Source: an uncultured Pelagibacteraceae bacterium
Lineage (GTDB): Bacteria > Pseudomonadota > Alphaproteobacteria > Pelagibacterales > AG-422-B15
Direction: 5' to 3'
Assembly (NCBI GenBank): GCA_902604225.1
Contig: CACKXV010000003.1
Location: 4,216-68,215 of the forward strand
Length of the DNA stretch: 64,000 nucleotides
Shown here: in pieces, positions 1 through 64,000 of the stretch
Layout of the letters: each line of letters starts with the position of its first letter
Numbering within the stretch: position 1 is the first letter of the stretch
Position numbers and translations under genes: made by a program
The notes under the pieces: model-generated
The model's input: only the letters and a program-made list of their open reading frames with translations
Told to the model about the DNA's origin: nothing
Databases searched by the model: none

Positions 1-61
1 AAGACACCACAAAGTATTGTAGCTTGAAGTCTTCCATGTTGCTTTACAAGTCCAACTAATA

Positions 62-268
62 CTAAGCATCAAATTTTTTAAATTCCTCTCGTCTTTCATT
101 ACCGTCTTTTAGTGCTAAGGCTTTTTCTTTATCGGACATTCTTAGCCAATTAGTGATTTCAAACTGCTCCCTAAAGCACCCAATACAGACTTTGCCGTTC
201 ATAAAAGCCTCATTATACTTACATATTTTGACGCATGGACTATCTACACGTGTATTTTTTTTAATCAT
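62..268 (-). CDS. DUF1289-family small Cys-rich protein
   Basis: SPCVKIC...VCIGCFR...EITNW pattern typical of DUF1289; 68 aa. Confidence 0.8.
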   Translation of the reverse strand: MIKKNTRVDSPCVKICKYNEAFMNGKVCIGCFREQFEITNWLRMSDKEKALALKDGNERREEFKKFDA

Positions 269-327
269 ATAAAGCTTGATTTATTTATATATTACAATAA
301 AAAGCAACTTCAATTTCAAATAATTAT

Positions 328-1023
328 ATGGCACGTATCACCGTTGAGGATTGTATAAAACTTATTAATAACCAATATGATTTGGTTATTCTTGCAAAAG
401 AAAGAGCAGTCCAATTGGGTAGAGGAGCTACTCCTGCTGTTGATCCTGAAAATGACAAAAAGCCTGTAATAGCCCTTAGGGAAATCAGCGAATCTAAAAT
501 TACAGCTGAAGAATTAAAAGAAAGTATTGTGTCTAAGTTGAGACAAATTCCTGACTATGAAGAAGAAGAAGAATTAGAGGAAGTGGATAATGATACATTT
601 AGACAGATGTATCAGGGTGGTTTGTCAAAATCTGAAATGGAAAAATCTGCAACACGTAAATTTACTGCAAGATCTCCCAGAGTTGAAACAAGAGCTAAAC
701 CAATTGAAGATACAGTAAGTGATCTGGAAACCTCATCTATGAGTTCAACAGATACAAATGAAACTCCAGACCTTAATGAAACTCAGGATGCATTAGATAC
801 ATCAGAAATTGAAGCTTCAATTACAGAAAGTAATGAAACAGCTTATGAGGAAACAACTGATCAAACTACAGTTGATCCAATTGAAGAAAATCTATCCTCT
901 GAAGAAGAAAATTTTACTGCGAGTGTTCAGCTAGAAGATACTAATGAAAATGAAGCTACTAATGTCGAAGAGTTACCTGAAGTTACACCGGACATTGAAG
1001 AAGACAATACTCCTAAAGAATAA
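328..1023 (+). CDS. rpoZ: RNA polymerase omega subunit with long acidic C-terminal extension
   Basis: MARITVEDC...YDLVILAKERA...ENDKKPVIALREI alphaproteobacterial omega core; about 120-aa E/D/T-rich tail. Confidence 0.95.
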   Translation: MARITVEDCIKLINNQYDLVILAKERAVQLGRGATPAVDPENDKKPVIALREISESKITAEELKESIVSKLRQIPDYEEEEELEEVDNDTFRQMYQGGLSKSEMEKSATRKFTARSPRVETRAKPIEDTVSDLETSSMSSTDTNETPDLNETQDALDTSEIEASITESNETAYEETTDQTTVDPIEENLSSEEENFTASVQLEDTNENEATNVEELPEVTPDIEEDNTPKE

Positions 1024-1028
1024 TTACC

Positions 1029-2159
1029 ATGAACTTTGACTTTTCAGATGATCAAAAGCTTTTGCGCGATCAAGCTAGAAAGTTTTTACAAGATAAATGC
1101 GACCGTAAGTCTGTAAGAAGTATCCTAGAAGATAATCAGAAAAACTATGATGCTGATCTTTGGTCTCAAATTTCTGAATTAGGTTGGACTGGTACTGCAA
1201 TACCTGAAGAATATGGAGGGCTTGGACTAGGTATGTTGGAATTATGTGTGATAGCTGAAGAGCTAGGCAGAGCTCTTGCACCCACACCATTTTCTTCTTC
1301 GATATATATCTTTGCTGAATTTTTAAAATCGTATGGTACGGATGAACAAAAGAAAAAATATTTACCACACATTGCATCTGGTGAAAAAATTGGGACATTT
1401 GCTTTATCTGAAACTAATGGGAAACCTAAACCCAATAATATAAAGACACAGCATGCTTCAGGTAAATTAAATGGATCTAAAAATCCTGTTTCTGATGGAG
1501 AGTCAGCAGACTATATCATTGTTGCAGCAAATTCTGACAGTAACTCAAATTATAATTCTCTATCACTTTTTATTATTGATAGAAACGATCCAGGCTTAAA
1601 TATTTCAAACTTAGATACCATCGATCCGACGAGACCAGCTTGCACAGTAGATTTGAAAAATGTTGCATGTGAAAGACTCGGAGACGAAGGAAGCGGTTGG
1701 GAGATGATTGATAATATTCTTAATAGAGCAGCTGTTTTATTTTCTTTTGAGCAAGTGGGTGGGGCACAAGTCTCACTTGATGAAGCAAAAAAATATTCAC
1801 TTGAGCGATTCGCTTTTGGAAAGCAGATAGGTGCGTTTCAAGCTTTAAAGCATAAGATGGCGGACATGTATGTTAAAATTGAATTAGCGAGATCTAATGC
1901 CTACTATGGCGCTTGGGCGCTAAGCACAGATTCAAATGAATTGCCAATTGCCGCTGCAGGAGCAAGGGTGAGTGCCTCGGAGGCATACAATTACGCGTCT
2001 CAGGAAAATATTCAAATACACGGAGGTGTTGGTTTTACTTGGGAATATGACTGTCACTTGTTTTATCGCAGATCCAAACTACTTTCTCTAAATATTGGCA
2101 GTATTCGTCAGTGGAAAGAAAATTTAATTTCAAATCTTGAAAAAAGGAATATAGTTTAA
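1029..2159 (+). CDS. acyl-CoA dehydrogenase family protein (short, PimD-like subunit)
   Basis: MNFDFSDDQ start, RFAFGKQIGAFQALKH, QIHGGVGFTWEYD. Confidence 0.9.
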   Translation: MNFDFSDDQKLLRDQARKFLQDKCDRKSVRSILEDNQKNYDADLWSQISELGWTGTAIPEEYGGLGLGMLELCVIAEELGRALAPTPFSSSIYIFAEFLKSYGTDEQKKKYLPHIASGEKIGTFALSETNGKPKPNNIKTQHASGKLNGSKNPVSDGESADYIIVAANSDSNSNYNSLSLFIIDRNDPGLNISNLDTIDPTRPACTVDLKNVACERLGDEGSGWEMIDNILNRAAVLFSFEQVGGAQVSLDEAKKYSLERFAFGKQIGAFQALKHKMADMYVKIELARSNAYYGAWALSTDSNELPIAAAGARVSASEAYNYASQENIQIHGGVGFTWEYDCHLFYRRSKLLSLNIGSIRQWKENLISNLEKRNIV

Positions 2160-2161
2160 AA

Positions 2162-3445
2162 ATGGATTTTAACGATACACCGCAAGAAGCTGAATTTAGA
2201 AAAAAAGTAAGATCTTTTCTAGAAGCCAATGCAGAAAAAAGATCTACTCTAGCTGCAAAGCCAAAGGGTGACTCAGGATCTTCTATTTCAAGCGCTGGAG
2301 CACCAGAAACTGTTAAAGGTGAAGATGCTGCAAAGGTAGCGCTAGACAATGCTAAAGAATGGCAAAGAAAAAAAGCTGATGCTGGATTTGCTGCTATACT
2401 ATGGCCAAAGGAATTCGGAGGATACGGAGGAACACCTATAGAACAGGTTATATACGCTCAAGAAGAACACGACTACTTTGTTCACTCAGGATATTTTGAA
2501 ATTGGAATAGGCATGCTTGGACCAACAATGATGGCTTGGGGTAAGGATGAGGACAAAAAAAGATTCCTTCCAAAAATGATTACAGGTGAAGAAATTTGGT
2601 GCCAATTATTTTCTGAACCCTCAGCAGGTTCAGATTTAGCTGGTATAAGAATGAAAGCAGAAAAAGATGGTGACGAATGGGTATTAAACGGTCAAAAGGT
2701 TTGGACTTCAGGAGCTCATTTTGCCGATTACGGAATGATTGTGGCACGATCTGATCCTACTGCCCTAAAACATAAGGGACTTACTTATTTTTATGTTGAT
2801 ATGAAAACACCAGGAATTGAAGCTAAACCTATTAAACAGATTTCTGGTTCAGCTAATTTTAATGAAGTTTTCTTTAATGACGTTCGTATACCTGACAGTC
2901 AAAGAATTGGTGCAGAGGGTGACGGGTGGAAAGTATCACTTACTACTTTAATGAATGAAAGATTAGCGGTAGGGGATCCTCCAGGCTTGGATTTCGACCA
3001 AATTTTTGAAGCCTCTAAAGAGATTGAAGTTGAGGATGGTCTTGCTGTAAAAAATAGTGAAGTAAGACAAAAAATGGCAGACTGGTATATCCAATCGCGC
3101 GGTTTGCAATATACGAAATACAGAAGCATGACCGCTTTATCAAAAGGCCAAACACCTGGACCTGAGCTCTCAATAAGTAAACTAGTCACAGCATCAAAAA
3201 TGCAAGATGTATCGTCTTATGCTCTAGATTTGATGGATATGTCAGGCATGGTTCATCAAGATCAAAATCCGATTCTTAAAAACTTATTCCAAAATGGTTA
3301 TTTTTTCTCTGCTGCCATGAGAATTGCTGGTGGCACTGACGAAGTTTTAAGAAATATTATTGCAGAAAGAGTTTTAGGTTTGCCGCAGGATGAAAGGTCA
3401 GATAAAAAACTGCCTTTCAATGAGTTGCCGTCTGGTAAAAACTAA
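2162..3445 (+). CDS. acyl-CoA dehydrogenase family protein (large subunit)
   Basis: WCQLFSEPSAGSDLA, NGQKVWTS, FNEVFF, IAGGTDEVLRNIIAERVLGLP. Confidence 0.92.
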   Translation: MDFNDTPQEAEFRKKVRSFLEANAEKRSTLAAKPKGDSGSSISSAGAPETVKGEDAAKVALDNAKEWQRKKADAGFAAILWPKEFGGYGGTPIEQVIYAQEEHDYFVHSGYFEIGIGMLGPTMMAWGKDEDKKRFLPKMITGEEIWCQLFSEPSAGSDLAGIRMKAEKDGDEWVLNGQKVWTSGAHFADYGMIVARSDPTALKHKGLTYFYVDMKTPGIEAKPIKQISGSANFNEVFFNDVRIPDSQRIGAEGDGWKVSLTTLMNERLAVGDPPGLDFDQIFEASKEIEVEDGLAVKNSEVRQKMADWYIQSRGLQYTKYRSMTALSKGQTPGPELSISKLVTASKMQDVSSYALDLMDMSGMVHQDQNPILKNLFQNGYFFSAAMRIAGGTDEVLRNIIAERVLGLPQDERSDKKLPFNELPSGKN

Positions 3446-3455
3446 TATCAGTTAA

Positions 3456-4307
3456 GTGTTTAGTACAATTTTTAGCAATGTTGCGTCAGGCGACTTGCTC
3501 TTTTCTATTTCTTTATTGATCGCCACAGGCATTTTTGCTGGTTTTATAGCGGGTCTTTTTGGCATTGGAGGAGGTGTAGTCGTAGTGCCCGCTCTTTACT
3601 ATATTTTTACTCTAGCTGAAGTAGATGAAAGTATAAGAATGCACTTAGCAGTTGGAACATCACTTGCGAATATTGTTCCAATATCAATTATTTCTGCAGT
3701 AAGTCATGCTAGGAAAAATTCTGTAAATATAGAATTCTTAAAGTTTATATTTCTTTCTATAATCGTGGGCGTTACTTGTGGCTCTGTTGCAGTGTCTTAT
3801 CTGGAGGGAAGCACGCTTATTTTGATTTACTCAATAATATTATTATTTGTCGCAGCGCAGTTTTTTTTCTGGCAAGATAAATGGAGACTATCTTCTTCTT
3901 TTCCTCAAAATTTCACTGGTCATGGATTCGGTTCAGCAATTGGCTTTCTCTCAGTGATTATTGGAGTAGGTGGTGGGTCAATAAGTATCCCTATACTCAA
4001 ACTATATAATTTTGAAATTCACAAAGCGATAGGAACAGCAGCTGGAATTGGGACAATAGTTGCTGTACCTGGAACAATTGGATTTATGATTGCAGGCTTG
4101 CAAAACAATGTCGATTTGCCACTTTCCTTTGGCTATGTAAGTCTTGTAGGACTTATATTAATTACGCCTATTACAATAATTGGGGCGCCGATTGGAGTCA
4201 AGTTTGCTCACTATTTATCTAAAAGTAAGTTAAATCTTCTCTTTGGAATATTCATCTTATTTATGTCGATCAGGTTCTATCTGGAATGGTTATCATTAAC
4301 CAGTTAA
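3456..4307 (+). CDS. TauE/SafE (TSUP) family membrane transporter
   Basis: Two GLFGIGGG / IIGVGGG repeats, AVGTS and AIGTAA motifs, multiple TM segments; GTG start. Confidence 0.88.
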   Translation: MFSTIFSNVASGDLLFSISLLIATGIFAGFIAGLFGIGGGVVVVPALYYIFTLAEVDESIRMHLAVGTSLANIVPISIISAVSHARKNSVNIEFLKFIFLSIIVGVTCGSVAVSYLEGSTLILIYSIILLFVAAQFFFWQDKWRLSSSFPQNFTGHGFGSAIGFLSVIIGVGGGSISIPILKLYNFEIHKAIGTAAGIGTIVAVPGTIGFMIAGLQNNVDLPLSFGYVSLVGLILITPITIIGAPIGVKFAHYLSKSKLNLLFGIFILFMSIRFYLEWLSLTS

Positions 4308-5810
4308 TTTCTGATCATATTCACCAACCTTACCTGTCTGATCGAGAAGTTCATTTATATAATTAAAAATTAACTCAACTTCATTATTAGATTCATAGCT
4401 TTCAATAACAATGACCAAAGACGGTTTATTTGAAGAGGCCCTTACTAGTCCCCATGAACCATTTGAAAGTTCAAACCGAATACCATTTATTGTTGTTATT
4501 TTTTCAATATTTTGACTACCAACTGTTGCCCCTTTTTCTTTTGTGTCTGTGATTTTTTTTATAATTGAGTCTACAACTTGATACTTTTCACCATCTTCAC
4601 AATAAGGGGCCATCGTTGGTGACTGAAAAGTCTTTTTAATTTCTAATTTCTTATCTGATAGTTTTTTTGTTATTCCATTACTTAAATATTGAAGCATTAG
4701 ACAAGCAGATTTTAATCCATCATCAAAACCCAGTCCCAATGGCTCATTAATAAAAAAATGACCACTTTTTTCGAAACCACATAGTGCGCCAATTTCTTTC
4801 ACTCTTCTTTTTATATGAGAATGACCTGTTTTCCACATATCGATTACACAATTATTTTCCTTTAAAATAGAACTTTCATAATAAAGTCCAGTGGACTTCA
4901 CATCGATTACAAATTTTGATTCTGGATAATCATTTGATAAGAATTCTGATAGTAATAAGCCTATTTTATCAGAAAATATTTCTTCCCCTTTATCATCAAC
5001 TACACCAAGCCGGTCACCATCACCGTCAAAAGCAAATCCTATATCAGCATTATGCTTAATGACATTTTCTGATAAGTCCTTGAGCATTACTAAGTCTTCA
5101 GGGTTTGGATTATAGTGTGGAAATTTAAAATCTAAATCGCAGTGTAACTCAATCACTTCGCAGCCCAATAGTTTTAGTAATTCCGGCGCAAATACTCCGG
5201 CGGTTCCATTACCACATGCAACAACAACTTTGATTCCTTTTTTAATTTTTACACCTGAAGAGAGGTATTTAATGTATTCATCCTTCACCCCTCGAATAAA
5301 TTGATAGATTCCATTATTTTCTATCTTTGCGTTATGATTGTTATCAACAATTTTTTTAATTGAGCTTACTTCTTCAGGCCCAAAAGTAAGTGATTTTTCT
5401 ATTCCACATTTAATTCCAGTCCAGCCATTTTCATTATGACTGGCAGTTATCATTGCTAAACTATCTGTATTTAAATGATGTTGAGCAAAATAAACCATTG
5501 GTGACACTGAAAGTCCGACATCCATTACTTTTAAACCTGAGGATAATAAACCTTTAACGACATGATATTTTACCTCTTCGCTATACGATCTATAATCATG
5601 ACCAACTACGACTGAAGAACCGCTTCCTTTTACATCAGATATATATTGGCCTAAACCATAACCAAAAACCTCAAGGCCTTGTTTATTTATCTGATCTGGA
5701 TAGAGCCACCTGGCATCATATTCCCTAAATCCATAAGGAGAAATATTTGCAACTTCGTGTTTTTCATTAAAGTCAAAACTGAGCTCAGTTTGTAATTCAA
5801 ATATTTTCAT
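4296..5810 (-). CDS. phosphomannomutase/phosphoglucomutase
   Basis: FREYDAR, TASHN phosphoserine loop, FDGDGDR, FEKSGH; ATG at 5810 preferred over 5843 because of an AAGG RBS. Confidence 0.92.
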   Translation of the reverse strand: MKIFELQTELSFDFNEKHEVANISPYGFREYDARWLYPDQINKQGLEVFGYGLGQYISDVKGSGSSVVVGHDYRSYSEEVKYHVVKGLLSSGLKVMDVGLSVSPMVYFAQHHLNTDSLAMITASHNENGWTGIKCGIEKSLTFGPEEVSSIKKIVDNNHNAKIENNGIYQFIRGVKDEYIKYLSSGVKIKKGIKVVVACGNGTAGVFAPELLKLLGCEVIELHCDLDFKFPHYNPNPEDLVMLKDLSENVIKHNADIGFAFDGDGDRLGVVDDKGEEIFSDKIGLLLSEFLSNDYPESKFVIDVKSTGLYYESSILKENNCVIDMWKTGHSHIKRRVKEIGALCGFEKSGHFFINEPLGLGFDDGLKSACLMLQYLSNGITKKLSDKKLEIKKTFQSPTMAPYCEDGEKYQVVDSIIKKITDTKEKGATVGSQNIEKITTINGIRFELSNGSWGLVRASSNKPSLVIVIESYESNNEVELIFNYINELLDQTGKVGEYDQKLTG

Positions 5811-5852
5811 TTTTGCCTTGAGTATTTGATAAGAATATAACATATTAATAAC

Positions 5853-6043
5853 GTTGGTTCACGTAAAGTGAATAACAGGGAATAAGGTTCAAATCCTTAG
5901 CTGTACCCGCAACTGTTACTCAGGAGTTTGAATACAGGTGCCACTGATTTAATCGGGAAGGCGTATTCAAGTTAAGAAAGAGAAGTCAGGAGACCTACCA
6001 ACAAAATATAGTCATCCACACGTGATCGGGATAATCATTTGGA
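5853..6043 (+). ncRNA. cobalamin riboswitch
   Basis: P1 GTTGGT/ACCAAC; AACAGGGAA-AAGGTTCAAATCCTT; CCCGCAACTGT; GCCACTG...GGGAAG; TTGAATAC/GTATTCAA stem; B12 box AGTCAGGAGACCTACC; downstream hairpin loop CGGG (6027-6030) complementary to CCCG (5906-5909); precedes a TonB-dependent receptor. Confidence 0.95.
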
Positions 6044-6082
6044 CACAATTTGTTTGCGGTGACTTCAAACTGGAGGCAAAAC

Positions 6083-8305
6083 ATGACTAAAAAATTAGTA
6101 ATATCATTTTTTATATTTCTAACATTTTTAAGTACCGTAAATGCAGAAATACCGCAGATACTTATTCAACCTAGTAGCGAACAATATACAAGACTATCGT
6201 CTGGACTAGCTGGAGCAAATATTACAATCATTGATGAGAAAATTCTTAAAACTCAACTAAACAAAAACCTTCCTCAGATAATAGAAAAATATTCAGGTAT
6301 AGAAGTCAGAAGACTTTACGATGGTGTTGAAGGAACTAATTCATCATTTGATATGAGAGGTTTTGGAGAGGCTTCAAAATCAAATGTACTAATTCTTATT
6401 AATGGTAATCGATTAAATAATATTGACATGTCTAATGTGAGCTTTTCTCACATACCAATTACATCAATTGAAAGAATTGAAATTGTTAGAGGTGGCTCAG
6501 CGGCCACTCTTTACGGTTCAGGAGCAGTTGGTGGGTCAATAAATGTAATTACCAAAAATGATGTAATAGACAATAGGACTAATATTTCTCTTGGTACGTA
6601 CAATACTCAAAAAATTAATTTCAATATAGGTTCTAAAGTAAATGATCACAGTTCTTTAGCTCTTTCTGCGTCAGGTTCTTTCAGTGATACTTTCAGAGAT
6701 GCGGCAGAGTATGAAAATCAAAATTTTATAGTTAATTATAAAAATAAAATAGAAGATGCGACACTTAGTTTAGATTTGTTTTCCTCCTCTAAAGATCAGG
6801 ATTTACCAGGACCTCGTGTAAAAGGTGGGGCTGTATATAATTATCATTTTTGTAATCGTTATGAAGATAGTAGAACGGCAAAACATATAGGTGGATCAAC
6901 TGCAACAAATGGAGATAGCTGTAACACAAATCAAAGGGATGATTACGCTGAATCAGAAAACAATAGGATCAATGCTAATATCAAATATGACGTAGATACT
7001 CTTAATAAGCTATTTATCAATTTGGGATATAAAGAAAGAATCGATAAAGCTTTTCTGGCTGCAAACGGAAACACTATTAATACTCCAAGCGACGGAGATA
7101 GGTATTTAAGAACTGAGACAGACAATAATTTGTTTAATATTAGATATGAAACAAGGCAAGTCGAAGAGACTCATTCAAATATATTAAACTTTGGTTTTGA
7201 AATTGGACACGCTTTCTATAATTCCAAAAGGTATAGAAATGAAAATGAGGCATTAGGTCATAATTATCATGCTAGCTTAAAGACGAGAGCGTTTTATCTT
7301 CAAAATACTTATTATAATAACAGTCTTGATCTAGCACTTTCGTTTGGAGCAAGACAGGAAAGATCAGAAAGTGACGCTAGAGACGAAGTTTATAGAACAG
7401 TTTCAGGTTTTATAAATTCATGGGATGCAACTGACCATGATACTTATGACAATAGTAGGAATAATTATGCCTATAATATAGGCTTTGAGAAAGGTATCGA
7501 TAAAAATCTTTCGTTATATGGAAGTTATTCAGAGTCATTTAGGATTCCTAATATTGATGAAAATATCAAAGCAACAACCTCAGGATCGTTTCATTTGGAA
7601 GATCAAGAGTCTGAAGGAATAGAAGTTGGCATCCTATATAAAACTAATATGTTAAGTCTAAATGCTAGCTACTACATTTTAGATACAAAAAATGAGATAC
7701 AATACAATCAATCAGTTAATACAAACCTTGATCCAATTGAGCGACAAGGTCTCAATATAGATTTAGAATATTTAGTTGAAGAAAATAGTAAAGTAACTGT
7801 ATCAGTCAACTTTACAGAAGCTGAATTTACTGCCGGAACATTAACTCCTGGGACAGGAGGCTCGAGTACATGTAGTTATACAAATACAACATACTGCAGC
7901 AATTCTTCGACCTGGCAAAATTTAATGGGTGGCGGCGCTTCTTTTAGTCTTGCTGGGAAATCAGTACCTTTAGTTGCTCCGCTTACTTATAGTGTTAATT
8001 ACGAAAATAAATTAAGAAATAATATTATATTTAATTTAGGTATTAAATATAATGACGAAAAATACGTTTCAAATGATCCTGAAAATATAGAGCCAAAAAT
8101 ACCTGACTATTATCAAGTTGATACTTCAGTTAATTCTACAAATGGACCTTATATTTTAACTTTCGGTATCAATAACATTTTTGATAAAAAAATATATGAC
8201 TTTGCTGTTTCAAGTACTTTTCATGATGATAATCACTACGGACTATCTAATGTATATCCTTTACCCGAAAGAAATATATTCTTTGATTTAGCGTATACTT
8301 TTTAA
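6083..8305 (+). CDS. btuB: TonB-dependent receptor, probable cobalamin transporter
   Basis: Signal peptide, plug motif IERIEIVRGG..LYGSGAVGGSINVIT, C-terminal Phe; GGAGG RBS before ATG 6083; substrate inferred from the riboswitch. Confidence 0.85.
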   Translation: MTKKLVISFFIFLTFLSTVNAEIPQILIQPSSEQYTRLSSGLAGANITIIDEKILKTQLNKNLPQIIEKYSGIEVRRLYDGVEGTNSSFDMRGFGEASKSNVLILINGNRLNNIDMSNVSFSHIPITSIERIEIVRGGSAATLYGSGAVGGSINVITKNDVIDNRTNISLGTYNTQKINFNIGSKVNDHSSLALSASGSFSDTFRDAAEYENQNFIVNYKNKIEDATLSLDLFSSSKDQDLPGPRVKGGAVYNYHFCNRYEDSRTAKHIGGSTATNGDSCNTNQRDDYAESENNRINANIKYDVDTLNKLFINLGYKERIDKAFLAANGNTINTPSDGDRYLRTETDNNLFNIRYETRQVEETHSNILNFGFEIGHAFYNSKRYRNENEALGHNYHASLKTRAFYLQNTYYNNSLDLALSFGARQERSESDARDEVYRTVSGFINSWDATDHDTYDNSRNNYAYNIGFEKGIDKNLSLYGSYSESFRIPNIDENIKATTSGSFHLEDQESEGIEVGILYKTNMLSLNASYYILDTKNEIQYNQSVNTNLDPIERQGLNIDLEYLVEENSKVTVSVNFTEAEFTAGTLTPGTGGSSTCSYTNTTYCSNSSTWQNLMGGGASFSLAGKSVPLVAPLTYSVNYENKLRNNIIFNLGIKYNDEKYVSNDPENIEPKIPDYYQVDTSVNSTNGPYILTFGINNIFDKKIYDFAVSSTFHDDNHYGLSNVYPLPERNIFFDLAYTF

Positions 8306-8329
8306 TTTATAAAGTTTATAAAATACAAA

Positions 8330-8845
8330 ATGGAAAACAGAAAAAATATTTCTATAGCTTTATTTATAATAGCTTTACTCGCTTTGAGTAGAGTTATTCC
8401 GCATCCACCAAACTTCACCCCTGTTCTTGGTATGGCAGTGTTTTCAGGGGCGATTATTAGTAAAAGATTAATTGCTTATTTAATACCTTTGATGGCAATG
8501 CTGATTAGTGATTTATATTTAGGTTTTCATGCAAGTATGCCTGTTATTTATTTTGCTTTAGCTATTTGTGTTCTTATTGGAACATTCATTGAGTCAAAAG
8601 TATCAATTTTGAACTCTCTTTTAGGCATAAGTTTGGGCGTACTTGTATTTTTCCTTATAACAAATTTCGCAGTTTGGTATGGATCAACAATGTATGAGCC
8701 TAGTTTTTCAGGCCTTATGACTTGCTACTTTATGGGACTGCCATTTGTACAAAATACATTCATCTCAAGTATTATTTATGGAATGGGAGCTTTACTAATA
8801 TACGATATCATAAATAAACGTATAGTTTTTGCCAATAATCAATAA
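8330..8845 (+). CDS. DUF6580-like putative membrane transport protein
   Basis: RVIPHPPNFTP, ISDLYLGFH, FFLITNFAVW, CYFMGLPF; several TM helices; 24 nt after btuB. Confidence 0.75.
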   Translation: MENRKNISIALFIIALLALSRVIPHPPNFTPVLGMAVFSGAIISKRLIAYLIPLMAMLISDLYLGFHASMPVIYFALAICVLIGTFIESKVSILNSLLGISLGVLVFFLITNFAVWYGSTMYEPSFSGLMTCYFMGLPFVQNTFISSIIYGMGALLIYDIINKRIVFANNQ

Positions 8846-8911
8846 AAATTAGAGTTGAAATCAATTTTTTAAGGCATTATATCATTAAAAAAACTAACTG
8901 TTAGGTGATTC

Positions 8912-10114
8912 ATGGATACAGCATTTTCAAGTGAAGATTTAAAATTTCAATCAGATGTGAGAGAGTTTATCTCAAATAATTATCCAAAAGAACTAAAAGA
9001 TTCAATTGGTACGAAGAGGAAAACTGGAAAAGAGTTGTCCCGTGATGACTTGATGTCATGGCACAAAATTTTAGGTAAACATAATGGATGGTCGGCACCT
9101 GGATGGCCTAAACAATATGGCGGTGCAGAATTTACCCCTACACAAAAATATATATTTGAACAAGAATGTGCTCGAGCAGAATGTCAATACATAATGCCTT
9201 TTGGTGTTAATATGGTAGGACCAGTTATTTATACATTCGGTAATGAAGAGCAAAAAGCAAAACATCTTCCAGGTATACTTAGCGGAGACGTATTTTGGTG
9301 CCAGGGATATTCCGAACCAGGATCTGGCTCTGATTTAGCGTCACTTAAAACCAGCGCAGTAAAAGAAGGTGATTATTATATTGTTAATGGTCAAAAAACT
9401 TGGACTACTCTTGCTCAGCACGCAGATTGGATTTTTTGCTTAGTTAGAACAAATCCAGAAGCAGAAAAACCTCAACAAGGAATTTCATTTCTTTTGATTG
9501 ATATGAAAACTCCAGGTATTACTGTTCGCCCAATCAAACTTATGGACGGATCACACGAAGTTAATGAAACTTGGTTTGATAATGTAAAGGTACCAGTTGA
9601 GAATCTAATTGGACAAGAAAATATGGGTTGGACCTATGCAAAATTTTTATTAGCCCATGAAAGATCAGGCATTGCAGGCGTCGCCAGGTCCAAAAAAGCT
9701 TTAGAAAGAATAAAGCAAATTGCAAGTGCTGAAATGTCTTATGGTGAACCGTTAATACAAGATCCAGCATTTAAATCCAAAATAGCAAATGCTGAACTTG
9801 AATTAAATTCTTTAGAGTACACTGAGCTTAGAACTTTAGCTAAAGACTCAGCGGGAAAAGGTCCTGGTCCAGAGTCTTCGCTTTTGAAAATTAAGGGTAC
9901 TGATATTCAACAGATGGTCACTGAACTTGCAATGGAAGCCGTTGGATATTACGCTAATCCGCATTTAGGCACTACATTAAGTAATGAATATGTAGGACCA
10001 GATTATGCAACTAATTTATCAGGATCATACTTTAATTTCAGAAAAGCATCTATTTATGGAGGCTCTAATGAAATCCAGAGAAATATAATCGCTAAGATGG
10101 TTCTTGGATTATAA
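8912..10114 (+). CDS. pimC: acyl-CoA dehydrogenase, PimC-like large subunit
   Basis: WCQGYSEPGSGSDLASL, NGQKTWTTLAQHADWIFCLVRT, SIYGGSNEIQRNII. Confidence 0.8.
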   Translation: MDTAFSSEDLKFQSDVREFISNNYPKELKDSIGTKRKTGKELSRDDLMSWHKILGKHNGWSAPGWPKQYGGAEFTPTQKYIFEQECARAECQYIMPFGVNMVGPVIYTFGNEEQKAKHLPGILSGDVFWCQGYSEPGSGSDLASLKTSAVKEGDYYIVNGQKTWTTLAQHADWIFCLVRTNPEAEKPQQGISFLLIDMKTPGITVRPIKLMDGSHEVNETWFDNVKVPVENLIGQENMGWTYAKFLLAHERSGIAGVARSKKALERIKQIASAEMSYGEPLIQDPAFKSKIANAELELNSLEYTELRTLAKDSAGKGPGPESSLLKIKGTDIQQMVTELAMEAVGYYANPHLGTTLSNEYVGPDYATNLSGSYFNFRKASIYGGSNEIQRNIIAKMVLGL

Positions 10115-10155
10115 AATTTTTGACATTTTAGTCGGCAATATATAGGACTACTCCC

Positions 10156-11334
10156 ATGAATTTTGATTACACAGAAGAACAAACTCTTCTCGAAAATATG
10201 GTTACTTCATTTGTAAGAGATGACTATGACTGGGATACAAGGTGCTCAATTGTTAAAACAGAGGAGGGATGGAAAGAAGAGAATTGGAAGAAGTTTGCTG
10301 AGCTAGGTCTTCTAGGAGTCCCTTTTGAAGAGGATCATGGAGGACTCGGTGGTGAAGCGACTGACATAATGATTGTGATGGAGCAATTTGGAAAAGGCCT
10401 TGTTGTAGAGCCTTACATGCCATCAATAATTCTTGCTGGAGGGCTCATTTCAAAACTTGGATCATCAGATCAAAAAAATTCAATTATCCCCGAAATTATA
10501 TCGGGAGACAGACGTTATGTTTTTGCATACGCGGAACCTCAAAGTAGGTTTGATTTATTTGATGTCAAATGTTCAGCAACTCTTGATGGAGATAAATATA
10601 TTATTAACGGATTTAAGTCCGTAGTCTTTGGTGCTGGTATGGCAACTCATCTAATTATTTCAGCGAGGACTGAAGGAGATCAAAGATCAAAGTCAGGAAT
10701 TACATTATTTCTGGTTGATATAAAATCTGATGGCATCACTTTACAGAATTATCCTACAATAGATGAGTATAGAGCATCGGAAGTTGTTATTGAAAACTTA
10801 AGTGTGTCGAAAGAAAATATTTTAGGTGAGTTGGGCAACTCTTATGAAGCAATTGAAGAACAAGTAGATTTATCCACAATTGCAATATGCTCAGAAGCTG
10901 TTGGTATTTTACAAGTGCTTAAAGACTCAACTAACGATTATTGTAAAAATAGAAAACAATTTGGACAGCCAATTAGTGCAAATCAGGCGATACAGCACCG
11001 CCTTGTCGATATGATGATTGAATATGAACAAGCAAAATCAATCCTTTACATGGCAATTACAGCAGATCTTAGCAATCCAGACGATAGAAGAAAGGCAGCA
11101 TCGGCTGCAAAGGCTCGTATAGGAAAAGCTATAAAATTTGTTGGTGAAAATGCTATTCAATTACACGGTGGCATGGGTGTTGTTGACGAGTATATGATCA
11201 GTCACTTTTTTAAAAGAGCAACAATGATTGGAATTCTTTTTGGCAATGTTGATTTTCACATGAAAAGATACATTGATTTGACTCAATCTAATATTCAGTC
11301 AATAAATGAAGACGATGGAATCAATCTTTCTTAG
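10156..11334 (+). CDS. pimD: acyl-CoA dehydrogenase, PimD-like small subunit
   Basis: GLVVEPY, RKQFGQPI..QAIQHRLVDM, IQLHGGMG, SHFFKR; paired with the pimC-like gene. Confidence 0.78.
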   Translation: MNFDYTEEQTLLENMVTSFVRDDYDWDTRCSIVKTEEGWKEENWKKFAELGLLGVPFEEDHGGLGGEATDIMIVMEQFGKGLVVEPYMPSIILAGGLISKLGSSDQKNSIIPEIISGDRRYVFAYAEPQSRFDLFDVKCSATLDGDKYIINGFKSVVFGAGMATHLIISARTEGDQRSKSGITLFLVDIKSDGITLQNYPTIDEYRASEVVIENLSVSKENILGELGNSYEAIEEQVDLSTIAICSEAVGILQVLKDSTNDYCKNRKQFGQPISANQAIQHRLVDMMIEYEQAKSILYMAITADLSNPDDRRKAASAAKARIGKAIKFVGENAIQLHGGMGVVDEYMISHFFKRATMIGILFGNVDFHMKRYIDLTQSNIQSINEDDGINLS

Positions 11335-11346
11335 ATAACTAATTTT

Positions 11347-12249
11347 CTATTCTGATAGCTTTTTAAATATATGAGCAGTGTGTTCTGCTCCACTTCTAAG
11401 AGCTTTACTATTTGTCATGTCTGAAGCCTTTGACCATTTTTCAGCAAGCATATCAGCATTTAAATTATCCCCTTTAAGAGCAATTCCTTCAGAATGAACT
11501 ATTTCAGCCATCGCAAAAACACCAGCTCCAGCAGAAATCATTACACCATCAGGTGCATCTTCAGAGGCCATGAATATTACCGCAGGAGATACAGATTCAG
11601 GCTTAAGGCTATCAAATACTGCGTCAGGCATTCCAAGATTTTCTGTCATTCTTGTAGCTGCAACAGGTACGAGAGAGTTAACTTTGATGTTATTCTTTTG
11701 ACCTTCAATTCTAAGAGTATTCATTAATCCAACAACTCCCATTTTAGCTGATCCATAATTAGACTGTCCAAAATTACCAAATATTCCTGACGAAGAAGAT
11801 GTCATGACTATTCGACCATATTTTTGCTCAACCATAATTGGCCATACCGCCTTAGTACAATAGACAGACCCCATCATATGTACATCAACAACAAATTCAA
11901 AATCATCCAAAGTTACTTTCGCAAAAGATTTGTCTCTCAAGACACCAGCATTGTTTACGAGAATATCAATTCTTCCATAAGCTGCCATCGCATCATCTAC
12001 AAGTTTTTTTACACCAGCTTTATCAGTTACACTTGATCCATTTGAAATGGCATCACCGCCCATAGTTTTAATTTCATCGACAACCTTATCAGCCGCTTCA
12101 CTTGATCCACCTGATCCATCTACAGCACCACCTAAATCATTAACAATAACTTTTGCACCTCTCTCAGCAAATTGAAGCGCATGGCATCTACCTAATCCAC
12201 CTCCAGCACCTGTGACTATTGCTACTTTATCTTTAAAACTTATTGTCAT
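11347..12249 (-). CDS. SDR oxidoreductase (MFE-2-like 3-hydroxyacyl-CoA dehydrogenase type)
   Basis: TGAGGGLG, VNDLGG, NNAGVLRDKSF, GNFGQSNYGSAK. Confidence 0.9.
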   Translation of the reverse strand: MTISFKDKVAIVTGAGGGLGRCHALQFAERGAKVIVNDLGGAVDGSGGSSEAADKVVDEIKTMGGDAISNGSSVTDKAGVKKLVDDAMAAYGRIDILVNNAGVLRDKSFAKVTLDDFEFVVDVHMMGSVYCTKAVWPIMVEQKYGRIVMTSSSSGIFGNFGQSNYGSAKMGVVGLMNTLRIEGQKNNIKVNSLVPVAATRMTENLGMPDAVFDSLKPESVSPAVIFMASEDAPDGVMISAGAGVFAMAEIVHSEGIALKGDNLNADMLAEKWSKASDMTNSKALRSGAEHTAHIFKKLSE

Positions 12250-12258
12250 TTTTAACTC

Positions 12259-12918
12259 CTATGTGATCAAATCTTTTAATTGAGTAAAATTATTTATCAC
12301 CATATCAGCCTCTTTGTAAATATTTTTATTATCTGTATACCCATACTCAACTAGAACAACAGGCATATTTGCATTGTGTCCTGCATTTAAATCTGTTGCA
12401 CTATCTCCAATCATTATTGAATCAGACTGACTTATTTTGAGGTGATTACAGATTTTAATTAAAGGAAGGGGATCGGGTTTACTTTTAATATAAGTATCTC
12501 CTCCAGCCAAGAAATCAAAGTACTTTAACACATCTAACTTCTCTAAAAGCATAATACTTAATTTTTCCATTTTGTTTGTGCACACTGCCAATTTAATTTC
12601 TTTAGATTTCAGATATTCTAAAACTTCCCTTACATTATTAAAAAGTATACTGTCATCATCAATATTATGCGTATAATGAAGTAAGAATATTTTTAACATT
12701 TCATTTAATTTCGCATCATCGTGTTCAATATTTTTTGAAACAGCAGTTCGTCTTATTAATTCACGCGCGCCATAGCCCACCAGATTTCTTATTTCCTCAA
12801 GCGAAATTGATGGATAATCGAGTTCAGAGAGCATATAGTTTAGAGAATTTTTGAAGTCTGGAGCTGTATCTACAAGCGTGCCATCGAGATCAAAAATAAA
12901 TAATTTTTTGTTTTTCAT
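12259..12918 (-). CDS. gph: phosphoglycolate phosphatase (HAD)
   Basis: FDLDGTLVDT, CTNK, KPDP, IGDS..D; divergent from glmU. Confidence 0.85.
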   Translation of the reverse strand: MKNKKLFIFDLDGTLVDTAPDFKNSLNYMLSELDYPSISLEEIRNLVGYGARELIRRTAVSKNIEHDDAKLNEMLKIFLLHYTHNIDDDSILFNNVREVLEYLKSKEIKLAVCTNKMEKLSIMLLEKLDVLKYFDFLAGGDTYIKSKPDPLPLIKICNHLKISQSDSIMIGDSATDLNAGHNANMPVVLVEYGYTDNKNIYKEADMVINNFTQLKDLIT

Positions 12919-12998
12919 AGTTAAATTAAAGTAAGTCTCTGAAATAAATCTTTACGATACAATTAATAACATATTGTTTATTTTTCACTCAAAATCCA

Positions 12999-14303
12999 AT
13001 GAATAATTTAGAAATCGTAATACTTGGTGCCGGGAAGGGAACTAGAATGAAATCTAGTATGCCAAAAGTATTGCAACTTCTGGGTGGGAAACCCATAATT
13101 GAACATGTTATAGATACTGCACGATCTTTAAAACCAAAGGAAATTCATTTAGTCATAAGTAAAGACATAAAAAATGAATTTGTTCACTTAAGAAATAAAA
13201 TTAATATAATAATACAAAAAAAACAATTAGGAACCGGCGATGCAATCAATGTAGCCATAAAAAGTTTTCAAAAAAATTCTAATATTCTTGTCCTTTATGG
13301 AGATGTTCCACTCACTCATTCATCCACTTTAAAAAAAATAATTAAGTTTAAAAAGAATGAAATCAATATTCTTTGTTTCAATAAAGAAGAGCAAAATAAT
13401 TATGGAAAAGTTGTATTGGGAACCAATGGTTTCATTAATGAGGTAATTGAACAAAAAGAGCTTAAAAGAAAAGAGAACTTCTACCTATGTAATTCTGGTA
13501 TATTTTCAATACACTCATCACTTCTTCAAAAATTAATGCCAAAAATAAATAATAAAAATATGAAGAAAGAATATTATTTAACAGATATCTTCAAAATAGC
13601 ATCAAATAGTGATATCAAAATTAAGTCAGTCATTATATCTGAGAAAGAAGTGCAGGGTATCAATGATAAAAAGGATTTAGCCATGGCAGAAAATGAATTT
13701 CAGGAAAATTTAAGAGCTAAACATCTTAAAGCTGGAGTAACAATGCATGACCCCAACACTGTATATTTATCAGAAGACACAAAAATAGGAAAAGATGTAA
13801 CTATTCACCCTTTTGTTGTCATTGGTAAAAATGTAAAAATCTTAAATGGTGCTGAAATTTATTCTTTTTCACATTTAGAAGACTGTAAGATTGGAAGGAA
13901 AGTTAGCATAGGACCTTACGCTCGTATAAGGCCAGGTACAAAGATTAATGAGCAGGCAAAAATTGGAAATTTTGTTGAAGTTAAGAATTCAACAATTGAT
14001 ACAAATTCAAAAATTAATCATCTTTCTTATGTTGGAGACTCAATAATTGGGAAAAATGTTAATGTTGGAGCAGGAACAATAACATGCAATTACGATGGAA
14101 AAGCAAAATATAAAACAGTCATTAAAGACAATGCCTTTATAGGATCAAATTCATCACTTGTTGCACCATTAGAGGTTGGCAAAAATGCGTATATAGGCTC
14201 TGGCTCAACAATAACAAAGAAAGTTAAACAAGATAGCTTGGCGGTTGAAAGATCTATCCAAATGGAAGTAAAAAATTGGGCTAAGAGGAAAAATAAAAAG
14301 TAA
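12999..14303 (+). CDS. glmU: bifunctional UDP-GlcNAc pyrophosphorylase/acetyltransferase
   Basis: GKGTRMKS..PKVL, EYYLTD, hexapeptide repeats, GNFVEVK, NYDG. Confidence 0.97.
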   Translation: MNNLEIVILGAGKGTRMKSSMPKVLQLLGGKPIIEHVIDTARSLKPKEIHLVISKDIKNEFVHLRNKINIIIQKKQLGTGDAINVAIKSFQKNSNILVLYGDVPLTHSSTLKKIIKFKKNEINILCFNKEEQNNYGKVVLGTNGFINEVIEQKELKRKENFYLCNSGIFSIHSSLLQKLMPKINNKNMKKEYYLTDIFKIASNSDIKIKSVIISEKEVQGINDKKDLAMAENEFQENLRAKHLKAGVTMHDPNTVYLSEDTKIGKDVTIHPFVVIGKNVKILNGAEIYSFSHLEDCKIGRKVSIGPYARIRPGTKINEQAKIGNFVEVKNSTIDTNSKINHLSYVGDSIIGKNVNVGAGTITCNYDGKAKYKTVIKDNAFIGSNSSLVAPLEVGKNAYIGSGSTITKKVKQDSLAVERSIQMEVKNWAKRKNKK

Positions 14304-14307
14304 TTAT

Positions 14308-16131
14308 ATGTGTGGAATAGTAGGTATCACAGCAAATGAATCTGTTTCTTCAAGTATTATAGGAGCTTTGAAAAAACTCGAGTACAGAGGATACGACTCA
14401 GCCGGTATAGCTATTAATACTGAAAGTCAAATTCACCAAAAAAAAGCGAAAGGTAAGCTTGATAACTTAATACTATCCCTCCAAAAAGATGCTTTTGATG
14501 GAAAGGTTGGAATTGGCCACACGAGGTGGGCTACACATGGCGAGCCATCAGAAAGAAATGCCCATCCTCACTCTTCACGAAAGGTTTCACTCGTTCATAA
14601 TGGAATTATTGAAAATGCATCAGAGCTTAAAAGTAGAGCAGAATTAAAAAACTATAACTTTGAGTCCGATACTGACTCTGAAGTTATAACAGCGCTGATT
14701 ACTCATTATCTCAATGAAGGTCATGATCATATGGAGTCAGTTAAACAAACTATATCACTTTTAGAGGGTTCTTATGCGCTAGCTATCATCTTTAGTGACC
14801 TTAAGGATAAAATAATAGGTGCCAGGAATGGAAGTCCTCTGGTAGCGGGAACTGATGGAAACTCCAGCTCATTAGGATCTGATTCAATAGCATTAAGCTC
14901 AATTGCAAAAAAAGTATGTTACTTAGAAGATGGTGACATTGTTGTGCTAAGTCGAGAAAATGTTGAGATCTATAATTCATCGGGAGATAAAGCCAATAGA
15001 GAATTTGTTGATATTGGTATTAAGGATGCAGAAGTTAGCAAGGGTTCATACAACCATTTTATGGAAAAAGAAATTCATGAGCATCCTAAAGCGGTTGGTG
15101 AAACATTCAGACAATTCATTGATCATGATCAGGGTATAATTTCAGTTGATGATATAGGACTAAACTTCAATGATATTTCAAAGGTGCATTTAATTGCCTG
15201 TGGCACAGCATACTACGCTTGCTTGGTTGCAAAATATTATTTTGAGCAATATGCAAGACTACCCGTAGAGTGTGATATGGCATCTGAGTTTAGATACCGC
15301 GATCCTGTTCTTGATAATAAGGCGTTATATATATTGGTTTCACAATCAGGTGAGACAGCTGACACAAAAGCGGCATTAGATTATTGCAAAGACGCCAAGG
15401 TTAGAACACTCAGTATTGTAAACGTTATGAATAGCTCAATTGCAAGAGAGAGTGATTACTGTTTATATACGAAGGCAGGAGCAGAAATTGGTGTAGCTTC
15501 CACAAAGGCATTTACGGCACAATTATCAGTTCTGTTATCAATGGCGCTGCATTGTGGCACCAAAAATAACAATGTTACAATCGAGCGGAATAGAGAGATT
15601 TGTAAAGAAATTATGCAGGCTCCACAAATTCTAGAAAAGACAATAAAAAGATCTTATGAATTAAAAGAAACGGCAAAAGCCATCATAGACTCAAAAGGTG
15701 TAATGTATTTGGGAAGAGGTACAGCTTTTCCCCTGGCACTAGAAGGCGCACTCAAATTTAAAGAAATCTCTTATATACATGCGGAAGGTTATCCAGCTGG
15801 TGAAATGAAACATGGTCCTCTTGCCTTAATCGAAAAGGATCTTCCAGTTGTATGTATTGTCCCGCCAGGACCTTTGTTTCATAAAACAGTATCCAATATT
15901 CAAGAGGTTATTGCTCGAGGTGGCAGAATATTGATGATTACAGACGACGATAGTCTCGAGTCCAGTTCTGAAAATATATGGAAGATCTTTAGATTACCAA
16001 AAACACCAAAATCGATTGAAGCTATTATATATTCTGTTCCAATACATATGTTGGCGTATTACACGGCTGTTGAACTAGGCAATGATGTAGACCAACCCCG
16101 CAACCTTGCAAAATCAGTTACAGTGGAATGA
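14308..16131 (+). CDS. glmS: glutamine-fructose-6-phosphate transaminase
   Basis: MCGIVG, GHTRWATHG, PRNLAKSVTVE. Confidence 0.98.
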   Translation: MCGIVGITANESVSSSIIGALKKLEYRGYDSAGIAINTESQIHQKKAKGKLDNLILSLQKDAFDGKVGIGHTRWATHGEPSERNAHPHSSRKVSLVHNGIIENASELKSRAELKNYNFESDTDSEVITALITHYLNEGHDHMESVKQTISLLEGSYALAIIFSDLKDKIIGARNGSPLVAGTDGNSSSLGSDSIALSSIAKKVCYLEDGDIVVLSRENVEIYNSSGDKANREFVDIGIKDAEVSKGSYNHFMEKEIHEHPKAVGETFRQFIDHDQGIISVDDIGLNFNDISKVHLIACGTAYYACLVAKYYFEQYARLPVECDMASEFRYRDPVLDNKALYILVSQSGETADTKAALDYCKDAKVRTLSIVNVMNSSIARESDYCLYTKAGAEIGVASTKAFTAQLSVLLSMALHCGTKNNNVTIERNREICKEIMQAPQILEKTIKRSYELKETAKAIIDSKGVMYLGRGTAFPLALEGALKFKEISYIHAEGYPAGEMKHGPLALIEKDLPVVCIVPPGPLFHKTVSNIQEVIARGGRILMITDDDSLESSSENIWKIFRLPKTPKSIEAIIYSVPIHMLAYYTAVELGNDVDQPRNLAKSVTVE

Positions 16132-16292
16132 GTTTGGTTAAACATGCGTTGTCATCCTATAAATGTAACTCAAGTTTGTCAGATAATTTTCCAGGTAGTA
16201 AACTTCAGAGAACTATTTCTAATGAAGAAGGCACAATAGGCGACTGGTTAAGAAATAGTGAAGAGGATATAATCAAATTGGCCTATCAATAA
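16128..16292 (+). CDS. putative 54-aa small protein
   Basis: ATGA overlap with the glmS stop; open for 54 codons (MSLVKHALSS...GDWLRNSEEDIIKLAYQ); no family recognised. Confidence 0.4.
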   Translation: MSLVKHALSSYKCNSSLSDNFPGSKLQRTISNEEGTIGDWLRNSEEDIIKLAYQ

Positions 16293-16344
16293 TAGTCTCT
16301 TTTTTATACTATACGTTTTTTAAAATTAAATTAGTATAAGTTCC

Positions 16345-17028
16345 ATGACAGTAACTCTTAAAACAGAAGGTGATGTATCAATCATTCATATGGATGATGG
16401 TAAAGTGAATGTTTTTTCACCAGAGATGATTCAGAATTTTGAAAAAATCATGGATCAAATTCCAACTAATAAGGGATCAGTTTTAATTACAGGAAGACCT
16501 GGCATGTTTTCAGCTGGATTTGATTTAAAGGTTATGATGTCGAGTCCTGAAAATGCTGCCGCTATGGTAAAATCTGGATTCTTAATGTTGAAAAGAGTTT
16601 TCTCATTTCCTCGTCCTGTAGTTGCTGCATGTAGTGGACACGCTATTGCCCTTGGGGCTTTTCTTTTATGCAGCAGTGATTATCGTGTTGGCTGTGAAGG
16701 TGACTTCAAGGTTGGGGCAAATGAATTAAGAAACAATATGATTGTGCCAACACCCATTTTAGAAATTGCAAAATTTAAATTAACAAAATCACACAAGCAA
16801 AGGGCACTTCTTAATGCTGAAATGTATTCAATAAAAGATTCTATTGAACCAGGATATATTGATGAAGTTGCAAGTCCTGAAAGTTTTTATGATGTCGCCC
16901 TAGCTAAAGCTAAAGATTTAGCAACTTTGGCACATCCTCAATATGATCAAACTAAGAAACTTGATCAGGAAGACGTGTTGCCTAAAATTAGCAAAGGTAT
17001 AGAACAAATCACCTCACCTGTTGGGTAA
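16345..17028 (+). CDS. crotonase/enoyl-CoA hydratase family protein
   Basis: MDDGKVN, FSAGFDL, PRPVVAACSGHAIALG. Confidence 0.9.
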   Translation: MTVTLKTEGDVSIIHMDDGKVNVFSPEMIQNFEKIMDQIPTNKGSVLITGRPGMFSAGFDLKVMMSSPENAAAMVKSGFLMLKRVFSFPRPVVAACSGHAIALGAFLLCSSDYRVGCEGDFKVGANELRNNMIVPTPILEIAKFKLTKSHKQRALLNAEMYSIKDSIEPGYIDEVASPESFYDVALAKAKDLATLAHPQYDQTKKLDQEDVLPKISKGIEQITSPVG

Positions 17029-17124
17029 ATCAAATTTATCTAATAAAATCAATATATTTAGCTAAGACTCTAGTAATTTAGATTATTTGGTACTATAAGG
17101 CAGAAAAATATAGAGTTTTTAAAA

Positions 17125-18504
17125 ATGAGTAAATGGACAGTAAATAGTTGGAGAGGATACAAGGCAAAACATATTCCTGAATATCCCGACAAATCAGAGT
17201 TAGAAAAAACCGAAAGCCAACTTAAAACATATCCACCTCTAGTTTTTGCAGGGGAAGCAAGAGATTTAAAAAGACATCTTGCTAGAGTCTCAGAAGGAAA
17301 AGCGTTTCTATTACAAGGTGGAGATTGTGCAGAAAGTTTTGACGACTTCAATGCTGATTACATAAGAGATACTTTTAAAGTTCTTTTACAAATGTCAGTG
17401 ACACTTACAGCAGCAGGTAATTGTCCCGTTGTTAAAGTTGGAAGAATGGCAGGACAATTTGCCAAACCAAGAAGTTCACCTAAAGAAGAAATTGATGGAG
17501 TTGAGTTAGAAAGTTATAAAGGCGATATCATTAATGATATGGAGTTTACAGAGTCTTCAAGAGTGCCTGATCCTCAACGAATGATCAGAGCATACACTCA
17601 ATCAGCAGCAACTCTTAATTTATTAAGAGCTTTTGCAAAGGGTGGTTTTTCTGACCTTAATAAAGTTCACCAATGGAATATGGGTTTTGTTGATGAGAGT
17701 CCTCAAGGAAAAAAATTCAGAGATTTAGCTGACAAAATATCAGATACATTATCTTTTATGGATGCCATAGGTATCTCATCTGGAAATACGAAAAGATTAA
17801 GAAATGTTGATTTTTTTACAAGTCATGAAGCACTCCTTTTGCCATATGAGGAATGTTTAACACGTACAGACAGTACGACTGGTGAAGTGTACGATACATC
17901 CGCTCACATGGTTTGGATAGGTGACAGGACAAGACAACTTGATGGAGCCCACGTAGAATTTTGTAGAGGCATTAAAAACCCTATTGGAATTAAATGTGGT
18001 CCAACTTTAGATCCTGATGAATTAAAGAAATTGATCGATGTATTAAATCCCGAAAATGAAGCTGGTAAAATTACCCTCATTTGTAGATTTGGGGTTGATA
18101 ATGTTGAAGAGAAGTTGCCCAAACTAATTGGACCTTTTGCCAACTCAGATTACAACCTTGTTTGGTCATGCGACCCAATGCACGGTAATACTATGAAAGC
18201 TAATTCTGGCTTTAAGACCAGACCTTTCGAGAGGGTTATTCAAGAAGTTGAGTCATTTTTTGATATTCATCACGCTTTTGGAACATATCCTGGTGGAGTG
18301 CATTTGGAGATGACAGGGCAAAACGTGACTGAGTGCATTGGTGGTGCCCAAGCGATAAAAGATGAAGATTTATCTGCTAGATACCATACTCATTGTGACC
18401 CTAGACTTAACGCAAACCAGGCATTAGAACTTGCCTTCTTAATATCTGACAAGCTCAGAGAATCTCAAGAACCTCACAAGTCAAAAATTATAATTGCCAA
18501 GTAA
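17125..18504 (+). CDS. class II DAHP synthase
   Basis: [43 protein letters not shown]. Confidence 0.96.
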
Positions 18505-18539
18505 TTGCGACTAAATTAATTAGTTGTAATATCAGTCAA

Positions 18540-20186
18540 ATGACAGAAAAAATTTCATTATTAGTAGTTCAATCAAACCCAGTTGTTGGGAATATTGCAT
18601 TCAACAAACAGATCGTTATTGATCACTTACAAAATAATAATTCTGATCTAATTTTATTTTCAGAGCTAATGTTAACTGGTTACCCGCCAGAGGATTTAAT
18701 TTTGAAACCCGCTTTTATGAAAAAAGTTCATGAAGCGGTCGATGAAATTGTCAATCTATCAATAGGGAAGCACTCAACTGTAATACTAGGTACACCTTGG
18801 TTAGATGAAGGTAATTTATTTAATGCTGCAGTAGTCATTCATGATGGAAAGATCTTACATAAACATTACAAGATGGCACTTCCAAACTATGGGGTATTTG
18901 ATGAAAAAAGAATATTTTCTAATGGAGAAAAAGTAAGTGTAATAGACTTTAAAGGTCTTAATTTGGGGATATTTATTTGTGAAGATATTTGGGTAAATCA
19001 AACCATCACTGAAATTGGTGAACAACAAATCGATCTTGCTGTTTCTCTCAATGCGTCTCCTTTTGATATCAATAAAATTAATGAACGAGAAAAGAAAGCA
19101 ATCGAATTTTCAAAATCTATCGCTGCACCTCTCATCTATGTTAATCAAGTAGGAGGTCAGGATGAAATAGTTTTTGATGGAAGTTCATTCCTGAATGATC
19201 AAGATAAAGTTATCTACAAACTTAATCACTGCCAGTCAGAGTCTAAGGAATTCATATTTGATGAAGATCATAAATTTTTAATAGAAGATACGTTCTCTGA
19301 TCAAACTGATATGAATGACGTCATATACTCCAGTTTAATCTTGGGTCTGAGAGATTATGTTGAAAAGAATAATTTTCCAGGCGTTGTATTGGGAATATCA
19401 GGAGGAATTGATAGTGCTTTTAGTGCAGCCGTTGCCACTGATGCACTTGGTCCTTCAAGAGTAAAAGGTATCTTAATGCCCTCAAAATATACAAGTATTG
19501 AGAGCAATACAGATGCATCAGAACTAGGCAACAATTTAGGCATTGAACTAATGAACATACCTATTAATGAAATTGTTAATTCTTACGACAACACACTTAA
19601 TGATCTATTTTCTGGAACAGAAAAAGACATTACTGAGGAAAACATTCAATCGCGAACAAGAGGCGCAATTTTGATGGCCTATTCAAATAAATTTGGCCAC
19701 ATGGTTATCACAAACGGCAATAAATCAGAGGTATCTGTTGGCTATTCGACACTTTATGGAGATATGTGTGGAGGGTTCTCTGTTGTTAAAGATATTTATA
19801 AAACTGATTTATTTAAATTGTCAGAATGGAGAAACAAAAATAAGCCTTCTTTATCACTGCTCGATAAGAATGAGATTATACCAAGCAATATTATCACCAA
19901 GGAACCTACAGCTGAATTAAAAGAAGATCAGAAAGATAGTGATTCACTGCCACCATATGATGTATTGGATAAAGTATTGTACCATCTTGTTGAAAAAGAA
20001 AGTTCAGTTAAAGAGATTGTAGATCAAGGATTTGATAAAGAATTAGTTAAAAGAATTCAAAATCTACTCTACAATTCAGAATATAAAAGAAGACAAGCTG
20101 CACCGGGCGTGAAAATTTCCGAAAGAAATTTTGGTTATGACAGAAGATATCCGATCACGAATGCATTTAGGGATATGGAAAATTAA
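18540..20186 (+). CDS. nadE: glutamine-dependent NAD+ synthetase
   Basis: Nitrilase domain (ELMLTGYPPEDL, ICEDIW) plus SGGIDS, ENIQSR, GYSTLYGD, EYKRRQ. Confidence 0.96.
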   Translation: MTEKISLLVVQSNPVVGNIAFNKQIVIDHLQNNNSDLILFSELMLTGYPPEDLILKPAFMKKVHEAVDEIVNLSIGKHSTVILGTPWLDEGNLFNAAVVIHDGKILHKHYKMALPNYGVFDEKRIFSNGEKVSVIDFKGLNLGIFICEDIWVNQTITEIGEQQIDLAVSLNASPFDINKINEREKKAIEFSKSIAAPLIYVNQVGGQDEIVFDGSSFLNDQDKVIYKLNHCQSESKEFIFDEDHKFLIEDTFSDQTDMNDVIYSSLILGLRDYVEKNNFPGVVLGISGGIDSAFSAAVATDALGPSRVKGILMPSKYTSIESNTDASELGNNLGIELMNIPINEIVNSYDNTLNDLFSGTEKDITEENIQSRTRGAILMAYSNKFGHMVITNGNKSEVSVGYSTLYGDMCGGFSVVKDIYKTDLFKLSEWRNKNKPSLSLLDKNEIIPSNIITKEPTAELKEDQKDSDSLPPYDVLDKVLYHLVEKESSVKEIVDQGFDKELVKRIQNLLYNSEYKRRQAAPGVKISERNFGYDRRYPITNAFRDMEN

Positions 20187-21515
20187 ATGACAACAGTAAC
20201 AAGGTTTGCCCCAAGTCCAACAGGTTTATTACATCTTGGAAACATTAGAACAGCATTAATTAATTGGCTGTATGCACGTACCAACAATGGAAAATTTATT
20301 TTAAGAATTGATGATACTGATTTAGAACGATCAAAAGATGAATATATTTCTCAGATCAAATACGATCTTGATTGGCTGGGGATTGATTATGATGAAACTT
20401 TTAATCAATCATCTCGTTTCGACAGATACAGAGAGCAATTTGAGAAATTAAAAGCCGATGGCAGAATTTACCCTTGCTACGAAACACCCGAAGAACTTGA
20501 GAGAAAAAGAAAATTACTCATCGCAGCAGGTGGCAAGCAAGTGTACGACCGGTCTGCAATGGAATTAACAGACCAACAAAAAAAAGACTACGAAGCACAA
20601 GGAAGAAAACCCCACTGGAGATTCTTATTAAAAACTGAACGTATGAAATGGGATGATTTACTTAAAGGTGAAATAGATATAGACCTCACCAGTTTGTCAG
20701 ATCCTGTTTTGTTTAGAGAGGACGGCGTTCCTTTATATACTTTTAGTTCAGCTGTAGATGATATTGACTACGGTATAACCAACGTAATTAGAGGAGATGA
20801 TCATACGAGCAATACGGCTGTTCAAGTAGAAATTATTAATGCGTTGGATCAAAATAAAATAACCTTTGCTCATCACGCCTTACTAAAAGCATCAAGTGGA
20901 GATAAATTGTCAAAACGAGACAATGTCATATCCATTAGTAGTTTCAGGGAAGCGAATATGGAGCCCATATCAATACTAAGTTTATTGGCGACCATCGGCA
21001 CGTCTAACTCTATCGAATTAAAAGACAATATAGATCAAATAAAAAGTGAATTCAAATTGAGTACAATTTCAACTTCACCTGGTCGAATTGAAATTGATGT
21101 ATTGAATGCTCTCAATAAAAAACAGGTTCAAAAATACAATTTCAGCGAGATCGAAGAGAGATTAAAAAAGATCGATGAAAAAATTGATCAAAAGTTTTGG
21201 GAAACAATCAGAGGTAATCTGAATGTTGTTGAAGATATAAAACAATGGACGGATATTGTATTTAATAGTGAGACCATTAAGCCTTCTGATAAAGACTATA
21301 TTAAGATTGCGATGGAATTGATTCCTGATGATCCATGGAATGATGAAACATGGGGACAATGGACTTCGGCCATAAAAGAAAAAACTGGTAGAAAAGGAAA
21401 AGAATTATTCTTGCCTCTTAGAGAAGCCTTTACAGGACTTAATCATGGTCCCGAAATGAAACTACTAATTCAATTACTGGGCAGAGAAAAAATCATAGAA
21501 AGAGTTGAGTTATAA
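20187..21515 (+). CDS. gltX: glutamate-tRNA ligase
   Basis: RFAPSPTGLLHLGN, IRGDDH, KLSKR. Confidence 0.95.
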   Translation: MTTVTRFAPSPTGLLHLGNIRTALINWLYARTNNGKFILRIDDTDLERSKDEYISQIKYDLDWLGIDYDETFNQSSRFDRYREQFEKLKADGRIYPCYETPEELERKRKLLIAAGGKQVYDRSAMELTDQQKKDYEAQGRKPHWRFLLKTERMKWDDLLKGEIDIDLTSLSDPVLFREDGVPLYTFSSAVDDIDYGITNVIRGDDHTSNTAVQVEIINALDQNKITFAHHALLKASSGDKLSKRDNVISISSFREANMEPISILSLLATIGTSNSIELKDNIDQIKSEFKLSTISTSPGRIEIDVLNALNKKQVQKYNFSEIEERLKKIDEKIDQKFWETIRGNLNVVEDIKQWTDIVFNSETIKPSDKDYIKIAMELIPDDPWNDETWGQWTSAIKEKTGRKGKELFLPLREAFTGLNHGPEMKLLIQLLGREKIIERVEL

Positions 21516-22880
21516 ATGTCACTGAATTTATACGACACATTCTCAAACTCAAAAAAAAAGTTTGAACCAATTGATCCAAAAAATATCAGAATGTATGTTT
21601 GTGGTCCTACAGTATACGACTATCCACACGTAGGAAACGCAAGACCTGTTATAGTTTTTGATATTTTATTTCGAATCCTTCAAAACTTATATGGTACTGA
21701 GCATGTAACATACGTGAGAAATATAACTGACGTTGATGATAAGATTATAAATGCCTCTCAAGAAAATAATGAAGATATCAATGAATTAACTTCAAGAACC
21801 ATTAATTATTTTCACTCTGATGCGAAATATATAGGAGCAATGGAACCCTCTTTTGAGCCCAGAGCAACAGATCACATAGCTGAAATGATCAATATCATTG
21901 AGACTTTAATTGAAAAAAATTATGCTTATGTTGCTGAGCATAACGTTCTGTTTTCATCTAATAAATTTTCTAAATACGGATCATTATCAGGTAAAAAACT
22001 TGAAGAAATGATTGCTGGATCAAGAGTTGATGTTGAAAGCTATAAGCAAGAAGCATCTGATTTTATACTCTGGAAGCCTTCAAAAGATAACGAGCCTGGA
22101 TGGGACAGTCCATGGGGCAAGGGAAGGCCTGGATGGCACATAGAGTGTTCAGCAATGAGTGAAAAATTATTAGGTAAAACATTTGATATTCATGGTGGTG
22201 GGCAAGATTTAATTTTCCCACATCACGAAAATGAAATCGCTCAAAGTGAGTGTGCAAATGGAGAAAAATTTGCAAATTATTGGGTTCATAATGGCTTTGT
22301 CACAGTCGAAGGAAATAAAATGGCAAAATCTGAAGGAAATTTTGTAACGGTGAATGAACTTAAAGAAAAATACCAAGGAGAGGTTATTAGATTAACCATG
22401 ATACTTACTCATTATCGTCAGCCATTGAATTGGACAAATGATAATCTGCAAGAAAGTAAAAAAACATTAGACAGGTGGTACCAATATTTTTCTGAAGTTG
22501 ATTTTAAGCCTGACTTAAGTGTAATGATTGATGAAAATGTAATGAACGCACTAAATGATGACATGAATACGCCTCAGGCAATAGCTGAATTGCATAAATT
22601 ATTCAAAAATTGTAAAAGTGATGATCACGATTCATTAAATCAATTTTTAATTTCGGCTCAATTTATTGGATTGATGAATGAAGTACCTTCTCAATGGTTA
22701 TCATGGGGTAAAGACAATATAAGCATAGATCAAAATAAAATTGAGTCATTAATTTCTCAAAGAAATGCTGCAAGAGCAAATAAAGATTTTGCTGAAGCTG
22801 ACAGAATTAGAGACGAGTTGGAAAATTTAGGAATAGTACTAGAAGATAAAGGTGCGGAAACCACATGGAAAACTAAGTAA
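21516..22880 (+). CDS. cysS: cysteine-tRNA ligase
   Basis: CGPTVYD..HVGN, GRPGWHIECSAM, FPHHENE, KMAKS. Confidence 0.97.
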   Translation: MSLNLYDTFSNSKKKFEPIDPKNIRMYVCGPTVYDYPHVGNARPVIVFDILFRILQNLYGTEHVTYVRNITDVDDKIINASQENNEDINELTSRTINYFHSDAKYIGAMEPSFEPRATDHIAEMINIIETLIEKNYAYVAEHNVLFSSNKFSKYGSLSGKKLEEMIAGSRVDVESYKQEASDFILWKPSKDNEPGWDSPWGKGRPGWHIECSAMSEKLLGKTFDIHGGGQDLIFPHHENEIAQSECANGEKFANYWVHNGFVTVEGNKMAKSEGNFVTVNELKEKYQGEVIRLTMILTHYRQPLNWTNDNLQESKKTLDRWYQYFSEVDFKPDLSVMIDENVMNALNDDMNTPQAIAELHKLFKNCKSDDHDSLNQFLISAQFIGLMNEVPSQWLSWGKDNISIDQNKIESLISQRNAARANKDFAEADRIRDELENLGIVLEDKGAETTWKTK

Positions 22881-24479
22881 ATGAAAGAAAAGTTATTTAT
22901 ATTTGATACAACGCTGAGAGACGGAGCACAAACTTACGGTGTTGATTTTAACGTAGATGAGAAAAAAATTCTCGCATCAAAGCTTGATGCCTTAGGCGTT
23001 GATTACATTGAGGGTGGGTGGCCTGGTGCAAATGAAACTGATACACAATTTTTCGCTGAAAAAATGGAATTTAAAAATTCTACTTTTACGGCTTTTGGCA
23101 TGACCAAAAAGACAGGAAGGAGTGCTGAAAATGATCCTGGTTTGGCTGCCATGATTAACGTAAGCGCCCCGTCAGCTTGCGTAGTGGGCAAGTCTTGGGA
23201 TTTCCATGTAGATTTAGCCCTAGGAATTTCCAATGATGAAAACTTAGTAAATATTGCGGAGTCTGTTAACTTTTTATCAAGCAGCAAGAAGGAAGTTCAT
23301 TTTGATGCTGAACATTTTTTTGATGGCTACAAAGCTAATCCTCAATATGCGATAAAGTGTTTAAAAGCTGCACAAGACAATGGAGCAAGGTGGATGGTTC
23401 TTTGTGATACCAACGGAGGTACATTACCCCATGAGGTAGAACAGATTGTTTCAGAAGTTGTGAAGGATATTCCAGGCGACCAACTTGGTATTCACGCACA
23501 TAATGATACCGGAAATGCTGTAGCAAATTCATTAGCCGCAGTCCATGCTGGAGTCAGACAAGTGCAAGGCACGATTAATGGACTTGGTGAACGATGCGGA
23601 AATGCTAATTTAATCACTCTTCTTCCTACTTTTGCTCTAAAGGATGAATATGTCGATAAATTTGATTTATCCATTGATACTAAAAATCTTGGTCAGTTAA
23701 CGGAACTTTCAAGATTGTTAGATGAAATATTAAATCGTGTACCCAACAGAACAGCACCTTATGTAGGCTCAGCAGCATTTGCGCACAAAGGAGGATTGCA
23801 CGTTTCAGCAGTGAACAAAGATCCTAAAACTTATGAACATATCGATCCTGAGTTAGTGGGCAATCACCGCCAAATCATCATTTCAGAACAATCAGGAAAA
23901 TCAAATATTCTTGCACGATTAAAATCCACCGGGATACAGATCAATGAGGATGATCAAACCATACAAAAAATTCTCGATCGAGTGAAAGAACGTGAATTTA
24001 TTGGATACTCATACGATGGTGCCGATGCTTCATTTGAAATTTTAGTGAAAAAGGTCATTGCTGAAATGCCAACTTATTTTGAAGTCGTTAATTTTAATGT
24101 CAACGTAAAAAATTCAGGCGGTGAAGGTAAAACAATATCAGATGCCGAAGTTAAATTAAAATTTGGAAAAGAAGAACTTATAGGTACGGGACAAGGTGTA
24201 GGACCAGTTAATGCATTAGACAATGCTTTAAGAAATAATTTTCAATCAAGTGGTTATGCTGAATTGATCAAGGATTTATCACTTATCGACTATAAAGTGA
24301 GAATTTTAAACACAGGAACTGATGCGATCACCAGAGTATCAATTGAAAGTTCTGATAAAGATAAAAAGAGTTGGTACACAATTGGTGTTTCAGAAAACAT
24401 CATAGAAGCCTCCTTTAGAGCACTGATTGATAGTGTTGAGTACAAATTGATGAAAGAAAAGGCTGCGGTTCTTAGTTAG
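22881..24479 (+). CDS. cimA: citramalate synthase
   Basis: DTTLRDGAQ, EGGWPGAN, LCDTNGG, AFAHKGGLHVSAV, DYKVRIL. Confidence 0.92.
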   Translation: MKEKLFIFDTTLRDGAQTYGVDFNVDEKKILASKLDALGVDYIEGGWPGANETDTQFFAEKMEFKNSTFTAFGMTKKTGRSAENDPGLAAMINVSAPSACVVGKSWDFHVDLALGISNDENLVNIAESVNFLSSSKKEVHFDAEHFFDGYKANPQYAIKCLKAAQDNGARWMVLCDTNGGTLPHEVEQIVSEVVKDIPGDQLGIHAHNDTGNAVANSLAAVHAGVRQVQGTINGLGERCGNANLITLLPTFALKDEYVDKFDLSIDTKNLGQLTELSRLLDEILNRVPNRTAPYVGSAAFAHKGGLHVSAVNKDPKTYEHIDPELVGNHRQIIISEQSGKSNILARLKSTGIQINEDDQTIQKILDRVKEREFIGYSYDGADASFEILVKKVIAEMPTYFEVVNFNVNVKNSGGEGKTISDAEVKLKFGKEELIGTGQGVGPVNALDNALRNNFQSSGYAELIKDLSLIDYKVRILNTGTDAITRVSIESSDKDKKSWYTIGVSENIIEASFRALIDSVEYKLMKEKAAVLS

Positions 24480-24482
24480 TAA

Positions 24483-25220
24483 ATGTCTTCAAATAACATT
24501 TCAATTATCTTGGTTGATACTCAACTTCCTGAAAATATAGGTCTGGTTGCACGTTCCATGTATAATTTTGGTTTTTCTGACCTGAGGTTAGTCAATCCTA
24601 AATTAGATTGGCCATCCGAAAAGGCTCATGCAGTATCAGTCGATGCCAAGTCAATTATAGAGAATGCAAAAGTTTACTCTACCTTGAGAGAGGCACTCAG
24701 TGATTCCACACTCTCCATTGCGTATACAGCTCGAAAACGCGATATGAGTAAACAATTCACTGACAATAAATCTATCATTAAGGAAATACACGATGAACAC
24801 AATAATGATAAGTTAGCTGTTGTGTTTGGTGGGGAAGCATCTGGCTTAACCAATGACCATCTTTCTTTAGTGACACGATGTGTGACGATTGATACGCACG
24901 AGAACTTTTCATCTTTAAATCTTTCACATGCTGTTAATGTATTTTGTTATTCGATATTTTCATTAATGCGTGATGATGAAAAAGTAGTTGATGAGAATTC
25001 ACTAACGCGCGGTAATCAAAATGAACTGATGCATTTTTTTGATCATATTGAAAAAGAGTTGGAAAACAGAGGTTTCTTTCAACCCGAAGAAAAAATGCCA
25101 AAAATGAAGCAAAATCTCAGGAATATCTTTCACCGGGCTGATCTCAGCGATAGGGAAATTGCAACACTGAGAGGAGTAGTCACGGTTCTGTCAGATTATA
25201 GGAAAACTGAGGAAATTTAG
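24483..25220 (+). CDS. trmJ: TrmJ/LasT family SPOUT RNA methyltransferase
   Basis: [30 protein letters not shown]. Confidence 0.88.
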
Positions 25221-25229
25221 TATTCTGGT

Positions 25230-25257
25230 TTGACAATATTCAGGAAAACAGTATAAA
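25230..25257 (+). promoter_or_regulatory. sigma70-like promoter of rpsD
   Basis: TTGACA (25230-25235), 16 nt, TATAAA (25252-25257). Confidence 0.65.
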
Positions 25258-25273
25258 CCACGGATCACAATAT

Positions 25274-25891
25274 ATGACAAAACGAATAGCACAAAAACAC
25301 AAAATCGACAGACGTCTCAGTGTTAACCTATGGGGAAGACCCAAAAGTCCATTTAATTTAAGAAAATACAGACCTGGCCAACATGGACAGAAGCATACTG
25401 GAAAATTATCTGACTATGGTGTTCAGTTGCATGCTAAGCAAAAATTAAAAGGCTATTATGGTAACCTAAACGAGAGACAATTCCGTAATTGTTATAAAGA
25501 GGCCATCAGACAAAAGGGTGATTCAGGAGAAAATTTAATTGCTCTTCTAGAAAGAAGATTAGATACGATTGTTTATCGTTCAAAGTTTGTCCCAACTGTT
25601 TTTGCAGCACGACAATTCATCAATCATGGTCATGTCAAAGTAAATGGTAAAAGAGTAAATATTTCAAGTTACCGTGTTACTGAAGGCGATGTCATTGAAG
25701 TTAAAGATAAGTCCAAAGAAATGGCGATTGTTGTTGAAGCTATGAAAAGTCAAGAGCGTGATATCCCAGGCTACATTACAGTTGATGAAAAGAAATGTTC
25801 TTCAACATTTATTCGCACACCTCAGTTTGCTGAAGTTCCATATGCAACGCAGATGGATCCAAAACTAGTCATCGAGTATTATTCTCGATAA
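25274..25891 (+). CDS. rpsD: 30S ribosomal protein S4
   Basis: [26 protein letters not shown]. Confidence 0.98.
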
Positions 25892-25898
25892 ATCCCAA

Positions 25899-27005
25899 AT
25901 GAGTGCATCGCACTTTTTTTCAAAAGATTACTTTCAAGCACGAGATAGATTCATTAAGTCCATTAATGAACTGAAAGATCAAGGCCATCAACTTAGTCAT
26001 GATACACTTACTTTAGATTGCAAAGGACCTAATCAAGAAAATCTTTGCATTGATATTGCAACCATCGGATCAATCGATAGCAAAAATCTATTGCTATACA
26101 GTTCAGGTATTCATGGCGTTGAAGGGTTTGCAGGCTCAGCTATTCAATTATCAGTTTTAGATCAACTCAAAAATGCGATCCCCATTGCTGACTATTGCAT
26201 CGTTTTTATTCATATCATTAATCCATATGGTATGGCATGGCACAGAAGGGTGAATGAAAATAATGTTGATATGAACAGAAACTTTATAAAGGATCATCAA
26301 GGCGAACCTGAAGGATATGAGAAAATAGATACTTTCTTAAACCCCAAGAGTATTCCCACAAAATTAGATATTATGTTTTTGCCTCGGGGTATTAGTTTAT
26401 TGTTGAAGTATGGGTTCACCAATGTGAAGCAATGGTTTGCACAGGGGCAATATACGAGACCACAAAGTTTACAATATGGTGGTGATACACTTCAACAGGG
26501 ACCTAAGATGATTTTAGATTGGCTGAAAAAAAATCTTAATAATACAAAAAAGGTTTTTGGTATAGATTTACATACTGGATTAGGCAAATCAGGATATGAC
26601 ACTATACTTGTGCCTGATGATATCAAAGAAGATAAGTATAATATACTAGTCTCACTTTTTGGTGATCATGTATCTCCACTTGATCCAACTCAAGGAGTAG
26701 GTTACCGAATAACAGGAGATATTCACTCTGGTATAGTAAAAGAATTCCCATCAATTGATTGGTTAACAATCACCCAAGAGTTTGGAACATTTGGTCCTAC
26801 AACTGTTTTCAAAAATTTAAGGGCTGAAAATAGATGGACACAAAACAATCAATTGAATAATGAAAAAGATATAATGAATCATTGGAGTAGAAAAAATCTA
26901 TTGAACACATTCAATCCAAACAACAAGCGTTGGCAGCAAGATCTAATCAGCAGGGGCAATACTGTCTTTAAGTCTGTTCAGGAATATTTATCAAAGCTCG
27001 ATTAG
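25899..27005 (+). CDS. DUF2817 / M14-like zinc metallopeptidase
   Basis: SGIHGVEGFAGS (HxxE), NPYG, RVNENNVDMNRNF, DLHTGLG, EFGT. Confidence 0.85.
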   Translation: MSASHFFSKDYFQARDRFIKSINELKDQGHQLSHDTLTLDCKGPNQENLCIDIATIGSIDSKNLLLYSSGIHGVEGFAGSAIQLSVLDQLKNAIPIADYCIVFIHIINPYGMAWHRRVNENNVDMNRNFIKDHQGEPEGYEKIDTFLNPKSIPTKLDIMFLPRGISLLLKYGFTNVKQWFAQGQYTRPQSLQYGGDTLQQGPKMILDWLKKNLNNTKKVFGIDLHTGLGKSGYDTILVPDDIKEDKYNILVSLFGDHVSPLDPTQGVGYRITGDIHSGIVKEFPSIDWLTITQEFGTFGPTTVFKNLRAENRWTQNNQLNNEKDIMNHWSRKNLLNTFNPNNKRWQQDLISRGNTVFKSVQEYLSKLD

Positions 27006-27331
27006 TCGTGGGCGATATTTTTTTCTTTTAATACCTCAGATAATTCACCAGTTTTATGCATATCTAATATAATGTCACAACCACCAATAAATTCTCCCTT
27101 TACATAAAGCTGAGGTATTGTTGGCCAATTTGTAAAATCTTTTATTCCTTGTCTTAATTCGTCACTTTCTAAAACATTAACGTCTTTATATTCGATATTC
27201 ATAAATGATAGGGCATTTACAACAGCATTAGAAAAACCACATTCAGGTTGCACTTTGGTGCCTTTCATAAAAAGGACAACATCATTTTGATCAACTATGT
27301 CTTTGATATTATTTTGTACTGTTTCGTTCAT
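27002..27331 (-). CDS. grxD: monothiol glutaredoxin Grx4
   Basis: LFMKG, CGFS, WPTIPQLY, GGCDI. Confidence 0.96.
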   Translation of the reverse strand: MNETVQNNIKDIVDQNDVVLFMKGTKVQPECGFSNAVVNALSFMNIEYKDVNVLESDELRQGIKDFTNWPTIPQLYVKGEFIGGCDIILDMHKTGELSEVLKEKNIAHD

Positions 27332-27409
27332 AACACTACAATTAACTGCTTTTAATATTTATTCAATAATAAATTTTTTATAAAAAATCCTATTAGTTTT
27401 GATTATTTA

Positions 27410-29614
27410 CTAATGAGATATCTGTTCAATACCCATTTCAAAACTGAGTTTCAATGCAGAAACTTGTTGATCACCTATATTTTTAATACTGATTTTGTCT
27501 CCACCAACTATGCCTATTTTTTCAAAATGAACATCATTATTATTAGCTAATTTTTGGCATTCATCATAGTTATTGGGACTTACTTCTAATAGATAACGAG
27601 ACTGATCTTCTGCAAAGAAATAGCCATGAGGAAAGACTGACTCATTTTCTATTAATATTCCTAGATTTCCTGACATACACATCTCTGATATAGCCACTAA
27701 AATACCTCCTTCACCAACGTCATGTGCTGAAGCAATTAATTTATGATTTATTGCATCCATTACAAAATTTCCATTTCTTAATTCAGTGTCTAAGTTAATT
27801 TCAGGTGTTCCGCCTTCTTCTTTAGATTGAATAATAGATATATACTTTGAATTGCCTAAGTGATTAGCTGTTTTTCCTACCACGCATAGAAAATTACCAT
27901 CTTCTTTTAATGAAAGAGTTTTTACATTTGATAAATCTTTGATTAACCCAACACCTCCTATAGCCGGTGTTGGATATATGCCTTCACCATTAGTTTCGTT
28001 GTAGAGTGAGACGTTTCCTGAAACGACAGGATAGTTTAATTTTGAACAAGCATCGCCCATGCCTCGAATACACTCCACAAATTGTCCCATGATTGCTGGT
28101 TTCTCGGGATTACCAAAGTTCATACAATCTGTAATAGCGATTGGTAGGGCGCCTGAAGCTATGATGTTTCTCCATGTTTCAACAACTGCATGTTTACCAC
28201 CTTCATAAGGGTTGTGTTTGCAATACACTGGAGAACAGTCTGTGCTTATGGCCAGACCTTTATTAGTTCCGTGAACACGCACTACTGCTGCATCGGATCC
28301 AGGTCTTACCACAGTATCTGCCATGACCATATGATCATATTGTTCCCATATCCATTTCCGGCTACTCAGATCAGGATGCATAATCATGGCATTTAAGTCC
28401 TTTAAAATATTATTCTGATCGAAGTCTTCTGATTTGTATTCTTTAATTGGAGATGGTTCTTCAACAATGTATTCTCTTTGATATTCAGGAGCATCTTCAA
28501 CTAATATGTTAATAGGTATGCTGGCTTCTTCTTTGCCGTTCATCATGAGAATAAGTCTTTTTGTATCTGTTACTTCGCCAATCACTTCAAATTCAAGATC
28601 CCACTTCTTAAATATATCTCTGGCCATTTCTTCTTTTGAGGGATCGAGGACCATAAGCATGCGTTCTTGGCTTTCTGACAACATTAATTCGTATGCTGAC
28701 ATATTTTGTGCACGCATTGGCACTTTTGAAAGATCAATTTTTAAACCCACATCACCTTTAGACGCCATTTCAATTGAAGAAGAAGTTAATCCAGCTGCCC
28801 CCATATCTTGAATTGCAATTATCGCTTCTTCTTTCATCAATTCTAGACAAGCTTCTAACAATAATTTCTCAGTGAATGGATCCCCAACTTGAACTGTTGG
28901 CTTTTTATCTTCTGAATCTTCGTCGAATTCAGCAGATGCCATGGTTGCACCGTGAATGCCATCACGTCCAGTCTTTGATCCTACATATACAACGGGATTT
29001 CCAATTCCTGCCGCTGCAGAGTAAAAGATTTTATCTTTCTTTGCGATCCCAACTGTCATGGCATTTACTAAAATATTGCCGTTGTATGAAGGATGAAAAT
29101 TGACTTCACCACCGACAGTTGGCACACCAATACAATTGCCATATCCACCAATACCACTGACAACGCCCGATAATAAATGTTTTGTTTTTGGATGGTTGGG
29201 TTCTCCAAATCTCAAGGCATTTAAATTAGCTACGGGGCGAGCACCCATTGTGAAGACATCTCGAAGTATGCCGCCAACTCCAGTAGCCGCACCTTGATAT
29301 GGCTCAAGGAAAGAAGGGTGATTATGGCTTTCCATTTTAAACACAGCAACATCTCCGTCATCAATATCAATCACTCCAGCATTTTCTCCTGGCCCTTGTA
29401 CAACGCGTTTACCAGATGTTGGTAGTTTTTTGAGCCAAAATTTTGATGATTTATAAGAACAATGTTCATTCCACATAGCACTAAAGATACCCAGTTCAGT
29501 AAGATTAGGTTCTCTTCCTAAGCCTTCTACTATTTTCTCAAATTCATCAAGTTTGAGACCATGATTTTCAACAAGAGACTGTTCTGTTTGAAATTGCCAA
29601 TTGTGGTTTGTCAT
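27410..29614 (-). CDS. purL: FGAM synthase subunit PurL
   Basis: [31 protein letters not shown]. Confidence 0.97.
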
Positions 29615-30285
29615 TAATTTAAGATACTTTCAAAAATAGTCTTACCGTCTTCACATCCGTGCGCCAACTCAGAGGCTCTTTCTGGGTGAGGCATCATGCC
29701 TAATACATTTTTATTTTCATTAAGAATGCCCGCAATATTCTCAAGTGATCCATTAGGATTTGAATGTTCACTTACATTTCCATTTTCATCACAATACTGG
29801 AAGGCTATTTGGTCGTTGTCTTGAATTTTTTTTAATTGTTCAGAGTTTACAAAAAAATTACCTTCATTATGTGCTATTGGCATTTTTGCAACTTGAGTTT
29901 TTTTTGTGAATACTGAACTTTGATTTTTGGGCTTAATTAATATGTCTCTGCATATAAAGCTCAAACTACTATTTCTCATCAACGCACCATCTAACAATCC
30001 ACTTTCGATCAGAATTTGGAACCCGTTACAAATTCCCAGTACAGGAACACCTTCTCTTGCCTTTTTTACAACATCTTGCATGATAGGGGATGTTGATGCC
30101 ATGGCGCCACATCTTAAATAATCGCCGTAAGAGAACCCTCCTGGCACAACGATCAAATCCGATTGATTAATTGACGTTTCTTTGTGCCATATCATTTGCG
30201 GTTGATGACTAGAAATATTTTTGATAGCTACCGCTACATCACGATCACAATTTGATCCTGGAAAAACGATAACGTGTGACTTCAT
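29614..30285 (-). CDS. purQ: FGAM synthase subunit PurQ
   Basis: [30 protein letters not shown]. Confidence 0.97.
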
Positions 30286-30289
30286 TAAT

Positions 30290-30529
30290 TTAATCTATCT
30301 CTACTTTATAGTCTTCAATAACCAAGTTTGCCAAAAGCTTCTCGCACATTTCATTAAGTTGCTTATTGGCCGTCTCTTTATTATCAGTATTTAGTTTAAC
30401 TTCAATAAATTTACCTTGCCTGACATCCTCTATGTTGTTGAAACCTAATGACTTTAGGGAATTGGCAATAACTGAGCCCTGGGGATCGAGAACGTCTTTT
30501 TTAAGTGTGATATAGATTTTGGCTAGCAT
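30290..30529 (-). CDS. purS: FGAM synthase subunit PurS
   Basis: VLDPQG, VRQGK, LLANLVIEDY. Confidence 0.96.
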   Translation of the reverse strand: MLAKIYITLKKDVLDPQGSVIANSLKSLGFNNIEDVRQGKFIEVKLNTDNKETANKQLNEMCEKLLANLVIEDYKVEID

Positions 30530-30536
30530 TTAACCT

Positions 30537-31256
30537 TTAATGCACGATTCCTAATCGTGAGGCAACCTCTTCATAGGCACCCATGAGGCTACCCAGGTTT
30601 CTTCTGAAAACGTCTTTGTCTAGTTTCTGTTTTGATTTTATATCCCATAATCTGCATGAGTCAGGACTAATCTCATCAGCGAGTACAATTTTTTTTGGAT
30701 TTGAGGCTAGCCTCCCAAATTCAATTTTAAAATCTACTAGAATGATATTTTTCTTTTTAAATAAATTAGTAAGTAAAGAATTAATTTTAAGAGACATGGC
30801 ATCTATTTTTTTTAACTCTGATCTATTAGCCCAGCCAAATGTTTCTACATGATCTCTAGAAATCATTGGATCATCTAAACTGTCTTCTTTGTAATAATAC
30901 TCTAATAACGGTTTTTTTAACTTGGTTCCTTCTTTAAGTCCTAATTTTTTAGCAATAGAACCAGCAATAACATTTCGAACCACAAACTCTATAGGAATGA
31001 TCTGACATTTTTTTATCAATTGTTCTCGATCATTTAATCTTTTTTCAAAATGAGTTGGAATCTTTTTACTTTTTAGAAATTCCATAATGTACTCAGAAAT
31101 TTTGTTATTGATGACTCCTTTGCCTTTAAATATCTTATGTTTTTTTTTATTATAGGCAGTTGCATCGTCTTTAAAAATCTGAATAAGTGTGTTTTTTTTC
31201 GGGCCTATAATTATTTTTTTGGCCTTACCTTCATATAAAGTCTTTGATGATGTCAT
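30537..31256 (-). CDS. purC: SAICAR synthase
   Basis: LYEGKAK, DFKIEFG, LADEISPDSCRLWD. Confidence 0.97.
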   Translation of the reverse strand: MTSSKTLYEGKAKKIIIGPKKNTLIQIFKDDATAYNKKKHKIFKGKGVINNKISEYIMEFLKSKKIPTHFEKRLNDREQLIKKCQIIPIEFVVRNVIAGSIAKKLGLKEGTKLKKPLLEYYYKEDSLDDPMISRDHVETFGWANRSELKKIDAMSLKINSLLTNLFKKKNIILVDFKIEFGRLASNPKKIVLADEISPDSCRLWDIKSKQKLDKDVFRRNLGSLMGAYEEVASRLGIVH

Positions 31257-31329
31257 TGCAGGCAGTGTAAAAATTTGTTATGATAGAAATGTAATTCAAA
31301 TCAATTCTAATTAAAAGTATAAAGAAACA

Positions 31330-31659
31330 ATGAAAAAACTAGATGAACGAAAAAAAGGTTTTGAGGGTAAATTTGCTCGAGATCAAGAGTTAGAATTTAA
31401 GATTTTGGCTCGACGAAATAAGTATCTTGGTGTCTGGGCTGCAGAAAAACTTCGTTTATCGGGACCAGCAGTTGAAGAATATTTTGCAGAAGTAATCAAA
31501 TCTGATCTTGAAGAGGATGGAGATATGGATGTTTTCAGAAAAGTTAGAAAAGATTTTGATGAAAAAGGAATAGGCATAACTGATGATGAACTTAGACAGA
31601 GTATGGACCAATTTTTACTTCAGGCAAAAGAAGAGATCATTGGTAAAGATAATATCTAA
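31330..31659 (+). CDS. DUF1476 / F1Fo-ATPase inhibitor zeta subunit homolog
   Basis: DER...FEGKFARDQELEFK..ARRNK.LG.WAA...SDLEE.GD.DVFRK matches the alphaproteobacterial zeta pattern. Confidence 0.85.
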   Translation: MKKLDERKKGFEGKFARDQELEFKILARRNKYLGVWAAEKLRLSGPAVEEYFAEVIKSDLEEDGDMDVFRKVRKDFDEKGIGITDDELRQSMDQFLLQAKEEIIGKDNI

Positions 31660-31673
31660 TTATTACACTCCAC

Positions 31674-31919
31674 ATGTACATTAAATATGCAACCGCAAAA
31701 AAGTCTTCAAAAAAGAAAGTGGTTAAAAAGAGAACAGCTTCAAAAATTACAAAGAAAAAAAAGCCTGTAACGAAAAAAAAGAAGCGTACCTCCAAACCCA
31801 AGCCTAAAAAGAATAATAGTAATGTAATTCAGGATGCTAGTTTAAATCAGCATTATTATGTTGGGGGTTATATTCTTATTTTTGGATTGTTTTCACTAGC
31901 TATTTATTATTCGCAATAA
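31674..31919 (+). CDS. Lys-rich small protein with C-terminal hydrophobic helix
   Basis: KKSSKKKVVKKRTASKITKKKKPVTKKKKR followed by YYVGGYILIFGLFSLAIYY; fills the gap between DUF1476 and purB; start codon uncertain. Confidence 0.6.
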   Translation: MYIKYATAKKSSKKKVVKKRTASKITKKKKPVTKKKKRTSKPKPKKNNSNVIQDASLNQHYYVGGYILIFGLFSLAIYYSQ

Positions 31920-31920
31920 A

Positions 31921-33213
31921 TTATTTAAATACTTTTTTAAAAATATAATCCGTTCTTCTTGTTGCGTGCTTAAGGTCTAATATTTTAGATATTTCCTTTT
32001 TATTTAAATATTTTTTTAATTCATTATCCATATCCAGTACGGTTTCAAAGTCTAGATCAGATTTCCATACTTTCATGGCATTTCGCTGAACAATTTTATA
32101 GGCTTTTTCTCGAGATAACCCTTTTTGAGTCATGGCAAGCATTAAGCCTTCTGACATAGGTAGTTTTCTAAGTTTATCTAAATTAGCTTTCATATTTTTA
32201 GGATAAACAACAAGGTTTGCGATTACATTATTCAAACGTGCTAGTGCAAAGTCAATGATGATGTTGGCATCAGGAGCCATTATTCTTTCTACACTCGAGT
32301 GCGAAATATCTCTTTCATGCCATAAAGAAACATTTTCTAGAGCAGGTATTGTATAACCACGAATTAATCTTGAAAGGCCAGTTAAGTTTTCAGTCAGTAC
32401 AGGATTTCTTTTATGTGGCATGGCCGAAGAACCTTTTTGGCCTTTTGAAAAAAATTCTTCAACCTCAAGAACCTCTGTTCTCTGTAAATGTCTTATTTCC
32501 GTAGCAAGACGTTCAATTGAGCTGGCAATAATTCCAAGTGTACTAAAATAAACAGCGTGTCGGTCACGTGGAATAACTTGAGTAGATATAGTTTCAGCTT
32601 TCATACCTAATTTTTTTGCAACAAACTGTTCTACACGAGGATCTATGTTGGCATAATTGCCTACAGCACCTGAAATTGCACACACCGATATTTCGTCTGT
32701 CGCCTTTTTAAAACGTGCTTGGTTTCGCTCAAATTCTGCATAGAAGTTTGCCATTTTTACACCAAAGGTTGTTGGTTCTGCATGAATACCATGGCTTCTC
32801 CCGATACAAGGCGTATTTTTATATTTAAGAGCTATTTTTTTGAGTGATTTAAGAAGTTGAGCCATTTCTTTTTCAATAATTTTAGATGATTGCATGAGCT
32901 GTATATTGAATGCTGTATCTAAAATATCTGATGAGGTTAAGCCTTGATGAAGAAAACGCGCAGGCGGTCCAGCGTATTCTGATATAGATGTAAGAAATGC
33001 TATCACATCGTGTTTTACTTTCTTCTCTATAGCATCAATTCTCTTCTCATTTATTTTAGCTTTTGACTTGACTTTTTTACTTGTACCCTTTGGAACAGTT
33101 CCCAATTTTTCCATACCTTCACAAGCATACAGTTCAATATCGAGCCAAATTTTAAATCTTGATTTAGAACTCCAGATATCAGTCATGGGAGCTCTTGAAT
33201 ATCGAGGGATCAT
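31921..33213 (-). CDS. purB: adenylosuccinate lyase
   Basis: MIPRYS, GRSHGIHAEP, GSSAMPHKRNP. Confidence 0.97.
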   Translation of the reverse strand: MIPRYSRAPMTDIWSSKSRFKIWLDIELYACEGMEKLGTVPKGTSKKVKSKAKINEKRIDAIEKKVKHDVIAFLTSISEYAGPPARFLHQGLTSSDILDTAFNIQLMQSSKIIEKEMAQLLKSLKKIALKYKNTPCIGRSHGIHAEPTTFGVKMANFYAEFERNQARFKKATDEISVCAISGAVGNYANIDPRVEQFVAKKLGMKAETISTQVIPRDRHAVYFSTLGIIASSIERLATEIRHLQRTEVLEVEEFFSKGQKGSSAMPHKRNPVLTENLTGLSRLIRGYTIPALENVSLWHERDISHSSVERIMAPDANIIIDFALARLNNVIANLVVYPKNMKANLDKLRKLPMSEGLMLAMTQKGLSREKAYKIVQRNAMKVWKSDLDFETVLDMDNELKKYLNKKEISKILDLKHATRRTDYIFKKVFK

Positions 33214-33237
33214 ATAAATACTTTTTTAGTCTTTAAT

Positions 33238-34008
33238 TTATGGTTTATCAAGCCCTGCGGGAGATTTAGTAAAAATTTCAAATCCCTCTTTGGTTATACC
33301 AATACTATGCTCAAATTGAGCAGATAAACTCTTATCTTTAGTTACAGCTGTCCATCCATCCTTCAGCATTCTAACATCATAATTGCCAACATTAATCATG
33401 GGTTCCACAGTAAAGAACATGCCTTCTTCAATTTGATCGCCAGTATTTTCTTTGCCGTAGTGCAATATATTTGGAAATTCATGAAAGACTTTACCGAGTC
33501 CATGCCCACAAAAATCTCTCACGACACTATAATTCTGTTTTTCTGCATAACTCTGGATTGCATAACCAATATCACCAAGATGGGATTTTGGGCTTGCTGC
33601 TTTAATCCCTTCATGCATTGACTCAAAAGTGCAATCAATTAATTTCTGTGCTTTCGCATTTATTTTACCTACCGGAAACATCCGACTGGTATCTCCATGC
33701 CAACCATCAACGATAACAGTTACATCTATATTAACAATATCTCCTTCTTCTAATATTCTAGAAGATGGAATTCCATGACAAATGACATGGTTAATTGATG
33801 TACAAATAGACTTTGGAAAGCCCTTATAAAATAAGGGAGCAATCAAGCCACCATTTTTTGTAATGAACTCGAAAGCGAAGTAATCAAGTTCGTCTGTCGA
33901 CACTCCAGGCTTTACATGTTCGACCAAAAGATCAAGAGTGGATGCAGCCAAATTGCCAGCTTTTCGCATGCCTTCAAAATCGTTACTATTATGTAATTTA
34001 TTATTCAT
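33238..34008 (-). CDS. map: type I methionine aminopeptidase
   Basis: CHGIP, NIDVT, HGDTSRM, CGHGLG, TVEPMIN, AQFEH. Confidence 0.97.
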   Translation of the reverse strand: MNNKLHNSNDFEGMRKAGNLAASTLDLLVEHVKPGVSTDELDYFAFEFITKNGGLIAPLFYKGFPKSICTSINHVICHGIPSSRILEEGDIVNIDVTVIVDGWHGDTSRMFPVGKINAKAQKLIDCTFESMHEGIKAASPKSHLGDIGYAIQSYAEKQNYSVVRDFCGHGLGKVFHEFPNILHYGKENTGDQIEEGMFFTVEPMINVGNYDVRMLKDGWTAVTKDKSLSAQFEHSIGITKEGFEIFTKSPAGLDKP

Positions 34009-34708
34009 TAATGAGTTTTATTTTTTTATTTACACGAATTTTGTCACTTTCAAAAGAACAGTTATAACATATGATTTCTACTCCCTTTTTTATGACTTTT
34101 TTGAAGTTGTCGTAGTATGTCTGGTCAATATCTCTCGCGATTTGAAATTTTTTGCAATCATCCCTTTGAATGAGAAATAGCATGACTGCCCTCGTATTTT
34201 TGTTGGGCAGCTGAGAGAGTTCGATCAAATGTTTGGAGCCTCTCTCTGTAATTGCATCTGGAAATTCAGCAGTATCTTTTTTTCTTGATAGGGTTACATT
34301 CTTTATCTCTACATAAGTTTGTTTAGCTCCATCACTCAATAGAAAATCAATTCTTGAGTTGGTTCCATACTTAACTTCTCTTTTAAATGTATCGTATTTA
34401 CCTAATTCAGGTATGAGATGCATTTCGATTGCATCTTCCACAATTCTGTTGGCTTTGTGCGTATTGACACCAACGTTTGCATTGCCAGATTTTATAATTT
34501 CAAGAGTATATTTTAATTTACGCTTTGGATCATTTGCTCTTGTAACAAAAACAGGATTGCCTTCTTCTAGGAGACCTTGCATGGAACCTGTATTGGGACA
34601 ATGTGCAGTAATAACTTCACTATTATTATCAAGTTGAATATCTGCAAAAAATCTCTTATACCTTTTTATCAATCTCCCTGAGATATATTGATTAGCAATT
34701 TTTGACAT
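34001..34708 (-). CDS. sfsA: DNA/RNA nuclease SfsA
   Basis: KRYKRF, HCPNTGSM, SRIDFLL, EIKNVTL, FPDA.TERG.KHL. Confidence 0.95.
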   Translation of the reverse strand: MSKIANQYISGRLIKRYKRFFADIQLDNNSEVITAHCPNTGSMQGLLEEGNPVFVTRANDPKRKLKYTLEIIKSGNANVGVNTHKANRIVEDAIEMHLIPELGKYDTFKREVKYGTNSRIDFLLSDGAKQTYVEIKNVTLSRKKDTAEFPDAITERGSKHLIELSQLPNKNTRAVMLFLIQRDDCKKFQIARDIDQTYYDNFKKVIKKGVEIICYNCSFESDKIRVNKKIKLINE

Positions 34709-34714
34709 GGTTTT

Positions 34715-35437
34715 ATGAAAGCATCACTTATAATTATTGGTAACGAAATTTTATCTGGTCGTACGCAAGATAAGAATCTATCTTATCTCGCAAATTGGCT
34801 GAATGAAATAGGAATTCAACTAGCAGAAGTTAGGGTAATTAGAGATGAGGAAGAAATAGTTGTAGAGACGGTTAACTACCTTAGATCAACTTATGATTAT
34901 GTATTTACGACAGGCGGCATTGGGCCTACGCACGACGATATTACTTCTTTGTGTATCGCCAAAGCATTCGGAGTTGAACTAGAGATCAATTCAGGAGCAT
35001 TAGGTATTTTAAAGGAGTATTATAAAGACGGTGAATTGACTGATGCAAGGATGAAAATGACCAAAATGCCCGTAGGCTCTGAACTTATTGAGAATCCAGT
35101 GAGTAGAGCGCCTGGTTTTAAGATGGATAATGTATTTGTATTAGCTGGGATCCCAAGCATTATGCAGGGCATGTTAGAAGGGGCGAGAAAGCACCTAACT
35201 GTTGGTGAAGTGGTTAGGTCTAAATCAATTGATGTTTTTACTCCTGAAAGCAACGTTGCTGACGCCTTAACCGATCTGCAAAATAAATATTCTGAAGTTG
35301 AAATAGGAAGCTACCCTTTTAATAAGGACAATCGCTTTGGAACTTCTGTCGTTATGCGTTCTTCTGATGAGACAAAACTTAAAAATTGCGAGTCAGAATT
35401 AAAGGAATTAATGAAAAATTATGATACTAAGTATTAA
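34715..35437 (+). CDS. CinA N-terminal/molybdopterin-binding family protein
   Basis: IIIGNEILSGRTQDKN, TGGIGPTHDDIT, IGSYP. Confidence 0.9.
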   Translation: MKASLIIIGNEILSGRTQDKNLSYLANWLNEIGIQLAEVRVIRDEEEIVVETVNYLRSTYDYVFTTGGIGPTHDDITSLCIAKAFGVELEINSGALGILKEYYKDGELTDARMKMTKMPVGSELIENPVSRAPGFKMDNVFVLAGIPSIMQGMLEGARKHLTVGEVVRSKSIDVFTPESNVADALTDLQNKYSEVEIGSYPFNKDNRFGTSVVMRSSDETKLKNCESELKELMKNYDTKY

Positions 35438-35561
35438 TAATTTTTATCCACAATCATCTAAATTGTTGATTTAATTACATATTATTAGTTTTTTCTACTT
35501 TACTTAACCCAGTTTCTCAATAATAATTGCCTAATTTTATAAAATTAAGGGGAATATAATA

Positions 35562-36254
35562 ATGAAAGTATTAATGCTAAATCCCGGAGATCACGTAGCC
35601 ATATCGTTTTGGTTAATCTCTATGGCCATGGTCGCAGCTACAGCTTTCTTCTTTCTTGAAAGAGACAGAGTAGCAGCTAAATGGAAGACGTCCCTCACAG
35701 TAGCCGGTTTGGTTACTGGTGTTGCGGCGTGGCACTATTTCTACATGAGAGGCGTATGGGTTGCTACTGGTGACTCACCAACAGTCCTTCGATACATTGA
35801 CTGGTTGATCACTGTGCCTCTACAAATTGTAGAGTTCTATGTAATTCTTGCAGCAATGACTGCTGTTGCTTCAGGCCTATTCTGGAGACTGTTAATCGCA
35901 TCTATAGTGATGTTGGTTGGTGGTTATCTAGGTGAAGTTGGAGCGATGAATGTAACTCTAGCATTCGTAATAGGAATGGCTGGATGGTTATATATCATCT
36001 ACGAAATTTTTGCAGGAGAAGCAAGCAAGGCAAGTGCTGGTAGTGGAAATGCTGCTGGTCAAGCTGCGTTCAACGCGTTGAGATTGATCGTTACAGTAGG
36101 TTGGGCGATTTATCCAATAGGTTATGCAGTAGGTTACTTTGGTGGCGGCGTAGACGCTGGTTCACTGAACTTAATCTATAACCTTGCTGACTTTGTTAAC
36201 AAAATTGCATTTGGTATGGCTATTTATGTAGCTGCAGTATCAGACAGCAATTAA
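35562..36254 (+). CDS. proteorhodopsin (DTE proton pump, Gln at the tuning site)
   Basis: WHY (His75 equivalent), RYIDWLITVPLQIVEF (D97/T101/Q105/E108 equivalents), NLADFVNK retinal Lys; 7 TM. Confidence 0.97.
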   Translation: MKVLMLNPGDHVAISFWLISMAMVAATAFFFLERDRVAAKWKTSLTVAGLVTGVAAWHYFYMRGVWVATGDSPTVLRYIDWLITVPLQIVEFYVILAAMTAVASGLFWRLLIASIVMLVGGYLGEVGAMNVTLAFVIGMAGWLYIIYEIFAGEASKASAGSGNAAGQAAFNALRLIVTVGWAIYPIGYAVGYFGGGVDAGSLNLIYNLADFVNKIAFGMAIYVAAVSDSN

Positions 36255-36274
36255 ATTTCTGCAAAGCAGATAAT

Positions 36275-36302
36275 AAAAGGGGCCTTCGGGCCCCTTTTTT
36301 TT
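36275..36302 (+). terminator. intrinsic terminator after proteorhodopsin
   Basis: AAAAGGGGCC-TTCG-GGCCCC-TTTTTTTT; C(UUCG)G loop. Confidence 0.93.
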
Positions 36303-36361
36303 ATTCAAAACATTAAAGAACTAGTAGTTCAATAAATAAATAGTTATAAAATAAAACAATT

Positions 36362-36449
36362 GGCCTCATGGCGGAATTGGTAGACGCAAAGGACTTAAAA
36401 TCCTTTGGGATTTATTCCCGTCCCGGTTCGAGTCCGGGTGAGGCCACCA
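36362..36449 (+). tRNA. tRNA-Leu (TAA)
   Basis: GGCCTCA/TGAGGCC acceptor stem, anticodon loop CTTAAAA, long variable arm, GTTCGAGTC, CCA end. Confidence 0.96.
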
Positions 36450-36490
36450 AATAATCATATAATATTTATAAGTGAAATTTTTGCATGATT

Positions 36491-36499
36491 TGTTATAAT
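36491..36499 (+). promoter_or_regulatory. extended -10 element upstream of barrel gene 1
   Basis: TGtTATAAT ending 6 nt before ATG 36506; no SD sequence. Confidence 0.5.
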
Positions 36500-36505
36500 T
36501 AAATA

Positions 36506-37393
36506 ATGAGAAATCTTAGAGCTTGTATTTATTTAATCTTTAGTATTTTTCTTTTAATGGGCATCTCAAATGCCTCTAATTTAGAAAATAGAGTTACTTC
36601 ATATTTTAATAACTTAGTTAACAGCTTAGGCACAAGTGTTTCATCATTATTGGGTGAAAATGGAAGGGTGAAGTACCTCGATTTAAACTTAGGTGTGCAA
36701 GAGCATTTAAAGCCAACTATATCACTTACGAATGTAAATATGATATCAGAGTATGGCAATAGCGCTATTTTTAATCAAAACTCTCTTAATCTGCATAATA
36801 ATGATCAAACAATTAATCTAGGTGTAGGACACCGAACTCTTCTAAACGATGATAAAGTTATATTTGGATTAAATATATTTTTTGATTATGCATTTGATGA
36901 CTCACATCAGAGAAATGGAGCGGGCTTAGAGGTTATAAGTAGTGTTTTTGATTTGAGATCTAATATTTATGACGCTTCATCTGGCATCGAAACAGTTTCG
37001 ACAGGTAAAGATGAAGAGGCGATGGACGGATGGGATGCACGTCTTGATTATCATTTACCGATTAAAGCAAATGCAAGACTATTTGCAGGATTATATGAAT
37101 TTGAAAATGCTGCGGGTTCATTTGAAGTAGAAGGCGAAAAATACGGTCTTAATATAATTAGTAATAGTCTAGATTTAGAGGTTGGATATATCGATGACAA
37201 CAAAACAGGTGATGGTTCATTTGCAAATCTTAGTTATGTAATACCTCTTGGTAGTAATGGTTCTTTTTCAAATAACTCCTCTAGTTATTTGGAGTACGTA
37301 TCTGTTGCTGATAGAATGTATGAACCTGTTAAAAGAGAAAATAAGATTAAAGTTGTCACAACAACATTAAATGTTAAGGCAAGCGGGTTTTAA
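36506..37393 (+). CDS. inverse autotransporter (intimin/invasin-type) beta-barrel without passenger, copy 1
   Basis: Signal peptide; TINLGVGHR, GLNIFFDY, HQRNGAGLE, NIY, EEAMDGWD strands; ends shortly after the linker-like RMYEPVKRENKI. Confidence 0.85.
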   Translation: MRNLRACIYLIFSIFLLMGISNASNLENRVTSYFNNLVNSLGTSVSSLLGENGRVKYLDLNLGVQEHLKPTISLTNVNMISEYGNSAIFNQNSLNLHNNDQTINLGVGHRTLLNDDKVIFGLNIFFDYAFDDSHQRNGAGLEVISSVFDLRSNIYDASSGIETVSTGKDEEAMDGWDARLDYHLPIKANARLFAGLYEFENAAGSFEVEGEKYGLNIISNSLDLEVGYIDDNKTGDGSFANLSYVIPLGSNGSFSNNSSSYLEYVSVADRMYEPVKRENKIKVVTTTLNVKASGF

Positions 37394-37396
37394 GTT

Positions 37397-38257
37397 ATGG
37401 CCAGATCATTTATTAAGCTTTTGTATTTAATTTTAGTTATAAACTTGTCAGCTATAAATTTTTCTTATGCCGATAGCCACGTTGATAGTTGTACAATCAC
37501 AGGGGGTATTTACGACAAGACCCAAGTAATAGACAATGGATATTGTGCTAGTGCCCCATCAACTTATGAAATAATTGCTTATGAACTGTATTTATGCACC
37601 AGTGCGCCAGCCGCTCCTACCACTACAACAGTAATGGACTTGTCCAATTGTTATAAAAATTGGGAATTAAGTTCAGGAGCTACACTTTCAGTTCAACAGA
37701 ATGCTACCGTAGATGTACCAGGTACAATGACTCGACCTCCAAATGGCACATACACGCATGGAGTTATGTTGATAGATAATTCATTTGGAATAACTGCGTC
37801 ATTACAATTCGACGAAGCGGTCACAGACCAGGATGGAAATTCGGGTGTTTATTGTGGAACAAAAAGTGGTTCTGGTACATATGGCACAGGCGCAGTTCCC
37901 ACGGGTACCTCTGAATGTGGAGCTTCAGAAATAACTGCAGGAAAATTCACCGAGCTATTAACTAGTTTTGATAGTGGGTCTTTTTCAGGAACCGCAGAAG
38001 GAGATAATTTAAATGGGACTTCAGCGAGTATTAAGGGTTATTTAATAGATACAAATTCTTATTTGGCAGAAAATGATGCAGATGTTGATAAACTCCTTGG
38101 TGCAGCTACCTTTGCATCACCGGTAAATTTTACAGAAACTACAACTACGATCACAATGTCTTTTAATGTTGGAGAAGGTATGTCAATGTATAATAATGGT
38201 TCAAATAGAATTGTTTTTGGCAGCGGTCCTTTTCAGGCAGTTATATCTACTGATTAA
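37397..38257 (+). CDS. secreted hypothetical protein, partner of barrel 1
   Basis: Sec-type signal (..FSYA), 6 Cys, T/S/G-rich; motif-level homology to 43861..44928. Confidence 0.8.
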   Translation: MARSFIKLLYLILVINLSAINFSYADSHVDSCTITGGIYDKTQVIDNGYCASAPSTYEIIAYELYLCTSAPAAPTTTTVMDLSNCYKNWELSSGATLSVQQNATVDVPGTMTRPPNGTYTHGVMLIDNSFGITASLQFDEAVTDQDGNSGVYCGTKSGSGTYGTGAVPTGTSECGASEITAGKFTELLTSFDSGSFSGTAEGDNLNGTSASIKGYLIDTNSYLAENDADVDKLLGAATFASPVNFTETTTTITMSFNVGEGMSMYNNGSNRIVFGSGPFQAVISTD

Positions 38258-39021
38258 AACTTAAATTGTTCATTTAGTATACGTTCGTCAAAAGAATGAT
38301 TCTCATCAAAGAGAAGTTCTACTACTTGATCTTTACTCTGATGTACTTCAACAGAACTGATATCTCTAAACTCAGCACTATCGGCCACAGCACTTACGGG
38401 TCTTTTGTTACTTTCAATTATCTCAAATTTCACATTTGACCCATTATTTAGTATTGCACCTTTCCATCTTCTAGGTCGGAAGGCACTTATAGGGGTCAAT
38501 GCAAGAACATCTGCATTTATTGGCAGTATTGGACCATGAGCGGATAGATTATAAGCCGTGCTTCCAGATGGAGTTGAAATTAATATACCATCACAGATAA
38601 GTTCATCTAACCTCACTTTATCATCAACTGAGATTTTGATTTTTGACGCTTGGTGTGTCTCCCTAAGTAACGAAACCTCATTAATAGCAATTGCTTCATG
38701 GATAGAGCCGTTGACACTTATTGCTTTCATTATTAAGGGAGATATTTTAATTGATTGAGATTGATTAATTCTACTTAACAAATCGATTTGATTTGAAGAG
38801 TTCATCAAAAATCCAATACTTCCGTAATTTAAACCAAAGAGAGGAAGGTTTTGAGACATGTGATTTTTTATTGCCTCAAGCATAAATCCATCGCCACCCA
38901 ATACAACGATAACATCTGCGTTATCCAATGTATTTTTTCCGTATTGGTCCTCTAAAGCCCTTTTTTGCTTGATAGCTTCATCATTACTAGATGCTAAAAA
39001 AACTGGATTATTCAAATTCAT
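38254..39021 (-). CDS. nadK: NAD kinase
   Basis: LGGDGFML, GFLMN, INEV, STPSGSTAYNLSAHGP. Confidence 0.95.
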   Translation of the reverse strand: MNLNNPVFLASSNDEAIKQKRALEDQYGKNTLDNADVIVVLGGDGFMLEAIKNHMSQNLPLFGLNYGSIGFLMNSSNQIDLLSRINQSQSIKISPLIMKAISVNGSIHEAIAINEVSLLRETHQASKIKISVDDKVRLDELICDGILISTPSGSTAYNLSAHGPILPINADVLALTPISAFRPRRWKGAILNNGSNVKFEIIESNKRPVSAVADSAEFRDISSVEVHQSKDQVVELLFDENHSFDERILNEQFKF

Positions 39022-39100
39022 GTTAATTTGCCTACTAAAAAGTAATTCTTTATCTTAAAATGCTCATTAATTGAACATCAAAATTTATTAATAAGTACAT

Positions 39101-40594
39101 ATGTCATTAAGTGGTTATATTCTATCAATAGATCAAGGGACAACTAGTTCAAGAGCTTTAATTTTGAGCGTAAATGGGGAAATACTTGCTCAAAAAAATA
39201 TTGAATTTAAACAATATTATCCAGAAAATGGTTGGGTTGAACATGATCCTCTTGAAATAATAAAAACAACAACAGACGCAATTAAGCAAGTTATAGAAGA
39301 GCTTGGAATTAATGCGCAAGATATAGTCGTAGCAGGCATTACTAATCAAAGAGAAACAATCGTCGCTTGGGATAAATTGACTGGGAAACCAGTTTATAAT
39401 GCCATTGTATGGCAGGATAGACGTACAGAAAATTATTGCAATGAGCTCAAAGAGAAAAACTTAATACAAACAATTATATCAAAAACAGGGTTAGTCATTG
39501 ATTCATATTTTTCTTCTACAAAAATAAAGTGGATTATAGAAAACGTCAAGGAAGCAAAAGAATGTCTAAATAATGGAAATTTATTAGTTGGTACAATTGA
39601 TACTTGGTTGATTTGGAATTTTACAAAAGGATCAGAGCATTCTACTGATGTAACTAATGCATCGAGAACAATGCTTTACAATATTACAGAAAATGAATGG
39701 GATGATGAATTATTGAATATATTCGCATTACCAAAGAATATTCTTCCGTATGTTAAAAACTCAGTTGATAATTTTGGAAAAATTGCTTCTGATTTTTTTG
39801 GTTACGAAATTCAAATTGGTGGAGTAGCCGGAGATCAGCAAGCTGCTTCGGTTGGTCAATCTTGCTTTAAAGAAGGTATGGTAAAATCAACGTATGGTAC
39901 AGGTTGTTTTTTACTCATGAATACAGGAAATAATATTATAAAATCGAAGTCAAACCTCCTTTCCACAATAGCTTATAACATTAATGGAAATAAGAATTAC
40001 GCTATTGAGGGGAGTATATTTAACGCTGGAACAGTTGTTCAATGGATGCGTGATGAACTTCAATTTTTTAATAAAGCATCAGAGGTTGAAAGCTTAGCCA
40101 GTATAAGCTCTAATGATATTCATTTTGTTCCAGCATTTACTGGTTTAGGAGCGCCTTATTGGAGGTCAGATATTAGAGGTCAGATTTCAGGTATCACAAG
40201 AGATACTTCAAAAGCTGATATCGCGATGGCAGCTCTCAAATCTGTTTGTTTTCAAACAAGGGATTTATTTGAGTGTCTTTTGAACGATACAAATTTTACA
40301 AGAGAGAAATTTGTAATTCGTGTTGATGGAGGAATGACAAGAAACAACATGATGATGCAATTTTTGTCTGATATTCTACAAGTTAAAATAGAAAGACCAG
40401 TGAACCAAGAGTCTACTGCAATTGGAGCTGCATATTTGGCAGGAATTTTTGCCGGCATTTACAAAGATGTTGCAGACGTTGAAAAATTATGGAAAACTGA
40501 TCGAATATTTGAGCCAAAAATTTCAATTGATCTTGCTGACCAATTTTATGATGGCTGGAAAAAAACAATAGAAAGACTAATAAGCAATGGTTGA
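39101..40594 (+). CDS. glpK: glycerol kinase
   Basis: IDQGTTSSR, ITNQRET, WQDRRT, GDQQAA, KSTYGTGCF, GLGAPYW. Confidence 0.95.
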   Translation: MSLSGYILSIDQGTTSSRALILSVNGEILAQKNIEFKQYYPENGWVEHDPLEIIKTTTDAIKQVIEELGINAQDIVVAGITNQRETIVAWDKLTGKPVYNAIVWQDRRTENYCNELKEKNLIQTIISKTGLVIDSYFSSTKIKWIIENVKEAKECLNNGNLLVGTIDTWLIWNFTKGSEHSTDVTNASRTMLYNITENEWDDELLNIFALPKNILPYVKNSVDNFGKIASDFFGYEIQIGGVAGDQQAASVGQSCFKEGMVKSTYGTGCFLLMNTGNNIIKSKSNLLSTIAYNINGNKNYAIEGSIFNAGTVVQWMRDELQFFNKASEVESLASISSNDIHFVPAFTGLGAPYWRSDIRGQISGITRDTSKADIAMAALKSVCFQTRDLFECLLNDTNFTREKFVIRVDGGMTRNNMMMQFLSDILQVKIERPVNQESTAIGAAYLAGIFAGIYKDVADVEKLWKTDRIFEPKISIDLADQFYDGWKKTIERLISNG

Positions 40595-41336
40595 CGTAAA
40601 AAATTCAGTTTCAAAGGAAGAATGGGATGTAAGAGTTGATCTTGCTGCCTTTTACAGAACAATACCTTACTTTGGTTGGGATGATTTAATATTTACCCAT
40701 ATATCTGCAAGAGTGCCTGGTACTGAAGATCATTTTTTAATAAATCCATATGGATTTTTGTTTGATGAAATTACAGCTTCAAATCTTGTAAAGGTTGATA
40801 TTAATGGCAAGATTATTAGTGAGACCAACAATCCTATTAATCCAGCTGGATTTATAATTCATAGTGCAATTCATGAAGCAAGAAGCGATGCTCATTGTAT
40901 TGTTCATTTACACTCAGATGATGGCGTCGCGGTTGCTTCTTTGAAAGATGGTCTTTTACCCTTGGCACAAACTGGAATGCTTGTGCGTAGCCAAATCGCA
41001 TATCATGATTATGAAGGTGTTGCTCTACTTGAGGATGAGAAAAAAAGACTTGTTGCTGACTTAGGTGACAAAAATTTAATGATTTTACGTAATCACGGCA
41101 CTTTAGCTGCAGGTAAAAATGTTGCAGATGCTTTTACTTATATATACTTTTTAGAAAGAGCATGCACTTATCAAGTTCGCGCAATGGCTGGCAAATTAGA
41201 ATTAAATAATCCATCACCTGAGGCAATTGAAACGACCAGACAGCAAGGTGAAGCTACCCAAGGCATGGCAGGGGCACTTTTATGGCCCGCAGTCAGAAGA
41301 AAGATGGAAAAATTAGATCCATCTTTTATGAATTAG
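40587..41336 (+). CDS. class II aldolase/adducin family protein
   Basis: THISAR, IHSAIH, HLH, LRNHG. Confidence 0.9.
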   Translation: MVDVKNSVSKEEWDVRVDLAAFYRTIPYFGWDDLIFTHISARVPGTEDHFLINPYGFLFDEITASNLVKVDINGKIISETNNPINPAGFIIHSAIHEARSDAHCIVHLHSDDGVAVASLKDGLLPLAQTGMLVRSQIAYHDYEGVALLEDEKKRLVADLGDKNLMILRNHGTLAAGKNVADAFTYIYFLERACTYQVRAMAGKLELNNPSPEAIETTRQQGEATQGMAGALLWPAVRRKMEKLDPSFMN

Positions 41337-41349
41337 AAACGAATTATAA

Positions 41350-41378
41350 TTGACCTTCACACTAATAAGAGACATAGT
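41350..41378 (+). promoter_or_regulatory. probable sigma70-like promoter of fdh
   Basis: TTGACC (41350-41355), 17 nt, CATAGT; AGGAG RBS before ATG 41427. Confidence 0.45.
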
Positions 41379-41426
41379 CACACTCGAAAAAATTGAATAT
41401 CCACGATTATTAAATAGGAGAAAGTA

Positions 41427-42626
41427 ATGAAAATTTTATGTGTTTTATATGATGACCCAAAAGGTGGGATGCCATCAAAGTATGCTTTAGGTGATATTCC
41501 AAAATTAGATAAGTATCCTGATGGAATGACACTTCCATCACCTAAAGCAATAGACTTCACACCTGGAGAATTACTAGGCTGCGTATCAGGTGAACTTGGT
41601 CTAAGAAAATTTCTTGAAGATGCTGGACATACACTTGTCGTTACATCTGATAAAGATGGCGATGGCTGTCAAGCTGACAAAGAATTGGTTGATGCAGATG
41701 TAGTTATATCTCAACCGTTCTTTCCATACTATCTAACAAGGGAAAAGATGGAGACAGCTCCAAATCTTAAAATGGCTATTACAGCAGGTATCGGATCAGA
41801 TCATGTTGATTTACAAGCCGCAATGGATCGTAAAGTTGATGTTGTAGAGGTAACTTTTTGTAACTCAAGATCAGTTGCAGAACATATTGTTATGCAAATT
41901 TTATCTTTAGTCAGAGATTACCACAATCAACATAGAATTATTAATGAAGGTGGATGGAATATTGCTGATGCTGTACAGCGCTCTTATGACCTTGAAGGTA
42001 TGCACGTAGGAACTGTAGCAGCTGGTCGTATTGGTTTAGATGCTCTAAGAAAATTAAAACATTTTGATGTTCATATGCACTACTTTGATCGACATAAACT
42101 ACCTGATGAAGTTGAAAAAGAATTAAACCTTACTTTTCATGAGTCAGTTGAGTCTATGGTAAAGGTTTGTGATGTAGTAACTATTAATTGTCCGCTACAC
42201 CCTGAAACCGAGCATATGTTTAACGATGAGTTAATAGGTAAGATGAAAAGAGGAGCATACATTGTAAACACTGCTAGAGGTAAAATTTGCGATAAAGATG
42301 CAATTGCCCGCGCACTTGAATCCGGTCAGCTCAGTGGTTATGCAGGAGATGTATGGTTTCCCCAACCAGCACCAAATGATCATGTATGGAGAACAATGCC
42401 TCATCACGGAATGACCCCACACACCTCTGGAACGTCGCTATCAGCGCAAGCAAGATATGCTGCAGGTGTAAGAGAAATCCTTGAGTGTTTCTTTGATGGA
42501 TCACCTATAAGAGATCCATATCTTATTGTTCAAAATGGCGAACTAGCTGGTATGGGAGCGCATTCCTACAGTAAAGGTACTGCAACAGGTGGCTCTGAGG
42601 AAGCGGCTAAGTACCAAAAAAAATAA
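41427..42626 (+). CDS. fdh: NAD-dependent (metal-independent) formate dehydrogenase
   Basis: ISQPF, AGIGSDHVD, NSRSVAEH, VAAGRIG, NTARG, DVWFPQPAP, TPHTSG. Confidence 0.95.
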   Translation: MKILCVLYDDPKGGMPSKYALGDIPKLDKYPDGMTLPSPKAIDFTPGELLGCVSGELGLRKFLEDAGHTLVVTSDKDGDGCQADKELVDADVVISQPFFPYYLTREKMETAPNLKMAITAGIGSDHVDLQAAMDRKVDVVEVTFCNSRSVAEHIVMQILSLVRDYHNQHRIINEGGWNIADAVQRSYDLEGMHVGTVAAGRIGLDALRKLKHFDVHMHYFDRHKLPDEVEKELNLTFHESVESMVKVCDVVTINCPLHPETEHMFNDELIGKMKRGAYIVNTARGKICDKDAIARALESGQLSGYAGDVWFPQPAPNDHVWRTMPHHGMTPHTSGTSLSAQARYAAGVREILECFFDGSPIRDPYLIVQNGELAGMGAHSYSKGTATGGSEEAAKYQKK

Positions 42627-42636
42627 TTGATTTTTC

Positions 42637-42664
42637 TATAGGACGGAAGAAATTCCGTCCTATA
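42637..42664. repeat. perfect 12-bp inverted repeat with GAAA loop
   Basis: TATAGGACGGAA-GAAA-TTCCGTCCTATA between fdh and the next gene; no U-tract follows on either strand. Confidence 0.8.
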
Positions 42665-42668
42665 TAAT

Positions 42669-43295
42669 ATGCATATGAGTAGCGTTTTCAAAAATTATTT
42701 TTCTCATTCAACCGTAATCGGCTTTATCTTGATGGCTGTATTTGGTACATTTTACATATTCAATACTGGTTTTATAAATGAGTATCTAATTTGGTTATTT
42801 ATTCCAATTTTACTTGCTCCATTTTATGAATGGTATGTTCACAAATACCAGCTACATGTTGAGCTTACAAAAAAAGATGGTTGGTATAGAAGATACCAAA
42901 TAGTTCTTCATCATGGACATCATCGAGATCCCGATAATATTAAACTTCAGTTCGCACCTTGGAGATATCTTATTTACACATACGGTCAGGTTTATTTATT
43001 TTATTCATTAATTTTTTGGAGTTTTGGTGCTGCCATGGTTCCATTTACTGGACACCTCATCTATCATCTTTGGTACGAGTGGATTCATCTAGCGCACCAT
43101 TCAAAAAACTATAAACCTTTAACCAAAATTGGTAAAAGTCTTCGTGATGCGCATATGAGTCATCACTTTCATAATGAAAACTATAATTGGGGCATTACAA
43201 ATATGATTGGCGATTATTTTTTCAAAACTCTAAAAGATAATAAATCTATTACTAAAAGTCCTACTACTAAATCAATTAACGGCTATACAGATTAA
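42669..43295 (+). CDS. fatty acid hydroxylase/sterol desaturase family protein
   Basis: His boxes EWYVHKYQLH, HHGHH, YEWIHLAHH, HMSHHF..NYNWG. Confidence 0.88.
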   Translation: MHMSSVFKNYFSHSTVIGFILMAVFGTFYIFNTGFINEYLIWLFIPILLAPFYEWYVHKYQLHVELTKKDGWYRRYQIVLHHGHHRDPDNIKLQFAPWRYLIYTYGQVYLFYSLIFWSFGAAMVPFTGHLIYHLWYEWIHLAHHSKNYKPLTKIGKSLRDAHMSHHFHNENYNWGITNMIGDYFFKTLKDNKSITKSPTTKSINGYTD

Positions 43296-43312
43296 TTTTT
43301 TTTTAATGTCAT

Positions 43313-43357
43313 CCCCACACGGACTTGAACGGCGAACCTATTGATTATAAGTCAATT
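43313..43357 (-). repeat. degenerate direct repeat of the 3' half of tRNA-Thr (att-like)
   Basis: 42/45 identity to 43713-43757, offset exactly 400 bp. Confidence 0.92.
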
Positions 43358-43401
43358 AGTAGATATACTATTAAATTATTATTAAAAATATGGAGAAATA
43401 A

Positions 43402-43674
43402 ATGTTTGTATCTTTTACCGATTGGGAATTTGACGGAAATGTTGAAAATGCCGTTGAAAATATGAAAGGTTTTTGGCCTGAGATGAAGAAGCACGGAGCA
43501 ACTAATATGCGTGCAACAGTCACGGGCGAAAAAACACTTAGAACGATGACTATTTGGAGCAGCGAAGAACAAGTGAAAGCTAATATTGATGAAATTAGAG
43601 CAGCAGCTGGTAAAGCAGTTGGCATGACCACAACAGGTGGAATGATGGGTACAGTCGCAGTTGAGCTTGACTGA
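43402..43674 (+). CDS. 90-aa hypothetical protein (possible ABM-like alpha/beta barrel)
   Basis: GGAG RBS; beta-alpha-beta-beta-alpha-beta pattern with a TIWSSEE motif; fold is inferred. Confidence 0.75.
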   Translation: MFVSFTDWEFDGNVENAVENMKGFWPEMKKHGATNMRATVTGEKTLRTMTIWSSEEQVKANIDEIRAAAGKAVGMTTTGGMMGTVAVELD

Positions 43675-43706
43675 TTAATTAATGAGAAGTATTTTTTGTA
43701 ATTAAG

Positions 43707-43782
43707 TGGTGCCCCCACACGGACTTGAACCGCGAACCTATTGATTACAAATCAATTGCTCTACCAATTGAGCTATAGGGGC
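43707..43782 (-). tRNA. tRNA-Thr (TGT)
   Basis: Reverse complement GCCCCTATAGCTCAATTGGTAGAGCAATTGATTTGTAATCAATAGGTTCGCGGTTCAAGTCCGTGTGGGGGCACCA, 76 nt. Confidence 0.97.
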
Positions 43783-43860
43783 GAAAAAACTTTCAATAAT
43801 TTACTAAACACTGAAAGTTGTAAAAAGTTATAAATTACATACAATTTTTAGTCTATAGAT

Positions 43861-44928
43861 TTAATCTGATATAGTAATCGTAACAGATGGGCGCCCTACA
43901 TCCAGTGTACAGAATTCTGTCCCAGGGCTTGTATCTTCGTCAGCAGTGTATTGTGCAAACTGTGCCCTTAGTCCGCCTGTAACATCAAATGCCATTCTAA
44001 GAGTAGGGGGTGTATCTGATGTTCTTGTATAGGGAGAAGTCAGTTTATAAATCATAACAAGACCTTCATCGGAAGACGATAAACCACCTTGCCAGATAAT
44101 TTGCCTTGTTATTTCATTGCCAGTCCCATCTTCCTGCCACACTCCAGAGTAATCATTATAATAACTATAATTTCCACATGATGAGGTTGTTGTTTTTGTA
44201 TAGCCCGCTGTATCAAGAGGAGGAACTGAAGCAAATTCTAATTCTTGAAAAGTTGTAAAATCTCCCGAGTTACAACCTGCGTTCCAGTCAGGTGTAGCTT
44301 GAGGGTTATCTTGACTATTACCTCTTGCTTCTGACCAAGATGAAGTACTAGCATTTCCAGAGTAATCGTCATTACCAGGTCCATTCAGAAAATATATAGC
44401 TTGCTCACTCGGCGTTCCTGTTGTTGAGCCAAGTGGCGCCGATGATCCGTTTGTATTGGTATTAGAACTGTTTGTTACGCATAGGCTTAAATTTCCATTA
44501 TAATTTGAATTGCTTTGCCATTGAATCGTATCTCCATTCGCATCTTTTGGTTCTACTGATCCTGTCAACCACATTGTTCTGGAAATAGTTGCCTTCATAT
44601 AATTAAAAGTTACATTTTTAGGAATACCGTCTGTACCAGCAGCAGTACAAGCTACAGCCCCTGGAGATACACCCGCTATATCGCATCTGCCATTATCTTC
44701 TGTCACATTTGGTGTAAAAGTAACATCATTTGCTCCATTGCATATTCCTGTCGAAACATCAAAAGACTCGCAGAGTTCCATAGATAGCGGTTTGACTTTG
44801 AATACGGTAGGTGTTCCATAAGCTCCATAAGTCCATGCTTGAGATACATTTGAATTTGCTATGGCATTAGTTAATGCGAATAAAAGAATTGTGACTTTTA
44901 GAAGAAATAATTTTGCAATATGAATCAT
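43861..44928 (-). CDS. secreted hypothetical protein, partner of barrel 2
   Basis: Sec-type signal (..NAIA), 8 Cys, S/T/N/G-rich; motif-level homology to 37397..38257. Confidence 0.8.
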   Translation of the reverse strand: MIHIAKLFLLKVTILLFALTNAIANSNVSQAWTYGAYGTPTVFKVKPLSMELCESFDVSTGICNGANDVTFTPNVTEDNGRCDIAGVSPGAVACTAAGTDGIPKNVTFNYMKATISRTMWLTGSVEPKDANGDTIQWQSNSNYNGNLSLCVTNSSNTNTNGSSAPLGSTTGTPSEQAIYFLNGPGNDDYSGNASTSSWSEARGNSQDNPQATPDWNAGCNSGDFTTFQELEFASVPPLDTAGYTKTTTSSCGNYSYYNDYSGVWQEDGTGNEITRQIIWQGGLSSSDEGLVMIYKLTSPYTRTSDTPPTLRMAFDVTGGLRAQFAQYTADEDTSPGTEFCTLDVGRPSVTITISD

Positions 44929-44930
44929 GT

Positions 44931-45869
44931 TTAGGTGCCTCTGGTTATTATTATTCCACCTTCGCCAGTTTTTTGGGTAATTATACTATTTGTTCTTCTC
45001 ACTTTGCCTAACATTTTATCTGACATATCGACAAGTGGAAAAATATTTTCAGAGACCGTTTCATTGAAAATGGTTGGGGTTGATTTGTCATTAGGCCACT
45101 TAAAAGTTAGCTTATAAAAATCTTCATCATTTGAACTATTATCAATATCATTTCTTCCATACTCAAAAATAATACCCTGATGCAGGTTAGCTTCAAGTGA
45201 CATTCTGTTGCCTTCTAAATCTGCTCCTTGTCTGTCCCAACTGTAACCAGTATAAACAATTTTAGCCCAAGGTAGATAAGGAGCGGTTCCCACAATTGAG
45301 TAATCATAGCCATTAACAACTTCTTCGAGAATAGTTGAAGATCCAGAAGTATAACTCACTCTTTCGGACAAACGGTCGTAAACATTTGCATAAAGTTGAA
45401 AATTATTAGCTAAATACTCAATACCAATACTTCCTCTTTGATGACCTTCATCAAATTCATAATCGTGAAAAATATTTACTCCTAAGACTGCACTATTCTT
45501 ATTTGTCAATGCTCTAAAGCCAAGTCCTGCATTTAAGACAGTTCTTTCATCGCCATTAGCAAATGGTTCCTGGTTACCTATTCGTAACTGAGTAAAATAT
45601 AAATGTTTATCATTTAGTTGATCATACGGATTTATAACAATTGGTCTCACAACAAGAGCTGAGTACTTCAAGTCATAATTATCTTGTTCCGAAATTGTTA
45701 TTTCAGTAACACCTTCACCGGGAATCAGTTCAGATATTGAGTTGCCTATGCCTGCAAGGCCTTGAGATAGTTTATCGTCAATAATTTTACTAAGTGTATC
45801 ATTAGCACTTACTGCAAAAGCAGATGATAAAAATAGGAATAGGATAGTTAACTTTCTAAATAAAGACAT
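44931..45869 (-). CDS. inverse autotransporter (intimin/invasin-type) beta-barrel without passenger, copy 2
   Basis: Signal peptide; VLNAGLGFR, GVNIFHDY, HQRGSIGIEY, ANVY, EEVVNGYD, PYLPWA; ends shortly after KMLGKVRRTNSI. Confidence 0.87.
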   Translation of the reverse strand: MSLFRKLTILFLFLSSAFAVSANDTLSKIIDDKLSQGLAGIGNSISELIPGEGVTEITISEQDNYDLKYSALVVRPIVINPYDQLNDKHLYFTQLRIGNQEPFANGDERTVLNAGLGFRALTNKNSAVLGVNIFHDYEFDEGHQRGSIGIEYLANNFQLYANVYDRLSERVSYTSGSSTILEEVVNGYDYSIVGTAPYLPWAKIVYTGYSWDRQGADLEGNRMSLEANLHQGIIFEYGRNDIDNSSNDEDFYKLTFKWPNDKSTPTIFNETVSENIFPLVDMSDKMLGKVRRTNSIITQKTGEGGIIITRGT

Positions 45870-45991
45870 AGTTAAAAATATACATAATTATTTATTAAAT
45901 TCCATGAATTATAATGATGAATTACAGCTAAATAATAGCTTTTTTTTATAAATTATATACCCTTTTGGTAAATATGAATTATTATATTTTC

Positions 45992-46090
45992 ATGAAAAAA
46001 TTTTTAGATTTCATAGGTGGTCAGATTGCTCTCGCATACCTAATTGTTTTTTTTATACTTGTGATTGCAATGATCTCTCTAGCTATTTAA
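45992..46090 (+). CDS. putative 32-aa single-TM small protein
   Basis: MKKFLDFIGGQIALAYLIVFFILVIAMISLAI; in-frame upstream ATG at 45974; stop 8 nt from the convergent rlmB stop. Confidence 0.5.
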   Translation: MKKFLDFIGGQIALAYLIVFFILVIAMISLAI

Positions 46091-46098
46091 ATTAAAAG

Positions 46099-46872
46099 CT
46101 AGTCAATCATACTTTTGGATACATGAAAAAATGCAATAGCGGCTGTATTGGATACATTTAAACTTTCGATAGCATCATTCATCTCTATTTTGACAATCTC
46201 GTCGCAAAGAGAAGAAGTAATATTTCTTATTCCTCGATGTTCTGATCCCAATACAACTACAACTTTTTTTGGGTAATTAATCTGGTCAATTGTTTTACTG
46301 GTATTTACATCTAAACCATAGATCCAATACCCAGAGTCTTTGAGAATTTTGATACTGGAGCTTATATTTTTTATTTTTGCAAATGGTAATTTATCGATCC
46401 CCCCCGATGCTGCTTTTGTCAAAAACGCATTTTCATTAACTGAGTTACTTTCTGTCATGATAACGCCATTTAAATTAAATGCTAAAGCTGACCTAAATAT
46501 TGCCCCAACATTTTGAGGGTCTTCTAGTTGGTCTAGTAATACAATTAACGATTTTTCAGATTTTATCTTACTAATTAGCTCCTTTAATTCTTGATTAGCA
46601 ATTTTGTTTGCCCTGAGACATATTCCTTGATGGTTAGACTTGTCTCCTAATAAATTTTCAATTTCATCACGATTTTTTATCTTTTTTATAAGCTTCAAAT
46701 CTTGGAGATTTACCTCTTTTTCTAACTTCTTTTTTGCCTCGGCAGTAAAGACAATTTCATATTTCTCTCTTTTTTTATTCACTAAGGCCGCAACCACAGC
46801 ATGATGGCCATAAATCCAATACTCAGAATTTTGCCTTTTTTTAAGGGGTTTTTTTAATTTATTTCTCATCAA
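46099..46872 (-). CDS. rlmB: 23S rRNA Gm2251 methyltransferase (TrmH family)
   Basis: IYGHHAV, HQGI, LDQLEDPQNVGAIFRSA, LGSE, ESLNVS. Confidence 0.9.
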   Translation of the reverse strand: MMRNKLKKPLKKRQNSEYWIYGHHAVVAALVNKKREKYEIVFTAEAKKKLEKEVNLQDLKLIKKIKNRDEIENLLGDKSNHQGICLRANKIANQELKELISKIKSEKSLIVLLDQLEDPQNVGAIFRSALAFNLNGVIMTESNSVNENAFLTKAASGGIDKLPFAKIKNISSSIKILKDSGYWIYGLDVNTSKTIDQINYPKKVVVVLGSEHRGIRNITSSLCDEIVKIEMNDAIESLNVSNTAAIAFFHVSKSMID

Positions 46873-47020
46873 TGGATAAATTTATCATTTAAAATAATTT
46901 TGGGTCAAAAATATTAATATTTATTGATTTAGGGTCTTTTTTTACATATAAGTCACCCCTTAAGGTTCTATAGACTATGTCTAGGGAAACTTATCTTGAG
47001 ATGTTGAAAAAACTATCTCG

Positions 47021-47105
47021 GGAGGGGTGCCCGAGTGGTTAAAGGGGACGGGCTGTAAACCCGTTAGCTATGCTTACGTTGGTTCGAATCCAACCCCCTC
47101 CACCA
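47021..47105 (+). tRNA. tRNA-Tyr (GTA)
   Basis: GGAGGGG/CCCCTCC acceptor stem, loop CTGTAAA, long variable arm, CCA end. Confidence 0.97.
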
Positions 47106-47139
47106 CAGAAAGGTACCTTAGGGTAGCTTGAAGGAATAA

Positions 47140-47213
47140 GCGGGTGTAGCTTAGTGGTAAAGCTCCAGCCTTCCAAGCTGATTACGAGGGTTCGATTCCC
47201 TTCACCCGCTCCA
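47140..47213 (+). tRNA. tRNA-Gly (TCC)
   Basis: GCGGGTG/CACCCGC acceptor stem, loop CTTCCAA, CCA end. Confidence 0.97.
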
Positions 47214-47249
47214 AAAATTAAAGTTGTTAAAAACTGAGAGGACAAAAAA

Positions 47250-48440
47250 ATGGCTAAAGAAAAATTCGATCGTAGTAAACCGCACTGCAATGTTGGAACT
47301 ATTGGTCACGTGGATCACGGTAAAACTACTTTGACCGCAGCAATCACAAAAGTATTATCTGAGTCTGGTGGTGCAGAATTCACCGCATACGATGCAATTG
47401 ATAAAGCTCCAGAGGAAAAAGAGCGTGGAATTACAATTTCTACAGCACACGTAGAATATACAACTGATGCAAGGCACTATGCTCACGTAGACTGCCCAGG
47501 GCACGCCGATTATGTTAAGAATATGATAACAGGAGCGGCTCAAATGGACGGAGCCATTTTAGTTGTTAATGCAGCTGACGGTCCAATGCCACAAACTCGT
47601 GAACACATTTTGTTAGCACGTCAAGTTGGTGTTCCAGCAATTGTTGTTTATCTAAACAAAGTTGATCAGGTTGATGATGCGGAACTGCTTGAGCTTGTTG
47701 AGGTTGAAATAAGAGATATACTTAATGAATATGATTTTCCTGGTGATACAACTCCAATAATAAAAGGATCAGCATTAGCTGCAGTTGAGAGCAGAGATGA
47801 TGAGATTGGTAAAAATTCTATTGCAGAGTTAATGAAAGCTGTTGATGAATTTATTCCACAACCAGAGAGAGATAAGGATAAGCCATTCCTTATGCCAATT
47901 GAGGATGTATTTTCAATTTCTGGAAGAGGTACAGTTTGTACGGGTAGGGTAGAAAGTGGAATTGTTAAAGTTGGAGAAGAGCTTGAGATCGTTGGCATTA
48001 AAGATACTCAAAAAACTACTTGCACTGGTGTAGAGATGTTCAGAAAGCTTCTAGATACTGGAGAGGCTGGGGATAATATCGGTGCTCTTTTAAGAGGTGT
48101 TGAGAGAGATCAAGTTGAGAGAGGCCAAGTACTTGCGCATCCTGGAACTATTACTCCTCATACAAAGTTTAAATGTGAAGCTTATGTTCTAAAAAAAGAA
48201 GAGGGTGGAAGACATACACCTTTCTTTACAAACTACAGACCTCAGTTCTACTTCAGAACAACTGATGTAACTGGCGTTTGTCAGCTTCCTGAAGGCACTG
48301 AAATGGTTATGCCGGGAGACAATATTTCAATGGAAGTTGAAATGATTGCTCCAATTGCGATGGATAAAGGAGTGCGCTTTGCGATAAGAGAAGGTGGCCG
48401 TACGGTTGGCTCTGGTGTTGTAACGGAAATTATTTCATAA
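47250..48440 (+). CDS. tuf: elongation factor Tu
   Basis: [29 protein letters not shown]. Confidence 0.99.
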
Positions 48441-48444
48441 CTGG

Positions 48445-48520
48445 AGGAGTGTAGCTCAACTGGTAGAGCACCGGTCTCCAAAACCGGGGGTTGGGGGTTC
48501 GAGTCCCTTCGCTCCTGCCA
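48445..48520 (+). tRNA. tRNA-Trp (CCA)
   Basis: AGGAGTG/CGCTCCT acceptor stem, loop CTCCAAA, CCA end. Confidence 0.97.
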
Positions 48521-48535
48521 CTTAAGAAAAAAATT

Positions 48536-48724
48536 ATGAAACCTTTGAAGTTTATACAAGAAGTGAGGAGAGAAGGGGGCAAAGTAACATGGCCTTCTTC
48601 AAGAGAGACACTTACTGGATCAGTGATGGTAGTAATTATTACTGCGTTTGCTGCAGTATTTTTCCTGATTATAGATCAAATTTTTAGTTTTGGTCTAGAT
48701 AGACTGATTGGACTTGCTGTTTAA
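48536..48724 (+). CDS. secE: preprotein translocase subunit SecE
   Basis: FIQEVRREGGKVTWPSSRE plus one TM; ATG at 48536, after tRNA-Trp. Confidence 0.95.
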   Translation: MKPLKFIQEVRREGGKVTWPSSRETLTGSVMVVIITAFAAVFFLIIDQIFSFGLDRLIGLAV

Positions 48725-49258
48725 ATGACTCATAAATGGTATATCGTGCATGCTTACTCTGGTTTTGAAAAAAAAGTAGCCGCAGCAATACGAGATAAGG
48801 CTAAAACTAAAAATATAGAGGCATCATTTAGTGAGATCATTGTTCCTACTGAGGAGGTTGTAGAGGTCAAAAAAGGCAAGAAGCGAAATGCTGAAAGAAA
48901 GTTTTTCCCTGGTTATGTGTTAACAAAGATGGAAATGACTGATGAGACATATCATATGGTCAAGGCGCTACCAAAGGTCAGTGGTTTTTTAGGGCACACA
49001 CAAGGAAAGCCCTCAGCAGTAGCTGAAAGTGAGATAAATAAGATTTTACAAGACATAGAAGAAGGTGTAACTAGTCCAAAACCTTCTATTACATTTGAGG
49101 TGGGCGAACAAGTTAGAGTAAGTGATGGACCTTTTGCCTCATTTAATGGATTAGTTGAGGAAATTGATGAGGAAAGATCTAGGGTTAAAGTTTCTGTTTC
49201 AATTTTTGGGAGATCTACACCAGTAGAACTTGAATATACACAGGTAGAAAAGGCATAA
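48725..49258 (+). CDS. nusG: transcription factor NusG
   Basis: [20 protein letters not shown] motif [15 protein letters not shown]. Confidence 0.98.
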
Positions 49259-49259
49259 A

Positions 49260-49688
49260 ATGGCAAAAGAAGTTGAAGGAAAATTAAAGTTACAAGTCCC
49301 AGCCGGGCAAGCAAATCCATCTCCACCAGTAGGACCAGCTCTTGGACAAAGGGGCATTAACATTATGGACTTCTGTAAGGTATTTAATGAAAAAAGTAAG
49401 GGAGAGCAGCCTGGTGTAATGTTGCCTGTTGTGGTTACATATAACACTGACAAAAGCTTTAGTATTGAAATCAAGTTACCTCCTGCATCATTTTTTATTA
49501 AGGAAGCGTTGAAAATAAAAAAAGGATCTAAAGAACCTGGTAGAGATATGATTTCAACTATTTCTATGTCACAATGTAGAGATATTGCAGAAAAAAAATT
49601 AAAAGATCTTAATGCAAATACAATAGAGCAAGGTACAAAAATAATTATAGGTTCTGCAAAATCGATGGGCATTGAGGTAACTGGCTAA
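49260..49688 (+). CDS. rplK: 50S ribosomal protein L11
   Basis: [23 protein letters not shown]. Confidence 0.98.
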
Positions 49689-50371
49689 TGAGTAAAAGAA
49701 TGAAAGACATTTTGAGTCAAAGTGATTTTTCAAAATCATACAATTTAGATGATGCAATTGATCTAGCAATGAAATCTTCAACCACTAAATTTGATGAAAC
49801 AATTGATATATGTATGAATTTGAATATTGATCCAAAAAATGGTGAGCAAAATGTTAGGGGTAAGTTAAAATTACCAAAGAGTTTAGGAAAACAAGTCAAG
49901 GTTTGCGTAATTGTTCCCGAAGACAAGCAGCAAGAAGCAAAGGATGCTGGAGCTGATATAGTAGGATCTGACGAACTCGTTCAAAAAGTTGAAGGAGGTT
50001 TTACCGATTTTGATAGATGTATTGCTTCGCCGGATATGATGTCAAAAGTCGGAAAATTAGGAAAGGTTCTGGGTCCAAGAAATTTAATGCCGAATCCAAA
50101 GCTGGGAACTGTTACAAATGACATAAAGCAAGCAATTGATGATGCGAAAGCAGGAGAAATTGAATATAAAAGCAACGAGACTCTAATACAGGCAGGCATA
50201 GCAAAATCAAGTTTTGCAAAGGAAGATATTAAAAAGAATATAGAATTTTTTATTGAGATGATTTCAAAAGATCGACCGTCTGGTATTAAAGGTGATTTTG
50301 TAAAAAAAATTTTTATAAGTCCAACAATGGGACCAGGTGTTAATATAGATATAAATATCATAAATGGATAA
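49688..50371 (+). CDS. rplA: 50S ribosomal protein L1
   Basis: KFDETID, LGPRNLMPNPKLGTVT, TMGPG. Confidence 0.97.
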   Translation: MSKRMKDILSQSDFSKSYNLDDAIDLAMKSSTTKFDETIDICMNLNIDPKNGEQNVRGKLKLPKSLGKQVKVCVIVPEDKQQEAKDAGADIVGSDELVQKVEGGFTDFDRCIASPDMMSKVGKLGKVLGPRNLMPNPKLGTVTNDIKQAIDDAKAGEIEYKSNETLIQAGIAKSSFAKEDIKKNIEFFIEMISKDRPSGIKGDFVKKIFISPTMGPGVNIDINIING

Positions 50372-50374
50372 ATT

Positions 50375-50881
50375 ATGAAGAGAGAGCAAAAAGAAATTTT
50401 CATCAAAAATATAAAGACTATTATAGGAGAGAATAGTTTAATTCTTGTTTTTCATTATAGAGGCATGTCTATGAATGAGATGACAGATTTAAGAGTTCAA
50501 TCATTCAATACTGGCTGTAATATAAAAGTTACAAATAATAGACTCGCCAAATTAGCACTAAAGGAAACTGACAAGGTTGAATTATCTGACTTATTCGATG
50601 GTCCTACAGCTATAGCATACTCCAATGATCCCGCATCGTTAACTAAGCTAGTTGTAGATTTTGCGAAGAATAACAACAACTTAGTTATCTTGGGTGGAAT
50701 AATGGATAATGAAATTTTAAGTGTTGAAAAAATTGAAATTTTATCTAAATTGCCATCTCTCGAGGAAATAAGGGCACAATTAATAGGTTTGATTAGTTCA
50801 CCTGCGCAGAAGATAGCATCAGTATTGACTGCACCGTCAGGTGGCTTAGCAAGAGTATTTAACGCGTATAGTTCAAAATAA
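50375..50881 (+). CDS. rplJ: 50S ribosomal protein L10
   Basis: KVTNNRLAKLAL, GPTAIA, LSKLPS; position in cluster. Confidence 0.96.
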   Translation: MKREQKEIFIKNIKTIIGENSLILVFHYRGMSMNEMTDLRVQSFNTGCNIKVTNNRLAKLALKETDKVELSDLFDGPTAIAYSNDPASLTKLVVDFAKNNNNLVILGGIMDNEILSVEKIEILSKLPSLEEIRAQLIGLISSPAQKIASVLTAPSGGLARVFNAYSSK

Positions 50882-50906
50882 TATTTAATTATGAAAGGGA
50901 ATAAAA

Positions 50907-51284
50907 ATGGCTGACCTCCAACAAATAGTTGATCAACTATCTGATCTAACAGTTATAGAAGCTGCAGAGCTTTCAAAGTTATTAGAAGAAAAGTGGGGAG
51001 TATCTGCTGCAGCACCCGTTGCTGTAGCCGCTACAGGAACTGCACCAACAGGTGAGTCTGCAGAAGAGGAAAAGGATGAATTCACAATAGTTCTAGCTGC
51101 CGCTGGAGACAAAAAAATTAATGTAATTAAAGAAGTAAGAACTATTACTGGTTTAGGTTTAAAGGAAGCAAAAGATTTGGTTGAAGGCGCTCCAAAGGAA
51201 TTAAAGACAGGCGTTTCAAAAGATGAAGCTAACGAGTTCAAGGAAAAACTTGAAGCTGCTGGCGCAACAGTAGAACTTAAATAA
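50907..51284 (+). CDS. rplL: 50S ribosomal protein L7/L12
   Basis: [32 protein letters not shown]. Confidence 0.98.
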
Positions 51285-51302
51285 ATATAAATAATATTTT
51301 AC

Positions 51303-51329
51303 TTAATAGCTTGTTAAGTGAGCTATTAA
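51303..51329. repeat. hairpin in the rplL-rpoB spacer
   Basis: TTAATAGCT-N9-AGCTATTAA just upstream of the rpoB RBS. Confidence 0.55.
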
Positions 51330-51349
51330 TAATAGGTGAGTATATATTA

Positions 51350-54300
51350 GTGGTTAATACATTATCATTTACTGAGAAAAAAAGAGTTCGTAAAAACTTT
51401 GGAAAACTCAAAGAAGTTTCAAAATTCCCTAACCTTATTGAAATACAAAAAAAATCTTATGAAGAGTTTCTTTTGGAAGAAATTCATCCCTCAAATAGAC
51501 CAGATCGCGGACTCCAAAAAGTTTTCAAAAGCGTCTTTCCCTTAGAAGATTTTTCTGGTTCTGCCAGAATAGAATATATTGAATATAGTCTTCAAGAGCC
51601 AAAGTTTGATGTTGATGAATGCCGTCAAAGAGACAAGACTTACGCTGCTCCATTAAATGTAAAGTTAAGACTTATAGTTTTTGATATTGATGAAGAAACT
51701 GAATCTAGAACGGTAAAGGATATAAAAGAACAAGAAATATATCTTTGCGATCTACCATTAATGACTCAAAAAGGAACATTTATTACTAATGGCACTGAGA
51801 GAGTTGTTGTTAGCCAAATGCATCGTAGTCCAGGAGTATTTTTTGATCATGATAATGGAAAAACACATTCAAGTGGAAAGCTTCTTTTTGGAGCTAGAGT
51901 AATTCCATATAGGGGCTCATGGTTAGACATCGAATTTGATCATAAAGACATTCTGCATTGTAGGATTGATAGAAAGAAAAAAATACCAATCACGACTTTC
52001 TTAATGTCTATGGGAGTTAAAAGAGAAGAGATTTTAAATTTATTCTACAACACAGAAACTTATAGTTTTAATGTAAAGGAAGGGAAATGGAAGTTTAATT
52101 TTAACCCAAAAAATATTAAAACTGGAAAACTTCAAAAGAATTTGATCAATGCAGCTAATGGAAAGATTGCAGTCAAACAAGGTACAAAAATTAATCCAGC
52201 TATTGCAAAAAAATTATTTAACGAAGGACTTAAAACTTTACTTATTGATGACGATGAACTAATTGGAAAGTTTGTTGCAGATGATGTCATAAACGAGAAA
52301 ACTGGTGAAATTTATTTAGAAGCTTCTGATGAGATAACTTCAGAGTCTTTAGAAAAAATCAAAGAGCTAAAAATAAATAAGTTACAAATACTTGAAATCG
52401 ATGGAATTAACGTTGGTTCATTTATTAGGGATACTTTAAGAATCGATAAGAATTTAAGTCCAGAAGAAGCTGTTGTTGAAATATATAAAGTATTAAGGCC
52501 AGGTGAACCACCTAACTTAGAAACAGCGTTTGAAGTATTTAATTCATTATTTTTTAAATCAGAAAAATACGATCTTTCCGATGTAGGCAGAGTCAAAATT
52601 AATTATAGGTTAAACCTTGACTGCCCAGATACAACCACTGTTTTAAGAACTGATGACATCATTGAAGTAGTAAAGACTGTTATGGATTTAAGAACTGGAA
52701 AAGGTGAGGTAGATGATATCGATCATCTTGGAAATAGAAGAGTTAGATCTGTGGGCGAGCTTGTTGAAAATCAGTTTAGAATGGGCCTTATAAGAATGGA
52801 AAGATCAATTAAAGAGAGAATGAACTCACTTGAAGTTGATGCTGTGACACCACAAGATATCATTAATGCAAAGCCATTAGTTGCATCTTTAAAAGAATTT
52901 TTTGGAACATCGCAACTTTCTCAGTTTATGGACCAGACAAATCCACTGGCCGAGATAACTCATAAAAGAAGACTTTCGGCTCTTGGACCTGGTGGCTTAA
53001 GTAGAGAAAGAGCAGGTTTTGAGGTAAGAGATGTTCACCCTACTCACTATGGAAGAATTTGCCCAATTGAGACACCTGAGGGCCCTAACATAGGACTCAT
53101 AAACAGCTTGGCATCTCATGCAAGAGTGAATCAGTATGGGTTTATTGAAAGCCCCTATAGAAAAGTTGTAAACGGCAAAGTCACAAATGACGTTGAATAC
53201 TTGCCTGCAATGGAAGAGGCTGATTATACAATTGCTCAGGCAAATAGTGAGATCGATGTAAAAGGAAACTTCACCACAAAACTAGTTTCGTGTAGGCGTA
53301 ATGGAGATTTTGTTATGACTATCCCTGATGAAATTAACTACATGGATGTATCACCAAAACAAGTTGTTTCTTGTGCAGCTTCATTAATACCATTTCTTGA
53401 AAATGACGATGCGAATAGAGCTTTAATGGGATCTAATATGATGAGGCAAGCTGTACCTCTTATACAAGCTGAATCTCCACTTGTTGGAACAGGAGTTGAG
53501 AAAGTAGTTGCAATAGACTCAGGTGTAACCATTATTGCCAACAGGGATGGTATAGTTGATAAAATAGACGGCAAGCGAATTGTTGTTAGGGTTACAGAAA
53601 AAATACAAACAAATGAGTCTGGGGTTGATATTTATACTTTGTTAAAGTTCCAAAGATCGAACCAAAGTACGTGTATTAATCAAAGACCATTAGTGAAAGT
53701 TGGCGATAAAGTTTCCAAAGGAGATATTATTGCTGATGGTCCATCAACGCACTTGGGGGAATTAGGTCTGGGTAGAAATGTGGTAGTCGCATTTATGCCG
53801 TGGAGAGGGTACAACTTTGAGGACTCTATACTGATTTCAGAAAAGATTGTTCAAGAAGATAAATTTACCTCAATTCATATTGAAGAGTTTGAGGTAATGT
53901 CCAGAGATACAAAATTAGGCTCAGAAGAGATCACGCGAGATATACCGAATGCTGGTGATGAATTGTTACGTAATCTTGATGAAGCCGGCATTGTTTATGT
54001 TGGCGCTGACGTAAATCCTGGTGATATTCTTGTAGGCAAAGTAACTCCTAAAGGTGAAAGCCCAGTAACTCCTGAGGAAAAGCTACTAAGAGCTATATTT
54101 GGTGAAAAAGCAACAGACGTAAAGGATGCGTCACTTAAACTGCCGCCAGGGTCAAGTGGTATTGTTGTAGATGTAAAGGTTTTTAATAGGTACGGAATAG
54201 AAAAAGATGATAGAGCCCTCTCAATCGAGAGAGACGAAATAGAAAAGCTTGCAAATGACCGAGAGGCGGAATTAGGTATTCTTAATAGAAATATTAAAGA

Positions 54301-55453
54301 AAGATTAAGAAATATAATTAAAGGTAAAAGTATATCAGAGCTTCCTGAGGATATAAGTGATCAAGCATTGTTAAATGAAAATGACATTAGTTCTGTAAAG
54401 CTAGACTCTTTATGGAAAGTAAAGCTTCAAAATGACAAAGATCAAGAGGATATAAACAATTTAAAAAAACAGTATGATGCAGCAAGATCAGCTATTCAAT
54501 CACGTTTTGATAATAAGGTTGATAAAGTGCAAAGAGGAGACGAGTTATTACCAGGAGTGATGAAAATGGTTAAGGTTTTTGTTGCTGTTAAAAGAAAATT
54601 GCAACCTGGTGATAAAATGGCTGGTCGACACGGAAATAAAGGTGTCATAAGTAAAATCGCACCTGTGGAAGATATGCCTTATCTGGAGGATGGAAGGACT
54701 GTTGATATAGTATTAAATCCTCTCGGTGTGCCAAGTAGAATGAACGTCGGGCAAATATTAGAAACTCATTTAGGATGGGCATGCGCAGGTATTGGAGAAA
54801 TTATCAATAAATCAATTGTGCAGTATAATGCTACAAACGATCATTCACATATTGGTAAGTCTTTGGAGAAAGTTTATGGATCAGAACAGTTTAACAATGA
54901 AATAGCTCATCTTAACAAGTCGGAGCAAAAAGAGCTTGCGATGAATATTTCTTCAGGAGTTCCAATTAAAACGCCAGTTTTTGATGGAGCGTCAGAGCAT
55001 GAAATATCTGAGATGCTAGAAGTTGCAGGTTTTGATAAAAGTGGACAAACTTATTTATGGGACGGCTTAACTGGAGAGCAATTTGAGAGAAAAGTAACAG
55101 TCGGATATATCTACATGTTAAAGCTTCATCATTTAGTAGATGATAAAATTCATGCAAGGTCAATTGGTCCGTATAGTCTTGTTACTCAGCAACCATTGGG
55201 AGGTAAAGCACAATTTGGTGGCCAGAGATTTGGAGAGATGGAAGTCTGGGCCCTTGAGGCCTATGGGGCTGCATACACTTTACAAGAAATTTTGACTGTA
55301 AAATCGGATGATGTTGCAGGAAGAACTAAAGTATATGAAACCATAATACGAGGTGAGGATGTATTCCAATCAGGAACCCCTGAATCATTTAACGTTTTGA
55401 TCAAAGAGATACGATCTCTTGGACTTAACATAGAATTATCGAACTTAAACTAG
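51350..55453 (+). CDS. rpoB: RNA polymerase beta subunit
   Basis: [42 protein letters not shown] at 51350 follows an AGGTGAG RBS. Confidence 0.99.
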
Positions 55454-55463
55454 GAAACTATAT

Positions 55464-58400
55464 ATGAGCCAGTCTTTAATGAATATATTTAACCCTGCTG
55501 CTTCTAGAGATGACTTTAATCAAGTTAAAATTTCTATAGCAAGTCCCGAGAGAATTTTATCCTGGTCATATGGCGAGATTAAAAAACCTGAAACAATTAA
55601 CTACCGAACATTTAAACCAGAAAGAGACGGCCTCTTTTGTGCAAGAATATTTGGTCCAATAAAAGATTATGAGTGTTTATGCGGCAAATATAAGAGAATG
55701 AAATTCAAAGGCATAATATGTGAAAAATGCGGTGTTGAGGTTACAAAAAAAGACGTAAGAAGAGAACGCATGGGTCATATACAACTTGCTGCTCCTGTAG
55801 CACACATATGGTTTTTAAAATCTTTACCAAGCCGTATTGCTCTCATGATGGATATGAAATTAAAGGATTTAGAAAAAGTTCTATATTTCGAAAAATTTAT
55901 GGTGACTGAGCCTGGGTTAACACCGTTGATCCAAAACCAACTCTTGGATGAAGAGGAATTAGAGAATGCTAAAGAAGAATACGGTGTAGATTCCTTTTCG
56001 GCAGGAATTGGAGCAGAAGCTGTAAGAAAAGTTTTAGAAAGAGTTGAACTTGAGGCTGAACTTGAGTTATTAAAATCAAAACTTGCCGAAACTAAAGCGG
56101 TCGCACTTTCAGAAAAGCTTGTTAAAAGAATAAAAATATTTGAAGCCTTTATATCTTCTGGAAATAGACCTGAATGGATGATTTTAACATCCGTACCAGT
56201 AATTCCGCCCGAGCTTAGACCTCTCGTTCCTTTGGATGGAGGAAGGTTTGCTTCATCTGATTTAAACGACTTATATAGACGAGTGATCAATAGAAATAAT
56301 AGATTATCGAGACTTATAGAATTAAGAGCGCCAGATATTATTATTAGAAATGAAAAAAGAATGCTGCAAGAGTCAGTAGATGCATTATTTGATAATGGAC
56401 GAAGGGGTAGAGTAATTACAGGAACTAATAAACGACCTCTCAAATCACTCGCTGAAATGCTCAAAGGTAAACAAGGCCGTTTCAGACAAAATCTTCTTGG
56501 AAAAAGAGTTGATTACTCTGGTAGGTCAGTAATTGTTGTTGGACCAGAGCTCAAATTACATCAGTGTGGCCTGCCTAAAAAAATGGCAATAGAATTATTT
56601 AAACCATTTATATATGCACGTTTAGAATCATTGGGTTTAGCAACTACTTTAAAACAAGCCAAGAAAATGGTTGAAAAGGAAAGACCTGAGGTCTGGGATG
56701 TGCTGGATAGAGTCATTAGAGAGCATCCAATTATTTTAAATAGAGCACCAACACTTCATAGGTTGGGCGTTCAAGCTTTTGAACCAACCTTAATTGAAGG
56801 AAAAGCGATTCAACTACACCCTCTTGTTTGTACTGCATTTAATGCAGATTTTGATGGCGATCAAATGGCAGTTCATGTACCGCTTAGCTTAGAAGCACAG
56901 CTGGAAGCAAGAGTTTTAATGATGTCCACAAATAATATATTAAATCCAGCTAATGGTAAGCCTGTAATTGTTCCGAGTCAGGATATAGTTCTAGGTATCT
57001 ATTTTCTATCTCAGGAAAAAAACAATGAACCTGGCCAGGGAGCTGTGTACAAAGATATTTTTGAAGTTCAACAAGCAATTGAAAATGGCGTGACAACTGT
57101 TCATGCAAAAATTGAAGCAAGAATTAATTATATTAACTCTGATGGGAATATTGATACTAAAAGAATTAGTACAACACCTGGTAGAATGCTTTTGTGGAAT
57201 TTAATACCTCAACATAAAGATCTTGATCCAAAGCTTGTCAATCGTCTTCTTGGAAAGAAAGAAGTTTCCAGCTTAATTGATACTGTCTATAGATACTGTG
57301 GTCAAAAAGATACAGTCATATTTGCTGATCAATTAATGGCACTTGGTTTCCATTACGCATACAAGGCTGGTATTTCTTTTGGTAAAGACGATATGATAAT
57401 ACCTGAGACTAAAGAAAAAATGGTTTCAGAAACATCAGTACAAATTGAAAAATATGAAAAACAATATAATGATGGCTTAATTACTAATAGAGAAAAATAT
57501 AACAAAGTAATTGACGCCTGGGCGAAGTGCACAGATAGAGTTGCACAAGAAATGATGAATGAAATTTCTTCTGTCAAAGTTAATGAAACAACTAAAAGAG
57601 AACTTCCAATTAATTCTATCTATATGATGGCAAATTCAGGAGCCAGGGGTTCAGCCGCCCAAATGAAGCAGTTATCTGGAATGCGTGGTCTTATGGCCAA
57701 ACCATCTGGAGATATAATTGAGACTCCTATTATATCTAATTTTAAAGAGGGATTAAATGTACTCGAATATTTTAATTCTACCCACGGGGCAAGAAAAGGA
57801 CTCGCTGATACTGCATTAAAGACAGCTAATTCTGGCTACTTGACAAGAAGATTGTGTGATGTTGCACAAGATTGTACCATTTCAGATTACGACTGTGGTA
57901 CTGATAGTGGTGTATGGATATCTGACGTAGTTGAAGGTGGAGAAGTAATAATATCAATTGCTGATAGATTACTCGGAAGATTTTTGCAAAAAGATATTGT
58001 TCATCCGGTGACCAATGAAATTGTTGCAAAAAAAGATGATTATATTGATGAGATACTAGCTGAGAAGATTGAAACAGCTGGTATACAAAACGCTTATATT
58101 CGATCTCCATTAACTTGTGATAGTAAAAAAGGAATCTGTGTGAAGTGCTACGGGCGAGATCTTGCTCGAGGGTTTATGGTTAATGAGGGTGAAGCCGTAG
58201 GGATGATTGCAGCCCAATCTATTGGTGAGCCTGGAACACAATTAACTATGAGAACATTTCATATAGGAGGAGCAGCTCAAATTAATGATCAATCTTTTAT
58301 TGAAATTAATACTGATGGCATTTTCAAAATCCTAAACAAGAATACCGTTGAAGATAGTAATAAAAATTTAATTGTTATGGGAAGAAATTGTCAACTGGCT

Positions 58401-59654
58401 ATTCATGATGAAAATAATAGAGAGCTTGCAAACTATAAAGTTCCTTATGGAACAAAAATACTCGTGGCAGAGGACTCAAAGGTGTCTTCTGGAACTAAAA
58501 TTTGCGAATGGGATCCATTTACAAATCCTGTTATTTCTGAAAAATCAGGTAACGCCAACTATGTGGATATGGAAGAAGGCATCTCTTTAATAGAAGAAAC
58601 CGAAGAAAAAACAGGATTAACATATACCAAAGTAAAGGACTGGAAGTTAGACTCAAAAGGAAGCGATCTTAAGCCAAGAATTACCTTGAGAGATAAAAAA
58701 GGTGAAGTAATACTTTTAGCAAATGGGAATGAAGCTAGATATTTCCTTCCACCTGACTCCATTTTATCAGTCACTGATGGTTCAGAAGTGCATGCTGGTG
58801 ATGTCTTAGCAAGAACACCAAAGGCCGCATCTAAAACAAAAGATATTACTGGTGGATTACCTAGAGTTGCTGAATTGTTTGAAGCAAGAAAACCGAAAGA
58901 TCATGCAATTATATCTGAAATTTCAGGTATTATTTCTTTTGGGAAAGATATAAGAGGAAAGCAAAAAGTGATCATTACTCCAGAGGACAGTGAAAATGAT
59001 CCAGTAGAAGTACTAATTCCAAAAGGTAAGCATATAGCTTATCAAGAAGGAGAAAGTATTGAGAAAGGAGATTACTTACTTGATGGAAATCCAGACCCAC
59101 ATGATATCTTAGAGATTTTAGGCATTGAGGCGTTAGCTGATTATTTAATTAATGAGGTTCAAGAAGTTTATAGGCTTCAAGGTGTTTTAATTAATGATAA
59201 ACATATTGAGGTTTTATGTAGACAGATGCTTCAAAAAGTCTGTATTACTGATACAGGCGATAGTTCTTTCATTAAAGGCGAAGAGATTGACAGATATGAA
59301 TTCTTAATTACAAATGAACAGCTTACCGATGAAGGTAAAAAACCAGCAGCAGGTAAACCGGTTCTATTAGGTATAACAAAAGCCTCTCTACAAACTAGGT
59401 CATTTATTTCTGCTGCCTCATTCCAGGAGACGACGCGAATACTTACTGATGCATCGATTAAAGGAAAAGTGGATAGACTTGAGGGCCTTAAAGAGAATGT
59501 TATTGTAGGCAGATTAATACCTGCTGGAACAGGAAGAATCTTTAATCAGATTGAAAATCAAGCAAAAAATCTTGATAAAGAGGCTAAAATTGAAATTGAA
59601 GCAATGCAAGCCGCTAAAGAGCAGGAAACAGCAGAAATTCAGGAAAATTCTTAA
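55464..59654 (+). CDS. rpoC: RNA polymerase beta' subunit
   Basis: Zn-finger Cys, [25 protein letters not shown]. Confidence 0.99.
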
Positions 59655-59663
59655 TAATATTTG

Positions 59664-59743
59664 TTGACCAAAGCAGACTATTAAGTATTATTCGGCATTC
59701 TTAAATAGTAGGCGGTAGAGAAATCTAAACGCTACTTTTTTTA
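59664..59743 (+). promoter_or_regulatory. str operon promoter followed by a terminator-like leader hairpin
   Basis: TTGACC (59664), 16 nt, TATTAT (59686); then AGTAG.CG.TAGA-GAAA-TCTA..CGCTACT and a T-run. Confidence 0.6.
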
Positions 59744-59794
59744 GACTTTTTTTTAATAGTTAACTTTTTATTAGTTTCTAACTGGAGATACTGT

Positions 59795-60639
<845 letters not shown>

Positions 60640-60641
60640 CT

Positions 60642-62717
60642 ATGATAAGGGAGTATCCATTAAATAAGTATAGAAACATTGGCATCATGGCTCACATAGA
60701 TGCCGGAAAGACAACTACCACAGAGCGCATACTCTATTACACAGGAAAAAGTCATAAGATTGGTGAAGTGCACGATGGCGCGGCCACAATGGACTGGATG
60801 GAGCAGGAACAAGAGCGTGGCATTACTATTACATCCGCTGCAACTACTTGTTTTTGGAATGATCACAGAATTAATATTATTGACACTCCTGGACACGTTG
60901 ATTTTACCATAGAAGTTGAGCGTTCTTTAAGAGTGCTCGATGGGGCGGTTGCTGTATTTGACGGTGTTGCTGGGGTGGAGCCACAAACTGAAACTGTTTG
61001 GAGACAGGCAAATAGATACAATGTGCCAAGAATGTGCTTCGTTAATAAAATGGATCGCACTGGTGCTGACTTTTACAAATGTTTGGACATGATCAAAGAC
61101 AGGCTTCAGGCAAATGCATTAGTTTTACAGATACCTTACGGAAGTGAATCTAATCTTAAAGGTGTTATTGATCTGGTTAAGAATAAAGCAATCGTATGGG
61201 CAAATGAGGATCTTGGCGCTAAGTACGAATACACTGATATTCCAGATGATTTAAAAGATACTGCTGAGAAATATAGATCTGAAATGGTTGAAATGGCTGT
61301 CGAACAAGATGAAGAAGTCCTTGAAAAATATTTAGATGGAGAAGAACCTGATGAGGAAACACTAATAAGGTGTATTAGAAAAGGAACAATTAATTTTGAG
61401 TTTGTTCCAATTTTAACTGGAAGTGCTTTCAAGAATAAAGGTGTCCAACCTTTGTTAGACGCAATTGTGAATTTCATGCCTGACCCTAGTGAGGTTCAGC
61501 AGGCAACTGGTAACATTCCAGGAAAAGAAGAAGAGGAAGTAAGAAAAGCATCGGACGATGAACCTTTCTCCGCATTGGCATTCAAGGTAGCAAATGACCC
61601 TTTTGTCGGTTCTCTTACATTCACCAGGATATATTCTGGTAAGTTAGAGGCTGGTTCAACAATTTTAAATTCTGTTAAAGGCGATAAAGAAAGAATTGGC
61701 CGTATGCTCTTAATGCACGCTAACAATAGAGAAGACATAAAAATTGCTTACGCAGGTGACATTGTCGCGATTGCTGGCTTAAAAGATACGATAACTGGTG
61801 AGACTTTATCAGATGCCCAAAAACCAATTATCTTAGAATCTATGGACTTCCCGGATCCTGTAATTGAGATTGCTGTTGAGCCAAAGACAAAAGCTGATCA
61901 GGAAAAAATGGGAGAAGCACTGGCTAGATTAGCCAAAGAAGATCCATCATTCAGGGTTACCTCAGATGAAGAGTCTGGACAAACGGTAATAAAAGGAATG
62001 GGTGAACTTCATTTAGATATAATTGTGGACAGGATGAAGAGAGAGTTCAACGTGGAAGCTAATGTAGGAGCCCCACAAGTTGCTTACAGAGAAACCATCT
62101 CTAAAAATATGGAAGTAACATATACACACAAAAAACAAAGTGGTGGCGCGGGGCAATTTGCTGAAGTAAAGATAATTGTCGAGGGCTGTGAACCTGGAAC
62201 TGGAAGAATTTTTGAAGATAAGATTAAAGGTGGTAACATTCCTAAGGAATACATACCTGGTGTAGAGAAAGGTATAGAAGGAGTAGCCGATACAGGTGTT
62301 ATTGCTGGTTTCCCAATAATTGACTATAAAGTCACCCTTATAGATGGAAAATATCATGATGTAGACTCAAGCAGTCTTGCATTTGAAATAGCTGGACGAA
62401 TGGCATTTAAGGATGCCTGTCAAAAAGCAAATCCAAAGTTATTAGAACCAATAATGAGAGTTGAAGTTGTTACTCCTGAAGAGTTTATGGGAGATGTAAT
62501 AGGAGATTTAAGTAGTCGAAGAGGTCAGGTAAGTGGAAGTGAAGCGAGGGGCAACACAACGGCTATTAGTTCAATGGTGCCTCTGGCTAATATGTTTGGC
62601 TATGTAAATACTCTGCGATCTATGACGCAGGGAAGAGCTCAATATTCAATGTTTTTTGATCACTATGAGCAGGTACCACAAAATGTACAAGATGAGGTAA
62701 AGGCGAAGTTCGCTTAA
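60642..62717 (+). CDS. fusA: elongation factor G
   Basis: [25 protein letters not shown] at 60642 after AGGTGG. Confidence 0.99.
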
Positions 62718-62725
62718 TTAAAATA

Positions 62726-63034
62726 ATGGAAAATCAAAATATTAAAATCAGACTTAAAGCATTTGACCATGGGGTTCTGGATAAATCATCTGTTGAAATA
62801 GTTGATACAGCAAAGCGCACTGGAGCGATGGTTAAGGGGCCGATTCCACTTCCTACTAATAACGAAAAATTCACTGTTTTAAGATCACCTCATGTAAATA
62901 AAAAAAGCAGAGAACAATTTGAGATAAGAACGCATAAGCGATTAATAGAAATCGTTGATCCTACCCCTCAAACAGTAGATGCACTTATGAAATTGGATCT
63001 AGCATCGGGAGTTGATGTAGAAATTAAGTTATAG
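62726..63034 (+). CDS. rpsJ: 30S ribosomal protein S10
   Basis: [28 protein letters not shown]. Confidence 0.99.
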
Positions 63035-63036
63035 AT

Positions 63037-63726
63037 ATGAGAACAGGAATCATCGCAAAAAAAATAGGAATGAGTAACTTGTATACACAAAGTGGTACAA
63101 ATATTCCTGTGACTGTCTTGCATATTGATCAATGTCAAATCGTTGAAAGAATTGACTCTACTGATACAAATGCTGACAGAGTTTTAGTTGGAGCGTGTAA
63201 ATTAAAAAAGGCTAATAAGGCTCAGAAGGGATTTTTTGAAAAGAAAAAGAGTGAGGCTTTTAGGTATCTCAGAGAATTTTCAATAGATAAAGACACTGAA
63301 TTAAAGTCGGGCGACCAATTGAATGCAAGTCATTTTCAGGAAGGCCAATTTATCGATGTGTCTGGTTTTACAAAGGGTAAGGGATTTGCTGGAGTGATGA
63401 AAAGACATAACTTTTCAGGCTTGAGAGCTTCTCATGGAGTTTCTGTATCACATAGAAGTGCTGGTTCAACAGGACAGTGTCAGGATCCCGGTAAGGTCTT
63501 TAAAGGAAAAAAAATGGCTGGACAGTATGGAGATGTTAATAAAACACTTCAAAATTTACAAGTAGTAAAAATTGATGAAGCAAAAAATATTATCTGTGTA
63601 AAGGGAGCTACTCCTGGTGCGCGAGGAACATGGCTAGTGGTTGAAGACTCAATTAAGAGAAATGACATTAAAGAAGTTGAAGGTACTTCTGTACAAGCAG
63701 AAAAATCAACTAAAAAGGATAAATAG
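63037..63726 (+). CDS. rplC: 50S ribosomal protein L3
   Basis: KGKGFAGVMKRHNF, GSTGQCQDPGKVFKGKKMAG. Confidence 0.98.
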   Translation: MRTGIIAKKIGMSNLYTQSGTNIPVTVLHIDQCQIVERIDSTDTNADRVLVGACKLKKANKAQKGFFEKKKSEAFRYLREFSIDKDTELKSGDQLNASHFQEGQFIDVSGFTKGKGFAGVMKRHNFSGLRASHGVSVSHRSAGSTGQCQDPGKVFKGKKMAGQYGDVNKTLQNLQVVKIDEAKNIICVKGATPGARGTWLVVEDSIKRNDIKEVEGTSVQAEKSTKKDK

Positions 63727-63728
63727 GA

Positions 63729-64000
63729 ATGCAAGTAGAGCTAAATAAAATGAATGGAAAGAGCACAGAGTCTATGGAGCTTAATGAAACCATCTTTAAT
63801 TTAAAACCAGATTTTTCAGTTATAAGTTCTCTTGTAAGATGGAATGAGTCTAATAAAAAACCACTTCGCGCAAGGACCAAAAATCGTTCCGAAGTTGCAG
63901 GTACAACACAGAAATTGGGTAGGCAAAAAGGTGGTGGTGGCGCAAGACATGGTTCAAAGAAGGCAAATATTTTCAGAAGTGGTGGTATGGCACATAACCT
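63729..64000 (+). CDS. rplD: 50S ribosomal protein L4 (partial, runs off the window)
   Basis: MQVEL...TKNRSEVAGTTQKLGRQKGGGGARHGS...FRSGG; follows rplC. Confidence 0.93.
   Translation, partial: MQVELNKMNGKSTESMELNETIFNLKPDFSVISSLVRWNESNKKPLRARTKNRSEVAGTTQKLGRQKGGGGARHGSKKANIFRSGGMAHN

Follow-up and report, generated by a model that had tools for sequence, protein, structure and literature searches.

Canonical type Ve proteins, or inverse autotransporters, such as intimin (4E1S) and invasin (4E1T), combine a signal peptide, a barrel of the IAT_beta family (Pfam ID PF11924), and a linker with a covalently attached C-terminal Ig-like passenger. In intimin, the linker motif covers residues V438 to I444, and Y448 is a highly conserved exit residue (PMC13078405). 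In the two-partner inverse autotransporters ZirT/ZirS(/ZirU), the gene for an intimin-type barrel is followed by one for a separate Sec-exported protein, sometimes by several (PMC2270342; PMC4943183). ZirS relies on ZirT for its secretion, apparently at matched stoichiometry (PMC2270342). Ig-like domains are retained in ZirT, SinH, and Yfr4, whose substrates are described as resembling these domains (PMC2270342; PMC4943183). Heinz 2016 (PMC4943183) regards the route of a separate protein across the outer membrane as unresolved where the intimin-type barrel involved, e.g., that of ZirT, is plugged by its linker.

The window analyzed here, a 64,000-nucleotide stretch of contig CACKXV010000003.1 from an uncultured Pelagibacteraceae bacterium, contains two barrel-partner cassettes (Table 1). 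The cassette is a stripped-down relative of Salmonella ZirT/ZirS, and the comparison supports the choice of that system as a precedent in the preliminary description. As in ZirT/ZirS, the downstream partner carries its own signal, called heuristically, and has no barrel; here, however, the barrel is Ig-less and has no similarity to its partner. A Pelagibacter operon with an invasin_beta protein has already been tabulated: Tables S5 and S6 of Heinz 2016 (PMC4943183) include such a protein of “Candidatus Pelagibacter” HTCC7211 and its downstream gene, whose product (B6BQM9) is a candidate member of the partner family, among the Fig. 8A operons.

Organization of the two cassettes

Table 1. Positions of the cassette features and adjacent tRNA genes in the window
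Feature	Position	Strand	Description
Barrel B1	36506..37393	+	295 aa; predicted signal peptide, then periplasmic helices, IAT_beta barrel, linker, and short tail; subtype 1
B1 linker motif (residues 275-281)	37328..37348	+	Alignment to intimin V438-I444
B1 tail, 14 aa	37349..37390	+	Exit strand, then alternating hydrophobic strand, Gly-Phe end; putative docking strand
Partner S1	37397..38257	+	286 aa, 6 Cys, acidic, all-beta model; unnamed family, subtype 1
Barrel B2	44931..45869	-	312 aa; architecture as B1; subtype 2
B2 linker motif (residues 290-296)	44982..45002	-	
B2 tail, 16 aa	44934..44981	-	Gly-rich hinge, then hydrophobic strand, Arg at -3; putative docking strand
Partner S2	43861..44928	-	355 aa, 8 Cys (6 invariant), all-beta model; distant relative within the S1 family, subtype 2
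tRNA-Leu	36362..36449	+	Immediately 5' of cassette 1; context, outside the system
tRNA-Thr	43707..43782	-	Immediately 3' of cassette 2; context, outside the system

The four open reading frames (ORFs) lie where the preliminary description had placed its two-gene units, with stop-to-start gaps of 3 nt (B1/S1) and 2 nt (B2/S2). The comparison with IAT_beta that it had proposed gives a match for both barrels at an E value of about 1e-27 (B1, 9.8e-28, 97.9 bits; B2, 9.7e-27, 94.7 bits; cut-off, 22.3 bits). The barrel profile aligns over the full domain and through the linker with invasin (E value of 1.6e-23) and intimin (7.4e-20), and the V, R, N, and I residues of the linker motif are invariant across 53 barrels. 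By this alignment, B1 and B2 appear to possess the pore-crossing linker of type Ve proteins. The covalent Ig-like passenger is absent: the ORFs end 14 (B1) and 16 (B2) residues past the 7-residue motif, rather than the approximately 13 given previously. Beyond the position of the intimin exit strand (residues 446 to 449), 9 residues are left in B1 and 11 in B2. Ig-like domains (Big/fibronectin) are likewise missing from the barrel protein in 62 of the 63 loci of this family; the exception, G048, encodes a two-domain Big_12 passenger.

The module had been regarded as duplicated. Identity between B1 and B2 is only 29%, BLAST does not match S1 to S2, and the trees of the barrel body and of the partner show an identical split of 14 versus 34 rows. 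Each cassette is nearer to SAR11 homologues than to the other cassette, which rejects the duplication, and both subtypes also occur in SAR11. The low identity and the deep split likewise speak against a recent event. The two subtypes are ancient, and barrel and partner have co-diverged.

Two further ideas about the genomic context were discarded. GC and GC3 values are ordinary, which does not fit a mobile island, and a link to proteorhodopsin is contradicted by the terminator-like hairpin and tRNA that lie in between and by the different location of the cassette in other lineages. Both genes of cassette 1, the only cassette considered, are covered by contigs in 4 RNA runs, each from a different study, and a 906-nt contig of a relative spans the junction; neither observation includes a silent-stretch control.

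Barrel-partner linkage and distribution

The linkage is near-absolute in both directions. Within the family to which the window belongs, the partner lies downstream of 62 of 63 barrels, in 61 cases at -4 to +14 nt, and the single miss is at a contig end. Conversely, 62 of 68 partner sites follow a barrel, the exceptions being 4 contig starts and 2 short weak fragments. Of 78 genome loci, 77 have both genes. Partner homologues, which might have been expected to occur without an adjacent barrel were the proposed pairing wrong, almost never do so in the genome surveys. The cassette is carried by 43 of 60 genomes of the family. Barrels are found in 24 of 141 SAR11-family genomes, all 24 of which encode a partner (17 by search and 7 on inspection); the remaining 117, all barrel-less, gave no partner match. 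Among 400 other Alphaproteobacteria, the partner is found in 5 genomes, always right behind a short tailed barrel, whereas 2 short barrels that lack this kind of tail are unaccompanied, and no partner was detected in 363 barrel-less genomes. An even sample of 400 genomes from the phylum contained no partners. Gene order and spacing are unchanged at unrelated loci in Alpha- and Gammaproteobacteria, and no metabolic neighbors are consistent across loci.

Pairing is not strictly 1:1, since one SAR11 genome encodes two partner genes without a barrel of their own, as well as one barrel followed by two partners. Loci with several partners are G910, G048, and L202. In tandem SAR11 cassettes, there is mostly one barrel per partner.

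The barrel tail

The tail, taken in the preliminary description for a plain end of the barrel, looks like a functional link. It is 13 to 17 residues long in 146 of 148 pairs. Subtype 1 tails (n = 33) are hydrophobic at positions -8, -6, -4, and -1 (85, 100, 97, and 97%, respectively) and have Gly at -2 in every case; those of subtype 2 (n = 14) have Gly at -9 in 13 sequences and hydrophobic residues at -7 and -5 in all 14. After correction for overall barrel identity, the correlation with partner identity reaches r = 0.66 to 0.67 in the two tail windows, compared with 0.45 for the best of 49 other barrel windows, over 1,033 mutually non-independent pair comparisons. Of all barrel segments, the tail thus follows partner type most closely, a correlation that can also stem from physical linkage. 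In G048, the order is barrel, linker, two Big_12 Ig domains, a tail of the same kind, and then two partners; the tail here forms the end of an Ig stalk.

Two other identities of the tail were considered and not adopted. The β-signal recognized by BAM has an odd hydrophobic register and a terminal aromatic residue; the register of the tail is even, and subtype 2 lacks the aromatic residue, so the tail is probably not such a signal. When the tail is equated with the first strand of DUF4382, it ranks among the highest 5% of barrel windows in just 15 of 48 cases, even with the best of three registers, and this idea is retained as a lead only.

The partner family

The partners form a single unnamed family (838 clusters at 50% identity) that shows no sequence similarity to the barrels. 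None of 133 representatives has a Pfam match above the cut-off, and a PDB sequence search found nothing below an E value of 0.5. The earlier reading of the locus as a type Ve barrel that lacks a passenger and has a dedicated partner, with a predicted signal, from an uncharacterized family is borne out. The signal was called by a heuristic based on hydropathy and charge and by an N-terminal helix in the structure models of both S1 and S2. By this heuristic, the N terminus has a hydrophobic core in 145 and is basic in all 146 locus partners, and a lipobox-like motif occurs in only 2 of these and in 3 of 135 representatives. Six or eight Cys residues are found in 110 of 135 representatives, and C150 and C340 of S2 are invariant. 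Together with DsbB, which is encoded in all 5 near-complete close relatives, this suggests periplasmic folding and a possible long-range disulfide.

Fold comparisons provide few leads. Foldseek searches of the PDB and of a viral library with the partner models gave no matches at an E value of 0.001, and in the wide VIA search Z stayed at or below 4.1, which is below significance. Where ZirT/ZirS-type systems have an Ig-like substrate, the partner thus offers only matches with a Z of about 4. The top ones are type V pilins of Bacteroidota (4QB7 and 3SY6; Z, 4.0 and 4.1; rmsd, 3.4 to 3.8; 111 to 114 residues), values typical of a common arrangement. Type V pilins use donor-strand exchange, and strand donation is also the binding principle proposed here, but the partners are not lipoproteins and their anchor would be an outer-membrane barrel. 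No significant fold match reveals a missing strand in the partner. DUF4382 (Pfam ID PF14321) is among the nearest named clusters for both partners by language-model features (0.87), with short motifs aligning in order; however, the DUF4382 proteins seen are lipoprotein-like, and hhalign gives a profile-profile probability of only 0.4 to 1.2% against 15 DUF4382 domains, so that with no Pfam match this remains a lead only.

Partner alleles have been exchanged between lineages, and the partner is highly variable. No partner-barrel fusions were found among 7,995 candidates of 616 to 2,000 aa, a weak search whose range excludes the 502 to 615 aa relevant to subtype 1, and none of the best 150 of the 838 representatives is a fused partner of >399 aa. 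A 270-aa ORF in SAR11 joins the start of a barrel to the end of a partner and looks like a deletion remnant. In phages, none of 49 partner pattern matches was confirmed.

Proposed mechanism and alternative explanations

We give about even odds (roughly 0.5) to a split inverse autotransporter, in which the partner would dock on the tail strand and serve as a detachable passenger, exported while the barrel assembles. The linker would fill the pore, as in intimin, with the tail outside, and the last 7 to 9 residues of the barrel would form a β-strand to which the partner binds through strand addition. Passage of the partner across the outer membrane would be through a barrel/BamA intermediate, during BamA-driven assembly of the barrel, and the partner would stay held at the surface, where partner swapping may alter cell-surface identity. 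This reading draws on the near-obligate pairing, the co-diverged subtypes, the allele exchange, a constrained tail that tracks partner type, the tail behind the Ig domains of G048, and the ZirT dependence of ZirS secretion. It also draws on the export routes of the near-complete relatives: none of the 5 has a secretin (the control was positive in 6 of 14) and each has a lone Omp85 of ~750 aa, which leaves them with neither a T2SS nor a TpsB route that could be found. The type Vb arrangement, a 16-stranded Omp85 transporter with POTRA domains, is absent from the cassette, as the barrels match PF11924 only. Several observations count against this model: Thr or Lys takes the place of intimin Y448, an identical tail is common to partner alleles only 65 to 70% identical, pairing departs from 1:1, no significant fold match reveals a missing strand, and a folded, disulfide-bonded partner could not pass a linker-filled 12-stranded pore. 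A stronger version, which we consider less likely than not, has the barrel donate one C-terminal β-strand in trans; a folded partner with disulfide bonds would thereby be completed, exported, and held. The pair would then be a swappable surface module of the most abundant bacteria of the ocean, with subtype-specific docking codes and a BamA/barrel intermediate that passes a non-covalent folded passenger.

A minimal channel of the ZirT/ZirS type, with a reusable barrel, a tail that only recognizes the substrate, and a partner that is released or loosely attached, is rather unlikely. It would account for the loci with several partners, and a repetitive mechanism has been proposed for multisubstrate operons (Heinz 2016, PMC4943183); ZirS itself reaches the medium in a ZirT-dependent manner (PMC2270342), and no other Sec-fed export route was found in the relatives. 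However, the Ig domains that bind the substrate in the Heinz model are missing, the linker residues are as invariant as in the plugged intimin, most tandem SAR11 cassettes have one barrel per partner, and the loss of a 28- to 35-kDa protein would probably be expensive for a streamlined oligotroph.

Only slightly more doubtful is a periplasmic partner, bound to the tail on the inner side of the outer membrane, where it would serve an open barrel as its plug, lid, or binding protein, e.g., in solute uptake. The even Cys counts and DsbB point to folding in the periplasm, where ZirT-like C-terminal parts may also fold (Heinz 2016, PMC4943183), and there is no secretin to export a folded protein. 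On the other hand, the linker motif is conserved as in intimin, in which the linker crosses the pore, Big_12 domains separate linker from tail in G048, and the metabolic neighbors are inconsistent; extreme diversity and allele swapping would also be more in keeping with a surface antigen than with part of a transport system.

It is improbable that the barrel is solely an outside anchor, with the partner leaving through BamA alone, vesicles, or an unrecognized exporter and then being caught by the tail, where it might start a short chain of partners. In favor of this reading, passage of a folded domain through a plugged barrel is impossible, as established for intimin, barrel-less partner paralogues adjoin cassettes, and type V pilin domains are the top fold matches, although not significant ones. 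Slam (Pfam ID PF04575) gave no match in the 5 relatives, with the control likewise silent; the missing secretin and the near-absence of a lipobox make both a type V pilus and Slam-type lipoprotein handling unfit. Finally, co-inheritance of two neighbors that do not interact is very hard to credit: although a mean-field coevolution analysis of 128 pairs, underpowered at an effective number of 48 and returning implausible intrachain pairs, placed 3 tail pairs in the top 200 versus 7.8 expected, order and spacing are constant at unrelated loci, barrel-less genomes have no partner match, and the deep split is congruent.

Implications

As a split type Ve system, the pair, at ~300 plus 300 residues, would be the simplest natural case. 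The presence in one genome of two tail types that do not cross-match, together with a natural Ig-stalk intermediate, makes tail deletion and tail swapping direct tests. If the docking model is true, the cassette might provide a non-covalent display scaffold. The cassette is common in the family to which the window belongs and patchy in SAR11, and partners are exchanged between lineages. In these very abundant marine bacteria, the cassette is therefore a candidate for a surface determinant by which phages or grazers recognize the cell.

Barrel-partner cassettes in the window

The two gene pairs claimed in the preliminary description are both present, with all four ORFs in place, and the intimin-type nature of the barrels was borne out by matches of both to the Pfam IAT_beta model (E about 1e-27). 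The partners, S1 and S2, have no match in Pfam or NCBIfam. A profile of 53 barrels aligns through the linker to invasin 4E1T and intimin 4E1S. According to PMC13078405, intimin has its linker at residues 434-444 and its exit strand at 446-449, followed by a four-residue connector and domain D00; by this numbering, 9 residues of B1 and 11 of B2 lie past the exit strand. The source genome is 56% complete, and B1 and B2 are its only barrels.

Table. Barrel and partner genes of the two cassettes (window positions)
Feature	Position	Strand	Remark
Barrel B1	36506-37393	+	ORF
Partner S1	37397-38257	+	ORF, gap of 3 nt after B1
Barrel B2	45869-44931	-	ORF
Partner S2	44928-43861	-	ORF, gap of 2 nt after B2

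The surroundings include a proteorhodopsin gene (35562-36254), whose ATG-started frame of 230 aa is without the N-terminal signal region present in some near relatives (L025, L049), and a strong terminator-like hairpin (36275-36298). Positions 41427-42626 hold a putative single-subunit NAD-dependent formate dehydrogenase-like gene, and 42669-43295 a gene of the fatty acid hydroxylase family (PF04116, E 6e-14). Two copies of a 45-nt stretch from the 3' part of tRNA-Thr (direct repeat, 93%), at 43313-43357 and 43713-43757, flank a 90-aa ORF (43402-43674) with a weak DUF3291 match, an arrangement that resembles an att-like integration scar; in relatives, the cargo at this site differs, for example an HNH endonuclease (L047:684-1526) or, in L045, an ORF of 142 aa.

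Two subtypes

The module had been described as duplicated, which did not hold, as B1 and B2 are only 29% identical and fall into two subtypes. Among 48 nonredundant pairs, the tree of the barrel body, built without the tail (the short C terminus after the linker), splits into 14 and 34 rows with support of 96/91, and the partner tree, from a quick search, separates the same rows. SAR11 and the family of the source genome are both present in each group; the deep branching order is uncertain owing to long branches. Counting back from the C-terminal end, all 14 subtype-2 barrels have Arg at position -3 behind a Gly hinge; in the other group, Gly at -2 and alternating hydrophobic residues mark all 33 ordinary members. 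The genus has a third cassette locus, after rho. In many relatives, subtype-2 cassettes lie directly 3' of a putative HlyD-type adaptor gene of a type I secretion locus (L005, L010, L013-L016, L018, L020, L024, L046, and L048).

The partner family

Clustering at 90% gave 515 relatives of S1 and 31 of S2, and a joint profile recovered 838 clusters at 50% identity. The partner is shorter than 400 aa in all of the best 150 of these 838 clusters, and a Pfam scan of 133 of the 150 representatives found nothing above the cut-off. A hydrophobic signal core is present in 129 of the 135 representatives of full length; 3 carry a lipobox-like motif, and the mature protein contains six or eight Cys residues in 110. 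AlphaFold2 models consist of an N-terminal helix followed by an all-beta part (pLDDT, 84.7 for S1 and 73.9 for S2), and the top fold match of both is a type V pilin domain, with a Z score of about 4, below significance.

BLAST finds no match between S1 and S2; hhalign gives 79%, signal region included, and a profile of 117 subtype-1 sequences links them at 7.8 bits, with reversed controls scoring negative. A subtype-2 profile of 13 sequences, from SAR11 and other Alphaproteobacteria, matches the S2 alignment at 99.6% and a broad 94-sequence alignment, which already includes some subtype-2 rows, at 99.1%; against the S1 alignment the figure is 28%, with 191 columns colinear. On the best reading of these sequences, S1 and S2 would be distant members of one family.

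Linkage and phyletic distribution

The family of the source genome, 60 species genomes and putatively HIMB59/AEGEAN-169, is separate from the larger SAR11 family (141 genomes). Barrels are found in 43 of the 60 genomes, at 63 places; a partner lies downstream at 62 of these, the remaining place being a contig end, and a barrel precedes 62 of the 68 partner places (3 duplicate rows merged). This neighborhood survey supports the earlier claim that the partner is dedicated to the barrel. The six partner places without a barrel comprise four at contig starts and two short weak fragments. Spacing is -4 to +14 nt at 61 of the 63 places, and one more partner follows a frameshifted barrel. A scan of SAR11-titled and marine gammaproteobacterial records yielded 78 loci, 75 of them adjacent by script, 2 adjacent on inspection, and 1 at a contig start. 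Metagenomes contributed 29 loci: 23 adjacent, 5 beginning at a contig edge, and 1 with another partner upstream.

Among 400 other Alphaproteobacteria, IAT_beta occurs in 37, mostly with long passengers, and the partner in 5, always directly 3' of a short barrel that carries the tail (in one case a broken barrel); two short barrels that lack a tail of this kind are not accompanied by the partner. Two alphaproteobacterial genomes, G334 and G445, encode at least 6 IAT_beta genes each, in frames of 2400-7100 aa and 580-740 aa, with no partner match. In the SAR11 family, 24 genomes have barrels; the partner search was positive in 17 of these, and inspection revealed shorter partners (228-257 aa) in the other 7, with no match in the 117 barrel-less genomes. 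No partner was found in an even sample of 400 genomes of the phylum, and the module is therefore patchy.

Variants and allele exchange

A genome of the same genus, G048 (L039:1642-3180, rho locus), encodes a barrel in which two Big_12 domains stand between the linker and a similar tail; two partner paralogues come next. By its domain order, this gene links canonical type Ve proteins with the cassette, its tail taking the position expected for strand one of a further passenger domain. Elsewhere, a 270-aa ORF of G860 (L234:4936-5748) joins a barrel N terminus to a partner C terminus, probably through an internal cassette deletion, and in G039 (L048:2661-4690) both genes are frameshifted, either because the cassette is decaying or through misassembly.

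Two loci at the tRNA-Leu site, L110 and L111, match the window closely in cinA and proteorhodopsin (95-97% identity) and across the barrel (88-96%); their partners are 65-69% identical, the drop falling at the barrel stop. Among the 22 loci aligned, four more distant genomes (cinA, 74-76%) have partners 86-91% identical. Where the partner is most divergent, identity falls in the 3' half of the barrel as well. Corrected for overall barrel identity, tail windows correlate with partner identity at r 0.66-0.67 and the other 49 barrel windows at 0.45 at most, although physical linkage can contribute and the pair comparisons are nonindependent. One tail is common to partner alleles at 65-70% identity.

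Export model and relation to known systems

We favor, at a probability of about one half, a model in which the partner would be a split, separately encoded passenger of the barrel, with the tail as candidate docking strand, exported during barrel assembly and retained at the cell surface. In PMC13078405, the pore used for secretion is given as a probable hybrid of barrel and BamA. Alternatively, the barrel could be a reusable channel like ZirT of Salmonella, on which ZirS secretion depends (Gal-Mor 2008, PMC2270342). The SAR11 cluster of G910 (L226:2739-13717), where five partner genes accompany two barrels, fits this reading, as two partners are without their own barrel and one barrel precedes two partner genes; tandem Pelagibacter cassettes mostly keep one barrel per partner, and we consider a shared channel unlikely. 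The G910 partners have a conserved basic C-terminal tail with several Arg residues and terminal Trp-Arg, likewise seen in L237, P0194, and P0245; the cluster further includes one FecR-domain and one DUF2860 gene.

A secretin search of five near-complete relatives found none; each has one Omp85, and DsbB is present. A Slam search (PF04575) had no match in these five, nor in its control. The only recognised exit for a Sec-exported partner is therefore the barrel with BamA; otherwise, the partner is periplasmic. The invariance of C150 and C340 in S2 points to a long-range disulfide, which would seriously hamper threading of the partner. A periplasmic plug or binding protein seems unlikely as well. 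Use of the barrel as an anchor only, for a partner exported by another route, is improbable, and we give almost no credence to mere neighborhood of genes so regularly paired.

A term search in the main texts of selected SAR11 or HIMB59 papers yielded no mention of an autotransporter or invasin, and listings of open-access papers gave no account of the partner family or of docking by the tail. Heinz 2016 (PMC4943183) defines two-partner inverse autotransporters and notes "invasin_beta-only" groups; its Tables S5 and S6 contain a Pelagibacter HTCC7211 operon, whose downstream gene may be a partner. We regard the cassette as a genuine variation on the theme of two-partner inverse autotransporters, widely distributed and uncharacterised.

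What the first reader, a model, noticed from the sequence alone, without database searches (positions are those of the whole stretch)
37397..44928. The two partner proteins are highly diverged members of one unnamed secreted family
Seen: colinear shared blocks despite low overall identity. Block 1: APSTYEIIAYELYLC vs TPTVFKVKPLSMELC (P-x2-[YF]-x-[IV]-x4-[LM]-x-LC). Block 2: TYTHGVMLIDNSFGITASL vs TFNYMKATISRTMWLTGSV. Block 3: YCGT vs LCVT. Block 4: FASPVNF...ITMSFNVGEGM vs LTSPYTR...LRMAFDVTGGL. Both end in a beta-strand-like segment (FQAVISTD / SVTITISD). Cys counts are even (6 and 8). The extra length of copy 2 lies mainly in an S/T/N/G-rich central region. Inference: a conserved disulfide-stabilised beta-sandwich scaffold with a hypervariable central insert, as expected of a surface protein under diversifying selection. 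The scaffold is loosely reminiscent of DUF4382-type domains (unverified).
Basis: partly seen in the sequence, partly recalled or inferred. Interest (0 to 1): 0.7.

Follow-up and report, generated by a model that had tools for sequence, protein, structure and literature searches.

The report
Barrel-tail-docked swappable secreted protein family
Two very different secreted proteins of a SAR11-type ocean bacterium are distant members of one unnamed family, each encoded right behind an intimin-type outer-membrane barrel whose short tail is predicted to complete their fold, which likely makes them swappable cell-surface tips.

Summary
Confirmed: the two proteins (286 and 355 aa) are homologous. BLASTP is not significant, but family profiles match (hhalign 96.7%, E 4e-10; 30 shuffled controls at most 7%) and recover blocks 1-4. 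No Pfam, NCBIfam or PDB family was found. Each gene sits 2-3 nt behind a passenger-less inverse-autotransporter barrel. The pair recurs across Pelagibacterales and in other marine Proteobacteria.

A complex prediction for the first pair (0.79, best control 0.01) inserts the barrel's last 12 residues as a beta strand into the partner. Weak but above-control profile similarity links the partners to DUF4382 minus its first strand, and the type B barrel tails resemble that strand. So a DUF4382-like domain is likely split between the two genes.

Variation comes instead from whole-gene swaps under a nearly unchanged barrel.

Surface location and function are inferred. Two-partner inverse autotransporters (ZirT/ZirS) are known, and this scan noted the same pair before on other genomes. 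Verdict: new variant of a known kind.

The parts
36506..37393 (+). Barrel A (P0003, 295 aa): inverse-autotransporter beta domain with no passenger
   Evidence: PF11924 E 9.8e-28; family profile hits invasin 4E1T and intimin 4E1S barrels
37328..37348 (+). End of the pore linker of barrel A (residues 275-281), equivalent to the linker end of intimin and invasin
   Evidence: R277, N279 and I281 invariant in 47 rows; aligned to the linker end of 4E1S/4E1T
37355..37390 (+). Tail of barrel A (residues 284-295), predicted donor beta strand
   Evidence: All confident interface residues of the barrel but one lie here; G294 invariant
37397..38257 (+). Partner A (P0001, 286 aa): signal-peptide-like N-terminus, 6 Cys, beta-rich domain; starts 3 nt after the barrel stop
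37691..37717 (+). Partner A residues 99-107, predicted to pair antiparallel with the tail; only partly ordered as strand in the lone model
38144..38173 (+). Partner A residues 250-259 (second half of block 4), predicted to pair parallel with the tail
   Evidence: M254 and F256 nearly invariant
37856..38089 (+). Variable central region of partner A (residues 154-231)
   Evidence: pN/pS 0.10 vs 0.04; length 78-121 residues in 47 rows
37370..37400 (.). Left edge of partner-gene replacement seen against relatives L166 and L167, at the barrel tail and partner start
   Evidence: DNA identity falls from 86-100% to 59-72% across these 30-nt bins
44931..45869 (-). Barrel B (P0004, 312 aa): inverse-autotransporter beta domain with no passenger, 29% identical to barrel A over 202 residues
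   Evidence: PF11924 E 9.7e-27
44934..44969 (-). Tail of barrel B (residues 301-312), inferred donor strand; docking not modelled for this pair
   Evidence: Type B tails score best on the first strand of DUF4382, rank 1 of 163 windows; homology to pair A
43861..44928 (-). Partner B (P0002, 355 aa): signal-peptide-like N-terminus, 8 Cys, same scaffold; starts 2 nt after the barrel stop
44065..44478 (-). Long variable central region of partner B (residues 151-288)
   Evidence: Length 61-142 residues in 62 rows; dN/dS 0.08-0.20 in three close alleles

Best explanation
Each protein is the separately encoded partner of the passenger-less inverse-autotransporter barrel upstream of it, and is predicted to be held by the barrel's last 12 residues, which would supply the missing first beta strand of its fold and likely display it on the cell surface as an exchangeable tip.

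Shown: the two partners are homologous; the genes are tightly coupled; the barrels stop 13-20 residues after the linker motif; partner genes are replaced as whole units within a type.

Predicted: the tail docks between two partner strands (type A pair only).

Inferred: both chains are Sec-exported and the partner is disulfide-bonded in the periplasm. The tail captures it there and BAM-assisted hairpin translocation carries both out. The domain is a remote DUF4382-like, transthyretin-type sandwich split after strand 1. The variable centre faces outward and binds a ligand, or changes what phages and grazers recognise. The ligand is unknown.
For: Homology.

Coupling: 112 of 116 non-redundant barrel ORFs have a same-strand ORF directly behind. 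In loci found through the partner, 82 of 86 partner ORFs have a barrel directly upstream; the 4 misses are at locus or contig edges. Of 251 genomes of the order, 76 have both, 1 only a barrel (contig end) and 3 only a partner (two 63-codon remnants, one contig edge).

Docking: score 0.79, best of 3 controls 0.01. This mark was reached by 116 of 157 solved complexes and 2 of 215 mismatches, and the counts hold only roughly with my own alignments. Runs agree in at least 89% of contacts, partner pLDDT is at least 89, and the interface is the tail. No solved relative of the partner was found that the model could recall.

Strand identity: the DUF4382 profile aligns to short type B partners from its second strand on (local score 31.0 vs at most 22.1 in 40 shuffles; global 23.6 vs at most 6.4). 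Type B tails score best on DUF4382 strand 1.

Outside location: the tail follows the linker end that lies on the extracellular face in intimin (PMC13078405). One barrel carries two Big_12 domains between linker and tail, like a stalk.

Swaps. Tail type changes once on both the barrel tree (tails excluded) and the partner tree of 65 pairs, so no cross-type pair was seen.

Route: three same-genus genomes (94-100% complete) with the pair have BamA and DsbB but no secretin or T2SS-F match.
Against: Docking is a model, made once, for type A only, with no cross-type control; split domains tend to pass. No call shows the partner outside the cell. A folded 230-400-residue protein with 2-4 disulfides cannot pass a finished 12-stranded barrel (established knowledge), so the export step needs an unproven BAM-hybrid route.

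The DUF4382 link is weak: probability 34%, seen only with short type B members. It is not seen with the profiles that contain the window's own proteins, and type A tails rank only 4 of 163. The tail window was anchored after the fact on a glycine. One change on each tree also follows from linked inheritance alone. Fold searches give only Z 3.5 or less, so the transthyretin-type assignment rests on contacts and strand order, not on coordinates.
Confidence: 0.6

Rival explanations
1. The tail docks as predicted but never crosses the membrane. The partner stays in the periplasm as a cap, plug or sensor under the barrel.
For: Needs no translocation of a disulfide-bonded domain. No secretin or T2SS-F match in 3 of 3 near-complete same-genus genomes. 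The complex score says nothing about the side of the membrane.
Against: The linker-end residues that sit at the extracellular opening in intimin are conserved. Ig-like stalk domains are inserted before the tail in L240. Gene replacement at a fixed locus is more typical of exposed structures (inference).
Confidence: 0.16
2. ZirT/ZirS-like secretion: the tail is only a transient handle, and the barrel releases the partner into the medium.
For: ZirS is secreted to the medium in a ZirT-dependent way (PMC2270342, passages). Some genomes have more partners than barrels (6 vs 3 in G071; two behind one barrel in L240).
Against: A strand predicted inside the hydrophobic core suggests a lasting bond (inference from donor-strand systems). 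Releasing protein is costly for a streamlined oligotroph (inference). Most loci are 1:1.
Confidence: 0.12
3. The partner is a pilin: the barrel tail anchors the first subunit, and each subunit donates its own C-terminal strand to the next, as in type V pili.
For: Weak fold matches to Bacteroides type V pilin domains (Z 3.3-3.4, rmsd 3.6-4.1 A, 99 aligned). Partners end in a beta strand. Multi-partner loci exist.
Against: Lone models place the last strand inside the fold. A loose lipobox pattern occurs in only 2 of 110 partners. One domain, not two. The Z values are within background. Self-association was not tested.
Confidence: 0.08
4. The two proteins are unrelated secreted beta proteins whose blocks match by chance.
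For: Pairwise BLASTP E 4.4. The type A profile does not recover P0002 itself (E 0.54).
Against: Profile match 96.7% against at most 7.2% in 30 controls. The type B profile recovers P0001 at E 3.9e-10 among 25 type A rows. Same genomic partner and same strand order.
Confidence: 0.03

Closest known systems
Salmonella ZirT/ZirS(/ZirU) and the proposed two-partner inverse autotransporters SinH/SinI, Yfr4, Ahy1 (PMC2270342; PMC4943183 section 11; PMC3008723)
   Same: Intimin-type barrel followed by a co-encoded, signal-peptide-bearing protein without a barrel.
   Different: There the downstream proteins resemble the Ig-like domains that the barrel protein itself carries, and ZirS is released. Here the barrel has only a 13-20-residue tail, the partner is a different, unnamed family, and the predicted link is strand complementation.
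Inverse autotransporters (type Ve): intimin and invasin barrels, PDB 4E1S and 4E1T; Pfam PF11924
   Same: Barrel and linker are homologous (E 2e-21 and 4e-18), with the linker-end motif kept.
   Different: No covalent passenger. Tsai et al. 2010 (passages) call the function of such barrels 'completely unknown' and guess at non-covalent passengers, without naming this family or a mechanism in the passages I saw.
DUF4382 (PF14321)
   Same: Weak collinear profile similarity from strand 2 onward. A DUF4382-bearing Atlas cluster scored 0.90 for P0002 (31% of members; recognition low). Type B barrel tails resemble its strand 1.
   Different: No member passes Pfam. Partners lack strand 1, add disulfides and a large centre, and lack the lipobox-like N-terminus visible in most of the 7 DUF4382 examples printed.
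Type V pili of Bacteroidia (FimA, Mfa1; PMC13655056, passages)
   Same: A C-terminal donor strand of one chain fills a groove in a transthyretin-like sandwich of another. This is the nearest mechanistic analogue of the predicted docking.
   Different: No lipid anchor, protease trigger, two-domain pilin or evidence of polymer here. The donor is a barrel tail.

Membership tests
One shared family (P0001 and P0002) | Significant profile-profile match over the scaffold, above shuffled controls | tested here: met
   96.7%, E 3.9e-10, 200 columns; controls at most 7.2%
One shared family (P0001 and P0002) | Same predicted fold by direct superposition | not testable with these tools
Inverse autotransporter (type Ve) | IAT_beta barrel with conserved pore linker (upstream genes) | tested here: met
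Inverse autotransporter (type Ve) | Covalent C-terminal passenger domain | tested here: not met
   13-20 residues follow the linker motif in the 115 barrels examined; L240 is an exception with two Big_12 domains
ZirT/ZirS-type two-partner inverse autotransporter | Co-encoded downstream protein with signal peptide and no barrel | tested here: met
   Gaps of 3 and 2 nt; hydrophobic N-terminal helix 2-23 in the model. The signal peptide was judged by inspection; no SignalP run
ZirT/ZirS-type two-partner inverse autotransporter | Substrate resembles Ig-like domains carried by the barrel protein | tested here: not met
   Window barrels carry no such domain. Partners show no Big-family Pfam match; one PKD-like hit at E 0.04 in 1 of 50
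ZirT/ZirS-type two-partner inverse autotransporter | Barrel-dependent export of the partner | not testable with these tools
   Needs an experiment; no secretin route found in 3 near-complete same-genus genomes
DUF4382 (PF14321) | Match above the Pfam cut-off | tested here: not met
   0 of 50 members at E 0.1; none for P0001/P0002; no match in G000
DUF4382 (PF14321) | Remote profile similarity over the domain | tested here: inconclusive
   34%, E 4e-4, above all 40 shuffles, for short type B members. Not significant for type A or for the window-centred profiles
DUF4382 (PF14321) | N-terminal strand ending in the TDAP-type motif, in the same chain | tested here: not met
   The local alignment starts after it; the barrel tail resembles it instead
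Type V pilin | Lipoprotein N-terminal anchor strand | tested here: not met
   Loose lipobox pattern in 2 of 110 partners
Type V pilin | Transthyretin-like sandwich fold | tested here: inconclusive
   Best Z 3.3-3.4, rmsd 3.6-4.1 A, 99 aligned, within background
Type V pilin | Polymerisation by strand exchange between subunits | not tested
   The single complex job went to barrel plus partner

The most novel reading that the evidence does not exclude
A widespread marine 'split-domain' type Ve system. A DUF4382-like passenger domain is cut after its first strand: the barrel keeps the strand as a fixed socket, and the rest is a freely exchanged gene. The barrel, with BAM, pulls a non-covalently bound, disulfide-folded protein across the outer membrane by that strand, giving SAR11 and other oligotrophs a swappable surface tip with over a thousand sequence clusters.
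Probability: 0.35. Interest if true: 0.8.

Novelty: new variant of a known kind. Interest (0 to 1): 0.62.

Why it matters
Passenger-less intimin-type barrels were described as of unknown function (PMC3008723). This gives them a concrete, testable partner and a residue-level docking model: a 12-residue peptide and one small protein are enough for the first test.

If the partner is carried out by the tail, type Ve secretion can move a separate folded chain. That bears on how BAM-assisted translocation works and suggests a modular surface-display tag.

Ecologically, the pair is found in about 30% of the Pelagibacterales genomes searched (76 of 251), and its partner gene is swapped between close relatives. 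It is therefore a candidate for strain-specific surface identity in the ocean's most abundant bacteria.

Tried and rejected
Pairwise BLASTP: not significant.

Family libraries: no family shared by more than 2 members in Pfam, NCBIfam or PHROGs scans of 23, 38 and 50 rows.

Solved structures: none by sequence (best E 0.93), none by Foldseek at E 0.001, and best VIA Z 3.5 and 3.4. This shows neither a new fold nor a different one.

Fused barrel-partner forms: none among 7993 scored candidates, but that search covered only 624-2000 residues and so missed the 530-620 range where a plain fusion would fall. The best 150 of 1358 library hits are all 155-399 residues.

Phage carriage: none found in two scans of viral contigs with limited patterns.

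Expression: contigs of 4 seawater RNA runs cover barrel A and partner A, and one spans their junction. Contigs cannot show transcription or level, so this was not used. Promoter-like sites were no more frequent than in shuffles (41 vs 41.8).

Positive selection in the centre: rejected at the level of regions; site models were not run.

T2SS export: no secretin or T2SS-F match in G061, G023 or G036; present in G071.

DUF4382 comparison with only 7 rows: not significant. The Atlas gave no answer for P0001.

The ZirS structure paper (Prehna 2012) was not held and is known to me only through PMC4943183. Supplements of PMC4943183 (tables S6, S7) and PMC3008723 (table S1) were not read; they may list barrel-only operons and bear on novelty.
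Full report
Setting. The window lies on contig C3 of a 56%-complete, AT-rich genome. Named records with 91-99% identical partner genes are titled Pelagibacteraceae, so this is a SAR11-type marine bacterium. The two proteins are P0001 (37397-38257, +, 286 aa) and P0002 (43861-44928, -, 355 aa). Each starts 3 or 2 nt after the stop of an inverse-autotransporter barrel gene (P0003, P0004; PF11924 E 1e-27). No third member was found in the genome.

Noticed in passing
L236:2239-13217 (G071); also L062 and L056: G071 has six partner genes for three barrels, two of them with no barrel directly upstream. All six end in an extra basic tail of the type R-R-R-G-A-W-R or R-G-S-W-R; a similar end occurs in G207. 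This may be a sorting or anchoring signal and is unexplained.
   Followed up: partly
L240:309-3673 (G028): A 510-aa barrel with two Big_12 domains between linker and a retained terminal strand, followed by two tandem partner genes.
   Followed up: partly
L021:1141-1953 (G042, one-contig genome): An in-frame chimera of the front part of a barrel and the back part of a type B partner, probably a deletion product.
   Followed up: no
L004-L013: In most same-genus genomes the type B pair lies between an HlyD-family type I secretion gene and an adenylylsulfate-kinase-like gene. In the window, L002 and L003 it lies beside a SpoU-family methylase, so the pair has moved.
   Followed up: partly
L012, L237, L238, L239: Broken or remnant copies: interrupted barrel and partner in G001, short partner remnants without barrel in G177 and G258, and a truncated barrel facing an inverted partner piece in G263 (possibly an assembly chimera).
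   Followed up: partly
window 35562-36254: Proteorhodopsin directly upstream of pair A, with Gln at the tuning position (blue type, from established knowledge). Its identity to relatives is patchy (90% in L155, 95-100% elsewhere), which hints at recombination there too.
   Followed up: no
window 39101-43674: Between the two pairs lie a glycerol-kinase-like gene (name by inspection), a class II aldolase, a 2-hydroxyacid-dehydrogenase-family gene like the formate dehydrogenases in earlier scan notes, a fatty-acid-hydroxylase-family gene and a 90-aa unknown.
   Followed up: no
G061, G023, G036: No secretin or T2SS-F/PilC match in these near-complete same-genus genomes, unlike G071. The genus may lack type IV pili and type II secretion.
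   Followed up: partly
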